This document shows, piece after piece, positions 1 through 64,000 of a stretch of DNA of 64,000 nt (position 1 is its first letter; each line of letters begins with the position of its first letter). Source of the stretch: Candidatus Obscuribacterales bacterium (GTDB lineage: Bacteria > Cyanobacteriota > Vampirovibrionia > Obscuribacterales > Obscuribacteraceae). The notes under the pieces are model-generated. The model did not search any database and was not told the origin of the DNA. It saw only the letters and a program-made list of their open reading frames with translations. The translations under genes and the position numbers were made by a program. Where the stretch lies: contig CBDDIJ010000002.1 of NCBI GenBank assembly GCA_965228855.1, positions 1,824,001 to 1,888,000 of the forward strand. The letters run 5' to 3'.

Positions 1-1
1 A

Positions 2-574
2 TCGAGAAACCGTCCGCGCAATGCGCCAGAATTGTATGGTGGCCCTTATCCCTTCATACAAACTGGTGATATTGCGAACTCCGGCGGATATATCCGAGGT
101 TATCAACAGACTTACTCGGAGAAAGGCTTAGCTCAAAGTAAGTTATGGCCGGAGGGAACGTTATGTATCACCATCGCTGCAAACATCGGAAAGACGGCTA
201 TTCTGACATTTCCTGCATGTTTCCCAGACAGTGTTGTGGGCTTCTCGCCAAATAAAAAGACAACAACCGAGTTCATTCAATTTTGGCTTCAAATGATGCA
301 GAAGGAGATCGAGAGAAACGCTCCTGAGTCTGCACAAAAAAATATTAACTTGGAAATATTGCGAGAGCTTGACGTTGCGCTACCCCCAATTGGTCTGCAG
401 AAAAAGTTTGCAGTCACTGTTGGAGAAATTGAAAAAATGCGCATGCAGAACCTTGAGTCAGAACGCCAAGTGGAGGAGTTGTTTGACTCCTTAATGGATA
501 AGATTTTTGACAAGGACGACCTGACACAAAACACAAAACCTATTGCACGCGCTGCTGTAATCACCCCGGTGTAG
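2..574 (+). CDS. hsdS: Type I restriction-modification specificity subunit, C-terminal part (5' truncated by window)
   Basis: Frame open from base 2 (SRNRPRNAPELYGGPYPFIQTGD); TRD motifs ITIAANIGK, AQKNIN, LPPIGLQKKF followed by coiled coil. Confidence 0.9.
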   Translation, partial: SRNRPRNAPELYGGPYPFIQTGDIANSGGYIRGYQQTYSEKGLAQSKLWPEGTLCITIAANIGKTAILTFPACFPDSVVGFSPNKKTTTEFIQFWLQMMQKEIERNAPESAQKNINLEILRELDVALPPIGLQKKFAVTVGEIEKMRMQNLESERQVEELFDSLMDKIFDKDDLTQNTKPIARAAVITPV

Positions 575-889
575 TAGTCCAAAGAAAATTCCAATTACAG
601 CTGGCGAACCAACTTTGGCTATTCCCGATTCGCGGCATTTCAGGGTTTACCCTATGGTGCGATTTTCGAAAGCGGCGGTACGATAAATACATGGCGCTCG
701 ACGCGTCAATTTAACCCGAAGCAAGCTGAAGATACAGGCGCCTCGGGCTTTTTGTTTGACCAGATTTGACGCACATTTCTGGTTCTTCCTGCAAATTCTT
801 TTTGCTTCTTCAACTTTTGCGATCAGGCTTCGACATTACCTGAGCGCTATCTTCGTGCACCGTCAATGGTGCCTCATAAGGAGAACACA

Positions 890-1177
890 ATGTCAAACGA
901 CAGAAAACTAGAGGTCGTTCAGTCGACCGCAATCCCCGTAATCACACCAAGATTTCAATCAGATCTTCTTACGCGCCGCGAGGCAGCAGCATACCTCGGA
1001 GTAACCCCCGAAACGCTGGCTGTATGGGCTTCAACGAGGCGCTACCCACTCCGGTTTGTAAAAGTCGGAAGGTTAGCAAAATACAGAAAAGCTGATCTCG
1101 ATGCATTCATCAACAGCCGCACAGTCAGTTGCGGTTATCGAAATGGCGAAAACGAAATCGCCTGGAGGACATCATGA
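890..1177 (+). CDS. Excisionase-like HTH_17 DNA-binding protein
   Basis: LLTRREAAAYLGV..TL..W..KVGRL..YRKADLDAFI; RBS AAGGAG at 878-883 favours ATG 890. Confidence 0.85.
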   Translation: MSNDRKLEVVQSTAIPVITPRFQSDLLTRREAAAYLGVTPETLAVWASTRRYPLRFVKVGRLAKYRKADLDAFINSRTVSCGYRNGENEIAWRTS

Positions 1178-1398
1178 CAGATGCGAACAACCTTCAGCTC
1201 TTTACTGTACGTGATGCAGCAAAATTGCTCGATATGTCGGAACACACAATACGCAGATTAATCAAACAACGCAAGCTGCCAGTGGTTCGAATTGAACAGC
1301 GCATCATGCTCACCAGGAGCGGAATCGCACACCTAATCAAAAAGAACACTTACGCAATACCAAGCGTGTGTCCTAGAAGCGGAATCATCTTCCGCTAA
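1174..1398 (+). CDS. Excisionase-like HTH_17 DNA-binding protein
   Basis: FTVRDAAKLLDMSEHTIRRLIKQRKLPVVRI; ATGA overlap with previous stop, GGAGGA RBS. Confidence 0.8.
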   Translation: MTDANNLQLFTVRDAAKLLDMSEHTIRRLIKQRKLPVVRIEQRIMLTRSGIAHLIKKNTYAIPSVCPRSGIIFR

Positions 1399-1473
1399 TC
1401 GCTAAACAAAAACTTTTCGGGAGGAGAGGGCTGAAGTATTCAGCTCTCTCCTTCGCGCCTAAGGAGAAACACA

Positions 1474-1887
1474 ATGGAAAAACTCAACTTAAAAGACGCT
1501 GTTGCCTTCGGAAATTCAGCGTTTACGCGACTCGACCGAGCCGAAGCTCTCTACGAAGAACTCGTCGAAAAACTCTATGCGCTCGGTGAAGATGTCGCGA
1601 ATCGCATCGAATCACCTGAGCGCGTTGCCAATGCCCTCATCAAAGCTGCGCAAGCGCAAGTCGGACGACGAAATGGTTTCCGCCTCGCCGAAAAGGCGCT
1701 GACCACAGCATATCGAATCGTTGCGAAAATCGCTCCAGCAGATAATGCGCGCATCATCACAATCTACAAGCTTCTCGGTCACGTTTGTTGCAGACAAGGC
1801 AAGCACCGTGAAGCGATGAAATACAACGCGCTCGCCCTTGTACTGCAAGTCAACCCACAACCAATCTCAATACGGAGCGGGCAGTAA
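1474..1887 (+). CDS. Small TPR-like helical repeat protein
   Basis: AAGGAG RBS; TPR-like segments AEALYEEL, AEKALTTA, LGHVCCRQGKHREAMKY. Confidence 0.65.
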   Translation: MEKLNLKDAVAFGNSAFTRLDRAEALYEELVEKLYALGEDVANRIESPERVANALIKAAQAQVGRRNGFRLAEKALTTAYRIVAKIAPADNARIITIYKLLGHVCCRQGKHREAMKYNALALVLQVNPQPISIRSGQ

Positions 1888-1933
1888 TGCCCGCTCTTCT
1901 CGCTTGTTTCAAGCGCACCAAGAGGAACTGAAC

Positions 1934-3016
1934 ATGGCTAACATGGATTTTGAAGCCTGTTATCGAGCACTGGAACTACCGTTCGGTGCTGGTCTTAAAG
2001 AAATCAACGAACGCTGGCGCAAATTGTCGCGAATTCACCACCCTGATCGTCACGCGCGCAATCCGAACAACCATCAGATAGCACTTGAAAAACAAAAGCA
2101 ATTGAACAATGCGCGCGACATCCTGAAGAAATGGTTTGAGACGAACCCGCATGCAACCCCGCCCCGTAGCACGACTGGTTCTCAGCAGACGCAGAACAAA
2201 TCGGCGAACACGAATACATCAAGCAACAATGCCAACAAATCTCAATCAAACAACACGAACTCACAAACAGAACAAGGAACTCAAAGCAAACACCAATCGC
2301 ATGCGAGTCAAAATCAACGGCAAGCCAATTCGCAAGCGAAGTCGTCAACTTCATCGCAAGGAGCGTCGGCAAAGCCTCCAAATACTGGCTGGTTCGCGGC
2401 TTCCGAGTTAAAACTGACGCCGATGCAAGACCTTGTTGAGAAGATCGACAAACACTGCTGTCGCGGCACCGACCCATCTTTTGTCGGAATGATTCTTGCA
2501 TTCGCAGCCATCTTCGGACCGCTCTTCGTGATATCGGGAACGCTCGGCTCCATATTCCCTGAGCTGCCAGGACACTACCCAGATTGGCTGATGATGACGA
2601 TGTTAGGTGCCTCTGGTTGGTGCACATGCTACATCTTTCGTTGGTTCTTCGCAGAAGCTGAACTAATAAAGCTCCAGCAGAAAGAGATGTACTTCCGCAG
2701 TGGTCGCAGCCTCGGTGATACCGTTGACCTCGCGAAAAGCATCATCGAAAAGCACACCGTTCCAAATGGAAGCTGGAGGTTCGCCGCAACTGGTGGCGCT
2801 ACTGAAGCAACGCTACACTTCGAAGAAGAAGTCTTTCCTGAAGTGAAGCGCTCTCGTTGCTTGAAGATTCGCTTCGAAGCCAGACATGGAGCCTACGCAG
2901 TGGTATTCGCAATGCAAGTCAAAGCGACTTCACCGATCAACTCCTTCTCCTGTAAGCGAGTTGCGGAAAATGTTGTTACTGACCTCAAGAAAGAGCTGCA
3001 AGAAATAGCAGCCTAA
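1934..3016 (+). CDS. J-domain (DnaJ-type) protein with Q/N/S-rich linker, two TM helices and C-terminal alpha/beta domain
   Basis: YRALEL...WRKLSRIHHPDR...LNNARDIL J-domain with intact HPD; hydrophobic helices; GAGG RBS before ATG 1934. Confidence 0.85.
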   Translation: MANMDFEACYRALELPFGAGLKEINERWRKLSRIHHPDRHARNPNNHQIALEKQKQLNNARDILKKWFETNPHATPPRSTTGSQQTQNKSANTNTSSNNANKSQSNNTNSQTEQGTQSKHQSHASQNQRQANSQAKSSTSSQGASAKPPNTGWFAASELKLTPMQDLVEKIDKHCCRGTDPSFVGMILAFAAIFGPLFVISGTLGSIFPELPGHYPDWLMMTMLGASGWCTCYIFRWFFAEAELIKLQQKEMYFRSGRSLGDTVDLAKSIIEKHTVPNGSWRFAATGGATEATLHFEEEVFPEVKRSRCLKIRFEARHGAYAVVFAMQVKATSPINSFSCKRVAENVVTDLKKELQEIAA

Positions 3017-3026
3017 AAACTCATCG

Positions 3027-3060
3027 ACGGGCTCGGCTGGATGCCGGGTCCGTTTCTTTT
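3027..3060 (+). terminator. Rho-independent terminator
   Basis: ACGGGCTCGGC/GCCGGGTCCGT stem followed by TTCTTTT, just after the J-domain gene. Confidence 0.7.
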
Positions 3061-3721
3061 ACTAGTCCTTGAATGAACCTGACGACCCGTCTTGACTCGC
3101 CCCGCTTTCTCACTTTGCGAGCGAAGGCGGGCGATAGACGGCAGATGCAAAACAAGCGCGCCTTCGCCCTGGAGATTTTAGCGGAGCGGTCAAGACACAC
3201 AGGGCAAGCAAAGCAGCGCGCTGATGCACCCGTCTCGATCATTTCCGCTCAGGACAAACGAATCCGGCAGTAGCACCGCGAACTTCTTCGCTTGCCCGGC
3301 TGGGGCGCAGTGACTGTGACTCTTGGTTGCACTCCGGCCGTTCCTGCCATGAGGCTGTGTTTCCGCGCCTGCTGCCACTGCGTACCTTTGTGATTTTCGG
3401 CCGCTGACGACCAGTTCCCGCCGAATGTACTTCGTTTGTTCTCGCCATATTGACTACGCTCTTCTTCCGCAACCGGGCAGCACGCCTTGTTATCTGCACC
3501 GACGGAAACCGGAGCGCACACCGACAAGCCCGTCCGAGAACGAGTTGAGGCAATTGGCGACCACCGGTGCATGTCTTAACGTGCCGACAGTGACACAACT
3601 TTTTGCTTGCTGCAATGGCAAACCCTAAAGGGCGCTGCGCGTCCATGCAGCATCAAAAAGCGCATGCGCGGCTGACGCTTGTGTCTTTTTCCGAGGCACT
3701 AACACGCACTGGAGGTGCCAA

Positions 3722-4078
3722 ATGAACAACTCAATCACCATCGTCGGACATGTCGGACAAGCTCCCCACACAGTCTCTTTCGGAGACACCGGCAACAAGG
3801 TCGTGAAATTCTCAGTTGCGGTAAAAGAGTTTTCTTCCAATACCGACGAAGACAAAACAATGTGGATCGACATTGACGCCTGGAACGGTCTTGGTGAGCG
3901 CGTCTTGAAGAGCATCACAAAGGGACGCGAAGTAGTGGTAAATGGCCGGCTAGCGATAAGCACATATCCCAAGGAAGTAAACGGTGTCAAAGTGCAAATG
4001 ACAAAGCCAGTCATTAAGCTCACCAGCTTCCACCTCTGTGGCAAGAAGCCAGCTCGGGATGAGGCGCAGTCTGCCTAG
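3722..4078 (+). CDS. ssb: Single-stranded DNA-binding protein (short, no acidic tail)
   Basis: MNNSITIVGHVGQAP, KFSVAV, W....W, KGREVVVNGRL OB-fold motifs; GGAGGT RBS. Confidence 0.9.
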   Translation: MNNSITIVGHVGQAPHTVSFGDTGNKVVKFSVAVKEFSSNTDEDKTMWIDIDAWNGLGERVLKSITKGREVVVNGRLAISTYPKEVNGVKVQMTKPVIKLTSFHLCGKKPARDEAQSA

Positions 4079-4430
4079 TTCTCTATCCATAAGCGGAATC
4101 GAAGCAGGGGCTACGGTCCCTGCTAATTCCTTTTTCTTTTTGCTTCATGTGCTGTCGTCACTGCTTCTCGTAGCCGCACTTAAGTATCGCCCCGCAGTAG
4201 TTATGTGGATATTCGAATGCGATAACGCAGTGCCTGGCTCGTATCGCCATCAGTCGCAGCAGCACTTTGTCTTAGCGTTTCTATTTCCTTGAGTTTACGA
4301 GGTCGGCGCCACCGCGCGTCAAGCGCATCGCAGCACATTTCTCTCCACTCTTACATCTCCGCTTGACCCACGGAGCCAACCCCGTGCCCCGGTTTTGAGG
4401 CGAAACGCCGCACTAACCAGAGGTATGCAC

Positions 4431-5252
4431 ATGGAAAAGAAATACGGTCTTGAGTTGACCAACAACAGCAAGGCATCTTGGGCCTTCAGCTTGCCGCGCA
4501 GCGCTACTTGCATCGGCGCGACGGACATCTGCAAAAAGGTTTGTTATGGAAACGGAGTTCGGTATCGAACAAGCGGACAGAAAGCCCGTCGGGAACGCAA
4601 CCTTCGCACAATTGAACTTCTCTTGGCGAACGGGGGTCCCGAACGTCTCGCAGAAAATCTCATCGCGCTCATCGACACAGTTAGACCGAACGACTGGCTT
4701 GCAGCCTCGATAACCGGCACCCAGACCCAGACACCTTGGACACTGCGCATTCATGATGTTGGTGATTTCCATTCGCCGGAATACGTCAACGCATGGTTGC
4801 TCGCAGTTGAGCAGCGTCCGCTGTGCTCGTTCTGGTTCTATACGAGAAGTTTTTCCGATAAGCAGATCTTTGATGCAATGACTGAATTGGCATCAGCCGA
4901 GAATTGCAAGGGTTGGCTCAGTATCGATTCGGACAACTTCAATTCGGGCTTGCTTGCGTATGCGCAACGCCCAGGCGCATGGCAACTTGCATTGCTACAG
5001 GAGACTGAAGAACAGCTAGATTCGCAAGTGTTGCCAGCTATCGACAAATTTCTGCAAGCAAGGGAAGTTGTCTCCTTTCCGATTCATCGCGGTGGACACC
5101 ACGCTGAACTGATTCAGCATCCGGCGCTATTCACTTGCCCAGCGGTGATCGGCGTGCACAAATTACAGCCTGATTCGCACAAGCTGAGACCGTGCCAATC
5201 ATGCACATTCTGTTTGCCTTCACTTCCGAATTCCCTGGAGGTGAGAGCATGA
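4431..5252 (+). CDS. GP88-like Cys-rich protein (radical-SAM-like appearance)
   Basis: FSLP..TCIGATDICKKVCY, RIHDVGDF, FWFYTRS and C-terminal CP..C..C..C; GAGGT RBS. Confidence 0.7.
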   Translation: MEKKYGLELTNNSKASWAFSLPRSATCIGATDICKKVCYGNGVRYRTSGQKARRERNLRTIELLLANGGPERLAENLIALIDTVRPNDWLAASITGTQTQTPWTLRIHDVGDFHSPEYVNAWLLAVEQRPLCSFWFYTRSFSDKQIFDAMTELASAENCKGWLSIDSDNFNSGLLAYAQRPGAWQLALLQETEEQLDSQVLPAIDKFLQAREVVSFPIHRGGHHAELIQHPALFTCPAVIGVHKLQPDSHKLRPCQSCTFCLPSLPNSLEVRA

Positions 5253-5716
5253 ATAGCCGCACCTTGAAAAAACATCTCAAATACATCGTGCCTGAAATGC
5301 GTTTGGCTCTCATCAAAGAGCCCGGCGGAAAGCCTGTTCCTGTCGGCACACCGGCTGATCTTGAACAGTTTGTCGCGCCGTTGAAATTCTACTCGGAAGA
5401 GCATTTCGTGGCATTCCACCTCGATGCAAAAAATCAAGTTATCGGATACCACGTTGTCTCGCACGGCACCGTATCATCTAGCCTCGTGCACCCCCGCGAG
5501 GTTTTCAAAGCCGCACTGCTGGCTAACTCCCACGCCATGATCGTCGCGCATAATCATCCAACTGGTTCGCTCTCACCGAGCGATGAAGATATCGATGTTA
5601 CGCGCACACTGATCAAAGCCGGTGAATTGATAGGCATAAACGTGATTGACCACATCATTGTCAGTTCCAACGGCTTATGCAGTCTGCGTGAGACGCGAAG
5701 TTACTTGTGGCCGTAG
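5249..5716 (+). CDS. radC: RadC-like JAB domain protein
   Basis: VHPREVFK, AHNHPTG..PSDED, DHIIV; ATGA overlap with upstream stop. Confidence 0.9.
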   Translation: MNSRTLKKHLKYIVPEMRLALIKEPGGKPVPVGTPADLEQFVAPLKFYSEEHFVAFHLDAKNQVIGYHVVSHGTVSSSLVHPREVFKAALLANSHAMIVAHNHPTGSLSPSDEDIDVTRTLIKAGELIGINVIDHIIVSSNGLCSLRETRSYLWP

Positions 5717-5735
5717 ACGCAGGTGGATAAATACA

Positions 5736-5766
5736 AAGCAGCCCACCAACTAAGGGTGGGCTGCTT
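5736..5766. terminator. Hairpin between convergent genes, probable terminator
   Basis: AAGCAGCCCACC/GGTGGGCTGCTT perfect stem. Confidence 0.65.
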
Positions 5767-5863
5767 ATACACTTTATAGAAAACTTGGTGGGAACGCTCA
5801 GAAGTCGACACGGAATAAGATTAGTTGAGCGAGACGGATACAGCGCTTGTTAGCGCAGCTGAC

Positions 5864-6193
5864 TTATGACACCAGGGGCGGTGTCTTACGTCTCACTGGC
5901 GGAAAGCGGACCACTTTGGATTCGCTTTTGACTGGCTGTTCTCTAGGTTCGGCGGCATTGCGCTTGCACCCGGTGCACAGCCTAACCTCGTCGTCTGTCA
6001 TTCTTGACAGTACGGTGAATAGATGATCTGTCTTCGTCTTTGCCGAAAGGCAATCGTAAACCCAATCCATTCGGGTTACGGGGACGATACAAACGAGATT
6101 GTTATCGGCGTCAATGATGGCGCCGACCGTAGAATCAAACCCTTTTACTTCTTTAGGGTTTCGCTTGGTGACCAAGGTCAGTTTAATTTCCAA
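5864..6193 (-). CDS. Hypothetical protein
   Basis: 109-aa ORF with GGAGGA RBS upstream; no recognisable motif. Confidence 0.5.
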   Translation of the reverse strand: MEIKLTLVTKRNPKEVKGFDSTVGAIIDADNNLVCIVPVTRMDWVYDCLSAKTKTDHLFTVLSRMTDDEVRLCTGCKRNAAEPREQPVKSESKVVRFPPVRRKTPPLVS

Positions 6194-6443
6194 TTTTCGA
6201 TCCTCCAGAGACTTGCATCTCTTTTCAATAGCCGTCGGCGCATCTCAAAGCGCCGCTAACGACTGGAAAGCGTGCTCGACTTCTGGGGCGTTTCTTTTTG
6301 GCGAGTGGTATGCCACTCGTTCCACCGATACCAGTGTCTCAAATCGAAGGCATCTGAACTACAGGAAAAACCCCGGGAACATTTCTGCGATGGCCGCGTC
6401 AGGTGCGAGTCAAGGCGATGTTCAGCAGCCCGCGCCCTGGTCA

Positions 6444-6800
6444 CTATTGCTTATATGCGGATTCGGCCGTACCTTCGTCCAAGTTGATCGTGATCATTTC
6501 CGGCTTGTCTTCGTACATTTGAATTTTAAGAAGCGAACCCTCATCGGTCTTCTGCACAGCTTCTATCTGCCCTAAGAACTTGTATTGGCGTACCTTTTCA
6601 GCTCCGCCGATTTGGCCCCCAGCGGAAGAAATACTCACGTCGAGCCATTTGGCTGACTTCCATAGCAGCTCAAGGGACTCGAATGAATGTTGATCTGGTG
6701 GGACTGTTATCGTGCAGATTCGTTCTTGCACGTTCCAATTCAGGTGAGTAAATCCGCCTATTTTCAAGGACTGGTCTGCCAGGGGTTTTTCGTTCGTCAT
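6444..6800 (-). CDS. Hypothetical protein
   Basis: ORF with AGGAG RBS before ATG at 6800 (MTNEKP); globular composition. Confidence 0.5.
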   Translation of the reverse strand: MTNEKPLADQSLKIGGFTHLNWNVQERICTITVPPDQHSFESLELLWKSAKWLDVSISSAGGQIGGAEKVRQYKFLGQIEAVQKTDEGSLLKIQMYEDKPEMITINLDEGTAESAYKQ

Positions 6801-7121
6801 TGTGCCTGCTCCTGAAGAGCAGTCGATCTTATCGCACCTTGGCGCGCGGCTGAGCGGGCAGCGAAGCCGAACCGGCGACGCGTATAACAAAGCTGGCCGT
6901 AAGCGCATCTTCAGGAAAATAAAATACATGGCGCCGGTGGATAAGCAGAAGGTAAGGGATTTGTCCAGTTGATTAGTCCTTCATCCTCCTCCCTAGTTGG
7001 GGTTCTTGTTTACCTTCGCCCAACCGTGTGACCGCCCCGCTTACTCCATCCACCGACTATTCAGGTTTCCCTGCGTGCTTCTATTGTCTGATGTTATTTA
7101 CTCAGGGCGCAAGCCTGTGCA

Positions 7122-7243
7122 ATTATGTTTTGGGTGCAATATGTGCCCCCAGAGGGCACGTTTTGCCCTTAAAGGATAACTGCGGTTATTATTTGGGTGT
7201 ATAATGTGTCCTGGGAGGGCACACTATGCGCCCAAATGATAAC
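7122..7243 (+). promoter_or_regulatory. Two long imperfect palindromes overlapping -10 (TATAAT 7200-7205) and start codon; probable AbiEi autoregulatory operators
   Basis: Palindromes 7122-7180 and 7185-7243 with ~26-28 bp arms sharing TTTGGGTG...TGTG(C/T)CC. Confidence 0.7.
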
Positions 7244-8059
7244 TCACTAAAAACCTTGGGGTCGCAGTCAGCAAAGCTTATCGCGGCACTCTATGACTTA
7301 GGTCGCGAAATATTCGGCTTTGAAGACGTCTGTGAACTTACCGGACTTCCCGATGACTCTGCGCGAAGCCTCGTCCGTAAGCTCGTCCGGCGAGGTGTTG
7401 TGACCAGGCTCAAACCGGGACTCTTTCAGCTAGTCCCGTTCCAGCTCGGATCTGAAGCGCAGTTCGTTGGCAACCCATATATCGTTGCCCGAGCACTGAT
7501 TCAGCCTCATCCGTACTATATTTCGCATGCGTCTGCCATGGACATCCATGGCATGCTTACGCAGCCGCAGTTTGTAGTGTACGTCACGTCGCTCGTTCGA
7601 CGCCGTCCAATGAGTGTTCACGGATATGACTATCGTTTCGTTAGAACAAAGCCAGAACACTTCTTCGGAATTACACAGCAGTGGGTGGACAAACACGAGC
7701 AAGTGCTGGTAAGCGATTTGGAAAAAACCATTGTTGATGCGCTAAAACAGCCTGAGCACTGTGGCGGCTTTACGGAAATCGCAAAAGCATTTTGGATTCG
7801 CAGGTCGGATATGGATATTGAGAAACTGGCAGACTACGCATTACGGCTCGATGTTAGCATCGTTGCGCGCAGACTCGGTTTCATGTTCGAAGTATTCAAC
7901 GTGAAGGATTCGGCTGCAATAGAGCGTCTCCAGGCAAAGGCAACGCGACCATATTTACTGCTTGATCCCATACTGCCGAGCGAAGGCAGCTACCAATCGC
8001 GTTGGAAGCTGCGGGTAAACGTTGAACCTGATGAAATACGTGCACTTGTAAGGACATAA
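7226..8059 (+). CDS. abiEi: Type IV TA antitoxin, AbiEi family
   Basis: N-terminal wHTH (RLKPGLF), YYISHASA..HG, VSDLEKTIVD, RRLGF. Confidence 0.88.
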   Translation: MRPNDNSLKTLGSQSAKLIAALYDLGREIFGFEDVCELTGLPDDSARSLVRKLVRRGVVTRLKPGLFQLVPFQLGSEAQFVGNPYIVARALIQPHPYYISHASAMDIHGMLTQPQFVVYVTSLVRRRPMSVHGYDYRFVRTKPEHFFGITQQWVDKHEQVLVSDLEKTIVDALKQPEHCGGFTEIAKAFWIRRSDMDIEKLADYALRLDVSIVARRLGFMFEVFNVKDSAAIERLQAKATRPYLLLDPILPSEGSYQSRWKLRVNVEPDEIRALVRT

Positions 8060-8902
8060 ATGATCCCTCAACGCAACATTTCCGTTTTAGCGAATCGCTT
8101 GGCCGCAGGCGGTGCACGCCGAATTCCAGAAGCCGTGCTGGAAAGAGATTATTGCATCGCTTGGTTTTTAGTCGGAGCATCGCGAACGAATCTACCAAAG
8201 ATGCTTGCGTTCAAAGGCGGAACAGCTCTGAAACGTTGTTACTTTGCGGATTACCGTTTTTCAGAGGATCTTGATTTTACACTTTTGCCCAATGCAAAAC
8301 TTGAAGATGCATTAAAGGAATTCGAGGCAGCATATGCCGAAACCCACAAAGCATCAGGCATCACGATTCGTCATTCACGGGATGAAGCAGAGCAGGGGGT
8401 CAACAGCCACACTTTCTACATAGCCTACGAAGGGCCACTTCCGGCAACGCGGAATGCCAAAGAGATCAAGGTGGACATCACACTGACGGAAAAGCTTGTA
8501 TTCGACCTTGAGAGCAGACCCGTGTTGCGTTCCTATGAGGAGTTCTCTGATCTGCCGGAGGACGCCGTCATCACCGTGTACAGTCTCAACGAAATTGCAG
8601 CGGAAAAGACCGTGGCACTGCTCGATAGAGCACGAACAGAACCTCGTGATTTGTATGACTTGTGCTTTCTGACAGAAGGCGGATACGTTAAGCTCGAAGA
8701 AATCGATCACGCGATACATGAGAAGCTCGCGTTCAGAGGCAAGAAGCTGGCGGAGGTCGCGCCGAATTTCAAGAACAAGGAAGCCCGTCTCAAAGCCCTG
8801 TGGACTGGCAGACTTGCTCACCAGATGATCACGCTCCCACATTTCGAAGAGACATATCGTTCTGTGCAGCGTTCCCTGCGGCAGGCTGGAATTACCGACT
8901 AA
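8060..8902 (+). CDS. abiEii: Type IV TA toxin, AbiEii/AbiGii nucleotidyltransferase
   Basis: LERDY, FKGGTALK..Y...RFSEDLDF, AEK, RDLYD; starts immediately after the antitoxin stop. Confidence 0.92.
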   Translation: MIPQRNISVLANRLAAGGARRIPEAVLERDYCIAWFLVGASRTNLPKMLAFKGGTALKRCYFADYRFSEDLDFTLLPNAKLEDALKEFEAAYAETHKASGITIRHSRDEAEQGVNSHTFYIAYEGPLPATRNAKEIKVDITLTEKLVFDLESRPVLRSYEEFSDLPEDAVITVYSLNEIAAEKTVALLDRARTEPRDLYDLCFLTEGGYVKLEEIDHAIHEKLAFRGKKLAEVAPNFKNKEARLKALWTGRLAHQMITLPHFEETYRSVQRSLRQAGITD

Positions 8903-8942
8903 CTATCCTTTACCCTAGGCCAAGGACCGGCAAAAATCCCTA

Positions 8943-8973
8943 TTGACAGAAAATCGAAACCGCACGCTACAAT
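8943..8973 (+). promoter_or_regulatory. Sigma70-like promoter
   Basis: TTGACA (8943-8948) and TACAAT (8968-8973) with a long 19-bp spacer. Confidence 0.5.
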
Positions 8974-9166
8974 GGAATTGTGCACTGAAATTGATGGCGC
9001 TGCAGCGACTTAGTCGGACCATCAACATCAAATATCGATTCCGCGCTCAAATCATTTTGTTGGTTTGAGCGTTTTTGCAACAAGTTTTCTCTTCTTACAC
9101 AAGACGCGCGTACACGATTAATCCGCCGTGCGCCGTACTCGTGCAAACACCTAAAGGATCAGACCA

Positions 9167-9427
9167 ATGAAAAACAATGAACACACCCCGTATGGAGTGA
9201 GCGCAGCTAACTCCATTCTCTTAACGCGCAGAGAAGCCGCCGCCTATCTGGGAGTTGCAGAGCAAACACTCGCGGTCTGGAAATGTACCGGACGTAGATC
9301 TCTGCCCTTCGTTAAAATCGGCCGCTTAGTTCGATACAGAAAAGCCGATCTCGACGCTTTCATCCTCGAACATCTTCAAGACTTTGAACAAGTCTCAATG
9401 CCTAAAACAAAGCAATTGGAGAACTAA
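9167..9427 (+). CDS. Excisionase-like HTH_17 protein, paralog of 890-1177
   Basis: LLTRREAAAYLGVAEQTLAVW...KIGRLVRYRKADLDAFI. Confidence 0.85.
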   Translation: MKNNEHTPYGVSAANSILLTRREAAAYLGVAEQTLAVWKCTGRRSLPFVKIGRLVRYRKADLDAFILEHLQDFEQVSMPKTKQLEN

Positions 9428-9428
9428 C

Positions 9429-9665
9429 ATGGAACAGATTCTTCTACCTGTCTTAGTGCTGATGTTACTCGTCGGCATTGCTGGCGGCAATCCAGGAATG
9501 GTAGTGAAGCCGCTGTTCGATATAGTCTCGCAACTCGTCGGTGCACTACTCCAGCTTTTATGCACGCTAATCGTCACGCTGTTTCGAGCTGCATGCACTC
9601 TTGTGGTTTCGGCAATACAAGCCATCTCCACAATGATCATTGACTCACGCAACATCAATCGATAA
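9429..9665 (+). CDS. Small hydrophobic membrane protein
   Basis: GGAG RBS, ATG right after the HTH stop, almost entirely hydrophobic. Confidence 0.6.
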   Translation: MEQILLPVLVLMLLVGIAGGNPGMVVKPLFDIVSQLVGALLQLLCTLIVTLFRAACTLVVSAIQAISTMIIDSRNINR

Positions 9666-9923
9666 TAAACCACTGAAAGATGCATGCATTGCAAACGCAA
9701 TATGAGAAAACAGTATCAATGATCATCAACCATCATGACACCATCCGCGCGGAGCAGGCAGCGACGCGCAACACATGACCGAGCGAAGCGAGCCCGAACC
9801 GTTGGTCTCACCATACGGTAAGGCAAGATAAAGAGAAACTCTAACTGTCCCGACCGCCACTATCCACGGTGCTTTCGGGTACGGGATAAACGAGCTCGCT
9901 CCGTTCAATCCAGGGCAAAACAC

Positions 9924-9952
9924 CGCAAATCGAGACGAGTTGCGCGTCTTGC
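9924..9952 (+). other. Candidate origin of transfer (oriT)
   Basis: Inverted repeat CGCAA.TCG/CGA.TTGCG followed by CGTCTTGC, resembling MOBP nic sites; directly upstream of RHH-relaxase genes. Confidence 0.4.
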
Positions 9953-9967
9953 GTACAGGAGGGGCTT

Positions 9968-10372
9968 ATGGCCAAACCAATACTCAAATCAAGAGTCGAA
10001 ACATATCTTTCGGCTGAAGACCATGACCGATTTATTTCTCTCTGCCGAAGAAGGAAAACAACACAAGCGTCAGTTGTGCGTGATGCGATTCGGTGGTACC
10101 TGAGCAATCACGATCAAATCAAGGAAAGCAAAGTTGAATCTGAGTTGTCCAAGAACATCAAGAACATGACTGACAGAATCTGCGGAATGTTGGCGAGACA
10201 AGGAGCACAAACGGGAACCTTGTACGAGCTCGCATGGCAAAACCATGTCGAGAACAAAATACAGGAAAGATTCGTAGCAGCATCAAATCTCGTCAAAGGC
10301 AAAATGCGAAAACGTCTTGAAGACGATGAAAAAGCAATTGCCGAAAGAATGACCAAGGTAGTCGGGCAATGA
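9968..10372 (+). CDS. Ribbon-helix-helix relaxosome accessory protein (MobC/CopG-like)
   Basis: RVETYLS..DHDRF..LC......ASVVRDAIRWYL; overlaps relaxase start. Confidence 0.7.
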   Translation: MAKPILKSRVETYLSAEDHDRFISLCRRRKTTQASVVRDAIRWYLSNHDQIKESKVESELSKNIKNMTDRICGMLARQGAQTGTLYELAWQNHVENKIQERFVAASNLVKGKMRKRLEDDEKAIAERMTKVVGQ

Positions 10373-11655
10373 TGATCGTTCGCCACAGCTACATATCCGT
10401 AAAGGCGAAACAACGCAGCGGCATCAAATTGAAGGTGGCGCGCTCACTGGCAATCGGCGCCGCTCTCGGACACGTTAAGTACATCCAACACCGCCCCGGA
10501 AAGGACCTGGAGGAAGGCGGTCGGGAAATGTTCACCGACACGGAGGACTCAGTGGACGCGAAAGAAATGCGAGACAAGGTTCGCGATTATGACGGCAAAG
10601 GCGTGGTGGTCCACAAGCTAACACTGTCACCGGAAGTCAGCCCCAACGATCCGAAAGAGTTTACGAGGGAGGTGATGCATCAGCTCGGTTCGGAGAAAGG
10701 ATTGGATCTCGAATGGTTTGCTGTCACGCACAACAATACCGATCATCGCCACGTGCATGTAGTGGTGATGCCGAAAGACAAGGAAGGTAGATTCGTCAGA
10801 TTCGATAAGAAAGACTACGACCTGATGAAAGAGTTCGGTGACAGATATCTGGAGCGGACTCAATACTCAGATTGCCGAGTGGCGGAATTCGAGCGACAAC
10901 AAAAACACAAGGAGCAAAAGAAAGAGAGGCAGCAACAATTTGAAAGGGATAGGCAAGAGCGAATCCGAAACGGCGAAGAGCTTCCCTGGCTACACAAGAA
11001 AATAGTCCGCGAAGAGCTTGAGCCGCACAGCGAATGGAGCAAGACTCAAGCACAAGATGAGAAGGAATCCTTCGAGTATCTCGGCCAACGATATTCAAAG
11101 AACGACGGCTACGAAAGACTAACCGGACTCCGGCGCCATCTTATGGAGAACACAGACAAATCGTTAAGGCTACCCAAGGAGGATTACAAACGGCTGGCAA
11201 GCTGGATCGACAGCAAGGACCGGGCGCGTTTCTCAGGCGAAATTCAACGCCAATTGAACAGTGCAAAAGCATCGGCAACCGCCCGTGAAGAAGCACGAAA
11301 CTCGCCGAATGCAAACCGCTACGTTTCGCCCCTTCAACAAGAAATGATGCGCAATCCCATCATGAGCCTATTTCTGACGGAAGCAGCAATCGCCGCAGAA
11401 CTCGTCCGATGGATACCGCTTACAGATCAACGTGATCGTCTCAAAGAAAACCGAGACGACCTTGAAGATGCTAAACGCGACGTCGAAGCCAAACAGCGAG
11501 GACGCGCTAATCCAGGCGCTAAAGCAGCAGACGAGGCAATCATCGAACAGATTGATGATGCCATAGAAGACAACAAAAACACTCGTAAAGATGCGCATAA
11601 GGAGCGCGAAGTAGAGAAAAGAAAGCGCGACCGCGATCTTGATTTCATGGAGTAA
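10369..11655 (+). CDS. Relaxase, MOBP-like
   Basis: HVKYIQHR (catalytic Tyr), HKLTLSP, H.NTDHRHVHVV HUH motif; charged C-terminal coiled coil. Confidence 0.85.
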   Translation: MMIVRHSYISVKAKQRSGIKLKVARSLAIGAALGHVKYIQHRPGKDLEEGGREMFTDTEDSVDAKEMRDKVRDYDGKGVVVHKLTLSPEVSPNDPKEFTREVMHQLGSEKGLDLEWFAVTHNNTDHRHVHVVVMPKDKEGRFVRFDKKDYDLMKEFGDRYLERTQYSDCRVAEFERQQKHKEQKKERQQQFERDRQERIRNGEELPWLHKKIVREELEPHSEWSKTQAQDEKESFEYLGQRYSKNDGYERLTGLRRHLMENTDKSLRLPKEDYKRLASWIDSKDRARFSGEIQRQLNSAKASATAREEARNSPNANRYVSPLQQEMMRNPIMSLFLTEAAIAAELVRWIPLTDQRDRLKENRDDLEDAKRDVEAKQRGRANPGAKAADEAIIEQIDDAIEDNKNTRKDAHKEREVEKRKRDRDLDFME

Positions 11656-11661
11656 GTACAA

Positions 11662-13611
11662 ATGCAAACAACCGCAAAGGATGTTGGCGTTGTTAATGCA
11701 GCGCCAAAAGATTTACCTGTCCTGGCAGTGAATGTTCTCGACAGGCTCGGCTACAACGTCTCACGAGCCAGCAAGCAGCTCGATCAAATTCTCGCAGTCG
11801 AAAGACTCGATGAAAAGGTAGGACGAGATTGGTGGAGGCACGAGTACCGAGTTGTGCTCAGATGGTCTGACGCAATGGGCGGCTCACGAGTCGAAATCGA
11901 AATTACAGAACGACAAGGAGGTGGGACTGAAGAAGACTGCCGGCAGAGATGCAAGCAAGTGATTGCAACTCTTCAGGCAGATGCAATTCGCGCAACGAAT
12001 GTCTCGTCAACCAAAACAAAATCGACGGTGCACGGAGGAGCCGCATGGGGAGACGAAACACAGCTGCGCCGCGCCGGATACATAACAACAAGACCGGAGG
12101 CAACACGGTTAATCATCGGGAAGACTCCGAAAGGTGAGTTTATTTCGATACCAGAACTGGTGACAAATGCGCACGCCATAGTCTGCGGTCGAACCGGTGT
12201 CGGAAAATCGCGAGGATTCTTCATTCCGAATCTGATTGAGCGAACCGGCAGCAACATGATCGTGACTGAGGCAACCCCAGGGTATGAACCAGGCGAACTA
12301 TACACACTAACCTCTGGATGGCGAAAGCAAGCAGGTCACACCATCTACTCATTCAATCCTGCCGACATGTCATCAACGCGAATCAATCCCGTCGACCGAG
12401 TGAGATGGGCGCCAGAACTGGAGAAAGCAAAGGAGGCTGAAAAGTTAGCCGATCTAATCATCATGAACGGCAGCGGAGAGGAAACGCGAATCGATCCGAC
12501 ATGGGATAGATCAGAGAAACAATTGCTCGTTTCACTGATACTGCATGCGGCGGCAACCGATCCTCAGAGAGGACATATCGGAGCACTGAGATGGCTGTTG
12601 TTATCGGGGGTGAGTAAGGTCCGCCAGGAACTCGCCAGAAGCCCTTCAGCGCTCGCACAAATGGAGTTTGAAGGCTGGCTAGGGTCAACCTCCGAGAACT
12701 TCCGTTTCGGGGTCTTGTCGGGGCTAATGACGAAGTTGAATCCATGGATAACGGATCAACTTGTCGCACTAACCGAGAAAACGGACGTGGATTTCGATGC
12801 GCTGAAGAAGCAACTCTTCACCTTCTACATCGCCGTGCCAAGCCGCTCCCGAGATAGCAAGCTAATCGGCTCACTCCTCGTGAATTTCCTGCTCGACTAT
12901 CTGCTCGATAGCAAATCGACGATGAAGTATCCAACATCGCTCTTTCTCGATGAATTCACAAACTTCGGAAAGATCGCAAACATTGCGAATGTTCTATCAA
13001 TCGTCAGAAAAGCCAAGCTAAGTCTCGTGCTCGGATTTCAAAACTACTTCCAGCTCGAACGAGTCTACTCACAAAAGGAGGCACAGATCATCTTCGACCA
13101 ACCGGCAACGCAAATCTACTTCCGACAGAAAAACTTCCGCGAAGCCCGAGCACTGAGCGAAGCGTTAGGAAGAACGACAATCGAAGAAGTCACCGTGAGC
13201 GATACCGGACGAGTACAAGAGTTTATCCAAGGAAGATCACTTGCAACGCCGGACGAACTCATAAATCTGAGCGGCGAAGTCATCACTTTCACGAACGACA
13301 CTTGGCCGCTCAAAATCCCGCTCACATCGCCAACAGCCTATCACTATGCCCTTGCATATCCACCGCCGGAACGATCACCGCACGAAATTTCAGAAACGAT
13401 TCGAAAGCGTGGCCGCACCGAGCGACCAGAAACCAGTCAACGCAAGGAAGAGAGCAAGCCCGAAGGAAAGAACCGGAACCGTGAGCGTAACCGCAACGAT
13501 AAGAAGCGGAATGTCAATCAACGTACTGCGCAAGAGCGCGCAAACGAAGACAACGCCAATCAATTTCAACAGCAAGACTCACCGGAGGTAGATGACGTAT
13601 GGCCGTCGTAG
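11662..13611 (+). CDS. virD4: Type IV coupling protein, VirD4/TraG family
   Basis: Walker A GRTGVGKS, FFIPNL, FNP..S.RINP, Walker B LFLDEFTN, Q..FQL..VY, A..LSEALG..T. Confidence 0.9.
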   Translation: MQTTAKDVGVVNAAPKDLPVLAVNVLDRLGYNVSRASKQLDQILAVERLDEKVGRDWWRHEYRVVLRWSDAMGGSRVEIEITERQGGGTEEDCRQRCKQVIATLQADAIRATNVSSTKTKSTVHGGAAWGDETQLRRAGYITTRPEATRLIIGKTPKGEFISIPELVTNAHAIVCGRTGVGKSRGFFIPNLIERTGSNMIVTEATPGYEPGELYTLTSGWRKQAGHTIYSFNPADMSSTRINPVDRVRWAPELEKAKEAEKLADLIIMNGSGEETRIDPTWDRSEKQLLVSLILHAAATDPQRGHIGALRWLLLSGVSKVRQELARSPSALAQMEFEGWLGSTSENFRFGVLSGLMTKLNPWITDQLVALTEKTDVDFDALKKQLFTFYIAVPSRSRDSKLIGSLLVNFLLDYLLDSKSTMKYPTSLFLDEFTNFGKIANIANVLSIVRKAKLSLVLGFQNYFQLERVYSQKEAQIIFDQPATQIYFRQKNFREARALSEALGRTTIEEVTVSDTGRVQEFIQGRSLATPDELINLSGEVITFTNDTWPLKIPLTSPTAYHYALAYPPPERSPHEISETIRKRGRTERPETSQRKEESKPEGKNRNRERNRNDKKRNVNQRTAQERANEDNANQFQQQDSPEVDDVWPS

Positions 13612-14162
13612 CAATCATTGTCGGAACATTCGTGTTCCTTCTCACCGGAGCATGCATCGGCGAAGCATCACATGACGCAGGTGCGGGAATAGTGCCAGGA
13701 CTTGTCCTCGGCGTACTCGTTGCGATTCCAATTTTCAAAGCCGCCTGCGAAGAGCGCGCGAAACTTCTCCATCCTCAACCGCGAGAATACCGGGTTCCAG
13801 CAAAAATCGCATTCGCAAAAATCCGCGATATTCTCGCCGAGATCTCCTACAACTACGGAGATAAATGGCACGTCGTAACGGCTGATACTCAAACAGGAAG
13901 AATCACCGCAAACCTGCGCTTCATCGACGAATTCACGCGATTGGAAGGTGACGCGCGCGGAAATATCCACACGCGAAAGGAGCGCCTACAGCGCTTCCTT
14001 GCAGTCGATATAAAGGTGCAACCGACCGAACGCGGAACAGCCATCATCGTACTGGACTTTAGACCAACGGTGGAAGGGGTTAACTATGCGGCATGCGATA
14101 GCATCATTTCATCCCTAGCGATTGCAATACACAGCGAGATTAACCGCTCTACAACGTCCTGA
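13599..14162 (+). CDS. Membrane protein (2 TM plus soluble alpha/beta domain)
   Basis: Overlaps virD4 end, GGAGGT RBS, two N-terminal hydrophobic helices. Confidence 0.7.
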   Translation: MAVVAIIVGTFVFLLTGACIGEASHDAGAGIVPGLVLGVLVAIPIFKAACEERAKLLHPQPREYRVPAKIAFAKIRDILAEISYNYGDKWHVVTADTQTGRITANLRFIDEFTRLEGDARGNIHTRKERLQRFLAVDIKVQPTERGTAIIVLDFRPTVEGVNYAACDSIISSLAIAIHSEINRSTTS

Positions 14163-14227
14163 CAGTGCACCTTTGACGATTCGATATGTTATGCTGACAA
14201 GCTTCCCGCAGTTACTTGGTGTGATCA

Positions 14228-16003
14228 ATGGCAGGTCATCTTTTCTCTTGGTTGCCTCTTTCCAAAATCCCCGGTCAGTTTTCGAAAGGAATGTCGGCGG
14301 ACGAATTAAAGAGAATCGTGGAATGCGCTAAGTATGACCCTGCGCTATTCACTTGCATTCATTTGAATGGCATAGTGTCAAATGCCAATGTAGCAAATCA
14401 TCGAGAGCGACAATTAGAAGCAGTAGGCCACATACTTCTTTCTCCTGAAACGAGAAAAATTGTAGACAAGTTTGTGCGGCAGGATCCTTCCCCATTTGTG
14501 CTGTCTCGTCGCCACTTACTGGAGCTGGTTAAGTGGGTGGCGGTGTACGCAGGAGGCGCACCTCCAGCCGATAAAGAGAGCCCGGACCAGTTTTTGCTCG
14601 CAGCAATTGCCGCTGTCGAACTCGCAGCAGAACGTCATGACGCAAGCTTTGCGGCGAGCAAGGACGATCCGCCTGAGGAAAGGATTCGCAAAGCCTTACC
14701 TGCCATTAGAGAGATATCCCTTTACGCAGATCCAGGCTGGTTCCCGTTGCATTCCTTAGGTAGAGCCAAGATTCTGCTTGAAGATGGAGTGTTCAAGAAT
14801 GAGAAATTCACAAAAGAATTTGTCAAAAAAACTGGTTTTACACTCGAAGAATTCTTGACTTGCATGGCAGGAATTGCGTGCCTCGGGCTTGGCGCCAAGA
14901 GGCCAGAAAGTGGCTCTAGGCAGTATGCCTTCGCCCTAAAGAATTTGGTGGCTCAGGCACCGGACTTGGAGGCTCTGTTCAAGAAATTTTTCTCTTGTTT
15001 TGCCACTAGCCCAGAGCAAATTCGCAAAGCGCTCGCTGGAAAAAGCCCAACCGACTTTTATGACTTCAAATTGCTAAGACAGCGACCTATAGTGGGTTTC
15101 GACGATGGGACGTTTCTGATAGTTGATCCAATATTCTTTGCGCAATGTCTTGCGGTTGGACCGATGTTTAGAGTGCTTGGAATAGGCGAAAATGAGGTGT
15201 TTGGCGCCTTCGGAACTGCCTTCGAGAATTATGTGGCATCGTTGTTCGATAGTTACTGTAAGCGTTTTCTCGGAAACACGGGTGGATATTTATCAAAAAA
15301 CAAACACATCGATTTAGGAAAAGGACAGCAGAGAGAATTGTCGGACATTTGCATCTCCTTCGAAAATGAGGTTGTCCTAATAGAAACCAAAGGGGCGTGG
15401 CTAAAGGATACCGTCTTATCGGATCTCGATCCTGGCGATTTCTTAGCCGAACTCCACGCTAAGTATGGCGTCCACGAGGAAAATGACCGCGACAAAGGCT
15501 TCGCACAGCTAGCGGATTCGATTAGAGCACTCGCCGACGGACGAGTCATTGCTGAGACGGATGGTGGCAGGGACGAAGCTAATCTGGTATTTCCCGATAC
15601 AGTCAAGACAATCTATCCAGTACTTGTGGTTCACGATCCTCTTATCCATGCTACGGGCTTCATCGGGCACATTCTCGCAATTGAATTTGCAAGAAGACTT
15701 GGTCAAAGTGATGCAAGTCAATCCGGTTTCTTTGAGTATTCTGGAGCAAAACGAACGTTTCGGATAGCCAATCTCACTCTTATCACTATTGATGATCTTG
15801 AGGATCTCTTCGCTATTGGAGCGTGCAGTAGGAACTTCCTGGAGCATGTTCAAGGCTTTTCGGAGATCGATCCTTTCCGTTTAGCTGCGACGTTTGATGA
15901 ATATGTAGCATTGCAAGGACGGGCTGATCCTCTGCTATCGCCTTTAGTGGCAAAATCGCAAGAGCTGTTAAAACGAGCTGGCCGCGCGCTGATACCTTCC
16001 TAA
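14228..16003 (+). CDS. Hypothetical protein with C-terminal PD-(D/E)xK nuclease-like domain
   Basis: GTAFENYV...ELSDICI...VVLIETKG...Q motif pattern. Confidence 0.7.
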   Translation: MAGHLFSWLPLSKIPGQFSKGMSADELKRIVECAKYDPALFTCIHLNGIVSNANVANHRERQLEAVGHILLSPETRKIVDKFVRQDPSPFVLSRRHLLELVKWVAVYAGGAPPADKESPDQFLLAAIAAVELAAERHDASFAASKDDPPEERIRKALPAIREISLYADPGWFPLHSLGRAKILLEDGVFKNEKFTKEFVKKTGFTLEEFLTCMAGIACLGLGAKRPESGSRQYAFALKNLVAQAPDLEALFKKFFSCFATSPEQIRKALAGKSPTDFYDFKLLRQRPIVGFDDGTFLIVDPIFFAQCLAVGPMFRVLGIGENEVFGAFGTAFENYVASLFDSYCKRFLGNTGGYLSKNKHIDLGKGQQRELSDICISFENEVVLIETKGAWLKDTVLSDLDPGDFLAELHAKYGVHEENDRDKGFAQLADSIRALADGRVIAETDGGRDEANLVFPDTVKTIYPVLVVHDPLIHATGFIGHILAIEFARRLGQSDASQSGFFEYSGAKRTFRIANLTLITIDDLEDLFAIGACSRNFLEHVQGFSEIDPFRLAATFDEYVALQGRADPLLSPLVAKSQELLKRAGRALIPS

Positions 16004-16018
16004 TCGTTGAACATTTTG

Positions 16019-18367
16019 CTACTTTTTGCGAGACCGCTTAGCAGCTAGTTTTGCTGAATCTGCGTCGATGAATTCGTAGTAGTCCTGAACGCCTAGATGA
16101 AGTTGTTGTGTCACATTGCTGATTCGCTGGAGTTTGTCATGCCCCATTTTCCACGAATAGCGCGTATCAATGAATTTGAATTGCTTGCCAGCGATGTCCT
16201 GCCAACAACCGGGCGTTTTGCTATTTTGCAGAAGTTCGTGCGCGGTAAGTATGATCAATCTCAGCGGACGATCTAACTTCCGCCATTGCCGAAGTCCGCT
16301 CACTGCAATCGATCTCAAAGCTCGTTTCTCACGGTTTGTCAATTCCCGCCGCAGTGTTGCGAACACAAACGTCGCCCCTGGAAATAATCGCATCAATTCC
16401 TTGGCTCGTTTGAAATCACGCTCTTCAAATTTGTCGAACGTTTTGCATTCAGCAAAAACCATAGCGGGTTCAGCATCCCTGAGTCGTTCGGTAGTCTTCC
16501 ACCAGAGCGCCAAGTCAATTTCTAAATCGTTAGGCTTCCCTCGCTTCAGTTCAATGCCCGGATACCAAGAAATATCGTCCCCAATCGACCAACTGAAAAA
16601 TCGCGCTGTTAACAAAACGGTGTACGCACCACCAGCGAAGTCTGGCATGCTGAAGGGCCCCAGAGCCCGATACGACCAGTGGGCCTTCGATGGTTGATCC
16701 GCGGGGAACGGAAAACTTCGCAGACATCGATCACATGTGAGAACTTCAGCGAGACCTGACAGCGCAAACCAATTCTTTCTTCCGCATGACGAACAGTCCA
16801 GCTCGACTCCGATGCGCACGCTCTTTGCCTTCGTCATGAACTCCAGAATTCGTGGATAATGCCTATCCCCGCCGACAGAATGCGCTTGCTTTAGTCGACC
16901 GACCAACTGCTTGTACGTAAGACTATTTCCTTTTGACAGATGGTGAAAGGTGTTCAACACTTCGACTGAAGCAAGATAGTATGCCTTGCTTAGTCCTTCA
17001 CTGGCTCTAGTCAGTTCCAGCACGTTTGTTCCGGCTGCAGATCGGGCGACTGTAAACTTCCTGTCGGAGAACCATTTTTGAAAGACGTCCCAATGGCTCG
17101 GTAGCTCAAGATTCAGCGCATCCGTCTTGCCTGCGCAACCGACCACAAAGCCCTCTGAATTATTCCAGCTTGATGTTTTGTCGGCGGACATATAAGACGA
17201 CTGGGCGAATGAAAAATACGGCATGACTGTCGCCGCATCGAGCTCGTCGCTATCGTGCTTGGGCGAAAAAACATTAACCCAGTGACTGTAATAAAAGCCA
17301 AACTGATCTGATTCACGGATCCAGTTTGGGAAGAGTGGACTACAAGTTACTGTTGATGTGCCTGGCTGACGCGGCACAACATCTTTTGCGGCTTGGATAT
17401 CTCGCCGGAACGCTCTATCAGAATCGCGGTACTCCTTCCGCCAGATGCGTGGATGCCAACTTCTCACAATGAACTTTTTGCGGCCAGGTTTGATCTGCTT
17501 ATGAAAACTTTCAAAGTCCTGTTCTGAAATTGAGCGGCCACGCATGATCTGAACTTGCTCAGTTTTTGACTGAGCGATGAATTTGTTAGCTATTTTGACC
17601 GCCGAGTCGTTCCATTGCATAACTAAAGGAACCATTTTCCATCCCAAAGCACGCAAGTTCCAATAGTCCACAATGTCTATGAATGACCCAGCATCCATGT
17701 AGAAAAGGCTTGTTGCCTCGATTTCCTGGCGTTGGATATATCTCAGTCCGGATGAACCAAGCCAGAGAAGATTGGTTCCCTGCTGAAAGAAATGTTTGAG
17801 AGCTTCTTCCTCGTTCAGATCGATTTCGTTCGCTAAAAATAGCTCTTTTACGTCTTGAGTAACTTGTCCCCAAGCTCTGCGAGGAAACCGCCCTAATGTC
17901 GCCGCAGTAACCAACGACGTATCGGACACCGCGCGAGCAGCAATTGATACAGCGGGTTTCTCGGACTTGCCCGAATGAAGCTGCTTGTCGTAAACATTAC
18001 CTAGAAGCGAAATAATGCTTAGCCCATACCAGCCACCCGGCTCAAAAATCTTGTTGCCAGGCTGATACACCACGCGCTTGCTGAAAGGAAAGGGAATGCT
18101 CTCGGCTGCTTGATGATTTTCAGCGACAATGTAATCGGGCTCAAATGTTTCCAAATGTCCGAGCAGGATTTCTTGTGCGGATGGATTCTCAAATCTTCCG
18201 TCAGAGTAACCTTTGGGCCGGACCTTGTAGTTCGGGATGATCGGATTGAACATTCCGCCCCAAAGACACGTGTTGAGTTCGATGGCGCGTGCGAGTTGCC
18301 GAAAATCCCCGGGAGCGACAAGCGTCGCAAATCGTACTGGTCGCAATCGCCGGGGAATTTGCTGCAT
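16019..18367 (-). CDS. Large protein with Zn ribbon and C-terminal PD-(D/E)xK nuclease-like domain
   Basis: 782-aa ORF; CSSC..CDRC; EIDLAL...VFAECKT. Confidence 0.72.
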   Translation of the reverse strand: MQQIPRRLRPVRFATLVAPGDFRQLARAIELNTCLWGGMFNPIIPNYKVRPKGYSDGRFENPSAQEILLGHLETFEPDYIVAENHQAAESIPFPFSKRVVYQPGNKIFEPGGWYGLSIISLLGNVYDKQLHSGKSEKPAVSIAARAVSDTSLVTAATLGRFPRRAWGQVTQDVKELFLANEIDLNEEEALKHFFQQGTNLLWLGSSGLRYIQRQEIEATSLFYMDAGSFIDIVDYWNLRALGWKMVPLVMQWNDSAVKIANKFIAQSKTEQVQIMRGRSISEQDFESFHKQIKPGRKKFIVRSWHPRIWRKEYRDSDRAFRRDIQAAKDVVPRQPGTSTVTCSPLFPNWIRESDQFGFYYSHWVNVFSPKHDSDELDAATVMPYFSFAQSSYMSADKTSSWNNSEGFVVGCAGKTDALNLELPSHWDVFQKWFSDRKFTVARSAAGTNVLELTRASEGLSKAYYLASVEVLNTFHHLSKGNSLTYKQLVGRLKQAHSVGGDRHYPRILEFMTKAKSVRIGVELDCSSCGRKNWFALSGLAEVLTCDRCLRSFPFPADQPSKAHWSYRALGPFSMPDFAGGAYTVLLTARFFSWSIGDDISWYPGIELKRGKPNDLEIDLALWWKTTERLRDAEPAMVFAECKTFDKFEERDFKRAKELMRLFPGATFVFATLRRELTNREKRALRSIAVSGLRQWRKLDRPLRLIILTAHELLQNSKTPGCWQDIAGKQFKFIDTRYSWKMGHDKLQRISNVTQQLHLGVQDYYEFIDADSAKLAAKRSRKK

Positions 18368-18369
18368 GA

Positions 18370-20208
18370 TCAGTTCGCTTGACGTGGCGCGCCCGACATC
18401 AACGCTTCTAGATGATCATAAGCAGCGTTGTACGTTTCGCCATCGAGCCGAAGCAGATCATCGATTATCCATTCTTGCAGCGGACGTTCGGACAGCAGGA
18501 ATCGAACGTCCTTCTGCCCCTGACGCGCAGTTCTAAACAGTTTGCCGTTGATCGAGATTGTCAATCCTTGCGTCGAGTTTCTTCCGCTTGGCTCACCTAA
18601 ATACAATTCAGCTTTCGGATGACTCCGCTCAGGGTCTCGCAACCAACACTCTGTGAGCTTCGGACGTGTGGCTCCCTCAGAGAATTTATCGAAATCAAGA
18701 AAGTAGGCGAATGCAGTTGACGGGTTTAAGAACTTGCCTTGAAGTAACCGAGAAAGACCGTTTACCTCGACAAATGACCAATATTCTTGAAACAAATTCG
18801 AGATGATTTGACGCAGATTGTACTCAAGCAACTCCCGATGCTCATGACCAGGCAACAAGCAGATCGGCATACCGCCACATTGCTTATACGGGCGCTGGAT
18901 AGTATCTACGCCCATACCCCTAAGAGTTTCTACCGACTCAACCAACTGGCGCAAGTACATGTGGGAAAAGTATAAACACGGATACGACTGTACCTGCCCG
19001 GCTTGTATTGCTTGTACAACTTCCGCCTGCGATACCTGCGCGACGTGCGGGTAATCACCCATAAAGAGCCCATCAAGCGTAGGAATCTGTTGATCTCCGT
19101 TTGGATCGAATGCTAAGCCGTGTTTTTTCAGCGCCTGTTCATACCAAGCGGGTAGGTATGTCGTGGCACCATACGCGACGTCGTCGAGCTTCAATACTGA
19201 ATTAGCTTTTAGTCCCATGGCAAGACCGAAGCGATCAACGAATGCGAAGATGGTTTCCGCGCATAGCATTTGGCCACCAAGCCGGAAAAGACGATTCTGA
19301 AATCCGGTCCGATATACTTGGTAGAGAAAATCCTTTGCCATCAGATCAGGCCGAAGCAGATCAGATCTGCCAATCGTCTTACTGGAAAGCCCCTCATTTA
19401 GTCCATCGATAGAAAACTGACTAATACTGGTGGCACCACGAGCAGTATCACCGTCTCTCTCAAATTCTAGTCCTTTGGGCACCTGGACGAGTAAAGGACC
19501 GTTACTGCATTTTTCGACGGCATATTCTCGAAAAGTAACCGATTCAATGTCGTGGCTGAATAAGGCAACTCCAAACTTCCAAACGTTCGGAAAAAGGACG
19601 GGCTTCAGAACCTTGAACTCGGAGTCCAGTCCGGTGTTTATGGTATCCACATATAGTTGAAAAGCGCCAACAAGATCGCTTGGGATTCCAGAGAGCGACA
19701 GTTCGTGCAATATCTCAGTGCGCAGTATGTGCGCTCCCTTAAATAAGGCCTGATACTGCTGCAGAATCACTTTCCACATTTGAATGTATTGATGTGAGTC
19801 CGTGATTACATCTGTCTGTTGATCGAAATGAACTGTAAACGTCTGTTGTTCTGGTCTGTACTCGGGCATCGAGTGATGTATGTGTTTCCAGTACACATCA
19901 CCGCCTTCGACATCAACGCACACGAGAAGAATAGGTGCGAAACAGATCCTGCTGTAGGCAACCAGTGACGTCGGGCATGGATAGCTTGTTTTGCCCCTTC
20001 CTATTGCTTTAACCTGTACTTCAAACTTGCCCACCGGCACGCGTCTCGAATCAACTAATGTCAACGTACCATCAGTATTTGGCGTTTTGTCCCGGGTCTG
20101 CACGTCCGCCTTTACTACATTTGAATCTATGCGTTCACAAAAGATGGTGACGGCGCGAAATTCGGCCGTATCTGTCTGAGGATAGGTCGCTGGCTCTGGT
20201 TCACGCAT
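18370..20208 (-). CDS. DUF4365-like N-terminal nuclease domain protein
   Basis: E..AV, DKTPNTDG, FEVQVK, PILLVCVD...YW; ATG 20208 overlaps the upstream stop (ATGCGTGA). Confidence 0.72.
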   Translation of the reverse strand: MREPEPATYPQTDTAEFRAVTIFCERIDSNVVKADVQTRDKTPNTDGTLTLVDSRRVPVGKFEVQVKAIGRGKTSYPCPTSLVAYSRICFAPILLVCVDVEGGDVYWKHIHHSMPEYRPEQQTFTVHFDQQTDVITDSHQYIQMWKVILQQYQALFKGAHILRTEILHELSLSGIPSDLVGAFQLYVDTINTGLDSEFKVLKPVLFPNVWKFGVALFSHDIESVTFREYAVEKCSNGPLLVQVPKGLEFERDGDTARGATSISQFSIDGLNEGLSSKTIGRSDLLRPDLMAKDFLYQVYRTGFQNRLFRLGGQMLCAETIFAFVDRFGLAMGLKANSVLKLDDVAYGATTYLPAWYEQALKKHGLAFDPNGDQQIPTLDGLFMGDYPHVAQVSQAEVVQAIQAGQVQSYPCLYFSHMYLRQLVESVETLRGMGVDTIQRPYKQCGGMPICLLPGHEHRELLEYNLRQIISNLFQEYWSFVEVNGLSRLLQGKFLNPSTAFAYFLDFDKFSEGATRPKLTECWLRDPERSHPKAELYLGEPSGRNSTQGLTISINGKLFRTARQGQKDVRFLLSERPLQEWIIDDLLRLDGETYNAAYDHLEALMSGAPRQAN

Positions 20209-21202
20209 CTCGGGCGACTCCAAATTCGAACCAGTTTTCGCTCTCTGGACGTTCCTCCTTAGCACTGCTACCTTGAACAAATGGAACTATCTGTTGGCTA
20301 GAGAGCACCGCATCTCCCTTCTTTAGCGCGCCTCTAAAAACGACACTCTCGATCCGAAAGTTCCGATTCTTTTGAATGAACATGGGTACCCATTCATGCG
20401 CATCCCGATAAAAGACAAGGTCCTCCGCGCTCTGCACGACTATTCGATTTATGTTTCTGACTTGCTCCCTCGTCGCAGAGTACATACGGAATTTGACCTC
20501 CGCCGGCGTCGGCCGATTCTTTACCTCAGGGTCTGGCTTGATACGAACCGCGACTTTAGGTGTTAGCGGAATCACCTTATTGTTGATGTTCGTGAATCGG
20601 TTAGACGGCTCAAGCCCAATCGGGTAGTCGCTCGTAAAAAATGGACTTTCATCGAATTCATTGTGAATGATTTCCCAATCGCATTTACCTAGAATCGCGG
20701 TTGTTTTCTCGATGTTCTGAATGCCGAATGCTTGCGGATATTTCCCGTCAATTCGTATCTCGGCTGCTCCGTCTTCGATCATTTGATCAATGCTGACGCC
20801 ATGGAGCCGGGGAACAATCCCTTTGCGATCAAGAATTTTCGCCGTTGACGTGAGCAGTTGCCGCAGGAACGGCGCGTGCAATCTCATTGATGTGGGAGAG
20901 CACGAGCTTATGCATGAAACAAGCCCAGCAATAGCTCGAACGGTTTCATGATCAACACGCCCAACTGAAAGATTGCTTACAGCATCGTTATATCTCGGCT
21001 CAAACTCTTCCAGAAAGCCTTCAATCATCCGATCATCAGCAAGATATCGATTGGTGCTGCCGTCTTGAATTGCACATACCGCCTTCGTTCCGGGAGTAAA
21101 TGTCTTCAGATCGCTCTTGCGAATCGCGTGCAATCGTCCCCCGGACGGCAAAGATACCCATCCCTTGAGATGCACCTGCGGAACATAATGATCTAGTGGC
21201 AC
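20201..21202 (-). CDS. DUF4238-like protein
   Basis: N-terminal HYVPQ.HL..W, IE..L..FE, FFTSDYP, PLTP..A, IN; GTG start with GAGG RBS. Confidence 0.8.
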   Translation of the reverse strand: MPLDHYVPQVHLKGWVSLPSGGRLHAIRKSDLKTFTPGTKAVCAIQDGSTNRYLADDRMIEGFLEEFEPRYNDAVSNLSVGRVDHETVRAIAGLVSCISSCSPTSMRLHAPFLRQLLTSTAKILDRKGIVPRLHGVSIDQMIEDGAAEIRIDGKYPQAFGIQNIEKTTAILGKCDWEIIHNEFDESPFFTSDYPIGLEPSNRFTNINNKVIPLTPKVAVRIKPDPEVKNRPTPAEVKFRMYSATREQVRNINRIVVQSAEDLVFYRDAHEWVPMFIQKNRNFRIESVVFRGALKKGDAVLSSQQIVPFVQGSSAKEERPESENWFEFGVARDA

Positions 21203-21265
21203 TTTCGGTCCTCACGATTAACGACGTATGGCATTCGAAAACGGGCCATCAGCCGAGAACCCTCT

Positions 21266-21311
21266 ATTGTCGCGCGTAAGCAAGCGGATATCAAGCGCGC
21301 CAATTGATATC
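21266..21311 (-). promoter_or_regulatory. Candidate promoter of the DUF4238 operon with overlapping palindrome
   Basis: Minus strand TTGATA-N17-GACAAT; GATATCAA-N9-TTGATATC palindrome at 21287-21311 covers the -35. Confidence 0.45.
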
Positions 21312-21456
21312 GACTCGCAATCCAGTGCATATCCACCTACCTCTAGAGAGCACTAGCTCGGTCATGGCACAAAGCCGTGGCACATGACGGCGCGGACGTA
21401 TCCGATACTGCCTATGGTGGCATCGCGACAATTGGATCGCCAGCGCAAGTCGCTAC

Positions 21457-21650
21457 GGGTACGGCAAAGGGTAAGGCGTGCGCTAGGCATAACGCTAGGC
21501 GTGGGTTAGGCAATGGGTTAGGCGAGATTAGCGACGCTACCGTAGCTCTCTTGATTCGCGCGAATAGAAACGATAGACGAACTTCGTTGATTGAGCTTTC
21601 TCAAGCTCGACGATGCTAATCGCGTTTGCATTAGGCATTGCATTAGGCGC
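21457..21650 (+). repeat. Four 23-bp units, each a pair of (T)AGGC-core direct repeats
   Basis: Units at 21457, 21480, 21503 and 21628, e.g. GGGTTAGGCAATGGGTTAGGCGA and GCATTAGGCATTGCATTAGGCGC. Confidence 0.75.
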
Positions 21651-21670
21651 GCACTTTTTACCTACCCCAA

Positions 21671-21706
21671 TAAAAAACCGCCGGTTCTTTCGAGACCGGC
21701 GGTTTT
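21671..21706 (-). terminator. Rho-independent terminator downstream of tRNA
   Basis: AAAACCGCCGG/CCGGCGGTTTT stem with U tract on minus strand. Confidence 0.8.
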
Positions 21707-21720
21707 ACTAGGCTTTTAAT

Positions 21721-21797
<77 letters not shown>

Positions 21798-22015
21798 ACC
21801 TACAAGTATCGCCGATCGCCCCCAGCTAAGCAAACCCATCGCGACATTTACTTCGCCTCGTAGTGGTAACATAAACTGTGCACGCTGACGGGCTGCGGTT
21901 TCCGGCGCGATTTGTTTTGGTTCATGAACGGTAACGTTGATGTTGTAAGGAGATCGCCATCCGCAAAATGCGCTCCGCGAGTGTCTTTATAGTGGATTGG
22001 TGAAAGAGCAGGGAA

Positions 22016-22468
22016 ATGAAAGCAGTTTTGCAACGGGTTTCGTCCGCGTCTGTAACGGTTGATGGTCAAATTGTCGGCGAAATAGGTAAGGGTTTGCTCA
22101 TACTTGTCGGCGTCGAGCAGGGCGACACCGATGCGGACAGCACCTATCTTGCGCAGAAGACCGTAGAGCTGCGCATATTCAATGATAACGACGGCAAGAT
22201 GAACCTCTCGCTCGCCGATGTTGGCGGTCAAGCGTTGATTGTGTCGCAGTTTACGCTGATTGCGGACTGGAAGAAGGGGCGCAGACCGGGTTTCAGCCGC
22301 GCCGCGAAACCGGAAGAGGGCAAAAGGCTTTACGAGCACTACGTTGAGTGCATTCGCAACCAAGGCATAACCGGCGGAACCGGCATTTTTGGCGCTCATA
22401 TGGAGGTCGCGCTGGTCAACGACGGACCGGTAACCTTGCTTCTGGAGACGGAATCGAAGTCTGTTTGA
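22016..22468 (+). CDS. dtd: D-aminoacyl-tRNA deacylase
   Basis: MKAVLQRV, SQFTL, KGRRP.F, NDGPVT. Confidence 0.96.
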   Translation: MKAVLQRVSSASVTVDGQIVGEIGKGLLILVGVEQGDTDADSTYLAQKTVELRIFNDNDGKMNLSLADVGGQALIVSQFTLIADWKKGRRPGFSRAAKPEEGKRLYEHYVECIRNQGITGGTGIFGAHMEVALVNDGPVTLLLETESKSV

Positions 22469-22572
22469 GAATTAGTTAAGCTGCGGCGCGCCGTCCATGA
22501 ACTGCTTTTAGGCTGTCGCATGGCAACCTCGTAGTATATTTGGTTGCAATGTAGAACCAAGTCAGGGCAACC

Positions 22573-23568
22573 ATGAAAAATCCTTCCAAGGCAATCGGAG
22601 TGGCAATCGGCGTTATTGCCGGTTTGGGCATCTCAACTGGCTGTGCGAATGCGGGCTCTTCTTTCGAAGACAACGACATCGCGCCATTCATCAGCGGTTC
22701 CGGTGATAAATCGAGACCTTCCACATTTTCGGATGAACTGCCGAAGGTGCAAAAGCCAGTCGTGAAAGCGGCTCCCAGGGCGGCGGTGAAGGTTCCTCAC
22801 CGCACAAGCAACGCCTGGCGCCCCGCGTATGAGGAAGAGGAAACCCCCGCGACTGAGGAAGAAGAGGAAGAGGACGACGACGATCTTTCTATAGAAGAGA
22901 AAGCGGCGAAGCAGCAAGCGAAGCTCGAGAAGAAAATCGCTGAGGAAAACGCGCTTCCCACGTCCGACGACCCTGACTACTATTACAAGCGCGCTCAGTT
23001 CTACATGGGCAAGAAGCATTACAAACAGGCGCTTCTCGACATCAATGAGTGCATGAAACTCAAGCCTGATTACTGGGAAGCTCGCTACCTGGGCGCCTAT
23101 ATTTTGCAACTGCAAGGTCGCACGAACGAAGCAATCGAGCACTACAAAAAGTACGTTGCTGTTCGGCAGCATGACATTCAAGCGCGCATCAATCTTGGAA
23201 CTCTTCTCCGGAAAGCCGGTGATTATGCGGATGCCGAAGAGCAGTACAAGAAAGCGATCGAGATCAATTTCTATTCTTTCCCGGCGCACTACAATCTCGC
23301 CAATGTGCTGATCGATCAGCACAAGAACGAAGATGCGCTCAAAGAACTAAAAGCATGTATGAAACTGCAACCGCGCAACGCCTGGGTTCATAACAATCTC
23401 GGCGTGATTTATCAAAAGCGCAATTATCTAGAAGAGGCTGAAGAGGAGTTTGTTCGCGCATTGCGTCTCGACCCCGCTAACAAAACCTTCGAGCAAAATC
23501 TTGCCTTGCTCAGGCAGCGCAAGAGTCAGAACAAAGAGATGCGAGCCGACGCGGCAGATCTGCTCTAA
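22573..23568 (+). CDS. Exported TPR repeat protein
   Basis: Signal peptide, acidic linker, several canonical TPRs (AHYNLANVL, VHNNLGVIY). Confidence 0.85.
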   Translation: MKNPSKAIGVAIGVIAGLGISTGCANAGSSFEDNDIAPFISGSGDKSRPSTFSDELPKVQKPVVKAAPRAAVKVPHRTSNAWRPAYEEEETPATEEEEEEDDDDLSIEEKAAKQQAKLEKKIAEENALPTSDDPDYYYKRAQFYMGKKHYKQALLDINECMKLKPDYWEARYLGAYILQLQGRTNEAIEHYKKYVAVRQHDIQARINLGTLLRKAGDYADAEEQYKKAIEINFYSFPAHYNLANVLIDQHKNEDALKELKACMKLQPRNAWVHNNLGVIYQKRNYLEEAEEEFVRALRLDPANKTFEQNLALLRQRKSQNKEMRADAADLL

Positions 23569-23570
23569 AG

Positions 23571-24350
23571 CTACTGCACCTTAATCGAACCGACCAGTGC
23601 GTCGAGTTCCGCAATGGTTGGTGTGAATGTGGTATCACTCAATTTATTGAGTTTTTCTTGCTGCGCCTTCGAATAAGTCTCGTAATTCTTGCTGAACGCA
23701 TCGTACTTCTCTTTGCTGTAGGTCTCGATATTGCCCTTGTCCGGCAGCGATTTCGTTTTGATCGGAATCATCGCAGAGACGAAATATTTTCCGTCCGCGC
23801 TAAGACCTTGCATCGAATAAATCAGTCCATCGTTCGACATCACGTTTGGTTCAATTTGATAGGTCGCCAGATATCGCACTCCGGAGCCGTTCTTGAACGA
23901 AACATATTTGACTTTGGAATGAATCGGAGTTGACGCATCCTCCCACGGCAGGAAAGGAACGTCTTTGGGCGCCGCCGGCTTCTTCTTCAGAAGAGCGCCG
24001 AGATCCCTTGTTGCGTCTGCGACTGTTGGGTAGGAAGTGCGAAAGTTTTTCACTTTCGCGTCTGCTGTTGGTATCACATAAAGGTGTGCATTCGTTTTAC
24101 CGAATGTGATTTCCCAATGTTCCGGTGCTACGCCGTCCGGCTTGTCATCAGGAGTTTCGAGTGGGGAAGCCGCTACTTTTTTCGAGGAAAATTTCCCGCC
24201 CATCGTCATCGGATAGCTGAAGGAAACTCCTTTCGAATTGAAGTTGACCATCCCCTCTGCGGCTCGCGCGTCGCTGGTCGAAATCGTTCCAGCTGCAGCG
24301 AGTAGTGTAAGCAAACAAAGGTTTCTTCTAAGCATTCCAATCGGCTCCAT
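23571..24350 (-). CDS. Exported hypothetical protein
   Basis: Signal peptide ending ARA; G.GVRYL..Y, Y..QGLS.DGKYFVS. Confidence 0.7.
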   Translation of the reverse strand: MEPIGMLRRNLCLLTLLAAAGTISTSDARAAEGMVNFNSKGVSFSYPMTMGGKFSSKKVAASPLETPDDKPDGVAPEHWEITFGKTNAHLYVIPTADAKVKNFRTSYPTVADATRDLGALLKKKPAAPKDVPFLPWEDASTPIHSKVKYVSFKNGSGVRYLATYQIEPNVMSNDGLIYSMQGLSADGKYFVSAMIPIKTKSLPDKGNIETYSKEKYDAFSKNYETYSKAQQEKLNKLSDTTFTPTIAELDALVGSIKVQ

Positions 24351-24413
24351 CGGCAGTTGCGCTAACAGCCTATGAGTATATCGCGATTGAATTGCTGGCA
24401 GCAGGTCCTCTGT

Positions 24414-24902
24414 TTAGCGACGATTGCCGTGCTTGAAGATGTTCAGATCTATGTGGATATCAACGTTGCCGTTGCCGCCCCGTCCATAACCGCCTGGTGG
24501 GTGTCCTTGTGGGAAGCGACCCGGTGGATATTGGGGATACTGGTTCGGATATCGGTCGCCGTAATAGCGCGGCGGGGTGTTGTCGATGATTCGAATGTCG
24601 TCCCAGAGTCCGTTGCGGCGGTCAGGTCGACCGAGGTAGATATCGCCTCCGACGCCTTTGCGGTCGCGTTGTTCGACTTCGCGGACCAGATACTTTTGAC
24701 CTTCAAAATCGAGTTGATTGAGATCGTTGTTGAGTCTTTGAACGGCGCGGTTGATGTTACCGCTATCCAGTTCTCTTGCGATTTGCCATGCTTCTTGCTG
24801 CAGCGGGTTTGGTCCCTGGTGGTGTCGTCGGTCGTCTCCAAAAACGTCGCGCGCTACCCGGCCCAGGTCAACATGAATGCCAAGGTCAAAGTCTTTGCCC
24901 AT
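24414..24902 (-). CDS. Hypothetical protein with P/G/Y-rich tail
   Basis: GAGG RBS; plausible coding composition, preferred over the overlapping plus-strand ORF. Confidence 0.6.
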   Translation of the reverse strand: MGKDFDLGIHVDLGRVARDVFGDDRRHHQGPNPLQQEAWQIARELDSGNINRAVQRLNNDLNQLDFEGQKYLVREVEQRDRKGVGGDIYLGRPDRRNGLWDDIRIIDNTPPRYYGDRYPNQYPQYPPGRFPQGHPPGGYGRGGNGNVDIHIDLNIFKHGNRR

Positions 24903-25065
24903 GGTTGGTATTCCTCAAATTTTGTGATTACAGAACAGCAGTGTTTGGATATTTTGGTTGATGCCAAGAAGAAGCACAAGGGGAAATTTACGCAAATCGC
25001 GAGTGTCGCGAACGGTCATTTAGAGAATTTCGAATGTGTTTTCCTTGAGTGTTCTTGCATTGTAA

Positions 25066-25173
25066 TTTCGATTTGGATCATTTCCGTGGAACTGGAAAGT
25101 TATTTCGAATTGGATCATTTCCGTGGAACCGGAAAGTTGTTTCGAAGAATCTTTCCCTTGGAACCAGGAGATG
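25066..25173. repeat. 37-bp tandem repeat (2 near-identical plus 1 degenerate copy)
   Basis: TTTCGA(T/A)TTGGATCATTTCCGTGGAAC(T/C)GGAAAGTT at 25066 and 25103; degenerate copy at 25140. Confidence 0.85.
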
Positions 25174-25215
25174 CTTTGTACGGCACTACCGACTGGGCGC
25201 TCAAACCGCCTGCGC

Positions 25216-26007
25216 CTATCCGACTTCCAGGCCCGCAGGCAGGTCATTCAGCCAGCGCACTCGCGTCGTGATCGAGCCGTTCGGACCGAGAGACAGCACC
25301 CGATAGCCCGGCGGCAGCGGCGCTATGCTGACACCCTGATCCTCGACCTTGAATTGAATGCAGGTCGACGGACTCGCATATAAAGGAACACCGTTGCGAC
25401 TCAGCTGATACTCGCCGTGAACGTGACCCCAGAGCACGCCGCGAACATTTTTGTGCTTGTCCAGCAATCTGAAGAACGCGCCTGCGTTTTCTAAACCTTT
25501 ATCGTCCTCTGGAATTTTTGCAATCGGAATTGCATTGTGGTGCAAACAGACAAGAGCGTTTAAATCGGCGTAGCGCGAAAGTTCTTCATCGAGCCGAGCG
25601 AGTTCCTCATCACTGAGCCGACCTTCGACGTTCTGCGGCAGAACTGAATCAAGCAAAACAAACAACCAATTACCTGCCGAAAAACTTCTGTCGTGCCGAA
25701 TGTTTGACTGCGAGCCTTTTTTAAAGGCCCACTTCATTGTTTCAAAACAGTCGTGATTGCCCGGAAGGAAATAAACAGGTACATTGGCTGGCTCGATAAT
25801 TTCGCGCACGCGTTCATAAGACTGAGAGGTTTCATCCATAGAAACATCGCCAGTCAGTAAGATGAAATCCGGCGAGCCTTCATTGGCAAGCGCGTGTTCG
25901 ACCGTTTCCCTGAACGTGTCATACGTGTCCACGCCCCGCATTCGGCTCGAAGAATCCCCGTATAGATGCGTATCGGTGAACTGAAGAACCGTGAGGGTTT
26001 TCGTCAT
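25216..26007 (-). CDS. cpdA: 3',5'-cyclic nucleotide phosphodiesterase (CpdA/Icc metallophosphoesterase)
   Basis: DTH, TGD, PGNHD, HH, GHVH, PSTCIQF, PGYR. Confidence 0.85.
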   Translation of the reverse strand: MTKTLTVLQFTDTHLYGDSSSRMRGVDTYDTFRETVEHALANEGSPDFILLTGDVSMDETSQSYERVREIIEPANVPVYFLPGNHDCFETMKWAFKKGSQSNIRHDRSFSAGNWLFVLLDSVLPQNVEGRLSDEELARLDEELSRYADLNALVCLHHNAIPIAKIPEDDKGLENAGAFFRLLDKHKNVRGVLWGHVHGEYQLSRNGVPLYASPSTCIQFKVEDQGVSIAPLPPGYRVLSLGPNGSITTRVRWLNDLPAGLEVG

Positions 26008-26014
26008 TGAGTTA

Positions 26015-26854
26015 TTAGTTGATTTGAACGCCGAGATCGTTGGTCAGCAGAACTTCGATTTCTTGACCAGGTCCGAGGCTGACGTTGTCGCCTTGAGAGA
26101 ACAGTGCAATTGCGGAACTGCCGATTGCTGTCGCGATAACTGGCGCGCCAAGAGTGGCGATGTTCGCCGCGACCAGTGCGCCCTTCGTGCTGCCGTCCGG
26201 ATTTACGCCCGCAACTGCTTTGACGTTGCCTTCCACTCTGGTACCAAAGCTGGTGCCCGGGTCGAGTTCACCTTTCTTGTTGGACAAACCTTTTTTGAAT
26301 TCAACCGATGCGTCGAGTGGTATCACTTCGCCTGATGGCGTTACGATTTGCTCGAGTTTTAAACCGATTTTTGCAGCACGGCTGAGCAGGCGGGGTTTCA
26401 CAACCTGAGCGACGCGCCCTCGGACGAAACTTCCGCGAGGTAGAAGCAAAGTCATACCCACGTACAAGTCATCTTTGACGTGCGCTTCGAAGAGATCTCC
26501 AGGTTGGCTGGCTTTGGCGTCTACGGCAGTTTCAAGCACAAGTCGTAAGCGGGTCTCGACGGGAAGCGTCGTTGACGCCAGGTCTGCTTTGAGTGCGGTG
26601 CCGCTTCCGCCACCGCTACCGGTATCAATACCTGCGCTGCCTGGTTGCGCATCACCGCCTCTGGCTGCGAAGTCCGGAATGTTTTTCGGAGCCATTGTCT
26701 GCGCCGGTTTCAAACCGTCAATGCCCACTGCTGGTGAGTATCTAGGCTGGCGAGAGTCGGCGTGCTTATACTTTGTCGCGGCATCCGCGCACGGTGCAAG
26801 CATGAACGTTAGAGCAAGCGCGGCTGCAAGAGACCTTTGACTCGCTGACTTCAT
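26015..26854 (-). CDS. Exported protein with TrbI/VirB10-like beta domain
   Basis: Signal peptide; LP..T.L.L.L...VD......GD.F.A.V..D, LPRGS.V.G.V. Confidence 0.6.
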   Translation of the reverse strand: MKSASQRSLAAALALTFMLAPCADAATKYKHADSRQPRYSPAVGIDGLKPAQTMAPKNIPDFAARGGDAQPGSAGIDTGSGGGSGTALKADLASTTLPVETRLRLVLETAVDAKASQPGDLFEAHVKDDLYVGMTLLLPRGSFVRGRVAQVVKPRLLSRAAKIGLKLEQIVTPSGEVIPLDASVEFKKGLSNKKGELDPGTSFGTRVEGNVKAVAGVNPDGSTKGALVAANIATLGAPVIATAIGSSAIALFSQGDNVSLGPGQEIEVLLTNDLGVQIN

Positions 26855-27010
26855 TATTTCTCCTTACCTTCCATAGAAACGTGTTTTTTATTCCGTGGCG
26901 TTACTGTTTTGACCTTCCGGTATCTTTATTTCGTGCCGTCTGCGTTGACCATGTCCGGTTTCGGTTCGGGCTTCCCGTTGTACGGAGCAGATGTTGTCGA
27001 CAACTGCGTT

Positions 27011-27790
27011 TTAAACGCCAGTTACAACCGATACGACGTGGGGCGCCGCCAAAAGTGCCTCCACCTTGGCAATGTCTTCGGGCACGTCCACGCCGGGGGA
27101 GGCGTGATTGTTGATGACGACCTTAATGCGGATGCCGTTTTCCAGTGCGCGCAACTGCTCTAGTTTCTCAGTCATCTCGAGCGGCGTCGGCTCAAGTTTC
27201 GCGATGCGCTGAAGGGTTTCTTTCTTGTAGACGTAAAGTCCGGCATGACCGAGGCGCTGCACATGCGGTTGTTCGCCGGGGTCGCGTTCGAATGGAATTG
27301 GGTAGCGCGAGAAGTAGAGCGCGAAACCGTTTCTATCCAGCACGACTTTCACCAGCTGCGGGCTGCGCCATTTCTCTTCATCGTTGATTGCGTAAGCGAT
27401 TGTCGACATTTCGACATTGCCGTCTTCCAGCAGAGGTCTGATGGCCGCATCGATGGCGAGCGGTGATATCAGAGGCTCGTCGCCTTGAACGTTGCAGATT
27501 ATTTTGATGTCCGGCAGATTGCTAGCCACTTCTGCCAGCCGGTCCGTACCTGTGCTGTGGTCGGAGGCGGTCATGCAAATCTCGCCACCGAAGCCTCTGA
27601 CAGCGTTTGCGATGCGGTCGTCGTCAGTTGCCACGATCACGCGGTCGGCGAGAGTCGCTTGTTTTGCCTGTTCCCACACACGCTGAATCATGAGTTTTCC
27701 GCCGATAAGCGTGAGCGGTTTTCCCGGAAAGCGTGTTGACGCGTAGCGAGCAGGGATTACGATGGCGACGCCGGTTCTTGAAGCAGACAT
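27011..27790 (-). CDS. kdsB: 3-deoxy-manno-octulosonate cytidylyltransferase
   Basis: IPARYASTRFPGKPL, GTDR, NVQGDEP, ALYFSR, EKLEQLRALE. Confidence 0.96.
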   Translation of the reverse strand: MSASRTGVAIVIPARYASTRFPGKPLTLIGGKLMIQRVWEQAKQATLADRVIVATDDDRIANAVRGFGGEICMTASDHSTGTDRLAEVASNLPDIKIICNVQGDEPLISPLAIDAAIRPLLEDGNVEMSTIAYAINDEEKWRSPQLVKVVLDRNGFALYFSRYPIPFERDPGEQPHVQRLGHAGLYVYKKETLQRIAKLEPTPLEMTEKLEQLRALENGIRIKVVINNHASPGVDVPEDIAKVEALLAAPHVVSVVTGV

Positions 27791-28096
27791 TAAACACCTG
27801 AGCCAATCGGAGATAAGGTCCTAATTATCCAGGATTTTTTGCGATTCTACGTTTACTCGGCTTCAGGTTTCGAGACAGGGTAATCGCTGACGGGCGGTAG
27901 TATTGGCTTTGTTGTCAGTAGAAAGTTCGACTGGGTGGGCGATTGCGGAAAAATTCGCTATTCGGCTGGCTGTTTCAGTTTTCCGCCCAGGCTTGCACAA
28001 AAATGAAAAATGGGTAATAACAAATAGATGGACCTTCGTAAAATTTGCCTTTTGTGATGTAGCAAGGATGCATTAGAGACCCAGAGAGGTAATCCT

Positions 28097-28630
28097 GTGA
28101 GCTGTGACTGTTGCGCGAGAGAAAAGTTACCAGAGCAATTACTACAAAAGCTGTCCGACGTAGAGCAAGAGTTGAACAACACCGCCAAGCGTATTGTGAA
28201 GGCGGCGAGCGATCCGTTTTCCGGAGTAATCAGGTTCCTCGAAGACCGTCCCGAGAATTCTTCGTTGCACGGCTATTTCGTCGACCGTGCATTGATTGAA
28301 ACCTTCGGCAGCCGCGAGCAAGTGCCCGGGCTGATTCGCGCTCTGGCATCACACGTGCGCGAGGTGATTCGTCAGTCCAACGTCATCAGCATTGTCAATG
28401 AACATCCTACAGCGGAGCGCTGGGGACAATATGTCATAAAACAGAAAGAGCAGATGCGTTTCGAGATCGGCATGGATAAAGGTTTCCTCGTCCTGAAAAA
28501 CATCAAGGGTTTGTTCGGTATCGAACATGGTGTAGAATTGCCGCTCGAGTGTATTACTGTGAAACCGCCCAAGCTGGTTGTCACAGCAAACATGGGTCTA
28601 CTCAAGCCGCAGAAGATCTTCGATATTTAA
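28097..28630 (+). CDS. Hypothetical protein
   Basis: 177-aa ORF with GAGGT RBS. Confidence 0.65.
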   Translation: MSCDCCAREKLPEQLLQKLSDVEQELNNTAKRIVKAASDPFSGVIRFLEDRPENSSLHGYFVDRALIETFGSREQVPGLIRALASHVREVIRQSNVISIVNEHPTAERWGQYVIKQKEQMRFEIGMDKGFLVLKNIKGLFGIEHGVELPLECITVKPPKLVVTANMGLLKPQKIFDI

Positions 28631-28706
28631 CTCCGTCGATATTTCTGCAAGTGAGTGATTCACGGAATTGATACGCGGAAAACTGACTCGATAGAAACGA
28701 GAATTT

Positions 28707-29456
28707 ATGACTGATTTCACCGCACAGGTTTACGCGCATCGCGGCGGTCGGGCTTGGGCGCCTGAAAACACGATGACCGCCTTTCGTAAAAGTCTCGAAG
28801 CGGGTGTCGATGGAATCGAGCTCGACGTCCAGCGCTGCGCGACCGGTGAGCTGGTTGTATTCCACGACCACACGCTAGACCGCACCACCAATGGTGTCGG
28901 GTATGTAAAGGACTGCACGCTTGACGAGTTGAAACGGTTGAGCGCCGGTCTCTGGTATCACAAAGATTTCCGCGAAGAAAAAGTTCCGACCCTCTCGGAG
29001 GTTCTCGCACTCGTCGACGGACAGGTAATGCTCAATGTTGAGATTAAAAACACGCCGGTCGATTATCCCGGCATCGACGACGAAGTTCTGGAACTATTGA
29101 GCGACTACCCGCATCCGGACAAGATTGTAATCAGCTCGTTCGATAATCGCCTGACGAAGGTGATGCGAAAGAAACAGCCGGAGTGGAATTATGCGATTTT
29201 GATGGATGGTATACCGGATGACATCGGCGGCATGGCAGCCGCAATCGGGGCTACGTACTGGCACCCGAATCACGAATCGATTCTTGCCGACGCTTGTGAC
29301 GAGGCGAAAGCGGCGGGTTTGAAGATAAATGTTTGGACGTCCAACGACGATCGCGATTGGGCCAGATTGCTCAAGATGGGCGTGGATGGCATCATTACGG
29401 ACGATCCAGTCGGCTTGATAAAATTCTTGGATTTGGTTGCCAAGGTGCGCGCCTGA
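28707..29456 (+). CDS. Glycerophosphodiester phosphodiesterase
   Basis: AHRGG..APENT, IELDV, HD.TLDRTT, NVEIK, SSFD, GIITDDP. Confidence 0.93.
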   Translation: MTDFTAQVYAHRGGRAWAPENTMTAFRKSLEAGVDGIELDVQRCATGELVVFHDHTLDRTTNGVGYVKDCTLDELKRLSAGLWYHKDFREEKVPTLSEVLALVDGQVMLNVEIKNTPVDYPGIDDEVLELLSDYPHPDKIVISSFDNRLTKVMRKKQPEWNYAILMDGIPDDIGGMAAAIGATYWHPNHESILADACDEAKAAGLKINVWTSNDDRDWARLLKMGVDGIITDDPVGLIKFLDLVAKVRA

Positions 29457-29569
29457 CCGCTCTTTTCGAGGAACAAAGTATAAGCGACGGCCAATGACCG
29501 TTCGCCTGAATTGCCGCGCTGAACAGTTTCACTTCTGGCAAAGTTCGGTTTTAAGAAACGGAAAGATTA

Positions 29570-30688
29570 ATGGACTGGACGCTCTCATCTATCAACTGGC
29601 CGCTGGACGCAATCGACAAAACGATTGCAACATACGCTGTTTTTCTCGGCGTATACATTTTGTTTTCGGCGCTGGTTCTCGTGCGGCTCCGCAAGCGGCT
29701 GTGGAGCTACCTGGTACTGTGGACGATTTATCCGCTTGCCTGCATGTGGCTCGCATTCTTCCTCGGTCGTGGAATTTTCGACGCGCTCAATTTGATGGCG
29801 ATGGCGGTTTTCATCGGCGGCACGGGGCTGCTCGCAACGTGCGCTGCATTCGCCTGGCCGACCTACAAAAAGTTTGCGACCGTGTTCGCCGTCTTCTCTT
29901 TGACCCTAGCCGTCATCGGCATTGACGCCTTCATTGTTGAGCCCGCCTGGCTCGAAGTGCGGCACGAGAAAGTTGTTTCCGCTAAGGTGCATAAACCAAT
30001 CCGCCTGGTAGTTATCTCTGATTTGCAAACCGATCACGTCGGCAGCTTCGAGCGCAAAGTGTTTCAAAAAACAATGGAAGCGAAACCGGATATGGTGCTC
30101 CTTCCAGGGGATTATATTCAGGCTTATTCCGCTCAGTATCGCGATCAGGTTACTAAACTGCGCGCAATTTTGAAGGAATTGAAAGTGTCGGCTCCGCTTG
30201 GGGTCTACGCAACGCAAGGTGATTCGGAGCGAAACGGTTGGCCGGAAATTTTCAAAGACTTGCCGATTTATCCTTTCCACGAGAGTGATACGCTTGTTGC
30301 CGGCAAAAACGGCCCACCTGAAGATGAAGTCGTCGTGACCGGTTTGACTCTCAAGGACTCGTGGCGTTTGCGCTATCAAATTCCGCACACCGACAAATTC
30401 CACATCGTTGTTGCGCACAGACCAGACTTTATGTTGGGCGCCGGCGAAGGCGATTTGTTCGTCGCTGGTCATACCCACGGCGGTCAGGTTCAACTACCGA
30501 TCTATGGACCGCTACTCACATTTTCGGAAGCGCCGCGTGAGTGGTGCGGCGGCTGCTGCGTTACTCGCGATGATGGCAAAACGTTCATGATTACTCGTGG
30601 CGTTGGCATGGAGCGCGAACGGGCTCCGCGACTTCGCTTTTTCTGTCATCCTGAAATTGTAGTTATCGACGTCGTTCCTGAGTCGTAA
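29570..30688 (+). CDS. Membrane-bound metallophosphoesterase (YkuE-like)
   Basis: N-terminal TMs; ISDLQ, PGDY, H.PD, GHTHGGQ, RG.G, R.FCHPEI. Confidence 0.85.
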   Translation: MDWTLSSINWPLDAIDKTIATYAVFLGVYILFSALVLVRLRKRLWSYLVLWTIYPLACMWLAFFLGRGIFDALNLMAMAVFIGGTGLLATCAAFAWPTYKKFATVFAVFSLTLAVIGIDAFIVEPAWLEVRHEKVVSAKVHKPIRLVVISDLQTDHVGSFERKVFQKTMEAKPDMVLLPGDYIQAYSAQYRDQVTKLRAILKELKVSAPLGVYATQGDSERNGWPEIFKDLPIYPFHESDTLVAGKNGPPEDEVVVTGLTLKDSWRLRYQIPHTDKFHIVVAHRPDFMLGAGEGDLFVAGHTHGGQVQLPIYGPLLTFSEAPREWCGGCCVTRDDGKTFMITRGVGMERERAPRLRFFCHPEIVVIDVVPES

Positions 30689-30712
30689 ACGACTGATGGG
30701 CAAGCGGCAAAC

Positions 30713-32008
30713 ATGGTGGCTGGGCGTAAGCGAATACAGCGAGGCGAATTGTTGAAACGCGCATCTAAAAGACGAATTCAGAGAGTTGTTTCGATGACCC
30801 TTATCGCTTCCTTTGCGGCTCTTGGGCTGGTCATGCCTCAGGTGTCCGCGCAGGGAAACAGTTATGACACGGGTGTGCAACTATACAAAGCCGGCAAATA
30901 TGGAGCGGCTGCCAACAAGCTTTTGGAGGCGGTGAAGTTTCCCGGCAAAGAGGGCGCGGCGTATTATTATCTTGGCTGCTGTTATTACAAACTCAATCGA
31001 CCTGCTGAAGCTCGCGCAATTTACCGTCAGGTGGTAAACAACTATCCGTCGGTTCGAGAAGCTGGTCTGGCGGCGCAGATGCTGCAGCGTCTCGATCCGA
31101 CCTATCAACCACCGCCTGGAATAGGTGGTGCTACCAGCGGTGCTCCGGCTTCGTCAGCAACGTCTGCGAACATGGCCTCGTCTAAACCGGCAACCGCCGG
31201 TGGTGGCAAGGGATTTCCTGGCGAGGATTTCGATTCGTTGCCTAACGAGGCTCGCATTCCATTTACCATAGCCGGCAACGGACACATGCAGGTCACCGTC
31301 TATCTCGACAATCGGCCTATTACCGCATGGTTCGATACTGGTGCTAATGCGCACTTCGGCAAAAATCATCTGGAAGCTGCCGGCATTCAGCTCCCACGTG
31401 GTGATGCAAATACGATGACGAGCGGTTGGGCCGGCAACGGCGTTCCTGCCTGGCGCCAGCAGAGAAAGATCAAAATGGGCAATTTGACTCGATTTGCTCC
31501 TGTTACTGTTGAGGAGCATATGGACTTAGCACCGCTCGTCGGGCAGGAATTTATTCAAGGGTACCAGTGCGAAGTCGACAATAGCTCGCACTACATAATC
31601 CTTCGTAAAATGGGGGCATTCAAAGCTAGCGGTCAACAAGTAAGCGACCTGTACGACGTCCCTTGTGTGCGCCGCAACATGCGTGACTATGTTCCAATGA
31701 GTATTAACGGCAAAAAGCTGGAAGTGTTAGTGGACACCGGCGCCGCGTTTTCAATATTCAATGAAGAGGATTTGAAATCAATCGGCGTCCGTGTTCCCGA
31801 TGATGCACCGACGGGCATGGCAAGCGGCGTTGGCGGCGGTTTTGTCGTGAAACATATAAACGCTGATATTCGCCTCGGACCGATTTGGAAAAATGGATAT
31901 CAAATAACCGTAGGTGGCAGCTCCGGAAGTGCTGTCGGTCAAGATATTCTAAACACACAGCGCTTCACGATCGATCGCGAACAAAATCTCATGCGGTTTT
32001 TCCACTAG
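30713..32008 (+). CDS. Exported TPR protein with two retropepsin-like aspartyl protease domains (start uncertain)
   Basis: TPR AYYYLG; FDTGA and VDTGA motifs, each followed by (L/A)VGQ(E/D). Confidence 0.8.
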   Translation: MVAGRKRIQRGELLKRASKRRIQRVVSMTLIASFAALGLVMPQVSAQGNSYDTGVQLYKAGKYGAAANKLLEAVKFPGKEGAAYYYLGCCYYKLNRPAEARAIYRQVVNNYPSVREAGLAAQMLQRLDPTYQPPPGIGGATSGAPASSATSANMASSKPATAGGGKGFPGEDFDSLPNEARIPFTIAGNGHMQVTVYLDNRPITAWFDTGANAHFGKNHLEAAGIQLPRGDANTMTSGWAGNGVPAWRQQRKIKMGNLTRFAPVTVEEHMDLAPLVGQEFIQGYQCEVDNSSHYIILRKMGAFKASGQQVSDLYDVPCVRRNMRDYVPMSINGKKLEVLVDTGAAFSIFNEEDLKSIGVRVPDDAPTGMASGVGGGFVVKHINADIRLGPIWKNGYQITVGGSSGSAVGQDILNTQRFTIDREQNLMRFFH

Positions 32009-32009
32009 A

Positions 32010-33818
32010 TCAACCAGGCGGAAACTGCGGTCCCTGCAATGAGCCTTGCGGCGGCGGGTCCGGCGGCTGTGGTTGACCGGGTGGTATCGTGGATGGTTCC
32101 GGCACCGTGGGCGATGCTATTTCAATGAAGCGCACGCGTGTGACGTTTCTCCGCGCAGCCTCAAGCATGGCTCTCTGCCCGCCGGCGACCAGTCCCATAA
32201 GGTCTTGCGCATCTTGGGGAACGGAGGCGATGCCGAAGTGCAGAATAGGTGCGTAGTGAGCGAGTTCCGGAATGCACTGTGGAAGCGTTGCTGCAATTCT
32301 GTCTACCAGCCCGCATCCCTGGCTGCTTTCTACGCCCGGCAAGATGAATGCGAAACTTCGTTCGCCAAAATGACCGAGGATATCGACCTCGCGGCGCATC
32401 TTGTTCAAAGCCTTTGTGATCAGCGCCACTGATTCAATGGGCAGGACGGGCCATCCGGTTGCACTGACGGTGATGCAAAACGGCATGAAGGTGAACGCCG
32501 CCCCAAAGCGAAAAGCGCGCGAAAATTCCTTTTCCAGGAAGAACTCGAATGCGTCCTGACTCAAGATGCCAGTTTCTTCACGAACGAGGTGTGGAAGAAT
32601 GGCTGCCGGGCCCAGACCGCTAAAAAGCACAATTTCGTCAGGGATACCGAGGTGAAAAGACTTCAGCGGGGCTTGCGCCGGCGCAGCTGTAGGTACTGGT
32701 GTTACAGGTGGTGCTTGTAAGGTAGGCGGAAGGGGCATGCCCGGCTGCAACATGCCGGATTGTTGTATTCCCGGTTGCTGTAAACCCAGCGGAAACGAAG
32801 GCGTGTGATGCTCCTGCTGCGGAGTACTTGCAAATGCGCCAGGCTGCATCGAGACCGGTTGTTGCTGGACTGGAAACGGTTGTGTAGTGTCTTGATTTCG
32901 CGGCGCAACGCCGCCGCCAAACACCGTGGATGGTGGCATCAATGGCGCCGCGCCTGAACCGTTCTGCTGAGCTGTGCTCCAACTGCCGGACGGCGCTGCA
33001 TGTGACGGACCCTGGTTGCGCTCGCCCAGTTCCGCTGAGATTATGTGTTGAAGTTCGGGAGCTGTTGGTGCGGCTCTGGTCGGTTTTGCCGGTGGCGCGG
33101 TAAAACCTGTAGCCTCCAGTGTTCGACCATCGGGAGTCAGAATCAGTCCCAGCCGCAAAAGGTTCGCAACAGTTGCCATCCAGCGACTCTCGCTCAGATT
33201 CATCTTAATGGCGATATCTTTTATATTCAGTGAGCCGTAAATATTTCCGTAAAATTCCTTCTGCATTTTCATGCTGAGTGGGGCGCCGGAAATAAGGACC
33301 TTCTCTAGCTCTTGCTCGTTCAGCTTTGTCGCGGACCGGAGCAAATAAGAAAGCTCCGTTATCTCCAGGTTGCGCAAAAACTCCATGTTGCGTACATATT
33401 CGTCGCCGAGAGTGAGAATCTGCGGAGCGCTGTCATCAACTGTTGGTCGCTCCGGCTGTACGCCTTCTTGAAATGAAATCTTGCCGTCTTGCCATGTGAA
33501 GAGTTCGAGAATCGCTTCCGTACCGGTGTTGAACGGAGAGTAGGCGTGAATCGGTTTCCCCAAACCAAACTGAATGACGACAGTGTACTGAAATCCGCCA
33601 ATGTTCAGTTGCCCGGTCGCCTCGAAGTGATCGATGACCTGAAGCAAAAATGCGACAGACTTGTCTTTTAAATTGCCGGTCAGCTGTGCGGTCACGGACG
33701 GTGGCGCCATCGGCTCGTCGACAATCGGCAACGGTCCGGTCGATGTCAATCCGGTCGAGCCGGTGCGCCTGGCGAACCTGTCGCCAAGACTCGGTTTTCT
33801 TTGCTGCTCGTCGGTCAT
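32010..33818 (-). CDS. DUF4388-like N-terminal domain, Pro/Gln-rich linker and degenerate GGDEF domain
   Basis: GNL....V..LLQ...TG.L, W.DG...F; C-terminal REVDILGHFGERSF. Confidence 0.75.
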   Translation of the reverse strand: MTDEQQRKPSLGDRFARRTGSTGLTSTGPLPIVDEPMAPPSVTAQLTGNLKDKSVAFLLQVIDHFEATGQLNIGGFQYTVVIQFGLGKPIHAYSPFNTGTEAILELFTWQDGKISFQEGVQPERPTVDDSAPQILTLGDEYVRNMEFLRNLEITELSYLLRSATKLNEQELEKVLISGAPLSMKMQKEFYGNIYGSLNIKDIAIKMNLSESRWMATVANLLRLGLILTPDGRTLEATGFTAPPAKPTRAAPTAPELQHIISAELGERNQGPSHAAPSGSWSTAQQNGSGAAPLMPPSTVFGGGVAPRNQDTTQPFPVQQQPVSMQPGAFASTPQQEHHTPSFPLGLQQPGIQQSGMLQPGMPLPPTLQAPPVTPVPTAAPAQAPLKSFHLGIPDEIVLFSGLGPAAILPHLVREETGILSQDAFEFFLEKEFSRAFRFGAAFTFMPFCITVSATGWPVLPIESVALITKALNKMRREVDILGHFGERSFAFILPGVESSQGCGLVDRIAATLPQCIPELAHYAPILHFGIASVPQDAQDLMGLVAGGQRAMLEAARRNVTRVRFIEIASPTVPEPSTIPPGQPQPPDPPPQGSLQGPQFPPG

Positions 33819-33941
33819 TAGTAAAGAGCCGCCCTGATGTACCTGGTTCTGAGCTTCCCTGTAATTTAGTTATACGCAAAACGCAGCGAAGGCAAACGTT
33901 TTCACAATAATATCCTGTCGGCTCGCGCTTGATAATTTCAA

Positions 33942-35195
33942 CTATCGCCCGATCTTCTCCAAACCGGTCGTGGCGAGCTCGATGAGCCTGGTGTCCTGCG
34001 ACTTTTGGATAATCAAATTGTATTGCGTTCGAGCTTCATCGTAATTTTTCCTGTGCACAAGCGCGACTGCAAGAAGATACCTGGCATGCAAGTTGGTTGG
34101 GTCGTTGGAAACCACGTCGCGAAGCTGATCTTCGGCGGCAGCGTACTCACCTTTGTTGATCATCTGCAGCGCCTGACGCTCCGGAGTATTTGCGTCGCGT
34201 GATTGATGCTGCGAAAACGGCATCACTGGCGGCGGCGCAGGAACAAGCCCGTGGCGCGAAGCTGAAGTTTCGTTACGCTTTGGTGTCTGTTTGCTGAGCG
34301 CAGCTCGAATTTTATCAGTTACCTCCTGCGCCCGCGGACTCTTAAGTCGCATATTGGATGAAACCGCTCCCGCCTGTTGCGAAGACCCTTTTCCATCCGA
34401 AAGACTCGGCAGTCCTGGTCCAGGAGGCAGACCGGCTGGACCGTTTTCGTACTCTCCTTCAGTGTTTAGAGTACCCGGCGGTTTCGAGTCGCTTTGCGAG
34501 CCGGATAAACCGGCAATCGATGAATCAGCGCTCTCAGAGCCATTGAATGAGCCTGAATCCTGACCACCGGGATCGCCTGGTGATGCCACTGGTGGTGCCG
34601 TCAACGGTGAAGCAAGAGGCTGAATATCCAGCGACGAACCTCCCAAACCACTTCCGCTTCGACTCAACCCGCTGGTTCCCTCATTGCCACCCATCTCAAT
34701 TCCGGCTTCACCTGCAACTTTTGCCGACTCTTGCTGCAAGTTGTTTATCAGTTTCGGAACATCTTGCAGTTTTAAACCATTAGCGTCGAGTGTCTTCTCC
34801 AACGCTTCTGTTCCTCCTGCACTGGAAGTCGAGTCGGAGCCTGCGTCTGAAGAACTCGAGTCAATCTGAGATGTTTTCGGCAGGAAATCGTCGTACCTCG
34901 GCGGCGACGGATCGTCTTTGCGCCCCAATCCTTGCAAGGGGTTTCCGCCGCCAATTGCACCTGGCGCCGGCGGCAATATAGATTGTGCCATTGCAGTTGG
35001 AATACTGACGGTGTTCAGAACTAAAACCGCGACGAAAGCAGCGGCGCTTCGCAAAGGTTTAGTCACACGCAAAGGTTTGGCTAAAGATTGACTGAAAGGC
35101 TCCGAATAGCCGGATATTATCGAAATTCCAGTTCTCCGGTGCGCTCCCATCTTCAGCGACCGGCAATATTGCGGCTGATCAGCTTCGAGACCCAC
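33942..35195 (-). CDS. Exported low-complexity protein with C-terminal TPR (true start probably near 35066)
   Basis: Signal-like segment, S/G/P-rich body, TPR ARYLLAVAL. Confidence 0.65.
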   Translation of the reverse strand: MGLEADQPQYCRSLKMGAHRRTGISIISGYSEPFSQSLAKPLRVTKPLRSAAAFVAVLVLNTVSIPTAMAQSILPPAPGAIGGGNPLQGLGRKDDPSPPRYDDFLPKTSQIDSSSSDAGSDSTSSAGGTEALEKTLDANGLKLQDVPKLINNLQQESAKVAGEAGIEMGGNEGTSGLSRSGSGLGGSSLDIQPLASPLTAPPVASPGDPGGQDSGSFNGSESADSSIAGLSGSQSDSKPPGTLNTEGEYENGPAGLPPGPGLPSLSDGKGSSQQAGAVSSNMRLKSPRAQEVTDKIRAALSKQTPKRNETSASRHGLVPAPPPVMPFSQHQSRDANTPERQALQMINKGEYAAAEDQLRDVVSNDPTNLHARYLLAVALVHRKNYDEARTQYNLIIQKSQDTRLIELATTGLEKIGR

Positions 35196-35608
35196 GGGAT
35201 ATTCGTCATCTTTCCCATCAGCGCCATCACACCTGCATAGATGCAGAGCAGGAACAGTGGAACCTGGAACACCATGGTCATCATGGCGTTGTTCTCCATT
35301 AAGAACGCCGCAGTTTCAAGCCCGATAACAGGCGCAAGCAATCTGATGAAGCCGGTGAAGAAACTGGCTAGAGCTCCAACCGTTCCTTGTATTACGAAGA
35401 ACAGAATCGATAAAAACACTGCCTGGTAGAAGTGGAACCTGAAAAATGGACCGTCGCAGCCAGGTCCTTTGGCAAGGATATAAATGATTCCAATAAAGAA
35501 GCCGAACGGTACGTAGACCGCCGCCGAAACCAATTTCTCCGGCATGCTGTAGCCCGAACCGACTTTCGGACGCTGGTATCTGTCGAATCTGCTTGGTTGG
35601 ATGACCAT
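35153..35608 (-). CDS. Tic20/DUF4870-like membrane protein
   Basis: F.RFHFYQA, three TMs, A..GK...IPW. Confidence 0.7.
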   Translation of the reverse strand: MVIQPSRFDRYQRPKVGSGYSMPEKLVSAAVYVPFGFFIGIIYILAKGPGCDGPFFRFHFYQAVFLSILFFVIQGTVGALASFFTGFIRLLAPVIGLETAAFLMENNAMMTMVFQVPLFLLCIYAGVMALMGKMTNIPWVSKLISRNIAGR

Positions 35609-35830
35609 TTACTTTCCTTTTCGCTCAAATAAGCTTGCTTTCCATCACAATCTCATTTTATCGGTAATTGGTCGTCCGTCTCCGGGGTTTTTCGCATATT
35701 TTCCATATTCGTCGGGCAAATCTTAGATGAGGCACCCGTGGCGTTTATAAGTTGGTTTTGGGGCAGTTTGCTCCCAACATGGACCGGGTCGCGGATTGAT
35801 GCAGAAACCAAACGGGCATGAAAGCTAAGT

Positions 35831-37480
35831 ATGCCATGCGATAACGATAACCACGCAATTTTCCTCAAGCTCCTGTCCTCTAGAGAGTTGAGCACCTGCT
35901 TAGCGACTATCGGACAGTTGATTCTGGAAAGAACCAGCGCCAGTGGCGTTGCCATAATGATTTGGGACGCTGATATGGAGTCGTTCGCTCAGCAAGAAAC
36001 GTTTGGCGAAAAACGCAAGCGCATGACCGCTTTGACCACGGAGTTGGCTGAGCAGTTTGAAGAGCTTGACCCAGCGAAAAACACACTCGACCTCGATACT
36101 TTCACATCCAAGATCGAAGGATCTTTTGAAACAGTCACGATTAGACGCCTCAAACACGACGACGAGCTGTGCGCCGTTATTCTGATCGCGGACGCAGATA
36201 TAGAGGAAGGGCAGGATCCGCTTGCCGAGCTGGATTCGGATATACCGCTTGCGCTGGTGCTCTACAACGCCTGGTGCTATTCGGAACTCGAGTTGGAAAA
36301 CGAGAGACTTCGTAGCCAGTACGAAGAAATGGAAGACAAAACCGCGCAGTTCGAAGACCAGACGCGCAAACTCATTCATGACCTGACGGCTCGCGATTCG
36401 ATTCGAATTAAACAGGTTGAGCGCGAGCGGCTTGTTTACTGGATTTCCAACCTTGTCCGTAGTTCCGTCCGTATTCAAGAAGTGCTTGCCACCATCGTCG
36501 AGAAGATTTGTACTACCTGGGGACTCAGCCGCACGTCTGTATTGCGCGCTCAGAAGACCGATCAGTTCGACGTATACGAATATCATGTTGACGGCTTCGA
36601 TCCGGTTAAAGAGCAGTTCTCTACGCCTCAGGGGCTCGAGTTTACGCGCAAAGCGCTTGACTTGAAGTCGCCGCTGTTTATCGACCCTGCAACGAATGGC
36701 GATGAGTTTAATCTGGTTTTTCTCGAACAGATTGGCGTCAGGTCCGGGCTGATTATTCCGCTAGTAGTGCGCGACCAGGTCTTGGGTGCCGCCTTCCTTC
36801 AGGATTGTGCCAAGGCTCGTGAATGGAGCATCGACGACATCTCTCTAATAGGCAGTCTCTGCGATCAGGTTGCTGTTGCAATCGAGAATGCCGAACTGCA
36901 TATGGAAATCGAACGCCAGGCTGTCACCGACGGCTTGACCGGTGTTGCGAATCGCCGCTCTTTCAATGAATCGTTGACAAAAGAATTCGAGCGCGCCAAG
37001 CGATATGGTCAGCCGCTCTCGCTTGCTGTGATCGATCTTGATTTCCTCAAGAAGATCAATGATACCTACGGGCACATGACCGGCGACGAGGCGATCAAAG
37101 CTATAGGAACTGTCCTCCAGCAGTCGTCCCGGTCCATCGATATCACCGCTCGGTACGGTGGCGAAGAATTCTGCGTTCTTCTGCCGAATACGGATATAGA
37201 CATGGCTGAACAACTGGCGGAGCGACTCCGAAGGTTAATTCGCGAGACCGAAATCGACGGTCCGGGTCCGCTATCCGCCAGTATCGGCGTCGCAAGTTTC
37301 CCGCTACACGCAGACGCAGCTGAATCCCTGTTCTTGAGAGCCGACGAGGCGCTTTATCGAGCGAAGCAAGATGGTCGCAACAAAGTTAAAGTTTCTACGC
37401 TAGGTCCGGATGGTCAAACGTTGGGCCCAACCGCCCCAAAGCCTGATTCCCAGCAGACTTTGCTCCAGGAAAAATCCTAG
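35831..37480 (+). CDS. GAF-domain diguanylate cyclase
   Basis: GAF (QVAVAIENA), TDGLTGVANRR, DLD..K.INDTYGH..GD, RSID I-site, GGEEF. Confidence 0.92.
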   Translation: MPCDNDNHAIFLKLLSSRELSTCLATIGQLILERTSASGVAIMIWDADMESFAQQETFGEKRKRMTALTTELAEQFEELDPAKNTLDLDTFTSKIEGSFETVTIRRLKHDDELCAVILIADADIEEGQDPLAELDSDIPLALVLYNAWCYSELELENERLRSQYEEMEDKTAQFEDQTRKLIHDLTARDSIRIKQVERERLVYWISNLVRSSVRIQEVLATIVEKICTTWGLSRTSVLRAQKTDQFDVYEYHVDGFDPVKEQFSTPQGLEFTRKALDLKSPLFIDPATNGDEFNLVFLEQIGVRSGLIIPLVVRDQVLGAAFLQDCAKAREWSIDDISLIGSLCDQVAVAIENAELHMEIERQAVTDGLTGVANRRSFNESLTKEFERAKRYGQPLSLAVIDLDFLKKINDTYGHMTGDEAIKAIGTVLQQSSRSIDITARYGGEEFCVLLPNTDIDMAEQLAERLRRLIRETEIDGPGPLSASIGVASFPLHADAAESLFLRADEALYRAKQDGRNKVKVSTLGPDGQTLGPTAPKPDSQQTLLQEKS

Positions 37481-37537
37481 AGCAGCTTCAACCCGTCTGA
37501 GGTATAAAGAGAACAAGGACGGATAAGGAGATGAAAC

Positions 37538-38053
37538 GTGAGCATACTCGATGACATGGTTAACGGTATCAGCAAGGAAGTCAACAAAGTTCAAGAGCGC
37601 GGTCAAGAGATGTTCCAGAGCTTCAACTTGAGCTCTCAAATAAAGGATCTTGAACGCAAAAAATCTGCGAAGCTCGTCGAACTGGGCCGACTGATTGTCG
37701 ACAAACACCATCTCAAAAAGGAAGTCACCGAAGACCAGATCCAAGAGCGCGTCAATGAGGTTGTTGGATACGAAGATCAAATCGGTATCCTCAAAGCTGA
37801 GTTAGATACGCTTAAAACCGCTAACGATCAAAGCGCTCCCGCATCGGCTCGCTCAGAAGCCAAAGCCGGTTTTAAACCGACGCCAGGGTTCGAGTGTCCA
37901 CGTTGCCACGCGCCGGCAGCTCGCGACAGGAAGTTCTGCCCTGCATGCGGCGAAACTCTAGGCGCAGCTCCTAAAGCGGCTGATGATGGTCCGGTGGATG
38001 TCGAAGCTGAGACCGTTGAAGATGACCCGAGCTCTAACGCGGAAAACAATTAA
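37538..38053 (+). CDS. Coiled-coil plus zinc-ribbon protein
   Basis: CPRC...KFCPACG; AAGGAG RBS. Confidence 0.75.
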   Translation: MSILDDMVNGISKEVNKVQERGQEMFQSFNLSSQIKDLERKKSAKLVELGRLIVDKHHLKKEVTEDQIQERVNEVVGYEDQIGILKAELDTLKTANDQSAPASARSEAKAGFKPTPGFECPRCHAPAARDRKFCPACGETLGAAPKAADDGPVDVEAETVEDDPSSNAENN

Positions 38054-38238
38054 CACCGCCTGTAGTGCCGGAAAATAAGTTTAACGACGAGCGTACTTCA
38101 AAGTCCGCTCGTCGTTTGTTTATGATGGCGCTAAAAACACGAACGGGCACCTTATATGGTGCCCGTGTCGCAAGGTCGTACATTTGTTTTGGACTGTCGT
38201 ACTCTGCAGCCGACTGTAGGCGGTTTGAGCCTTGATGT

Positions 38239-39171
38239 TTAAACGCGAGCGCTTTTGCCGCAATCAGGACAGAAGAAGAATGAGGGGCTGATCTTCGCGT
38301 TGCAATGGGGGCATTCGCGCATGCCAATGTCCTCATCTCGCGTCGGATAGCGTCCTTCCATGATCTCTTTAAACTGCTTCCCTTCCGACCACGCTTTGAT
38401 TTCTTTAGCGCGATACACCGGCAGTGGGTGCGTGAGCCACAGTTCGTTAAACAGCTTGTAGAGCTTGTTCAGTGTGCTGTAGTCAAAGTCTTCGTAATTG
38501 TCCGCCTGACGTAAGAACTCATCGTGGTCCATCTGTTCGTAAATCGACCAGGAACCGCCGGCAAGCTTCATGTGAGTTCTGATGCAGGTTTCCAAATTCT
38601 GAGTTACAAGCAACTCGGCGCGGTCGGCAGTTAGTTCGGATTTCCGTGACCAGTCATACAACGCCACGCTCAGACCAAACTCGGCGAGCGTACCTCCTGT
38701 GCCGAAGACCATCGTAAGAATTTGTAGCAGGAAGTAGGCGATCGTTTTATACAGAACGTGACCGGCTTTTATGTGTCCGAGCTCGTGACCGAGTACACCC
38801 ATGAGCTCTTCTTCCGTCAGAAGATCGATTAATCCGGAATGGACGGCAATAATCGGGCGCTCGACTCCGAGCGTGAATGCATTCGGCTGCGGATTGCTGA
38901 TGATGAACAAGTCCGGTTCCGGCATGTCGAGAATATCGCAAGCTTCGCGGAAAAGTTTGTATATCTTCGGGCACTGCTTGGGCGTGACGTGCACCGCTCG
39001 TCCCATCATAGTGATGCGCAGGGCGCGCTCCGCCCCGAGCTCAATCAACTTCGTGAATATCTTGTCTAACAGCGGAATCTTCTTCACCGCATCCAACGCC
39101 GCACGATCCGCGGGATGTTCAAATGCGCTGGACGAAAGACGGGGGAATCTCTTCTTGGTTGCGGTGGTCAT
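38239..39171 (-). CDS. M48 family metallopeptidase with C-terminal zinc ribbon
   Basis: PNAFT, HELGH, ELTADR, THP; CPHC..FCPDCG. Confidence 0.9.
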   Translation of the reverse strand: MTTATKKRFPRLSSSAFEHPADRAALDAVKKIPLLDKIFTKLIELGAERALRITMMGRAVHVTPKQCPKIYKLFREACDILDMPEPDLFIISNPQPNAFTLGVERPIIAVHSGLIDLLTEEELMGVLGHELGHIKAGHVLYKTIAYFLLQILTMVFGTGGTLAEFGLSVALYDWSRKSELTADRAELLVTQNLETCIRTHMKLAGGSWSIYEQMDHDEFLRQADNYEDFDYSTLNKLYKLFNELWLTHPLPVYRAKEIKAWSEGKQFKEIMEGRYPTRDEDIGMRECPHCNAKISPSFFFCPDCGKSARV

Positions 39172-39562
39172 GCGTCCTCCCTTTCAGGTCGTTCCACTGA
39201 TATAGTACTGATTTCTTTCTACCCTGAAACACCTCTGGTCGGTGCAAATTAGGAGTTAAATTACATCCTTAATCCAGAATTCAGTGATTTGAAGAGCTAA
39301 GGCTTGGGGCTAAAGCCGAACACTATCAGGGTAAATACCGTTCTATCACTTTTAAGCGAAACCGACCGCGGCGCTCGGCGAAACGACACTTGAGATCAGA
39401 ACCGGGCAAACGTTCGACTGCTGCCAGGTTTGGGCTATTAACGCGATTCGTTTTGCAAGTTTGAAAGCAAAATACAATGTTCTCTTAACGTTTTACTGGG
39501 TGAAAACGCTCGTGCAGTGCGCGCCTTGCGCGGAACATCGTTCAAATTTTTCCGTGCTATGA

Positions 39563-40672
39563 GTGGTGCAGCGAAAGCAGGAGAACATCATGTTAAGCAG
39601 GAACCTCACGTCGAGAAGTCGAGTCGAGCAGCGCTTGCCGCGCCTGGACCGACACTCTTCCCGTTGCGACTTCTCGCTGACCGCCGGCTCAGAGCTGTCG
39701 AAGCGCGTGGACTCTTTTCACGCCTTCTTCTCGTGTTTAAACAGGACCGAGTCTTTTCATACCTTAACGCCTCGGCTTGAGCGCTTTTCGAGGCTGGGGC
39801 GGTTAATCCCTGGCCTGATGAGTATGGCTCTGGTAGTGAGCGTTGGGCTGTCAGCTCAATCGCCGGTCTATGCAGCCAAAGCCGCTGACACAGCCGTCGA
39901 GGTCAAGGTCGAAAAGGAAGATGGCAAAACCAAAGTCGAGACGAAAACGAAGGACGACTCCAGCGGCAAGGACTCGCATCTTAAAAAGGAAGATCGTGAA
40001 ACTCTGAAGGCTGTCAACGAAATTGACGGCGTTAACGTAGACCCAGCTAAATTCGAAGAGAAAAAGAAAAAGGGAATTGGTTTTCCAAACCCCGTGGGCT
40101 GGCTGCTGAAGCCTGTAACCGATATGCAAAAACGCGTGGTTCACCTGGAGCAGCAGATTATGCGGCTCGAAGGTCCGATCGCCGGTCTGCAAAAGCCGAT
40201 GAACGGTCTGCGCGGGCAAATGATCTCGGTTCAGGGAAATATGGGTAACCTCAGCACCGGAATGGGTAAGCTCGACCACAACATGGGTCGCCTGCAGGGC
40301 AACATGGGTAGCATCGAAACTAAGATGAACACCGTGGACGCTCGTCTGGCACGCATGGAAAAGCAGCTCAGTCGCATGTACGACCCAATCAATGGGCTGC
40401 AAGAGCCGATCGTGAAGTTGCAAAAACCGGTCGCCGGAGTGAGCGACCAACTCAGCACCTTAAAGAATGACTTGTCTGAGCTGAAGACGGTTGTTAATAC
40501 AACCAGTACTTTGATACTCGTCGCGATCGTCGCCATCGGTCTTTTGGTCGTCGTCGGCACGCCGGTTGTCGGCGTACTCGCCTGGAAGTACAGAGCGAAG
40601 ATCATCAAGCAGGTAGACCCTGCCGCTGGAAAACGCGAAGAAGAGAAGCAGCTGGCTTCTTCAATCAGGTAG
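39563..40672 (+). CDS. Membrane-anchored coiled-coil protein (start probably further downstream)
   Basis: Signal-like MSMALVV..YAA, heptad repeats, C-terminal TM. Confidence 0.65.
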   Translation: MVQRKQENIMLSRNLTSRSRVEQRLPRLDRHSSRCDFSLTAGSELSKRVDSFHAFFSCLNRTESFHTLTPRLERFSRLGRLIPGLMSMALVVSVGLSAQSPVYAAKAADTAVEVKVEKEDGKTKVETKTKDDSSGKDSHLKKEDRETLKAVNEIDGVNVDPAKFEEKKKKGIGFPNPVGWLLKPVTDMQKRVVHLEQQIMRLEGPIAGLQKPMNGLRGQMISVQGNMGNLSTGMGKLDHNMGRLQGNMGSIETKMNTVDARLARMEKQLSRMYDPINGLQEPIVKLQKPVAGVSDQLSTLKNDLSELKTVVNTTSTLILVAIVAIGLLVVVGTPVVGVLAWKYRAKIIKQVDPAAGKREEEKQLASSIR

Positions 40673-40745
40673 CCCGCTACGAGAGAACGAATTATACGGA
40701 TTATTGGCTGCAGCAATGCACGTCGCGCCCCAAGAGGAAAGGATT

Positions 40746-41252
40746 ATGATAGATTTTGGAAATCGCACTCGGTTTGTCGAGGATAGAATGAATGCCACCG
40801 GACCTGGTACCACCATCGTCAAGCATGAGCGCGAACCGATGTCTGGTTGGATAATGGCCTTTATGGTTATGGTAGTTTTAGTCGGTCTCGGTTTTATGTC
40901 ATTGATGGACTTGTCGTCGCAACAGACAAAAACTGAGCGCGAGCTGTTCCAGCTTCAGCAGGAGTTCAATAAAAGCAAAGCTGATGCGGAGTTGGGCGTC
41001 TATAGCGCGAGTCGCGACGACGTTTACTCTCAGTTGAATTCTGACACTGAAGTAGTTGATGGAACGATGGTCGACCCAAACGCAGTCGGCGCGATGAGAA
41101 GCACAGATGACCTGGCGGCTCCGTTCCCGATCGGCGCGGAACGAGCAATTGAAAAACTCGAGGGTACCTCGACTCCCGTTGCGACTGCGGTTCCCGAAGT
41201 AAACCCAACGCCTGTCCCGGGCGCGACTCCGGTTCCAGGAGCGACACAGTAA
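40746..41252 (+). CDS. Single-TM hypothetical protein
   Basis: RBS before MIDFG, one TM helix, TPVPGA repeats. Confidence 0.6.
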   Translation: MIDFGNRTRFVEDRMNATGPGTTIVKHEREPMSGWIMAFMVMVVLVGLGFMSLMDLSSQQTKTERELFQLQQEFNKSKADAELGVYSASRDDVYSQLNSDTEVVDGTMVDPNAVGAMRSTDDLAAPFPIGAERAIEKLEGTSTPVATAVPEVNPTPVPGATPVPGATQ

Positions 41253-41316
41253 TCAATACCGTTCACCAAGTGCGTTGATGACTGAATAGTCGAACCTGAC
41301 TAACCAGAAGTTTGAG

Positions 41317-41346
41317 AAGGTTGCTGAACATCAGCAACCTTTGTTT
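41317..41346 (+). terminator. Rho-independent terminator
   Basis: AAGGTTGCTGA/TCAGCAACCTT plus T-rich tail. Confidence 0.65.
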
Positions 41347-41424
41347 TCTGGCAAAACCTTTAGCATTGGAATATGATGACCTGAGCTTCAAGGCGTGCTA
41401 CAGATCGCCCAGGTGAACGACCCA

Positions 41425-43044
41425 ATGAATAATTCTGTCAGCCGAAGAAGGTTTCTAAAAATCGCACTTAAAGCTGTTACGCTTCCGAGCAGCCTTTTGT
41501 TTGGAACCAGCCTCGCCACCGCCAGCGGTGCTCAGTCGAGAAGTCGGCTGAATATAGCAGAAACAGCTGACCATCGGATAACAGAACGGTCTGCAGTGCC
41601 CGGCAAGTCGGTTCCGGGGGACCCTGATTGGAACGCAGGTTGCGAATCTCCTGTTATTCTCCTTGCCAACGATTTGCATTCACAGCTGAATGCAACTCAA
41701 ATTGCCAGGGTCCAAACCGTTACATCTTTGACCGCGCTCCAGGCGTTTATTAAAAGTGCTGCCGGTAAGCGCCAGTCGTTTTCGACATGCGGTGGCAGGC
41801 ATGCTGGAGGCGGACAACAGTTCGCCCGTATGAAGCCGCTTTTGGATACCACTAAAATGAATCGCGTTCTTTCACTCGACAAAAAGCGTGGATTACTGGA
41901 GGTCGAATCCGGAATCAAGTGGCCCGCTCTACTGTTTTATCTAAACCATGCGAATCGCCATTCATCTAAACCCTGGGGTATCGCTCAAAAGCAGACGGGG
42001 ACAGATTTGCTGACGCTCGGTGGAACCCTGAGTGCGAATGCCCACGGTCAAGGGTTGGCAATGAAACCATTTGTTGGTGACATCGAATCATTTGTAATCG
42101 TCAATTCGAAGGGGGAGGCGGTAACTTGCAGTCGCTCTCAAAATCGAGAACTGTTCGGTCTCGCCATCGGTGGCTACGGTCTGTTTGGAACCGTTTATTC
42201 AATCAAATTGCGTCTGCGCCCCAGGCAAAAAGTACAGCGACTGGTCGAGATGATGAATGTTGATGAGGTTATTCCAACGGTAGAAAGCTGCATTGCAAGT
42301 GGTTTTCCGTACGGGGATTTTCAATTCGACATTGATGAGCGCTCGGACGGTTATCTCAAGTATGGAATTTTTTCGAAGTATAAACCTGTAGAGATCACGA
42401 CGCCTTTGCGAGAAGATCAGCATCCCTTGAGCCTGCAGGAGTGGATGGCGTTTGTTCAGCATGCTCATGTGAATAAGAAAGAGACGTTCCAGAAATTTGC
42501 GGAGTTCTATAAATCCAGTTCGGGTTTTGTAAATTGGTCAGACGTATGGCAGACCAGCACTTATTTGAACAACTACCATGCTCAAATAGACAAGGCGTTG
42601 AATTACCCAAATAAAACGACAGAGGTGCTCACTGAAATATATGTGCCTCGAAAAAGTCTTGTCGATTTTATAGACGAGGCTCGTGAGTATTTTTTGAAGA
42701 ATGACGTGAACCTGATCTACAGTACGATTCGGTTTATAGCGAAAGATGATGAGACATTTCTGCCGTGGGCTAAGGATGATTATGCGTGCGTAATCTTCAA
42801 TTTGCACACCATCCATACCTCGACAGGTATTGAACACTCCGCTCGTGCTTTTCGACATCTCATCGACCTTGCCATTAAATATGGTGGCAGCTATTACCTG
42901 ACATATCACAAGTTCGCGACCCGGGAACAGGTGCAGGCTTGCTATCCGCAGTTTCAGGATTTCTTGCGGCTAAAGCTTCGATATGACCCTGATGAACAGT
43001 TTTGTAGTAATTGGTACTGGCACTATAGAGATTTGTTTGCGTAA
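41425..43044 (+). CDS. Tat-exported FAD-binding oxidoreductase (VAO/arabinono-lactone oxidase-like)
   Basis: SRRRFLK; GGRHA.GGQ, TLGG.LSANAHG, GGYGLFG, GGSYYLTYH, K..YDP...F. Confidence 0.85.
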   Translation: MNNSVSRRRFLKIALKAVTLPSSLLFGTSLATASGAQSRSRLNIAETADHRITERSAVPGKSVPGDPDWNAGCESPVILLANDLHSQLNATQIARVQTVTSLTALQAFIKSAAGKRQSFSTCGGRHAGGGQQFARMKPLLDTTKMNRVLSLDKKRGLLEVESGIKWPALLFYLNHANRHSSKPWGIAQKQTGTDLLTLGGTLSANAHGQGLAMKPFVGDIESFVIVNSKGEAVTCSRSQNRELFGLAIGGYGLFGTVYSIKLRLRPRQKVQRLVEMMNVDEVIPTVESCIASGFPYGDFQFDIDERSDGYLKYGIFSKYKPVEITTPLREDQHPLSLQEWMAFVQHAHVNKKETFQKFAEFYKSSSGFVNWSDVWQTSTYLNNYHAQIDKALNYPNKTTEVLTEIYVPRKSLVDFIDEAREYFLKNDVNLIYSTIRFIAKDDETFLPWAKDDYACVIFNLHTIHTSTGIEHSARAFRHLIDLAIKYGGSYYLTYHKFATREQVQACYPQFQDFLRLKLRYDPDEQFCSNWYWHYRDLFA

Positions 43045-43640
43045 GCGAGGTTCAGTAACCAGGTTCATTAATCCGCTTTGGAGTGCTTTCTCCGCCCGCT
43101 CGTGTGAATTTAGCTAGCTGAAAGTAAACGACCAGTCTCGATCACGTTTGTGATCGAGTTGTGTGCGAACTTTCATAAATCGATGATGCGCGTCCGAAAG
43201 CGGCTTCTGATGCACTTCTTCGTGGTCAGCTTTCTGAAGCGAAATTTGCATTCTCTTTGCTTCTGAAAAAGGCGATCACAAGATACGAACATTGGGTTGC
43301 TAACCTTATCCGAGTAAAGACGCAGCAAGCCACGAGCGTCCTATGCATAAGTTTCAAGCGCTGGTTGCTGACAACTAGTGAATTGTCCAAGCCTTCTTCT
43401 AGCGGTTCTTGAAACGTTCTCTACAACAGAATAGCTTTTCCCACCTCGATAGTTGGTAAAGTCTATGAGTTCCCCGACTCATAGATTTTGCCTATTTGGG
43501 CTTCCCGTACCCGAAGTAGCCATATTCCGGTGGCGGCATGGGGGCGAAGTGTTTTCCATTCAGCCACCGGAATGTGCCGATAGCCCATTCGTCATGCGGA
43601 ATCAAGTTCGCACGAACCCAATACTGCAACAGGAATTAAA

Positions 43641-43703
43641 CTAATTAGAGCGTGACGAATTCGAATTAGAGCGTGACGAATTCTAATTAGAGCGTGACAA
43701 TTT
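43641..43703. repeat. 21-bp tandem triplication covering a gene 3' end
   Basis: C(T/G)AATTAGAGCGTGAC(G/A)A(A/T)TT at 43641, 43662 and 43683. Confidence 0.9.
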
Positions 43704-45708
43704 CCAGACCGCGGCCTGCGACGAGAGCGATTTTGCTCTGGACGGAAACGGCCGAAGCTGCCTCGAGTCCGCCAAAACTTGCTTTTACGCTGGGATTTTG
43801 CGCGTTCGATATGTCTATGACGGAAACCAAATCTTTGCCGGACGGGTCCTGTCCAACTGAGACTGCTCGTGTGTCCGTGGCAGACAGAGCGGTTCCGTTA
43901 TGCTGAAGGTCGATGGTGCCCTCTACCTTTAACTCTTTGTCGGTCTTTGACATAACTATCAGAAAGCCTTTGGAGTTCTGATCCACGGCGGTAGCAAGCA
44001 CGTTGTGCTCCGTGATGCAGATGTCTCTTACTGCAAGATTGTCGAACTTGCGGCGACCGATCTCTTTTACTTCCGAGTCAATGCTGAATAAAGCGACCTC
44101 ATGAATGTCGCTTGCGAAGAGCGTTCCGCCCATCGATTCAATGTTTGTGAAGTTGCCTGGCAGGTCAAAAGGTTTTTGTGCTTCCAAATTGTCGGAGAAA
44201 ACTTTGATTGGATAAACGCGCGTGATCTTGCCCATCGCGTCTGCAACATACGCCTTGTGCTGCGATTTATCAAAGGTGAGGGTTCTACATTTGTCCGGCA
44301 CTTTTGCACTGGCTAGCTGGCGATCCAGTTGAGCCATTTTGCGCAGTGTCACTGCTTCCTTCTCCAGGCAAAGAATGAAGCTTCCAGCGCCAACCATCGC
44401 TCTGACAGAGGTCGATAGCGGGGAGCTTGACACCAGGTGTGGGTGCTCGGGATCGGCGATGTCGTAAAGCATGAGCTCGGCACCGACGAGTACGACTTGA
44501 GAGCCCCAGGCGGCGATGCCAGCTGCGGCGAGTCTGGGAATCTTATAGTTGTAAGCGCTTGTCCAACTGCCGGCTGAACTGTTTAGCACTTGCACGCCGG
44601 ACCAACCAGACGCGATGTACATCTCCTTTCCGTTTACCACCATGCTCGCTCGCTCGACGGAAGAGGCCTTGGCGATCGGTACATCGGTGGTTTGAGTGCG
44701 CGATAGATTGTTTAGCTTGTCCAGAGATAAAGCGTTCAAAACAAGCTTTCCGTTTCCGCTCTTTGTGAGAACCAGGTACTGACTGCCTTGCGACGTGACG
44801 GACAAAATTTTCTCCTGGTCGTCCAGCGGTACCGTCGATACTGCATGCGGTGCAGGTTTCAACGCAATGGTGCTTGCTTGTAGTTGGCGACCGGACTGAT
44901 CCGATGAACCGGCAAGTATAAGAGTATTGCCTACGCGGGTCATCTTCTCATAGCAGCCCTTTACTTCGAGCGAATGTGTCTGTTGCGGCGAACTCAGCTG
45001 TCCAAGGCTGTAGCAGTCAAGCTGCGTGTTGGACCCGTTCTCCTGAACGAGAATCAGTTCTCGTTTTGAATAGTCGATTGCCGCGACAGGTAATTTAGTC
45101 GTGATCGAGGAGATCATGGTGGCATCTTTGCTGCGTTTGCCGGGAGGCGTATAGAGCGCGACTAGATGTTCTCCGCTGCGGGATTTACCGCCGACAAACA
45201 ATACGTCTTTATCTGCAAACAGAACATTTGCATCGTCATGCTGCTCGAGAAGTGTCTTTGATACTACAGACGGTGAATCTGGTTTCGTAATGTCGATAGC
45301 GACCAGGTAGAATTTTGCTTCCGGTCCTTCGGCTGGATCTTTCATCAGCGCATAGGCGAAAGATTGCGCCTTTCCGACCTTCAGAGCGACAACACGCTTT
45401 CCAATGCCGGACAGTTCTGCCACTACTTTCGGTGGCGACTTTGCACTGGCACTTCCTGCCTTTCGCAAATCCACAACCGAGAATCGACCGAATTGATCGC
45501 TGAAAACCAGATATCCCTTCCTGTCTATGTCGACATGGTCTGGGACGATCGCGGGTGGCCATGCCTCTTTCGATAGGCTGTGCGGTCCGGTTATTGTAAC
45601 CGGCTTGGCTTTTTTCTTGAGCTTTGCGTGGGCGGGCAGACATTCAGTAAGCTCGAAGAAAATCAGGCTTCCAAAGGCACGAGAAAGGAAACTTCTTCTA
45701 GAAAGCAT
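43687..45708 (-). CDS. Tat-exported beta-propeller (LVIVD-like repeat) protein
   Basis: SRRSFL; repeated L..(I/Y)DI..P..P motifs. Confidence 0.75.
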   Translation of the reverse strand: MLSRRSFLSRAFGSLIFFELTECLPAHAKLKKKAKPVTITGPHSLSKEAWPPAIVPDHVDIDRKGYLVFSDQFGRFSVVDLRKAGSASAKSPPKVVAELSGIGKRVVALKVGKAQSFAYALMKDPAEGPEAKFYLVAIDITKPDSPSVVSKTLLEQHDDANVLFADKDVLFVGGKSRSGEHLVALYTPPGKRSKDATMISSITTKLPVAAIDYSKRELILVQENGSNTQLDCYSLGQLSSPQQTHSLEVKGCYEKMTRVGNTLILAGSSDQSGRQLQASTIALKPAPHAVSTVPLDDQEKILSVTSQGSQYLVLTKSGNGKLVLNALSLDKLNNLSRTQTTDVPIAKASSVERASMVVNGKEMYIASGWSGVQVLNSSAGSWTSAYNYKIPRLAAAGIAAWGSQVVLVGAELMLYDIADPEHPHLVSSSPLSTSVRAMVGAGSFILCLEKEAVTLRKMAQLDRQLASAKVPDKCRTLTFDKSQHKAYVADAMGKITRVYPIKVFSDNLEAQKPFDLPGNFTNIESMGGTLFASDIHEVALFSIDSEVKEIGRRKFDNLAVRDICITEHNVLATAVDQNSKGFLIVMSKTDKELKVEGTIDLQHNGTALSATDTRAVSVGQDPSGKDLVSVIDISNAQNPSVKASFGGLEAASAVSVQSKIALVAGRGLEIVTL

Positions 45709-45736
45709 ATGCGGTTGTTAACGTCATTGGGGTGTC

Positions 45737-45991
45737 TTACAGGAAATTGTTGATAAGACCAAACAGTCCTTGAAGACACATTATAGCTACGATCGGCGAG
45801 AGATCAATGTTGCCGATGGGAGGAATAATTTTACGAAAAGGTTCGATGACAGGTCTGACAATCTTGTCGAGAGTCTTAAAAGGTTGGTCATACCAGTTGA
45901 TATTCGGAAACCAGCTCAACAGGCACCAGATAATCAGCAAAAAGTTGAATAACTGAAGTACACTTCCGAGTATCTGTGCAATAGGGCTCAT
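45737..45991 (-). CDS. yggT: YggT family membrane protein
   Basis: LLSWFP, P...PFRKIIPPIG.IDLSPIVA. Confidence 0.92.
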   Translation of the reverse strand: MSPIAQILGSVLQLFNFLLIIWCLLSWFPNINWYDQPFKTLDKIVRPVIEPFRKIIPPIGNIDLSPIVAIMCLQGLFGLINNFL

Positions 45992-46078
45992 GCGATTACC
46001 TTCTTTAAATAGACTCCCCTATGGGCTGATTGTAGCATTTTATATGTTTGCAACCACGTTGAATACGGGAAAAACACG

Positions 46079-47158
46079 ATGAATTCCGAAGCGTCCTCTC
46101 AGACAGCCGAGCAGCGTTTGGTTGAGCAAATTAAAGATTGGACAAGCAGCAGATATATTGGTGATGACTGCGCCATTTTGCCGGGAGGACTTCTTGTAAG
46201 TGTTGACAGCCTGGCAGAGGGTACGCATTTTAGTCTGAAAACCACTAACCTCGCCGATCTCGGTTGGAAGTCCGCAGCAGTCAACTTGAGTGATATAGCC
46301 GCGATGGCGGGGCGTCCTCGATATCTATTGATTAGTTTAGGTTTCCCGCCGGCGCTGCTCGAGTCGCAGATCGAGCGATTCTATGCCGGTTTTGTCGATT
46401 GTGCCAGGGCGTTTCGCGTGCAAATCGCAGGTGGCGATTTAATTAAATCTACCAGCGTCAGCATCTCCGTGACGGCTATTGGCGACGTGCACGAGCATGG
46501 CGTGATGCGGCGAGACGGTGCGAAACCGGGTGACATCATAATAGTTACTGGTGATTTCGGCGCCAGCGCGGCAGGTTTGCACCTTCTCGCCCAGCAGGCT
46601 GAAACTTCGGGCGAGACAGTTTTTGCAGAGCGACAGGCAGCAGCAAATGCGCGAAGCTACTGCATAAACCGCCATCTAAGACCATTGCCACGACTCTGCG
46701 AAGCCTGGGCGTTAAACCGTTCCGCCCGTGGCGCAGGCGCGCTTATGGATGCTTCCGACGGTCTGGCCGATGCGCTCGTTCAACTGGCCCGCGCCTCTAA
46801 AGTTTCACTCACAGTTGATCTTGAAAAGGTTCCAGTTCATGACGAAACCATCGATGCGGCAAAAAAAGCGGGGCTCGATCCTTTAGACTGGGTGCTCTAC
46901 GGTGGAGAGGACTACGAGCTGGTTGCCTGTGTCTCTGAAGAATCGTGGCAAAAAATCCGCGATTCAAACGGCGCTGGTAATCCATTTACAGCCATCGGAG
47001 TGGTGAACGGCGATTTTGTCTTCGACGGCAAAGTCGCAGAGGAAGCCAGCGTTTCAAAAAACTCGCCAGTGTCACCCGTGACTTTGACGAATGGTTTGAA
47101 ACCCGGACCGGAACTCGATCTCAACAGGTGCTATCAGCACGCCCTCGCGTCGCAATAG
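46079..47158 (+). CDS. thiL: Thiamine-monophosphate kinase
   Basis: IGDDCA, EGTHF, NLSDIAAM, GGD, D.SDGL, GGEDYEL. Confidence 0.95.
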   Translation: MNSEASSQTAEQRLVEQIKDWTSSRYIGDDCAILPGGLLVSVDSLAEGTHFSLKTTNLADLGWKSAAVNLSDIAAMAGRPRYLLISLGFPPALLESQIERFYAGFVDCARAFRVQIAGGDLIKSTSVSISVTAIGDVHEHGVMRRDGAKPGDIIIVTGDFGASAAGLHLLAQQAETSGETVFAERQAAANARSYCINRHLRPLPRLCEAWALNRSARGAGALMDASDGLADALVQLARASKVSLTVDLEKVPVHDETIDAAKKAGLDPLDWVLYGGEDYELVACVSEESWQKIRDSNGAGNPFTAIGVVNGDFVFDGKVAEEASVSKNSPVSPVTLTNGLKPGPELDLNRCYQHALASQ

Positions 47159-47228
47159 CTTCACTAGAAAAGCAAAGTGCAGTGAAATCAGAGCCCGCTT
47201 TAAACCCCGCATATAAAAGGAATCGATC

Positions 47229-48113
47229 GTGCCAGAAACTCAAATAGCTGAAATTCTCGATGGAAAAGCCTGCGCCGCGGACACGCGAAATGGTCTCAAG
47301 GAGCGGGTCGCAGTCCACACGGGCAAAGGAAATCGAGCGCCCGGTCTTGCTGTCATTCTGGTCGGCGACAATCCAGCCAGCGAGCTTTACGTCAAAAACA
47401 AAATTACTGCGTGCAAAAACGTTGGCATCGAGAGCTTCCTTCATAAGTTTCCCGCGGATGCCACCGAAGAAGAGGTTATGAAAACGGTTCAGATTCTAAA
47501 TGACTCTGATACCGTAGATGGTATCTTGGTGCAATTGCCGCTGCCGGGTCATCTCAACGAAGCCAAGATCCTGGAAGCAATGCGCCCTGACAAAGACGCG
47601 GACGGTTTACACCCTTACAATCTTGGCCTGTTGCTCAGCGGCAAGCCGGGGCTGCAACCATGCACGCCTGCCGGAATAATGGTTTTGCTGGACAAGTACA
47701 ATGTCAAGCTCGAGGGTGTCAAAGCTACTGTCATCGGTCGTTCCAATTTGGTTGGAAAACCGATTGCGCTTATGCTCATGCAGCGCAATGCGACAGTGAC
47801 CATCTGCCATTCGCGCACGAAAAACTTGAAAGAGATCGTTCAAGAGACCGATGTTCTTGTGGTCGCGATTGGCAAATCGCAATTCGTTCAAGGTGATTGG
47901 ATCAAGCCGGGCGCGGTCGTCGTCGACGTTGGCATCCACTACGAGAAAGGTGAGGGCGACAAATCTGTCATCACTGGCGACGTCGATTACAAAGCGGCTA
48001 AGCCGGTTGCGAAGATGATCACGCCGGTGCCTGGCGGAGTAGGACCGATGACAGTGGCGCAGCTGCTGGCGAACACGGTTTATTCATATGAAAAACGGCT
48101 GGGGTTGCAGTAA
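47229..48113 (+). CDS. folD: Methylenetetrahydrofolate dehydrogenase/cyclohydrolase
   Basis: YVKNK, GILVQLPLP, KDADG, PCTP, GRSNLVGKP, TPVPGGVGPMT. Confidence 0.97.
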   Translation: MPETQIAEILDGKACAADTRNGLKERVAVHTGKGNRAPGLAVILVGDNPASELYVKNKITACKNVGIESFLHKFPADATEEEVMKTVQILNDSDTVDGILVQLPLPGHLNEAKILEAMRPDKDADGLHPYNLGLLLSGKPGLQPCTPAGIMVLLDKYNVKLEGVKATVIGRSNLVGKPIALMLMQRNATVTICHSRTKNLKEIVQETDVLVVAIGKSQFVQGDWIKPGAVVVDVGIHYEKGEGDKSVITGDVDYKAAKPVAKMITPVPGGVGPMTVAQLLANTVYSYEKRLGLQ

Positions 48114-48210
48114 GCATCTGGTTTGTTGCAGTGAAACTTGGCGGAGCGAACGGTTTGAACCGCTTGCCTGACGTTCGGGCAGGTTTGTGAAACAATAGCC
48201 GTTAGAAGAC

Positions 48211-48867
48211 GTGGGCGTTTCGATGAGTAAGAAAGACAATTCCAAACCATTGCCGCTATGGGCGAAAGGGCTAATTCTGCTCGTTGCGTTTGGGATGGTC
48301 GGTGCTCTTGCGTCCGTGATCCTGTTGACTGCTGGACTCAAGTTTCAAATCGACAATTCGCAAGACCCGCGATACATTCGGCAGGTCGCGGCCAAAATGA
48401 TTCGATTGCCGGAGCCGTTGCCGAAGGACTATCAATATATTCTGGGCGCCGACCTGTGGTTCGCTCAAGTTGTTTCTATTGACTACAAAAACGGGTTCCA
48501 GCGGCTTGTTTTCGTAGCCTGCCCGACTGACAAAAACGCGCAGCAGATGCTCACGGATGCGTTCGAACGCGGCATGATCACCGCTGAGGCTCAGACGCGG
48601 TTTACCAGTGTGATAACCGAGGGCGGGTGGCTGATTCAGGATACGCAGATTCCATACAGGGTTGGCAAGTTGGCCGATAACGGTGGAATCGGTTTGGTCG
48701 CAGTTGTTTCCACAGTTGGTGATGGCTTGCCCCAACCCGGACAGGCGCCCGCTCCTGTCGGTGGCGAAAGAAGTCAATCGGGTCGTGGCTTGATCCTCTA
48801 CGCCTTGCAGCCCAAGGGTGAGACTTTCGACATGAAAGTGTGTACGGATTTGCTGCAGCCTTTTTAG
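48211..48867 (+). CDS. Single-TM hypothetical protein
   Basis: N-terminal TM helix, 218-aa ORF. Confidence 0.6.
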   Translation: MGVSMSKKDNSKPLPLWAKGLILLVAFGMVGALASVILLTAGLKFQIDNSQDPRYIRQVAAKMIRLPEPLPKDYQYILGADLWFAQVVSIDYKNGFQRLVFVACPTDKNAQQMLTDAFERGMITAEAQTRFTSVITEGGWLIQDTQIPYRVGKLADNGGIGLVAVVSTVGDGLPQPGQAPAPVGGERSQSGRGLILYALQPKGETFDMKVCTDLLQPF

Positions 48868-48978
48868 GAATTTGTAAATCCCCTTAATAGGCGTTAGCAT
48901 CGGACCTGCGAAGCCCTATACTTGTATCTGTTACAGGAGCCAGTCAAGAGGCTCGACCCGACAGCTAGGAGACGAAGC

Positions 48979-49140
48979 ATGAGCGCAGGGCACAGCAACA
49001 CGAGTCAACAATGGTTGATATTCTTCTTTGTCTGCTTTGCGATGTCGGTCTTCGCGATAGGGGTGTGGGCAGCGTTCAACTACGACGTGCATAAAGCAAC
49101 CTTGCCGCCTGGCGCTTCCAGCAGCGGCGGCGGTCACTAA
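48979..49140 (+). CDS. Small membrane protein
   Basis: AGGAG RBS before MSAGH; one TM helix; followed by terminator. Confidence 0.5.
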   Translation: MSAGHSNTSQQWLIFFFVCFAMSVFAIGVWAAFNYDVHKATLPPGASSSGGGH

Positions 49141-49178
49141 ATAGAGCGAGCCAGTCGAGGTCATTGTTAGAGAAAGCA

Positions 49179-49205
49179 AAACGCACTGTTGAAAACAGTG
49201 CGTTT
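49179..49205. terminator. Bidirectional terminator hairpin
   Basis: AAACGCACTGTT/AACAGTGCGTTT between convergent genes. Confidence 0.7.
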
Positions 49206-49233
49206 CTTAGTTTGTGGATTGCTACTGAAAACT

Positions 49234-50673
49234 TCAGAGCGCTGCTTCTGCAGCTGCTTCCATATCGTTCGCCGGTTCGAGCAGTGCTTTAAACTGGTCG
49301 CACCAGAGGGTGAGAGTATTCTCGGTGAGGCGCGAGCGCATTCCGTTCATGCGCTCTAATTTGTCGCGGTCAGATAAGCTGAGTGCATCGAAGATCGAGC
49401 CACTCATCTCTTTCGGGTCGAATGGATTTGTCTCGATAGCCCATGGACCGAGTTCTTCGAATGCGCCGCAGTGAGGAGACAAACCGAGCACACCCGGTCG
49501 ATTCGATTGACAGGCGATGTACTCTTTTGCCGTCAAATTCAGTCCGTCGCGCACCGGGGTGACCAGCATCATTGATGCGTTCGCATACAACAGTGACAGT
49601 TCAGCCGGCTTAAGCGGTCCCTTGAGATTTAGAACGGGCTGCCAGTCTGCTGTCGAATGTTTTGAATTTACTTCTTGAATTAAACGTTGGATGTTGAACC
49701 AGTTGTTGTCGAAGGCTTCGATGCCTGGTCTTGTCCTCGTGCACAACTGCGCGAAAGTGAGCTTGCCGATCAACTCTGGATGCTCATTAAAGAAGTGACC
49801 GATTGCCTCGATGCGTGGCGCGACACCCTTGGTGTAGTCTGCTCTGTCAACTGACAGCACGTAATCGGTATGGATAAGAGAAGGATGTAGATGCAGTTTA
49901 GAGCGAACGCGGGAAACTTTTTCCCAGTGGTCAACATCGAGACCCAGAGGCGCGGCGACAACTTTGGTGAAGCGATTCTGACTCGTGTATTTGTCTGCGA
50001 GTCGAATGCGCCATGTGTCTTCCATTGTCGGCGTCGCTTTGGGATTGACGTATGCCACGCTCTGTCTCGTGATCGTTCGGTTGCGCATCGACACGGTTGT
50101 ACCCGGAATATTCTTTGCTACGAAGCTGAAGAAATTGGAGCAATACTCTTGGGTGTGGAAACCGATGAACTCGGCTGAGAGCAACGATTTTGCAAGATCG
50201 ACGATCGCCGGCAGGTAGCTCTGGGGAACGGATTTCGGCCACGGAATGTGCCAGAAGATTCCGCATGCGGGACCATCAAGACGTTGAAGTTCCTTCGGTA
50301 ATAGCGCGAGCTGATAGTCTTGAACGAATAATTTCGATGTTGTGTATCGCGAGTTCTCTTCCACTATTTCGCGCGCGAAGATACGGTTGAAACGTTCATA
50401 CAGAGCTCGATCTTCAACTCTGTAAGTTGCAAACTCGCTCATGTCATGCATGATAGGCCAGAGAAATTCGTTGCAGTATCGATAGTGCCCTTCGATCAGA
50501 GACTCGGAGAGCAGATGTCTGGCATTCGGCTGAGCGATACCATTCGAGTACTTAATAGTGTTGTCTTCGATGTGCCACCATTTGTGGCTCGGACCATCGC
50601 CGGCGACCATCTGGGTCAGTGCTGGTGAGACTCCACCAGCCATGCCGGGTCCGCGATAGGAAACTATTTGCAT
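49234..50673 (-). CDS. otsA: Trehalose-6-phosphate synthase-like GT20 glycosyltransferase
   Basis: AGGV, Y...N..LWP..H, QDYQL, FWHIPWP, VDR.DYTKG, RDGLNL.AKEY. Confidence 0.88.
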   Translation of the reverse strand: MQIVSYRGPGMAGGVSPALTQMVAGDGPSHKWWHIEDNTIKYSNGIAQPNARHLLSESLIEGHYRYCNEFLWPIMHDMSEFATYRVEDRALYERFNRIFAREIVEENSRYTTSKLFVQDYQLALLPKELQRLDGPACGIFWHIPWPKSVPQSYLPAIVDLAKSLLSAEFIGFHTQEYCSNFFSFVAKNIPGTTVSMRNRTITRQSVAYVNPKATPTMEDTWRIRLADKYTSQNRFTKVVAAPLGLDVDHWEKVSRVRSKLHLHPSLIHTDYVLSVDRADYTKGVAPRIEAIGHFFNEHPELIGKLTFAQLCTRTRPGIEAFDNNWFNIQRLIQEVNSKHSTADWQPVLNLKGPLKPAELSLLYANASMMLVTPVRDGLNLTAKEYIACQSNRPGVLGLSPHCGAFEELGPWAIETNPFDPKEMSGSIFDALSLSDRDKLERMNGMRSRLTENTLTLWCDQFKALLEPANDMEAAAEAAL

Positions 50674-51490
50674 ATGCCTTCTCCGTCGTACAGCCGGAAA
50701 TGGAACTCCACAGGCGGAGCAACTTGCCATCCGACTGCGGCAAGTTCGATGATTCCTGGAACTTTCAAAAACCAGAGCTAGTGACCACGATCGCCAGCTC
50801 TGAGCAATATACGGATAGCACTTTATGACATGCGCAGTGTCGGTTTCGTTTCAGATCCGTTTCGTCACTCTTTCGGATGCTGCCTTGATGAAACTTTCTG
50901 ATCGTTGTATCCATTGGCCCAACAGTGTGTCGAGCTTTAGATATTGCCGAGATTTTGTTCCATTAGTAATGAGTAAGCTTTTCATTTGGTGAACTGTTCG
51001 CGCAAGGATAGCGAGAGTAGTCTAGTTCTGACAGTTTCGCGTAATTCAATTCTCCGGAAGTTGGCGCAGCTAGAAGATAGTCTTCGCCGACGAAATTGGT
51101 TTGAGACTTCGCAAACTGGCATCGCTCCTGTCTTTTTTTTGCAATCTAAAACGGCCGGTAGTTGCAGAACCGCAAGCGGCATTCACGTGATACATCGGAA
51201 ACTGAACGATGAATAGCGTCTGTTTTGTTGACTGCTAAAGGTTTTCGCTGGCAGTCTCGAGATGCAATTTTAGAATCGCCACCGGAAGAAGTTGGATTAA
51301 AGACGAACTGTAGTAATCAACGCTAAGCATCATGTCACCGCCGGTGGTGGTGGTGTTTGAACTTGCGGCGTCCACAGCGAAATATCGAGGACTCGATGCG
51401 TTTATATAACGAGTATATGAGCGCTATGATACATCGCGATTCTACTGCCGAGGAGGGCGATAAGCCGAAGGCGATTTCGATTTCGTAGTA

Positions 51491-51523
51491 AAAAGGAGCC
51501 GTGATGGAATCACAGCTCCTTTT
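51491..51523 (-). terminator. Rho-independent terminator
   Basis: AAAAGGAGC.GTGAT/ATCAC.GCTCCTTTT. Confidence 0.65.
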
Positions 51524-51559
51524 CGCGAAGCTATCGCTAGCTTCCCAAGCCTGAGGTAC

Positions 51560-51997
51560 TTAGAGCACTTTCAATTTTAAAGGCCAAACACCAACGTTGA
51601 TCAAGTGGTGCGAGTCCTTTTTGACCTTCACAGGCTTGTTTTCAATTACCACGGGAGTGGTCGTTGTTCTCTCTACTCTTAGCGGCGTAGACTGTTGAAG
51701 TAAAACCGGTTGCTGAATAGTTTTTTCAACGAAGACCGGCGCTACCGCAGTTGGTGTTTCAACCAAAACAGGATTTGCAATAACTCGGCGCACCGTGGTT
51801 GGTGCGGGTGTCTGGACATAAGTTCTGTAGGTTGTCGGTGACGATACCGTGTAAGTCCGAACGGTACGCGACATTGGCGTCCTGTATTGTGTAATGCTGT
51901 AATCACATGTTTGCGCCATTGCAGGTTCTGCAATGATGAACAGCGACGGTATATAAAGTATAAGACCGATAGCTGTAAGCTCGTTCTTGGGTTTCAT
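51560..51997 (-). CDS. Exported T/V/P-rich hypothetical protein
   Basis: GGAGG RBS before MKPKN; signal peptide ending AMA. Confidence 0.65.
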   Translation of the reverse strand: MKPKNELTAIGLILYIPSLFIIAEPAMAQTCDYSITQYRTPMSRTVRTYTVSSPTTYRTYVQTPAPTTVRRVIANPVLVETPTAVAPVFVEKTIQQPVLLQQSTPLRVERTTTTPVVIENKPVKVKKDSHHLINVGVWPLKLKVL

Positions 51998-52451
51998 AAC
52001 TTTTGCCTCCAAACCAGACTTTTTATGGCTTTCACAGCTAGTGGTGTATATGGTGTCATACTGCTGTGGCTTGCTTAGTCGTGGATCTACCTTTAGATAT
52101 AGCGGGAAAAGTGGCTTGCAGTGCCCGTTGAGACGCAACCGAGGACGCCTGAGATGTCGATGATTGGAACTGAGAGGTGTTGCGGAGCTTGCAAGCTTAT
52201 GAAAAATGGCACTACAAGCGCTTCTGCGTGCTATGACTTCATAACCGCCGTTGGGGCTGCAATCAGTTGGATTGAGCTCTGCAACCTGAAGACTTAGTCC
52301 TAGAGCCAAGTTACTAACCCTGCTCCAAACATTAAATTGTTGGAACAAAAGGATAACTCCTGGTGTCAGGTGATTGTTATCTCAAGATTAAGATTCACAG
52401 CCATTCCACAACGATCGATTTTCGATCACAGGAACTAGATTGAGGAACCCT

Positions 52452-52958
52452 ATGCAAAAGAGAGACGAACTACTGGAAGTATTACTTGAGACATTTGGCG
52501 TACCCGTCAGATCTTCGAGTAAATGCCTGCCTATCGCGCTGTGCATCGCAAGTGACCCGGAAACTCCTACTGAGTTACTGGAACGCCTTGCGACAACTGA
52601 CAACGAACGCCTTCTCGAAAGAATTGCGGAGCACCCAAACCTCTCGCCGTTTCTTTTAGAAATACTCGCGTCCCATCCATCACCGGATGTACGCGCCGCA
52701 GTGGCGGAGAACCCAAATGTCACCGCGGAAATTCTGACGGCGCTGTGTAACGACAGTCACGATGACGTGCGTTACAGCATCGCCGAAAACCCAAGCATGA
52801 GTCCGCAGACCCTATCGATGTTAATCGAGGACTCAAATCCATTTGTGGCTCACAGAGCCAGACTCACACTGATGAAGATGGACGAGCCGCAAGGCCTTCT
52901 TCAGAACATCATTCACATGGTGGGTACACATTTCGTCCCGCACAAGGTAGCGAGATAG
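52452..52958 (+). CDS. Leucine-rich-variant (LRV/HEAT-like) repeat protein
   Basis: Repeated VR..(V/I)AENP motifs. Confidence 0.8.
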   Translation: MQKRDELLEVLLETFGVPVRSSSKCLPIALCIASDPETPTELLERLATTDNERLLERIAEHPNLSPFLLEILASHPSPDVRAAVAENPNVTAEILTALCNDSHDDVRYSIAENPSMSPQTLSMLIEDSNPFVAHRARLTLMKMDEPQGLLQNIIHMVGTHFVPHKVAR

Positions 52959-52988
52959 ATTTTTCAACATAAGTTGAATGGGAAAGAG

Positions 52989-53023
52989 AAAACGATCCAG
53001 GGGCGACCCTGGATCGTTTTTTT
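52989..53023 (+). terminator. Rho-independent terminator
   Basis: AAAACGATCCAGGG/CCCTGGATCGTTTT plus T tract. Confidence 0.8.
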
Positions 53024-53132
53024 AGTAAGCAAAAACTCTATCAGACCTTTATTAGAAAGCGTAGAACGTCTGTTTGTTTTGCGCGCTTTTAGTTAGGTCT
53101 GGACGACTTCCTGGATGTGTGATATGTTGTAG

Positions 53133-53153
53133 ATATCGTAAAAATTACGATTA
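53133..53153. promoter_or_regulatory. NrtR-type operator
   Basis: ATATCGTAAAAATTACGATTA palindrome with GT-N7-AC core, upstream of an SPFH/NAD-kinase-like pair. Confidence 0.7.
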
Positions 53154-53294
53154 ATGGGAGCGATGAAACTTGTAGATTGTCCCGGTTAAGCGATCGCTAC
53201 CGGTGGGACCTACTTGCCTTCAGAAAGTTCATAACGTGTGCGCCACAGTGGTGGCGCAAACGGTAGCGCCCGCACAGAAAAGGAGTACGGTTAT

Positions 53295-54275
53295 ATGCTT
53301 ATCGGGTTTAAAAAAGTTCCGCCAACCACCTATGTAATGCATTATGAGAACGGCGTTTTGAAGCGGAGTGGCGCTGGTCTATCTTTCTTCTACTTTCCAG
53401 CGATCTCATCGATTGTAGAGCTTCCGCTGTCGAGTTCCGATGTTCCATTTGTATTTCAAGAATCTACTGTCGACTTCCAAGAAGTCACTCTGCAGGGTCA
53501 GTTGACTTATCGAGTTTCAGATCCGGAGCGTCTTTCGAGAATGTTGAACTATACTGTAAATTCGAACGGCGCATTCGTGAGTGAAGATCCAGATTTAGTT
53601 TCCGTTAGATTGATAAACGTGACGCAAACAGCTGCTCGCTCAGTTATTCGTGCGATGACACTACCTGAAGTGCTTATCGCAAACGAGCGAATAGTAGAAG
53701 AGGTTCTCGCGAGTGTTCAATCGGCCTCTCTAGTCACGATGCTTGGTTTAGAAGTGCTGGGATTGACGGTCGCTTACATCAGGCCAACTCCGGAAATGTC
53801 GCGCGCTCTCGAGGCCGACGCGCGTGAAGCGATTCAACGCAAATCGGACCAGGCAATTTACTTGCGCCGCAATGCGGCTGTCGAGGAAGAGCGCCGAATC
53901 ATGGAATCCGAGCTCAATACCGAGATCGCCGTTGAAACCAAAAAAAGGCAAATTGCGGAAACCAAAATAGCAGCTGAAATTGCGGTAGAAGAGCAGCGGA
54001 CGACCCTGATCGATAAACGCGTTGAAAACGATAAGAAAAACGCCGATAGCAGCGCCTATTCGATTGAGAAAAATCTAGCTCCTTTTCGAAACGCTGATTG
54101 GAAAACGCTTATGGCCATTGGCGCAGCACATGGGTCTGATCCCCGATTTGCCCTTTCTCTGGCATTCCAGGAGCTTGCTGAAAACGCCGGAAAAATTGGG
54201 ACTCTGTCGCTGACGCCAGACCTGTTAAGCGCGCTCATGGACAACGGTCACGGCGAACGAAATGGAAAGCGCTAA
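53295..54275 (+). CDS. SPFH/Band 7 domain protein (NrtX-like)
   Basis: G.GLSFFYF, DFQEVT.QGQLTYR, coiled coil RRNAAVE.ER.I.E.ELNTEIAVE. Confidence 0.85.
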   Translation: MLIGFKKVPPTTYVMHYENGVLKRSGAGLSFFYFPAISSIVELPLSSSDVPFVFQESTVDFQEVTLQGQLTYRVSDPERLSRMLNYTVNSNGAFVSEDPDLVSVRLINVTQTAARSVIRAMTLPEVLIANERIVEEVLASVQSASLVTMLGLEVLGLTVAYIRPTPEMSRALEADAREAIQRKSDQAIYLRRNAAVEEERRIMESELNTEIAVETKKRQIAETKIAAEIAVEEQRTTLIDKRVENDKKNADSSAYSIEKNLAPFRNADWKTLMAIGAAHGSDPRFALSLAFQELAENAGKIGTLSLTPDLLSALMDNGHGERNGKR

Positions 54276-54296
54276 AGGAGCAAGGGATGTAGCGTC

Positions 54297-55307
54297 ATGT
54301 ATGAAAAATTAGTCGTCGTTACAAGGAAAACCAGACTGGAGGCGCTGATTGAAAAGTTCAACACTCGCATGCAAGCGAAATTTTTCATCGAGCATTCTGG
54401 CGGAAATTTTTCCGAATACGAAGAAGAGGACAGGAACTATCAGCGTGCGCTTGATGAAATCCGCAAGCAGACCAAAATTGGATTAAAGGTACAGCTGATA
54501 GAACGTTCGCTTCTTCCGACCTACACGTTTGTGCGCTCTGACCTGATTGTCGCTCTAGGTCAGGACGGACTGGTGGCAAATACTGCCAAGTACGTGGGTG
54601 CGCAGCCGATAATAGGCGTCAACCCTGATCCAATTCGATACGACGGATTGCTTGTTCCGATTCTTCCGAGTCAGGTTGGGCGGTACTTAGACGACGTTCT
54701 CGAATCCCGCGCGCTGAGTCAGACAGTCACGCTCGGGGAGGTGGAACTGCAGGACGGTCAAAGAATGCTCGCATTCAATGATTTTTTCATCGGTGCCAAA
54801 ACGCACGTTTCAGCTCGCTATAGACTGCAGTACCACGAAATTTCCGAGGGGCAGTCGTCGAGCGGCGTAATTGTTTCGACTGGTGCAGGCTCCACAGGCT
54901 GGATGTCGTCAGTATTTAATATGGCGGCCAGAGTGACGGAATTCGCCGGCGGAAAACAGTTCGGTCAAAGAAAAATGCAGTGGAACGAGTCAACGTTGAT
55001 GTTTGTCGTTCGTGAGCCGTTTGTCAGCAAACACTCAACAGCCGACCTTGTCGCCGGTTATATCGAGGACGGCGAGGAGCTGGTAATCGAATCTAACATG
55101 ACTGGAGAAGGCACCATATTCAGTGACGGTGTGGAATCGGATTTCATTGCGTTCAATGCTGGTGCAACTGCAAGAATTCGTAAAGCGAAACAGCAGGCGC
55201 GCCTGATCGTGCCTTTCCGAAACGCAGATCGGGAGAAACCCAATTGCGCCAATGAATCTCGAATCTTGTCAGGTTCATGTAGAAGTGTTTCAAAATCAAG
55301 CCCGTGA
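54297..55307 (+). CDS. NAD-kinase-like protein (NrtY-like)
   Basis: GQDGLVAN, GVNPDP, NDFFIG, SSG..VSTGAGSTGW. Confidence 0.8.
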   Translation: MYEKLVVVTRKTRLEALIEKFNTRMQAKFFIEHSGGNFSEYEEEDRNYQRALDEIRKQTKIGLKVQLIERSLLPTYTFVRSDLIVALGQDGLVANTAKYVGAQPIIGVNPDPIRYDGLLVPILPSQVGRYLDDVLESRALSQTVTLGEVELQDGQRMLAFNDFFIGAKTHVSARYRLQYHEISEGQSSSGVIVSTGAGSTGWMSSVFNMAARVTEFAGGKQFGQRKMQWNESTLMFVVREPFVSKHSTADLVAGYIEDGEELVIESNMTGEGTIFSDGVESDFIAFNAGATARIRKAKQQARLIVPFRNADREKPNCANESRILSGSCRSVSKSSP

Positions 55308-55396
55308 AATCGGATCTATAAAATTTCGGGGCGATTAATGCGCAAGCGCCTGCACAAAGTGGTAAAAATATCTGTGTCTTTGGCAGGAAGGTGATC

Positions 55397-56710
55397 ATGA
55401 GCGTAGCAGAAATTCTTGCAGTTGGTACCGAGCTCTTACTGGGTCAGGTGCTCGATACCAATTCTCAATTCCTGAGTGAAGAACTCGCTCGTCTAGGCAT
55501 CGATTGCTACTACCACACGACAGTCGGCGACAACAAAGCGAGAGTTCGAGATTGCCTGCGGACGGCGTTATCACGGTCCGAGATTGTCATTACATCCGGA
55601 GGTCTGGGACCAACGCCTGATGACCTGACGATGGAATGTATTGCTGAAGTCATGGGTGCGAAGCAGGAAATGGATGAAACCATTCTTGCCGGAATCAGGC
55701 TGTTTTTCACCGAACGCAATATCGTGATGCCGGAGAATAACGCAAAACAAGCATTGCGCCCGGTGGGGGCCGATTTGCTCCCAAATCCGACTGGTACCGC
55801 ACCCGGTATCATCTGGACAATCACGCCGGACCGATTGAGAGAAGCTGGAATTATTTCAGTCGATTTGCTGGCATCTAAAAATCGCTATATCTTCACTTTC
55901 CCGGGCGTGCCGAGCGAACTCAAAAATATGTGGATGACGACGGTTTCCGAGTTCCTTCAAGTACACGTCGTGGGGGCCACCATCTTCTCTGTCGAACTGC
56001 GACATTTTGGAATCGGTGAATCAGCTCTTGCCGAAAAGTTCTCCGACCTCCTGGAAGGCACTAATCCAACTGTCGCTCCATACGCTGGTCACGGCGAGTG
56101 TCGGCTCCGTGTGACTTCAAAATCTCATGACCTCGAGTCAGCGATGAAATTGGCACAACCGATTGTCGAAAACATCCAGGAGCGCAGCGGTTATTTTTGT
56201 TACGGCACAGACAGCGATACATTAGAATCGGTTGTCGGCGACTTGTTGAAAAACCACAAGCTGACTATATCGACGGCGGAGTCCTGCACGGGCGGGCTGG
56301 TGAGCAAAAGACTTACGGACATTCCCGGGAGCTCGGATTATGTCTCACTCAACCTGGTCACGTATGCCAATGAGGCGAAGCACAAAATGTTGGGCGTCGA
56401 TGATGAAATCCTCGCCACGCATGGCGCGGTCAGCCCAGAGTGTGCACGTGCTATGGCGGAAGGGGTTCGCCGACTGTCCGGCGCCGATATCGGAGTCGGT
56501 GTGACCGGAGTGGCTGGACCTGGCGGTGGAACCGTGGATAAGCCAGTTGGTCTGGTTTACCTGGGCTTGTCCGCCGGCGACTCCTATGTTGAAAGGAAAC
56601 TGACTATTCCCGCCAGGATCGGCAGGAAAGAGATTCGTCATCGAACTGCGAACGAGGCACTGAATATGGTGCGACTGTTTCTTTTGGAAAGAGCAAAAGT
56701 TCAGGTTTAG
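55397..56710 (+). CDS. cinA: CinA (MoCF-like domain plus NMN deamidase PncC)
   Basis: VGTELL.G...DTN, GGLGPT.DD, PGVPSE, AESCTGG, GSS, TGVAGPGG. Confidence 0.95.
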   Translation: MSVAEILAVGTELLLGQVLDTNSQFLSEELARLGIDCYYHTTVGDNKARVRDCLRTALSRSEIVITSGGLGPTPDDLTMECIAEVMGAKQEMDETILAGIRLFFTERNIVMPENNAKQALRPVGADLLPNPTGTAPGIIWTITPDRLREAGIISVDLLASKNRYIFTFPGVPSELKNMWMTTVSEFLQVHVVGATIFSVELRHFGIGESALAEKFSDLLEGTNPTVAPYAGHGECRLRVTSKSHDLESAMKLAQPIVENIQERSGYFCYGTDSDTLESVVGDLLKNHKLTISTAESCTGGLVSKRLTDIPGSSDYVSLNLVTYANEAKHKMLGVDDEILATHGAVSPECARAMAEGVRRLSGADIGVGVTGVAGPGGGTVDKPVGLVYLGLSAGDSYVERKLTIPARIGRKEIRHRTANEALNMVRLFLLERAKVQV

Positions 56711-56892
56711 TTGTTTCTGCCCGAGCTCGCCTACGGTGTTAATGTTCCAGAGGGACCTGAACCGGGGGAGCAGTTCCACACCCGAACCCGGTGACCGGGT
56801 TTTAACTTTTTATTTGCCGGACGACGAGAAAACAGCTCGCGCCTGGGTGCTATTAGCGGTTTCGCCTATTTAATAAGGTTAGAAAAGTAATT

Positions 56893-57627
56893 ATGAGGGA
56901 AATGAATAAATTGAGGGCAGGTAGGTCGTTTACTTATATGGCACAATACGAAGAAGCAGTAATCAAGGACAATTTATTTCACCGGCGCCTGAGCGACTTG
57001 CGAAATTCCGCTCTGACACCGGCTCACCTGGCGGCTATGGCGGAGTTGAATCGCCCGGCAGAGCGCACAATCTTTTCGGCTCCCGAGGAAGAAAAGACTC
57101 TTCTATCCCATGATGACGTCGAGCGCATCGCGTTTTTCGACGAAGTTGCACCCGTTTACAATTTTAAGTACTGGATGCGTAAGTTGGACCGGGAGATGCG
57201 CCGTAGCAAGCGCTACAACCGACCGCTGTCGGTTCTTTGTGTGGCTTTTTCAGGTTTGATGAACATCGGACAAAAGTACAGTTCGATTGCGCTGGATGAT
57301 GCGCTGATCTGGACGGGCGAACATTTGTTGCAGTCGACACGTATGGACGTCGACATGGTCTGTCGCTACGGCGACGAGCGCTTCCTGATTGCTCTGCCGG
57401 AGACGCCTGGTAGCGGTGCCGCCATCGTGGCTGAGCGGGTACGCAAGTCATTCGAAGATAACCACATTCAGTACCAGTGGCATAAGATTTATATTCAGGC
57501 GAGCGTCGGAATTGCCTATTTCCCGGGTCATGGAACCCAGGTGCAGGAGCTTGTTGCTAAATCCGACCTGGCGGCAGAGCTTGTGCAAACGCGCGGCGGC
57601 AACGGAACGGCGTTTTGCCCGGAATAG
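56893..57627 (+). CDS. Degenerate GGDEF domain protein
   Basis: RE..RSKRY.RPLS, RYGDERF, LPET, S.GIA.FP. Confidence 0.75.
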   Translation: MREMNKLRAGRSFTYMAQYEEAVIKDNLFHRRLSDLRNSALTPAHLAAMAELNRPAERTIFSAPEEEKTLLSHDDVERIAFFDEVAPVYNFKYWMRKLDREMRRSKRYNRPLSVLCVAFSGLMNIGQKYSSIALDDALIWTGEHLLQSTRMDVDMVCRYGDERFLIALPETPGSGAAIVAERVRKSFEDNHIQYQWHKIYIQASVGIAYFPGHGTQVQELVAKSDLAAELVQTRGGNGTAFCPE

Positions 57628-57704
57628 CATCCACGCCGTCCTGAGGCGATTGAGTCATATGTTTGAAGGCATCACGATGTGGTGCCTTTTCGTTTTCGAA
57701 ACTA

Positions 57705-58829
57705 TCAGGCGATAAACATTGCGTCGCCATAGCTGAAGAAGCGGTAGCGCTCTTTGACTGCTTCTTTGTATGCGTTCAAGATATTGTCTTTACCGGCTAA
57801 CGTGGCGACCAAAACCAATAGGCTCGATTTGCTCAGATGGAAGTTGGTAACCATGGCGTCGACCATTTTGAACTCGAAGCCAGGCTTCACGTAGAGAGTG
57901 GTTGAACCCTGATCCGTAGGTTCCAACAGACCAGACCGTCCTGCGGTTTCAAGCGCGCGCAGGCTGGTTGTGCCTACGGCGATTACCCGGCGTCCTTCCG
58001 ATTTCGCCGCGTTGACTGCATCGGCGGTATCTTTCGAGATGCTAAACAGCTCCGCCTCGATACTATGATTGTCGAGGTCGGTCGTTATCGGCTTGAACGT
58101 CCCCGGTCCGACGTGAAGGGTAATATATTTGATAATCACGCCGCGCTCAGCGAGTTCCTCTAGAAGTTCAGTGGAGAAGTGTAAACCGGCTGTCGGTGCT
58201 GCAACTGCGCCAGGTGTTTTGGCAAAAACCGTTTGATACCTGTCGAGATCGTGCAGGCGATTTTCATCCTCGCCTTCCGGTTTCTCTCGCACTATATATG
58301 GTGGCAACGGTGCAAAACCGACCTCGCCGAGAATGCTGTAAACATCCTCTTTCCGTCCTAAATCTACAACTAAGCGTTTGAACCCATCCTGATCGATAAT
58401 TATGTCGGCAATGGAGATGCGGTGCTTGGGGGCGGTTTCGGAAACCAGTGTTAGCTGCTCACCGACTTTGAGCCGCTTAATTGGCGTCACCATTGCTTCC
58501 CACAGGTTGATCTTTTCTGCCAGCGGGCGGATGAGAAGTAAACGGATGATGCCACCACTCTCGCGCTGCGCGTACAACCGAGAGGGGACCACTCTTGTAT
58601 CGTTGACGATTAGCACGTCTCCGGCCTTCAAGAAGCTTTTGATATCGGAAAATTGATGATGGGAAACGCCACCGGTTTCTCGCTCGAGTTTGAGCAGGCG
58701 TGACTCGTGGCGCACAGCCGATGGTTTTTGCGCAATCAGTTCTTCAGGCAAATCGTAGGACAAATCGTCAAGCCCGAAGCTTTCTGTTTGCGGTTGCTGG
58801 TTGAATGTTGACCGAGTCATAGATATCAT
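57705..58829 (-). CDS. queA: S-adenosylmethionine:tRNA ribosyltransferase-isomerase
   Basis: YDLPEELIAQ, PLPPYI, YQTVFA, AAPTAGLHF, LHVG.GTF, YRFFSYGD. Confidence 0.97.
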   Translation of the reverse strand: MISMTRSTFNQQPQTESFGLDDLSYDLPEELIAQKPSAVRHESRLLKLERETGGVSHHQFSDIKSFLKAGDVLIVNDTRVVPSRLYAQRESGGIIRLLLIRPLAEKINLWEAMVTPIKRLKVGEQLTLVSETAPKHRISIADIIIDQDGFKRLVVDLGRKEDVYSILGEVGFAPLPPYIVREKPEGEDENRLHDLDRYQTVFAKTPGAVAAPTAGLHFSTELLEELAERGVIIKYITLHVGPGTFKPITTDLDNHSIEAELFSISKDTADAVNAAKSEGRRVIAVGTTSLRALETAGRSGLLEPTDQGSTTLYVKPGFEFKMVDAMVTNFHLSKSSLLVLVATLAGKDNILNAYKEAVKERYRFFSYGDAMFIA

Positions 58830-58878
58830 GCTGAGAGTCTTTCGGACTCAATATTGTAGTTGAAACCGCCCAGGTGCC

Positions 58879-59967
58879 ATGGTCACTTCCTCCAGTTTGA
58901 AACAATCCGTAGTGGAACTTGCTGCGTCCAAGGGTTTCAGCAACACCGTTATCGGTGCGCTCGAGCCCATGACCGACGAGTTGCAGCATTACAGAGAGTG
59001 GCTGGAAAGAGGCTACTCGGCTGGCATGGAGTACATGAAACGCAGTCCCGAGTTTCGTAACTCGCCGCAGTTGCTGTACCCTGGCAGTCGTTCTGCCATC
59101 ATCGTCTCTGTCAGCTACTACACGGAAAAGCCTGAGTCGCCTGGTCCCTTCTACGGGAGCGTCGCTCGCTATGCAGTCGGACTTGACTATCATGCCGTGA
59201 TTCGCCGAAAGCTGCGCGAATTGCGCGACTTATTGGCTGAACGACTTGGATTGACTGTGGTTGGGAAACCGTTTGTAGACTCCGTCGCGCTTTATGAACA
59301 GGGATTTAGCGCTCGGCACGGCTTGGGCTTCGCGGGTAAGAACACCCTGATAATTGGTCCAAAGCTATCTGGAAGCTATCATTTCGTCGCGGAGCTCTTC
59401 GTCGATGTTGAAATCGATGCTGATGAAAAGTACCGAGGAACCTGTGGAAGTTGCTTCCGCTGCGGTTCCGGATGCCCTACGGACGCGATTGTCGAACCGG
59501 GTTTCGTCGACGCGAATTTATGCATCTCCTATTTGACCATCGAGAACAAAGACGGCATCCCGCTCGAGCTGCGCCGGAAGCTCGGCAAGTGGGTTTTCGG
59601 ATGTGATGTCTGCCAGGAGGTCTGCCCGTACAATCAGCGCCCGCCGGAAACTCCCTGGGAGGAGTTTAGACCTGAGGCCGGTGCTGGACACTATCTGTAT
59701 TTGCCGGACCTTTTGCTGATTAAGACGGAAGAGGAATTCCATCGTCGCTTCGAACACACGCCGCTGCGCCGCCCTAAGCGCAAGGGATTGATTCGAAACG
59801 CGCTTGTGGTGCTCGGCAACGAGTTGCGGAGCGCACGCGTCGAACGGTCTATGGATGAAAAGTTGATACTACCGGTAGTGCAGCGACTGGAATGGTTTCG
59901 CGCAGCTGAAGAAGATCCGATGCTTCGCGAACATGCTGAATGGGCTCTGCTCCAGGCAAAGGTTTAA
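58879..59967 (+). CDS. queG: Epoxyqueuosine reductase
   Basis: RYA.G.DYH, GKN, CGSCFRC..GCPT, CISYLTIE, GCDVCQEVCPYN. Confidence 0.95.
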   Translation: MVTSSSLKQSVVELAASKGFSNTVIGALEPMTDELQHYREWLERGYSAGMEYMKRSPEFRNSPQLLYPGSRSAIIVSVSYYTEKPESPGPFYGSVARYAVGLDYHAVIRRKLRELRDLLAERLGLTVVGKPFVDSVALYEQGFSARHGLGFAGKNTLIIGPKLSGSYHFVAELFVDVEIDADEKYRGTCGSCFRCGSGCPTDAIVEPGFVDANLCISYLTIENKDGIPLELRRKLGKWVFGCDVCQEVCPYNQRPPETPWEEFRPEAGAGHYLYLPDLLLIKTEEEFHRRFEHTPLRRPKRKGLIRNALVVLGNELRSARVERSMDEKLILPVVQRLEWFRAAEEDPMLREHAEWALLQAKV

Positions 59968-60266
59968 ACGGTAAACATCTGGCGGGTGATTGTGAAACTG
60001 TCACCCCAGAAGCGCGAGTTGTCCATAATCATGATCAGGTGCTTCTTCTCATTGGTTTTCTGCGAGACAACGAGCTTCATGTCGCAGGCGGGGTTTTTCT
60101 CAAGGAGTGCTTTGTTGACCTGATCTGCAAGAGTAACAGCGCCTTCTTCCTGAATTTCGCGAGCATTCGCCTTGAAAAGCTTCATGAAGTCTTCGAACAG
60201 ACCAGTTTGAAGCAAATGCGTCAGCTCATCGATTTTGGCTGCCGAAAGCGTGCCCTCGTTTGGCAT
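59964..60266 (-). CDS. Hypothetical protein
   Basis: ORF with GAGGT RBS before MPNEG. Confidence 0.55.
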   Translation of the reverse strand: MPNEGTLSAAKIDELTHLLQTGLFEDFMKLFKANAREIQEEGAVTLADQVNKALLEKNPACDMKLVVSQKTNEKKHLIMIMDNSRFWGDSFTITRQMFTV

Positions 60267-60398
60267 TTTTGTGCGACCTCGTACCATTACTCGAATTCAC
60301 TATTCCCATTTTGCCTCGGTCCTAACCTCCGGCGTGCGCACATCCGCGGACGGGTGGTCATTCTCAGAAAAATTCAGGTGACAAATGTCCTGCAACTT

Positions 60399-61607
60399 TT
60401 ACCATTGCCAGGGAACATTGACGGGTTCATGCTTTCGCTTAGTTAATCGTTCAATAAAGGAACGGTATTCGTCGCGCTGACCCTGCAGTATCGCCAGAGC
60501 CTCTGCGCTGGTTGGCAGTTCAATCACAGGCGATGGAGCGAGTCTCACGTCTCGAACCCCGTGTATCAATGGCTCATTTGTCGCCGGCTGAACTCTGGGG
60601 TTAACTGCCTTATCGAATTTTTGAATCAGGGAGGTTATGAGTTCTTGTCCTCTGACACTGGTTGCTTGGAGGCGGGCGAGCAGGAGGTTCTCAGGGCGCA
60701 TCTCCTTCATGCTCTTCGTGATCTCGGATACTGAGCCGGCACTCAGGTATTGATTTGCAAGCTCTAGCAACTCGGTCTCTCCGAAAAGTCCGGCGTTGTC
60801 GCGCACACTCTCCAGGTCTTTGCGAAAGTCTTCGTACAGTCCCAGGTTGAAGTTGATAAGCGCGCGAGCTCCGTGTGCCGCAGGGTTGAATGGCAACCAG
60901 CGCAAGACGTCATCAACGGCAGCACGCGCGAGGTCATAGCGGCGCTGGTCGTAGAGGTCGAAACAATATCCGGAGAGGTATGAAATTCGATTTTCTGGCT
61001 TGAAATATCGAAATTTCTCAATCCACGTTTTGTTTAAACGCGCGGATAGTTCAGAAATTCCATGCTGAGTGACAAGCGGCATGTCGTAAGAAATCAGCTG
61101 CAACGATCGAGCGAATCCAAGTTGAGCAAAGTCTCGATCATCAGCCTTTGAAGATGCAAGGCGCAAAGTCAGCAGCTCCGGAAGTTGCGAGATGATCGAC
61201 ATCGTCCCGCCTCGTAGATTTTCGCCTGCTGCTTCGAGGTAAGTCAGCTTCGGCATATTCAACAGCATGGAGAAACCGTCATCACCAGCCACGGTTGATA
61301 CAATGTGCAAACCGGATAACTGCGTTAATCCGCTCAGGTGGCGAAGACCCTCGCTTCCAACTGCGGCATTATCGAGCGCCAACCAATCGAGCGACTTCAG
61401 TTTGCCAATGTGTTTCAAGCCATCGTTCGATATTCGTGTGTCGAGAAGGTGAAGCTCCTTCAACTTTGTGCAGCGCGAAATCAACTCTGCACCTGCGTCT
61501 GTCACACCAGGACCATAAATAACCAGGCTTCGAAACTTGGGTAGGTCCTCAATGCGATTTTGGAGATCGTTGTCTGTCCACGTGCCGATGAACGCGTCAA
61601 TTGCCAT
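60399..61607 (-). CDS. Leucine-rich repeat plus TPR protein
   Basis: Repeats L..L.L..T..SD.GL..(I/L); TPR-like helices downstream; GGAGG RBS. Confidence 0.8.
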   Translation of the reverse strand: MAIDAFIGTWTDNDLQNRIEDLPKFRSLVIYGPGVTDAGAELISRCTKLKELHLLDTRISNDGLKHIGKLKSLDWLALDNAAVGSEGLRHLSGLTQLSGLHIVSTVAGDDGFSMLLNMPKLTYLEAAGENLRGGTMSIISQLPELLTLRLASSKADDRDFAQLGFARSLQLISYDMPLVTQHGISELSARLNKTWIEKFRYFKPENRISYLSGYCFDLYDQRRYDLARAAVDDVLRWLPFNPAAHGARALINFNLGLYEDFRKDLESVRDNAGLFGETELLELANQYLSAGSVSEITKSMKEMRPENLLLARLQATSVRGQELITSLIQKFDKAVNPRVQPATNEPLIHGVRDVRLAPSPVIELPTSAEALAILQGQRDEYRSFIERLTKRKHEPVNVPWQW

Positions 61608-61738
61608 AACGCAGCCTCCATAAGTCTGTGGGACTCCACCATGGCCGATATACCCAAATTTTGGCTGATTTCAGGCTTCTGTGACTGTGTGTAAATGGGA
61701 ATATTGGAGAGGAGTATGCTGACTGCAAAATACTTTCT

Positions 61739-64000
61739 ATGTCAGATGTCAGAAATGTGTGTCCGAAGTGTCGTCGTCCGCTCAGCGCGGATGGCTCAAT
61801 CACGCAGTGGATTGCATTGTGTAGCTGTGACAGTGCACCACGAGCGGTGCCTGCCGCTGAAGAGATGGAACCTGTAAACCTCTGTCTGAAGTGCGGTAAG
61901 CGCAGTGCTGCTGGTCGCGCTGGTAGTTTCACTCAGTGGATTCTCAGAAGTGATACGTGCGTCTGCGAAGCTCCTGAGCTTGCCTCGGCAATTGATTCAG
62001 CCGTGGCTGCGAGCCAATCTACTGCGCAGGAATCAAATTCCGAAGAAACCGCTTTTGAGGAAGCTGAGCTGAAACTTGACCCGCTGACCTTTCCGCTCGA
62101 GCGATACAAACCTCTCGCGTTGCTCGGGCAAGGAACCTCTGGTCGCGTCTATCGATGTAGTGATAGACTTCTCGGAAAGCATGTTGCCGTTAAATGTTTA
62201 AACGCTGTCACTCCACAGCAGTTGATCTCGTTTCAGCAGGAGGCGAGGGCGACTAGCTTATTGACCCATCCTGGTGTTGTCTCCGTTATGGATTTCGGCA
62301 GTACCGCCGATGGTGCTCCTTTCATGGTGCTGGAGTATTTTGCAGGTCAAAGCCTGCAGCACCTATTAGAAACACACGGACCATTGTCTCAGAGACTAGC
62401 TCTTCAGCTATTCATCCGCATCGTCGAAGCTCTTAAATATGCTCACTCAAAAAATGTTTTTCATCGTGACCTGAAGAGTTCGAATATTCTTTTGACCTTA
62501 AATGATGATGACCAATTCGATGTCCGGATTATAGACTTTGGCATTGCTTCTATTAAGGACACTGGTCAAAATGGCACCGCTTCCGGTGGCGAATCCATAA
62601 TCGGAACACCGGCTTACATGGCGCCTGATCAGGCACGGGGATTGCCTTTCGATGAGCGTTCCGAGATCTACAACCTGGGTTGCGTGATGTTTGAAGCGCT
62701 CACGGGGCGTCCGCCATTTTTAAGCGAAACTGCTCTGGAGACTATTCGCATGCATGCTCAGGAGAAGGTTCCCGAATTGGGCGAGATGCGCCCCGACCTC
62801 AATTTCGACCGCATCCAGTCGCTGATTTCTAAATGTCTGGAAAAGGAACCGGCTAATAGATTTCAATCGATGGCGGAATTGCTTCCGGCTTTAGAGTCTC
62901 TGCAATTGAGGTCCGCAAGCGATAGCGCTTCAATTGAACGGAAAAGCGCCGGCCCTCAGAATCCGTATGTCGCGGTTGTTGCCGTGCTTCTTTTTTTCTC
63001 GGGTTTGCTAGTTCTTTTTGCGATGAAGCAAAACGTCGACCGCAAGTCGCAGAGCGAGCAACAACTCGCGTCGCAGAAGGCTGCGAAGTTACGAGTTGAA
63101 AGCTCCGCCGCTCGACTATCGAATCTATTTCAAGAAGATAACGGAAGCTTCTGGTCCACGAGCGAAGAGATTACGGACGACGACATCGTGGCTCTTTGTC
63201 GGAAACGAGGGGAATCCATAAAATGTCTGACCCTTCATTCGCCGGCTCTGGATCCGAAGGTCCGAATCTCGAAGAGAGGCTGGGGAGCGCTGGCGAGGAC
63301 AAATGTCACTGAGCTTGTTCTGAGTCAATGCGGACTGACTGATGATGAGCTTCAGTACATTGCAAAAATCAAGTCGCTCGTTGACCTCAATATTAGTCGA
63401 AACAAAATTTCTAACAGGGGAATTGCCTATCTCGCTAACCACCCTGCGATAGGCTCACTGACCTTGTCCGACACTCTAGTGGACGATCTGTGCATAGACA
63501 CGATAAGAACTATACCGGGTCTTCGTCATCTCGATATAGAGGATACCCAGCTCAGTGACATTGGCTTAAAAGGTCTCAGGAACTCGCCATTGTCATCGCT
63601 GAGCATCGGCTCAACTAAAGTCACGGATGCGGGAATGCAATTTATAGCAGAGATGCCTGGCTTACAGGGTCTGTACCTGGAGCACCTCAATTTGACTGAT
63701 GAAGGATTGCGGCATCTCGCTCGTCTGCCGCTCTCTCGTTTATCGGTCGATTCGCAGGCGAATTTTGACGACTCATCGCTTCAACTTATCGTGAACTCTT
63801 TTCCTAATCTAACGGTTTTGCTCTTGAGTGAAACCAAAGTTACCGGCCGGGGACTGCTGCTGTTGCCTCAGCTCAAAGAGCTCGAGAGGCTTTCCTGCAT
63901 CAACCTTCGACTTACTGACGAGACTGCCGCGCCGATTTTTCAATTGAAGAAATTAAACGACCTGTCGATCTCAATCAACAAAATTACGGACAAATCAGTT
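61739..64000 (+). CDS. Ser/Thr protein kinase with N-terminal Cys motifs, TM helix and C-terminal LRRs (3' truncated; absent from ORF track)
   Basis: Own translation: MSDVRNVCPKC..., LGQGTSGRVY, VAVK, HRDLKSSN, DFG, GTPAYMAPD, TM near 62970, then LRRs to the window end. Confidence 0.9.
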   Translation, partial: MSDVRNVCPKCRRPLSADGSITQWIALCSCDSAPRAVPAAEEMEPVNLCLKCGKRSAAGRAGSFTQWILRSDTCVCEAPELASAIDSAVAASQSTAQESNSEETAFEEAELKLDPLTFPLERYKPLALLGQGTSGRVYRCSDRLLGKHVAVKCLNAVTPQQLISFQQEARATSLLTHPGVVSVMDFGSTADGAPFMVLEYFAGQSLQHLLETHGPLSQRLALQLFIRIVEALKYAHSKNVFHRDLKSSNILLTLNDDDQFDVRIIDFGIASIKDTGQNGTASGGESIIGTPAYMAPDQARGLPFDERSEIYNLGCVMFEALTGRPPFLSETALETIRMHAQEKVPELGEMRPDLNFDRIQSLISKCLEKEPANRFQSMAELLPALESLQLRSASDSASIERKSAGPQNPYVAVVAVLLFFSGLLVLFAMKQNVDRKSQSEQQLASQKAAKLRVESSAARLSNLFQEDNGSFWSTSEEITDDDIVALCRKRGESIKCLTLHSPALDPKVRISKRGWGALARTNVTELVLSQCGLTDDELQYIAKIKSLVDLNISRNKISNRGIAYLANHPAIGSLTLSDTLVDDLCIDTIRTIPGLRHLDIEDTQLSDIGLKGLRNSPLSSLSIGSTKVTDAGMQFIAEMPGLQGLYLEHLNLTDEGLRHLARLPLSRLSVDSQANFDDSSLQLIVNSFPNLTVLLLSETKVTGRGLLLLPQLKELERLSCINLRLTDETAAPIFQLKKLNDLSISINKITDKSV

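What the first reader, a model, noticed from the sequence alone, without database searches (positions are those of the whole stretch)
16019..21202. Coupled three-gene DUF4238 / DUF4365 / Zn-ribbon nuclease operon: candidate undescribed anti-phage system
Seen: three minus-strand genes tightly coupled (8-bp ATGCGTGA overlap, then a 2-bp gap) at the tRNA-proximal end of the element. Gene 2 has an N-terminal D-G/VQVK nuclease motif and a long unrecognisable C-terminus. Gene 3 has about 500 aa of unknown N-terminus, two CxxC motifs and an EID...ECK nuclease motif. Known: DUF4365-like and other PD-(D/E)xK domains act as effectors in defence systems, and element ends are cargo hotspots. Inference: a multi-component sensor-nuclease system that I cannot match to any named system.
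Basis: partly seen in the sequence, partly recalled or inferred. Interest (0 to 1): 0.8.

Follow-up and report, generated by a model that had tools for sequence, protein, structure and literature searches.

The report
Stacked defence genes hide trefoil nuclease
These three tightly packed genes sit in a swappable defence slot of a mobile element and their distant relatives are found apart, so they are likely three separate anti-phage genes rather than one system; the third belongs to a large unnamed family predicted to join a three-lobed sensor to a Card1/Can2-type nuclease.

Summary
In detail: three coupled minus-strand genes (DUF4238; DUF4365 nuclease; a 782-aa orphan with Zn ribbon and ExD..ExK motif) end a 31.5-kb element integrated at tRNA-Met. 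The 'multi-component system' reading is poorly supported. The trio travels together only in near copies of this element (84-98% identity). Among more distant relatives, 0 of 80 gene-3 loci carry a gene-1-subfamily or gene-2-family gene, and 0 of 80 gene-2 loci carry gene 3. A 61%-identical gene-1 orthologue sits in the same slot with other partners. A single DUF4238 protein is already a published anti-T7 system. The slot is a defence hotspot: 15 of 19 sister elements hold CBASS, Gabija, Avs, AbiE, SIR2-HerA or similar there. The lead worth keeping is gene 3: about 2,000 clusters at 50% identity, 18 phylum-level groups, no Pfam, NCBIfam or PADLOC name, often beside or inside restriction-modification operons. 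AlphaFold predicts a CWB2-like trefoil (middling match, Z about 8), a beta domain, a winged helix with Zn ribbon, and a Card1/Can2-type nuclease with near-invariant catalytic residues. It is likely a stand-alone sensor-nuclease. No function was tested.

The parts
20201..21202 (-). Gene 1: DUF4238 protein (333 aa); likely a stand-alone anti-phage gene
   Evidence: Pfam DUF4238 E 2e-16; only a weak PADLOC DUF4238-Pers hit, E 0.008; 442 homologues; 61% orthologue in the same slot of a sister element without genes 2/3
18370..20208 (-). Gene 2: N-terminal DUF4365 PD-(D/E)xK nuclease plus about 450-aa unnamed C-terminal module (612 aa)
   Evidence: Pfam DUF4365 37-134; E16, D46, Q65 in 57 of 58 family rows, K/R67 in 57 of 58; the C-terminal module is fused to a Ser/Thr kinase instead in L242; not folded
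16019..18367 (-). Gene 3: 782-aa orphan; predicted trefoil domain (about 8-310), beta domain (about 325-420), winged helix with Zn ribbon (about 425-575), Card1/Can2-type nuclease (about 575-760)
   Evidence: AF2 pLDDT 90; fold searches; D618 in 292 of 292, E640 290, K642 291, four Cys 291-292 of 292; 2,055 clusters at E<=0.001
14228..16003 (+). Convergent fourth cargo gene, distantly GapS1-like (591 aa); swapped out in relatives
   Evidence: NCBIfam GapS1 51 bits against a cut-off of 320; contigs of runs X5 and X6 join across it
21718..21767 (-). att repeat (3' part of tRNA-Met); identical 50-bp copy at G000:C2:1814215-1814264, about 9.7 kb left of the window
   Evidence: blastn in own genome; integrase-like ORF (my reading of the sequence, not scanned) and type I RM-like ORFs next to the far copy
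21721..21797 (-). tRNA-Met(CAT), integration site
   Evidence: ARAGORN
9968..14162 (+). Mobilisation backbone: small ORF, relaxase, VirD4-like coupling protein, and a conserved 187-aa gene that marks the left edge of the cargo slot
   Evidence: Pfam Relaxase and T4SS-DNA_transf; backbone found in many genomes of the order
7226..8902 (+). AbiEi/AbiEii toxin-antitoxin pair of the same element
   Evidence: PADLOC E 1e-82 and 3e-74

Best explanation
The three genes lie coupled in the variable cargo slot of a tRNA-Met-integrated mobilisable element, and are likely three separately acquired, self-contained anti-phage genes sharing one transcript rather than subunits of one system. Gene 1 likely works like the published single-gene DUF4238 system. 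Gene 2 is likely a one-protein sensor-nuclease: a DUF4365 nuclease on an exchangeable C-terminal module. Gene 3 is likely also a one-protein sensor-nuclease. Its predicted N-terminal trefoil would hold the enzyme off until it binds an infection signal (most likely a phage-made macromolecule or nucleic-acid intermediate). The winged helix/Zn ribbon would then engage nucleic acid, and the Card1/Can2-type ExD..ExK site would cut it non-specifically, causing growth arrest or death. SHOWN: coupling, element, hotspot, separate occurrence of the families, conservation of catalytic and Zn residues. PREDICTED: folds. INFERRED: shared transcript, defence function, sensing, activation and outcome. My odds: independence 0.8; gene 3 an anti-phage or anti-plasmid nuclease 0.8; trefoil as the sensor 0.5.
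For: (1) Gene-3 loci, best 80 of 401 in GTDB (65 have at least 3 kb upstream): gene-2 family 0 of 80 and gene-1 subfamily 0 of 80. 63 of 80 have no coupled same-strand neighbour of 150 aa or more, and the 22 coupled partners fall into 16 families. (2) Gene-2 loci, best 80 of 84: gene 3 in 0 of 80; the commonest coupled upstream partner is a solo cas1. (3) In 106 other genomes of the order: gene-3 profile matches in 6, gene-2 profile in 6, DUF4238 in 9; none has both gene-2 and gene-3 matches, and the 3 with gene 3 plus DUF4238 carry them on different contigs. (4) Sister elements carry the families singly: a 61% gene-1 orthologue followed by other genes (L249), a gene-2 homologue (L201), a distant gene-3 homologue next to Avs2 (L203). 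(5) The slot holds PADLOC-recognised defence genes in 15 of 19 anchored sister elements (9 of 12 with both edges seen; hand count). (6) 25 of 58 gene-3 loci with a scanned neighbour have an RM, AbiE, BREX, HNH, HEPN, PIN or REase gene within two ORFs (hand count), against 0 of 34 chromosomal ORFs of this window. (7) A single DUF4238 protein protects against T7 (PMC9122126). (8) The gene-3 C-terminal half matches Card1, Can2, Cdn1 and VC1899 at Z 9.1-10.0; the ExD motif is required in Can2 (PMC7969007). (9) Gene 2's C-terminal module is fused to a kinase in L242.
Against: The trio is kept as a block in near relatives while the neighbouring GapS1-like gene is exchanged: one 10,251-bp contig spans all three; contigs of runs X6-X8 bridge the junctions; a 14,801-bp contig holds all three, judged from equal contig lengths only. 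Domain-level pairings recur rarely: a distant DUF4238 4 bp upstream of a gene-2-like start (L162), a DUF4238 fragment after one (L087), an unrelated DUF4365 protein overlapping a gene-3 homologue (L028), a DUF4238 9 kb from one (L012), and a divergent DUF4238 793 bp from the one plasmid homologue. Gene-2 loci are short: only 26 of 80 have 1 kb downstream. The GTDB gene-3 homologues are only 24-31% identical, and the contexts of the 48-58% homologues could not be fetched. 19 of the 71 full-length loci in the tree are related Poribacteria. The window control uses a stricter E cut-off and one genome. Trefoil matches are middling (Z 8.0-8.6, rmsd 4.5-5.3, 7-9% identity). No effector swap of the trefoil was seen among 139 new top hits. 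No function or expression was shown.
Confidence: 0.68

Rival explanations
1. The trio is a real but young or lineage-restricted three-component system, in which DUF4238 and the two nucleases have become co-dependent (shared trigger, or one guards another).
For: 8-bp overlap and 2-bp gap; block kept in relatives at 84-98% identity from at least two other studies while the adjacent gene is swapped; the DUF4238-then-DUF4365 order recurs once at a distance (L162).
Against: No co-occurrence of the gene-2 and gene-3 families in 80+80 loci or 106 genomes. Equally tight coupling joins these families to many unrelated partners.
Confidence: 0.13
2. Gene 3 is an orphan second-messenger effector: the pseudo-three-fold trefoil replaces the CARF domain and binds a cyclic oligonucleotide made by CBASS or type III CRISPR elsewhere in the cell.
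For: Nuclease half most like the cOA-activated Card1/Can2/Cdn1; three alpha/beta lobes could suit a cyclic trinucleotide (inference); CBASS genes are frequent in the same slot of sister elements.
Against: A cyclase-like gene near only 1 of 80 gene-3 loci, searched with six cyclase queries. No SMODS, Cmr2 or Csm1 match in the 95%-complete host genome (other synthase families not searched). The Card1/Can2 alignments start at residue 380 or later and do not cover their CARF domains. The three lobes show no sequence-level repeat.
Confidence: 0.1
3. Gene 3 is a modification-dependent (type IV) or RM-guarding nuclease that reads modified DNA or the state of the neighbouring RM complex, like anticodon nucleases nested in type I RM operons (analogy recalled, not from a call).
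For: 16 of 58 scanned loci have an RM neighbour (hand count); in related Poribacteria loci the gene lies between hsdM and hsdS (L016, L018, L032, L036, L054, L066); lower-ranked folds include MspJI and AspBHI; the host element carries type I RM-like genes.
Against: Most loci have no RM neighbour; RM partners are of several types; the MspJI/AspBHI matches (Z about 6) lie mainly on the shared nuclease core.
Confidence: 0.09

Closest known systems
DUF4238 single-gene system from the P2 hotspot (Rousset et al. 2022, PMC9122126; PADLOC DUF4238-Pers)
   Same: Gene 1 is a full-length DUF4238 protein in a mobile-element hotspot
   Different: Only E 0.008 to the PADLOC model, so a distant subfamily; activity untested
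Card1 / Can2 / Cdn1 / VC1899 (DUF1887 CARF nucleases)
   Same: Gene 3 residues about 380-753 align at Z 9.1-10.0 (rmsd 3.6-5.0); same ExD then ExK motif order
   Different: No CARF match; a 300-aa trefoil plus beta domain in its place, and a Zn ribbon; no link to type III CRISPR seen
CWB2 trefoil of C. difficile Cwp6, Cwp8 and SlpA (PF04122)
   Same: The only listed solved folds that span the whole gene-3 N-terminal domain (216-225 residues, Z 8.0-8.6; Foldseek prob 0.93, TM 0.43, E 0.015)
   Different: 7-9% identity, rmsd 4.5-5.3, no Pfam CWB2 hit, no repeat or PILL motif; fused to a nuclease and with no obvious signal peptide (by eye), whereas CWB2 anchors surface proteins to PSII (PMC5842191)
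DUF4365 (DREN) effectors of SPARDA/short Argonaute systems and of Divona
   Same: Gene 2 N-terminal domain with Q-x-K site (TmuRE Q62/K64, PMC10810196; here Q65/K67)
   Different: No APAZ domain match and no Argonaute gene nearby; C-terminal 450 aa unnamed; match limited to residues 42-138
GAPS1 (10.1101/2023.03.28.534373)
   Same: Functional model for genes 2 and 3: one protein holding sensor and PD-(D/E)xK effector, carried as mobile-island cargo; the adjacent gene 14228-16003 is a distant relative
   Different: Genes 2 and 3 have no GapS1 hit; the adjacent gene scores 51 bits against a cut-off of 320

Membership tests
   0 of 80 and 0 of 80 loci, 0 of 106 genomes with gene 2 plus gene 3; together only in near copies at 84-98% identity
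DUF4238 single-gene system | DUF4238 domain over most of the protein | tested here: met
   Pfam residues 5-268, 60.7 bits against cut-off 27
DUF4238 single-gene system | Strong match to the system's own profile | tested here: not met
   PADLOC DUF4238-Pers E 0.008, 13.7 bits
DUF4238 single-gene system | Protects against phage alone | not testable with these tools
   Shown for another member only (PMC9122126)
Card1/Can2 (DUF1887) | C-terminal PD-(D/E)xK nuclease with ExD..ExK and preceding helical subdomain | tested here: met
   Z 9.1-10.0; E616 284, D618 292, E640 290, K642 291 of 292
Card1/Can2 (DUF1887) | N-terminal CARF domain | tested here: inconclusive
   No CARF hit in Pfam or PADLOC; no CARF chain listed for the N-terminal model, but an unlisted family is not excluded
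Card1/Can2 (DUF1887) | Association with type III CRISPR | tested here: not met
   No Cmr2 or Csm1 match in the host genome; no Cas hit among 117 scanned neighbours
Card1/Can2 (DUF1887) | cOA activation and dimer formation | not testable with these tools
   Biochemistry needed; the dimer prediction could not be run
CWB2 (PF04122) | Trefoil of three toprim-like lobes | tested here: inconclusive
   Whole-domain match at Z 8.0-8.6, rmsd 4.5-5.3, near the level that common arrangements reach
CWB2 (PF04122) | Three sequence repeats matching PF04122 | tested here: not met
   No Pfam hit in P0003 or 24 family members; lobe-to-lobe hhalign probability at most 2.3%
SPARDA (DUF4365-APAZ plus short pAgo) | DUF4365 nuclease domain | tested here: met
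SPARDA (DUF4365-APAZ plus short pAgo) | APAZ domain and adjacent short Argonaute | tested here: not met
   PADLOC match confined to residues 42-138; neighbours are not Argonautes
Integrative mobilisable element | att repeats at a tRNA, relaxase and coupling protein | tested here: met
   the integrase was read from the sequence, not scanned

The most novel reading that the evidence does not exclude
Gene 3 founds a large, cross-phylum, undescribed single-gene immune family in which a CWB2-like trefoil, known so far as a surface anchor for an anionic polymer, serves as an intracellular infection sensor that switches on a Card1/Can2-type nuclease without CRISPR or CBASS signalling. This would add a new sensor fold and a new kind of trigger to bacterial immunity.
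Probability: 0.3. Interest if true: 0.75.

Novelty: new variant of a known kind. Interest (0 to 1): 0.48.

Why it matters
As a three-gene system the finding mostly dissolves. What remains is useful in two ways. First, gene 3 marks a family of about 2,000 divergent clusters, seen in 18 phylum-level groups, that Pfam, NCBIfam (June 2026) and PADLOC (2023) do not name, with a fixed architecture and near-invariant catalytic and Zn residues. It can be tested as one gene, with homologues from cultured gammaproteobacteria. If the trefoil is the sensor, it is a new way to activate a Card1/Can2-class nuclease. Second, the slot between the 187-aa gene and the tRNA-Met att site is a defence hotspot of an element family common in this order, so its unannotated genes are good candidates for further systems.

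Tried and rejected
No gene-3 relative in IMG/VR (single-sequence patterns) or INPHARED phages; one plasmid hit. Sequence search of the PDB with the gene-3 and gene-2 profiles gave nothing significant. ESM Atlas: only unnamed clusters for the whole protein, nothing usable for residues 1-330. No CARF or SAVED chain was listed for the N-terminal model; this absence is weak. PADLOC on 26 gene-3 family members: one marginal 55-aa hit. Promoter and terminator scan: no more sites than in shuffles. No RNA holder listed, which says nothing on expression. A phylum-wide sample of 400 genomes gave only four weak N-terminal gene-2 matches. A same-genus gene-3 match (G004) is a fragmented distant copy without genes 1/2 nearby. 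Three look-ups of earlier scan findings returned nothing. Ten paper searches: DUF4238; DUF4365; CWB2+anti-phage (0); Card1/Can2/defense system/winged helix/zinc ribbon (3; the CoCoNuT passages read were not about this family); CWB2+toprim+trimer; DUF1887+phage+defense; cell wall binding+anti-phage+zinc ribbon+nuclease+AlphaFold (0); GAPS1+phage; Obscuribacterales+defense systems+phage (0; the name was my guess, the host lineage was not determined); Cwp6+defense system+nuclease (1, unrelated by its listing). None described the gene-3 family, but the library lacks most subscription papers, supplements were not read, and current DefenseFinder models are not held.
Full report
Observation. Gene 1 is DUF4238, gene 2 begins with DUF4365, and gene 3 has no Pfam, PADLOC or NCBIfam hit. 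A 50-bp perfect repeat of the tRNA-Met 3' end (window 21718-21767 and G000:C2:1814215-1814264) bounds a 31.5-kb element. It carries an integrase-like ORF and type I RM-like ORFs at the far end (read from the sequence), AbiEi/AbiEii, RadC, a relaxase and a VirD4-like protein.

The slot. The relaxase-VirD4-187-aa backbone recurs across the order. I fetched 20 stretches beside the 187-aa gene; 19 showed that anchor and 12 also the tRNA. PADLOC and Pfam scans of 75 ORFs (all ORFs of 120 aa or more in the 12 bounded slots, only the nearest ORFs in the other 7) found CBASS genes (L190, L191, L195, L201, L205), Gabija (L192), AbiL with a Ppl-like gene (L193), Avs2 (L194, L203), Mokosh-like and NERD-UvrD genes (L198), AbiE (L204, L206, L208), PifA with SIR2-HerA (L202) and an Avs1-like protein (L207). 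That is 15 of 19 by hand count; L196, L197, L199 and L200 had none. None of the 19 holds the trio. The slot is a defence hotspot, which makes a defence role for its occupants likely but says nothing about their working together.

Do the three belong together? For: in near copies of the element they do. One 10,251-bp soil contig spans 16063-21777 and joins directly to 14038, skipping the GapS1-like gene; run X6 has 4.1 kb of other DNA there. Contigs of X6-X8 bridge the junctions. Cluster members on contigs of 10,251 and 14,801 bp include all three proteins at 87-98% identity (the second by equal contig length only). Two further contigs (19,216 and 326,791 bp) list gene 1 and a gene 3 starting at residue 116, with no gene 2 listed.

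Against: among the best 80 of 401 gene-3 loci in GTDB (24-31% identity; 65 with at least 3 kb upstream), a 58-sequence gene-2 profile and a 121-sequence gene-1 profile hit 0 of 80. A broader DUF4238 profile hit 1 of 80, 9 kb away. One locus has an overlapping DUF4365 gene whose C-terminal part is unrelated to gene 2 (L028). 63 of 80 have no coupled neighbour, and the 22 coupled partners fall into 16 families. Among 80 of 84 gene-2 loci (only 26 with 1 kb downstream), gene 3 is in 0 and a DUF4238 in 2 (L162 upstream and distant from gene 1, L087 a downstream fragment). The commonest coupled partner there is a solo cas1. In 106 other genomes of the order the gene-3 profile hits 6, the gene-2 profile 6 (three of them only by the DUF4365 domain, one only by the C-terminal module) and DUF4238 9. 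None has both gene 2 and gene 3, and the three with gene 3 plus DUF4238 have them on different contigs. Most telling, a 61%-identical gene-1 orthologue sits in the same slot and orientation of a sister element, followed by different genes (L249). A single DUF4238 protein gives strong resistance to T7 (PMC9122126, passage read). The simplest reading is three stand-alone genes stacked in one unit and inherited by linkage. A young three-part system is not excluded (0.13).

Gene 2. E16, D46 and Q65 are kept in 57 of 58 family rows and position 67 is K or R, matching the Q62/K64 site proposed for the DUF4365 domain of TmuRE (PMC10810196, passages). The same N-terminal domain occurs on TPR proteins, and the C-terminal module occurs behind a Ser/Thr kinase (L242). 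This exchange is typical of one-protein sensor-effector defence genes (inference). DUF4365 also occurs in the single-protein system Divona (10.1101/2024.07.02.601686, one passage). Gene 2 was not folded.

Gene 3. The family is large: 159 hits, 401 GTDB loci, and 2,055 clusters at 50% identity for the N-terminal profile. Of 139 new top hits, 108 reach the end of the nuclease and the other 31 stop early without a recognisable other domain. A tree of 73 proteins spans 18 phylum-level groups, with Pseudomonadota and Thermodesulfobacteriota scattered. In the order it is rare and patchy. None of 24 members scanned has a Pfam or NCBIfam hit over cut-off for this architecture (one carries a small C-terminal DUF2934), and 26 members give one marginal PADLOC hit. 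By hand count, 25 of 58 loci with a scanned same-strand neighbour have an RM or other defence gene within two ORFs, against 0 of 34 chromosomal ORFs in this window (stricter cut-off, so a rough control). In related Poribacteria the gene lies between hsdM and hsdS.

The AlphaFold model of gene 3 is confident (pLDDT 90, pTM 0.91). Residues about 380-753 match Card1, Can2, Cdn1 and VC1899 (Z 9.1-10.0), and the ExD pair is essential in Can2 (PMC7969007, passages). D618, E640, K642 and the four cysteines are kept in 290-292 of 292 sequences. The N-terminal domain, folded alone (pLDDT 86), is spanned only by the CWB2 trefoils of Cwp6, Cwp8 and SlpA (216-225 residues, Z 8.0-8.6, rmsd 4.5-5.3; Foldseek Cwp6 prob 0.93, E 0.015). 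These bind the polymer PSII with residues from all three lobes (PMC5842191, passages). The match is middling and there is no sequence repeat, so I treat it as a likeness of architecture, not membership. The domain has its own near-invariant motifs (W36-G-G, P77-D78, G159, D231..W236-N..R239, P306), which suggests a conserved binding or structural role.

Mechanism. I commit to a one-protein sensor-nuclease: the trefoil senses an infection-specific molecule, the winged helix/Zn ribbon engages nucleic acid, and the Card1/Can2-type site cuts non-specifically, arresting the cell. GAPS1 is the closest working model (capsid-triggered dormancy; 10.1101/2023.03.28.534373, passages). All of these steps are inferred. 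A cyclic-oligonucleotide trigger is less likely, since only 1 of 80 loci has a cyclase-like gene nearby and the host shows no SMODS, Cmr2 or Csm1 match. A type IV or RM-guard role remains possible.

Novelty and verdict. The trio as a system: probably not real beyond linkage. Gene 1: a distant new member of a known kind. Genes 2 and 3: unnamed sensor-nuclease families, gene 3 being a widespread new variant of the Card1/Can2 kind with a different N-terminal module. Ten paper searches (listed under Tried and rejected) found no description of it; papers were read as keyword passages only, no supplements were read, and large prediction tables in supplements or recent DefenseFinder releases may already list members. 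Interest 0.48.

Noticed in passing
L137, L142, L144, L145, L155, L156/L157/L163, L158, L159, L147: Gene-2-family DUF4365 genes lie directly behind a solo cas1 (mostly a 4-bp overlap) in a recurring set of small mobile-looking loci with shared upstream genes; in L147 a DarT-Macro gene is inserted between them. Possibly casposon-like elements carrying defence cargo (label recalled, not tested).
   Followed up: partly
window 14228-16003 (+): Distant GapS1-like gene (51 bits, cut-off 320), with 26-28% homologues in L198 and L254; replaced by other DNA in near relatives.
   Followed up: partly
slot between window 14162 and 21718 in sister elements (L190-L208, L249): Defence hotspot of an element family common in this order; several slot genes have no PADLOC or Pfam name (L192:1087-3083 pair, L194:859-2589, L197:1801-6734, L204:10016-11227) and are candidate new systems.
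   Followed up: partly
L242:7954-10542 (-), genome G013: Ser/Thr kinase fused to the gene-2 C-terminal module in place of the DUF4365 nuclease.
   Followed up: partly
L016, L018, L032, L036, L054, L066: Gene-3 homologues nested between hsdM and hsdS of type I RM operons in Poribacteria, some with an AAA_15/DUF3696 plus PIN cassette.
   Followed up: partly
L230/L252 and L231/L251: Tandem pairs of two DUF4238-like genes, the upstream one with CxxC motifs at its start.
   Followed up: no
window 4395-5252 (+): GP88-like gene (Pfam E 8e-27) next to RadC and an SSB-like ORF in the element backbone.
   Followed up: no
G000:C3:724518-727973: Array of 21 tRNA genes on one strand, some with odd anticodon calls.
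   Followed up: no
runs X6 and X7 laid on window 16065-21303: Relatives are about 98% identical over gene 1 but about 81-88% over genes 2 and 3, hinting at recombination near the gene 1/2 boundary.
   Followed up: no
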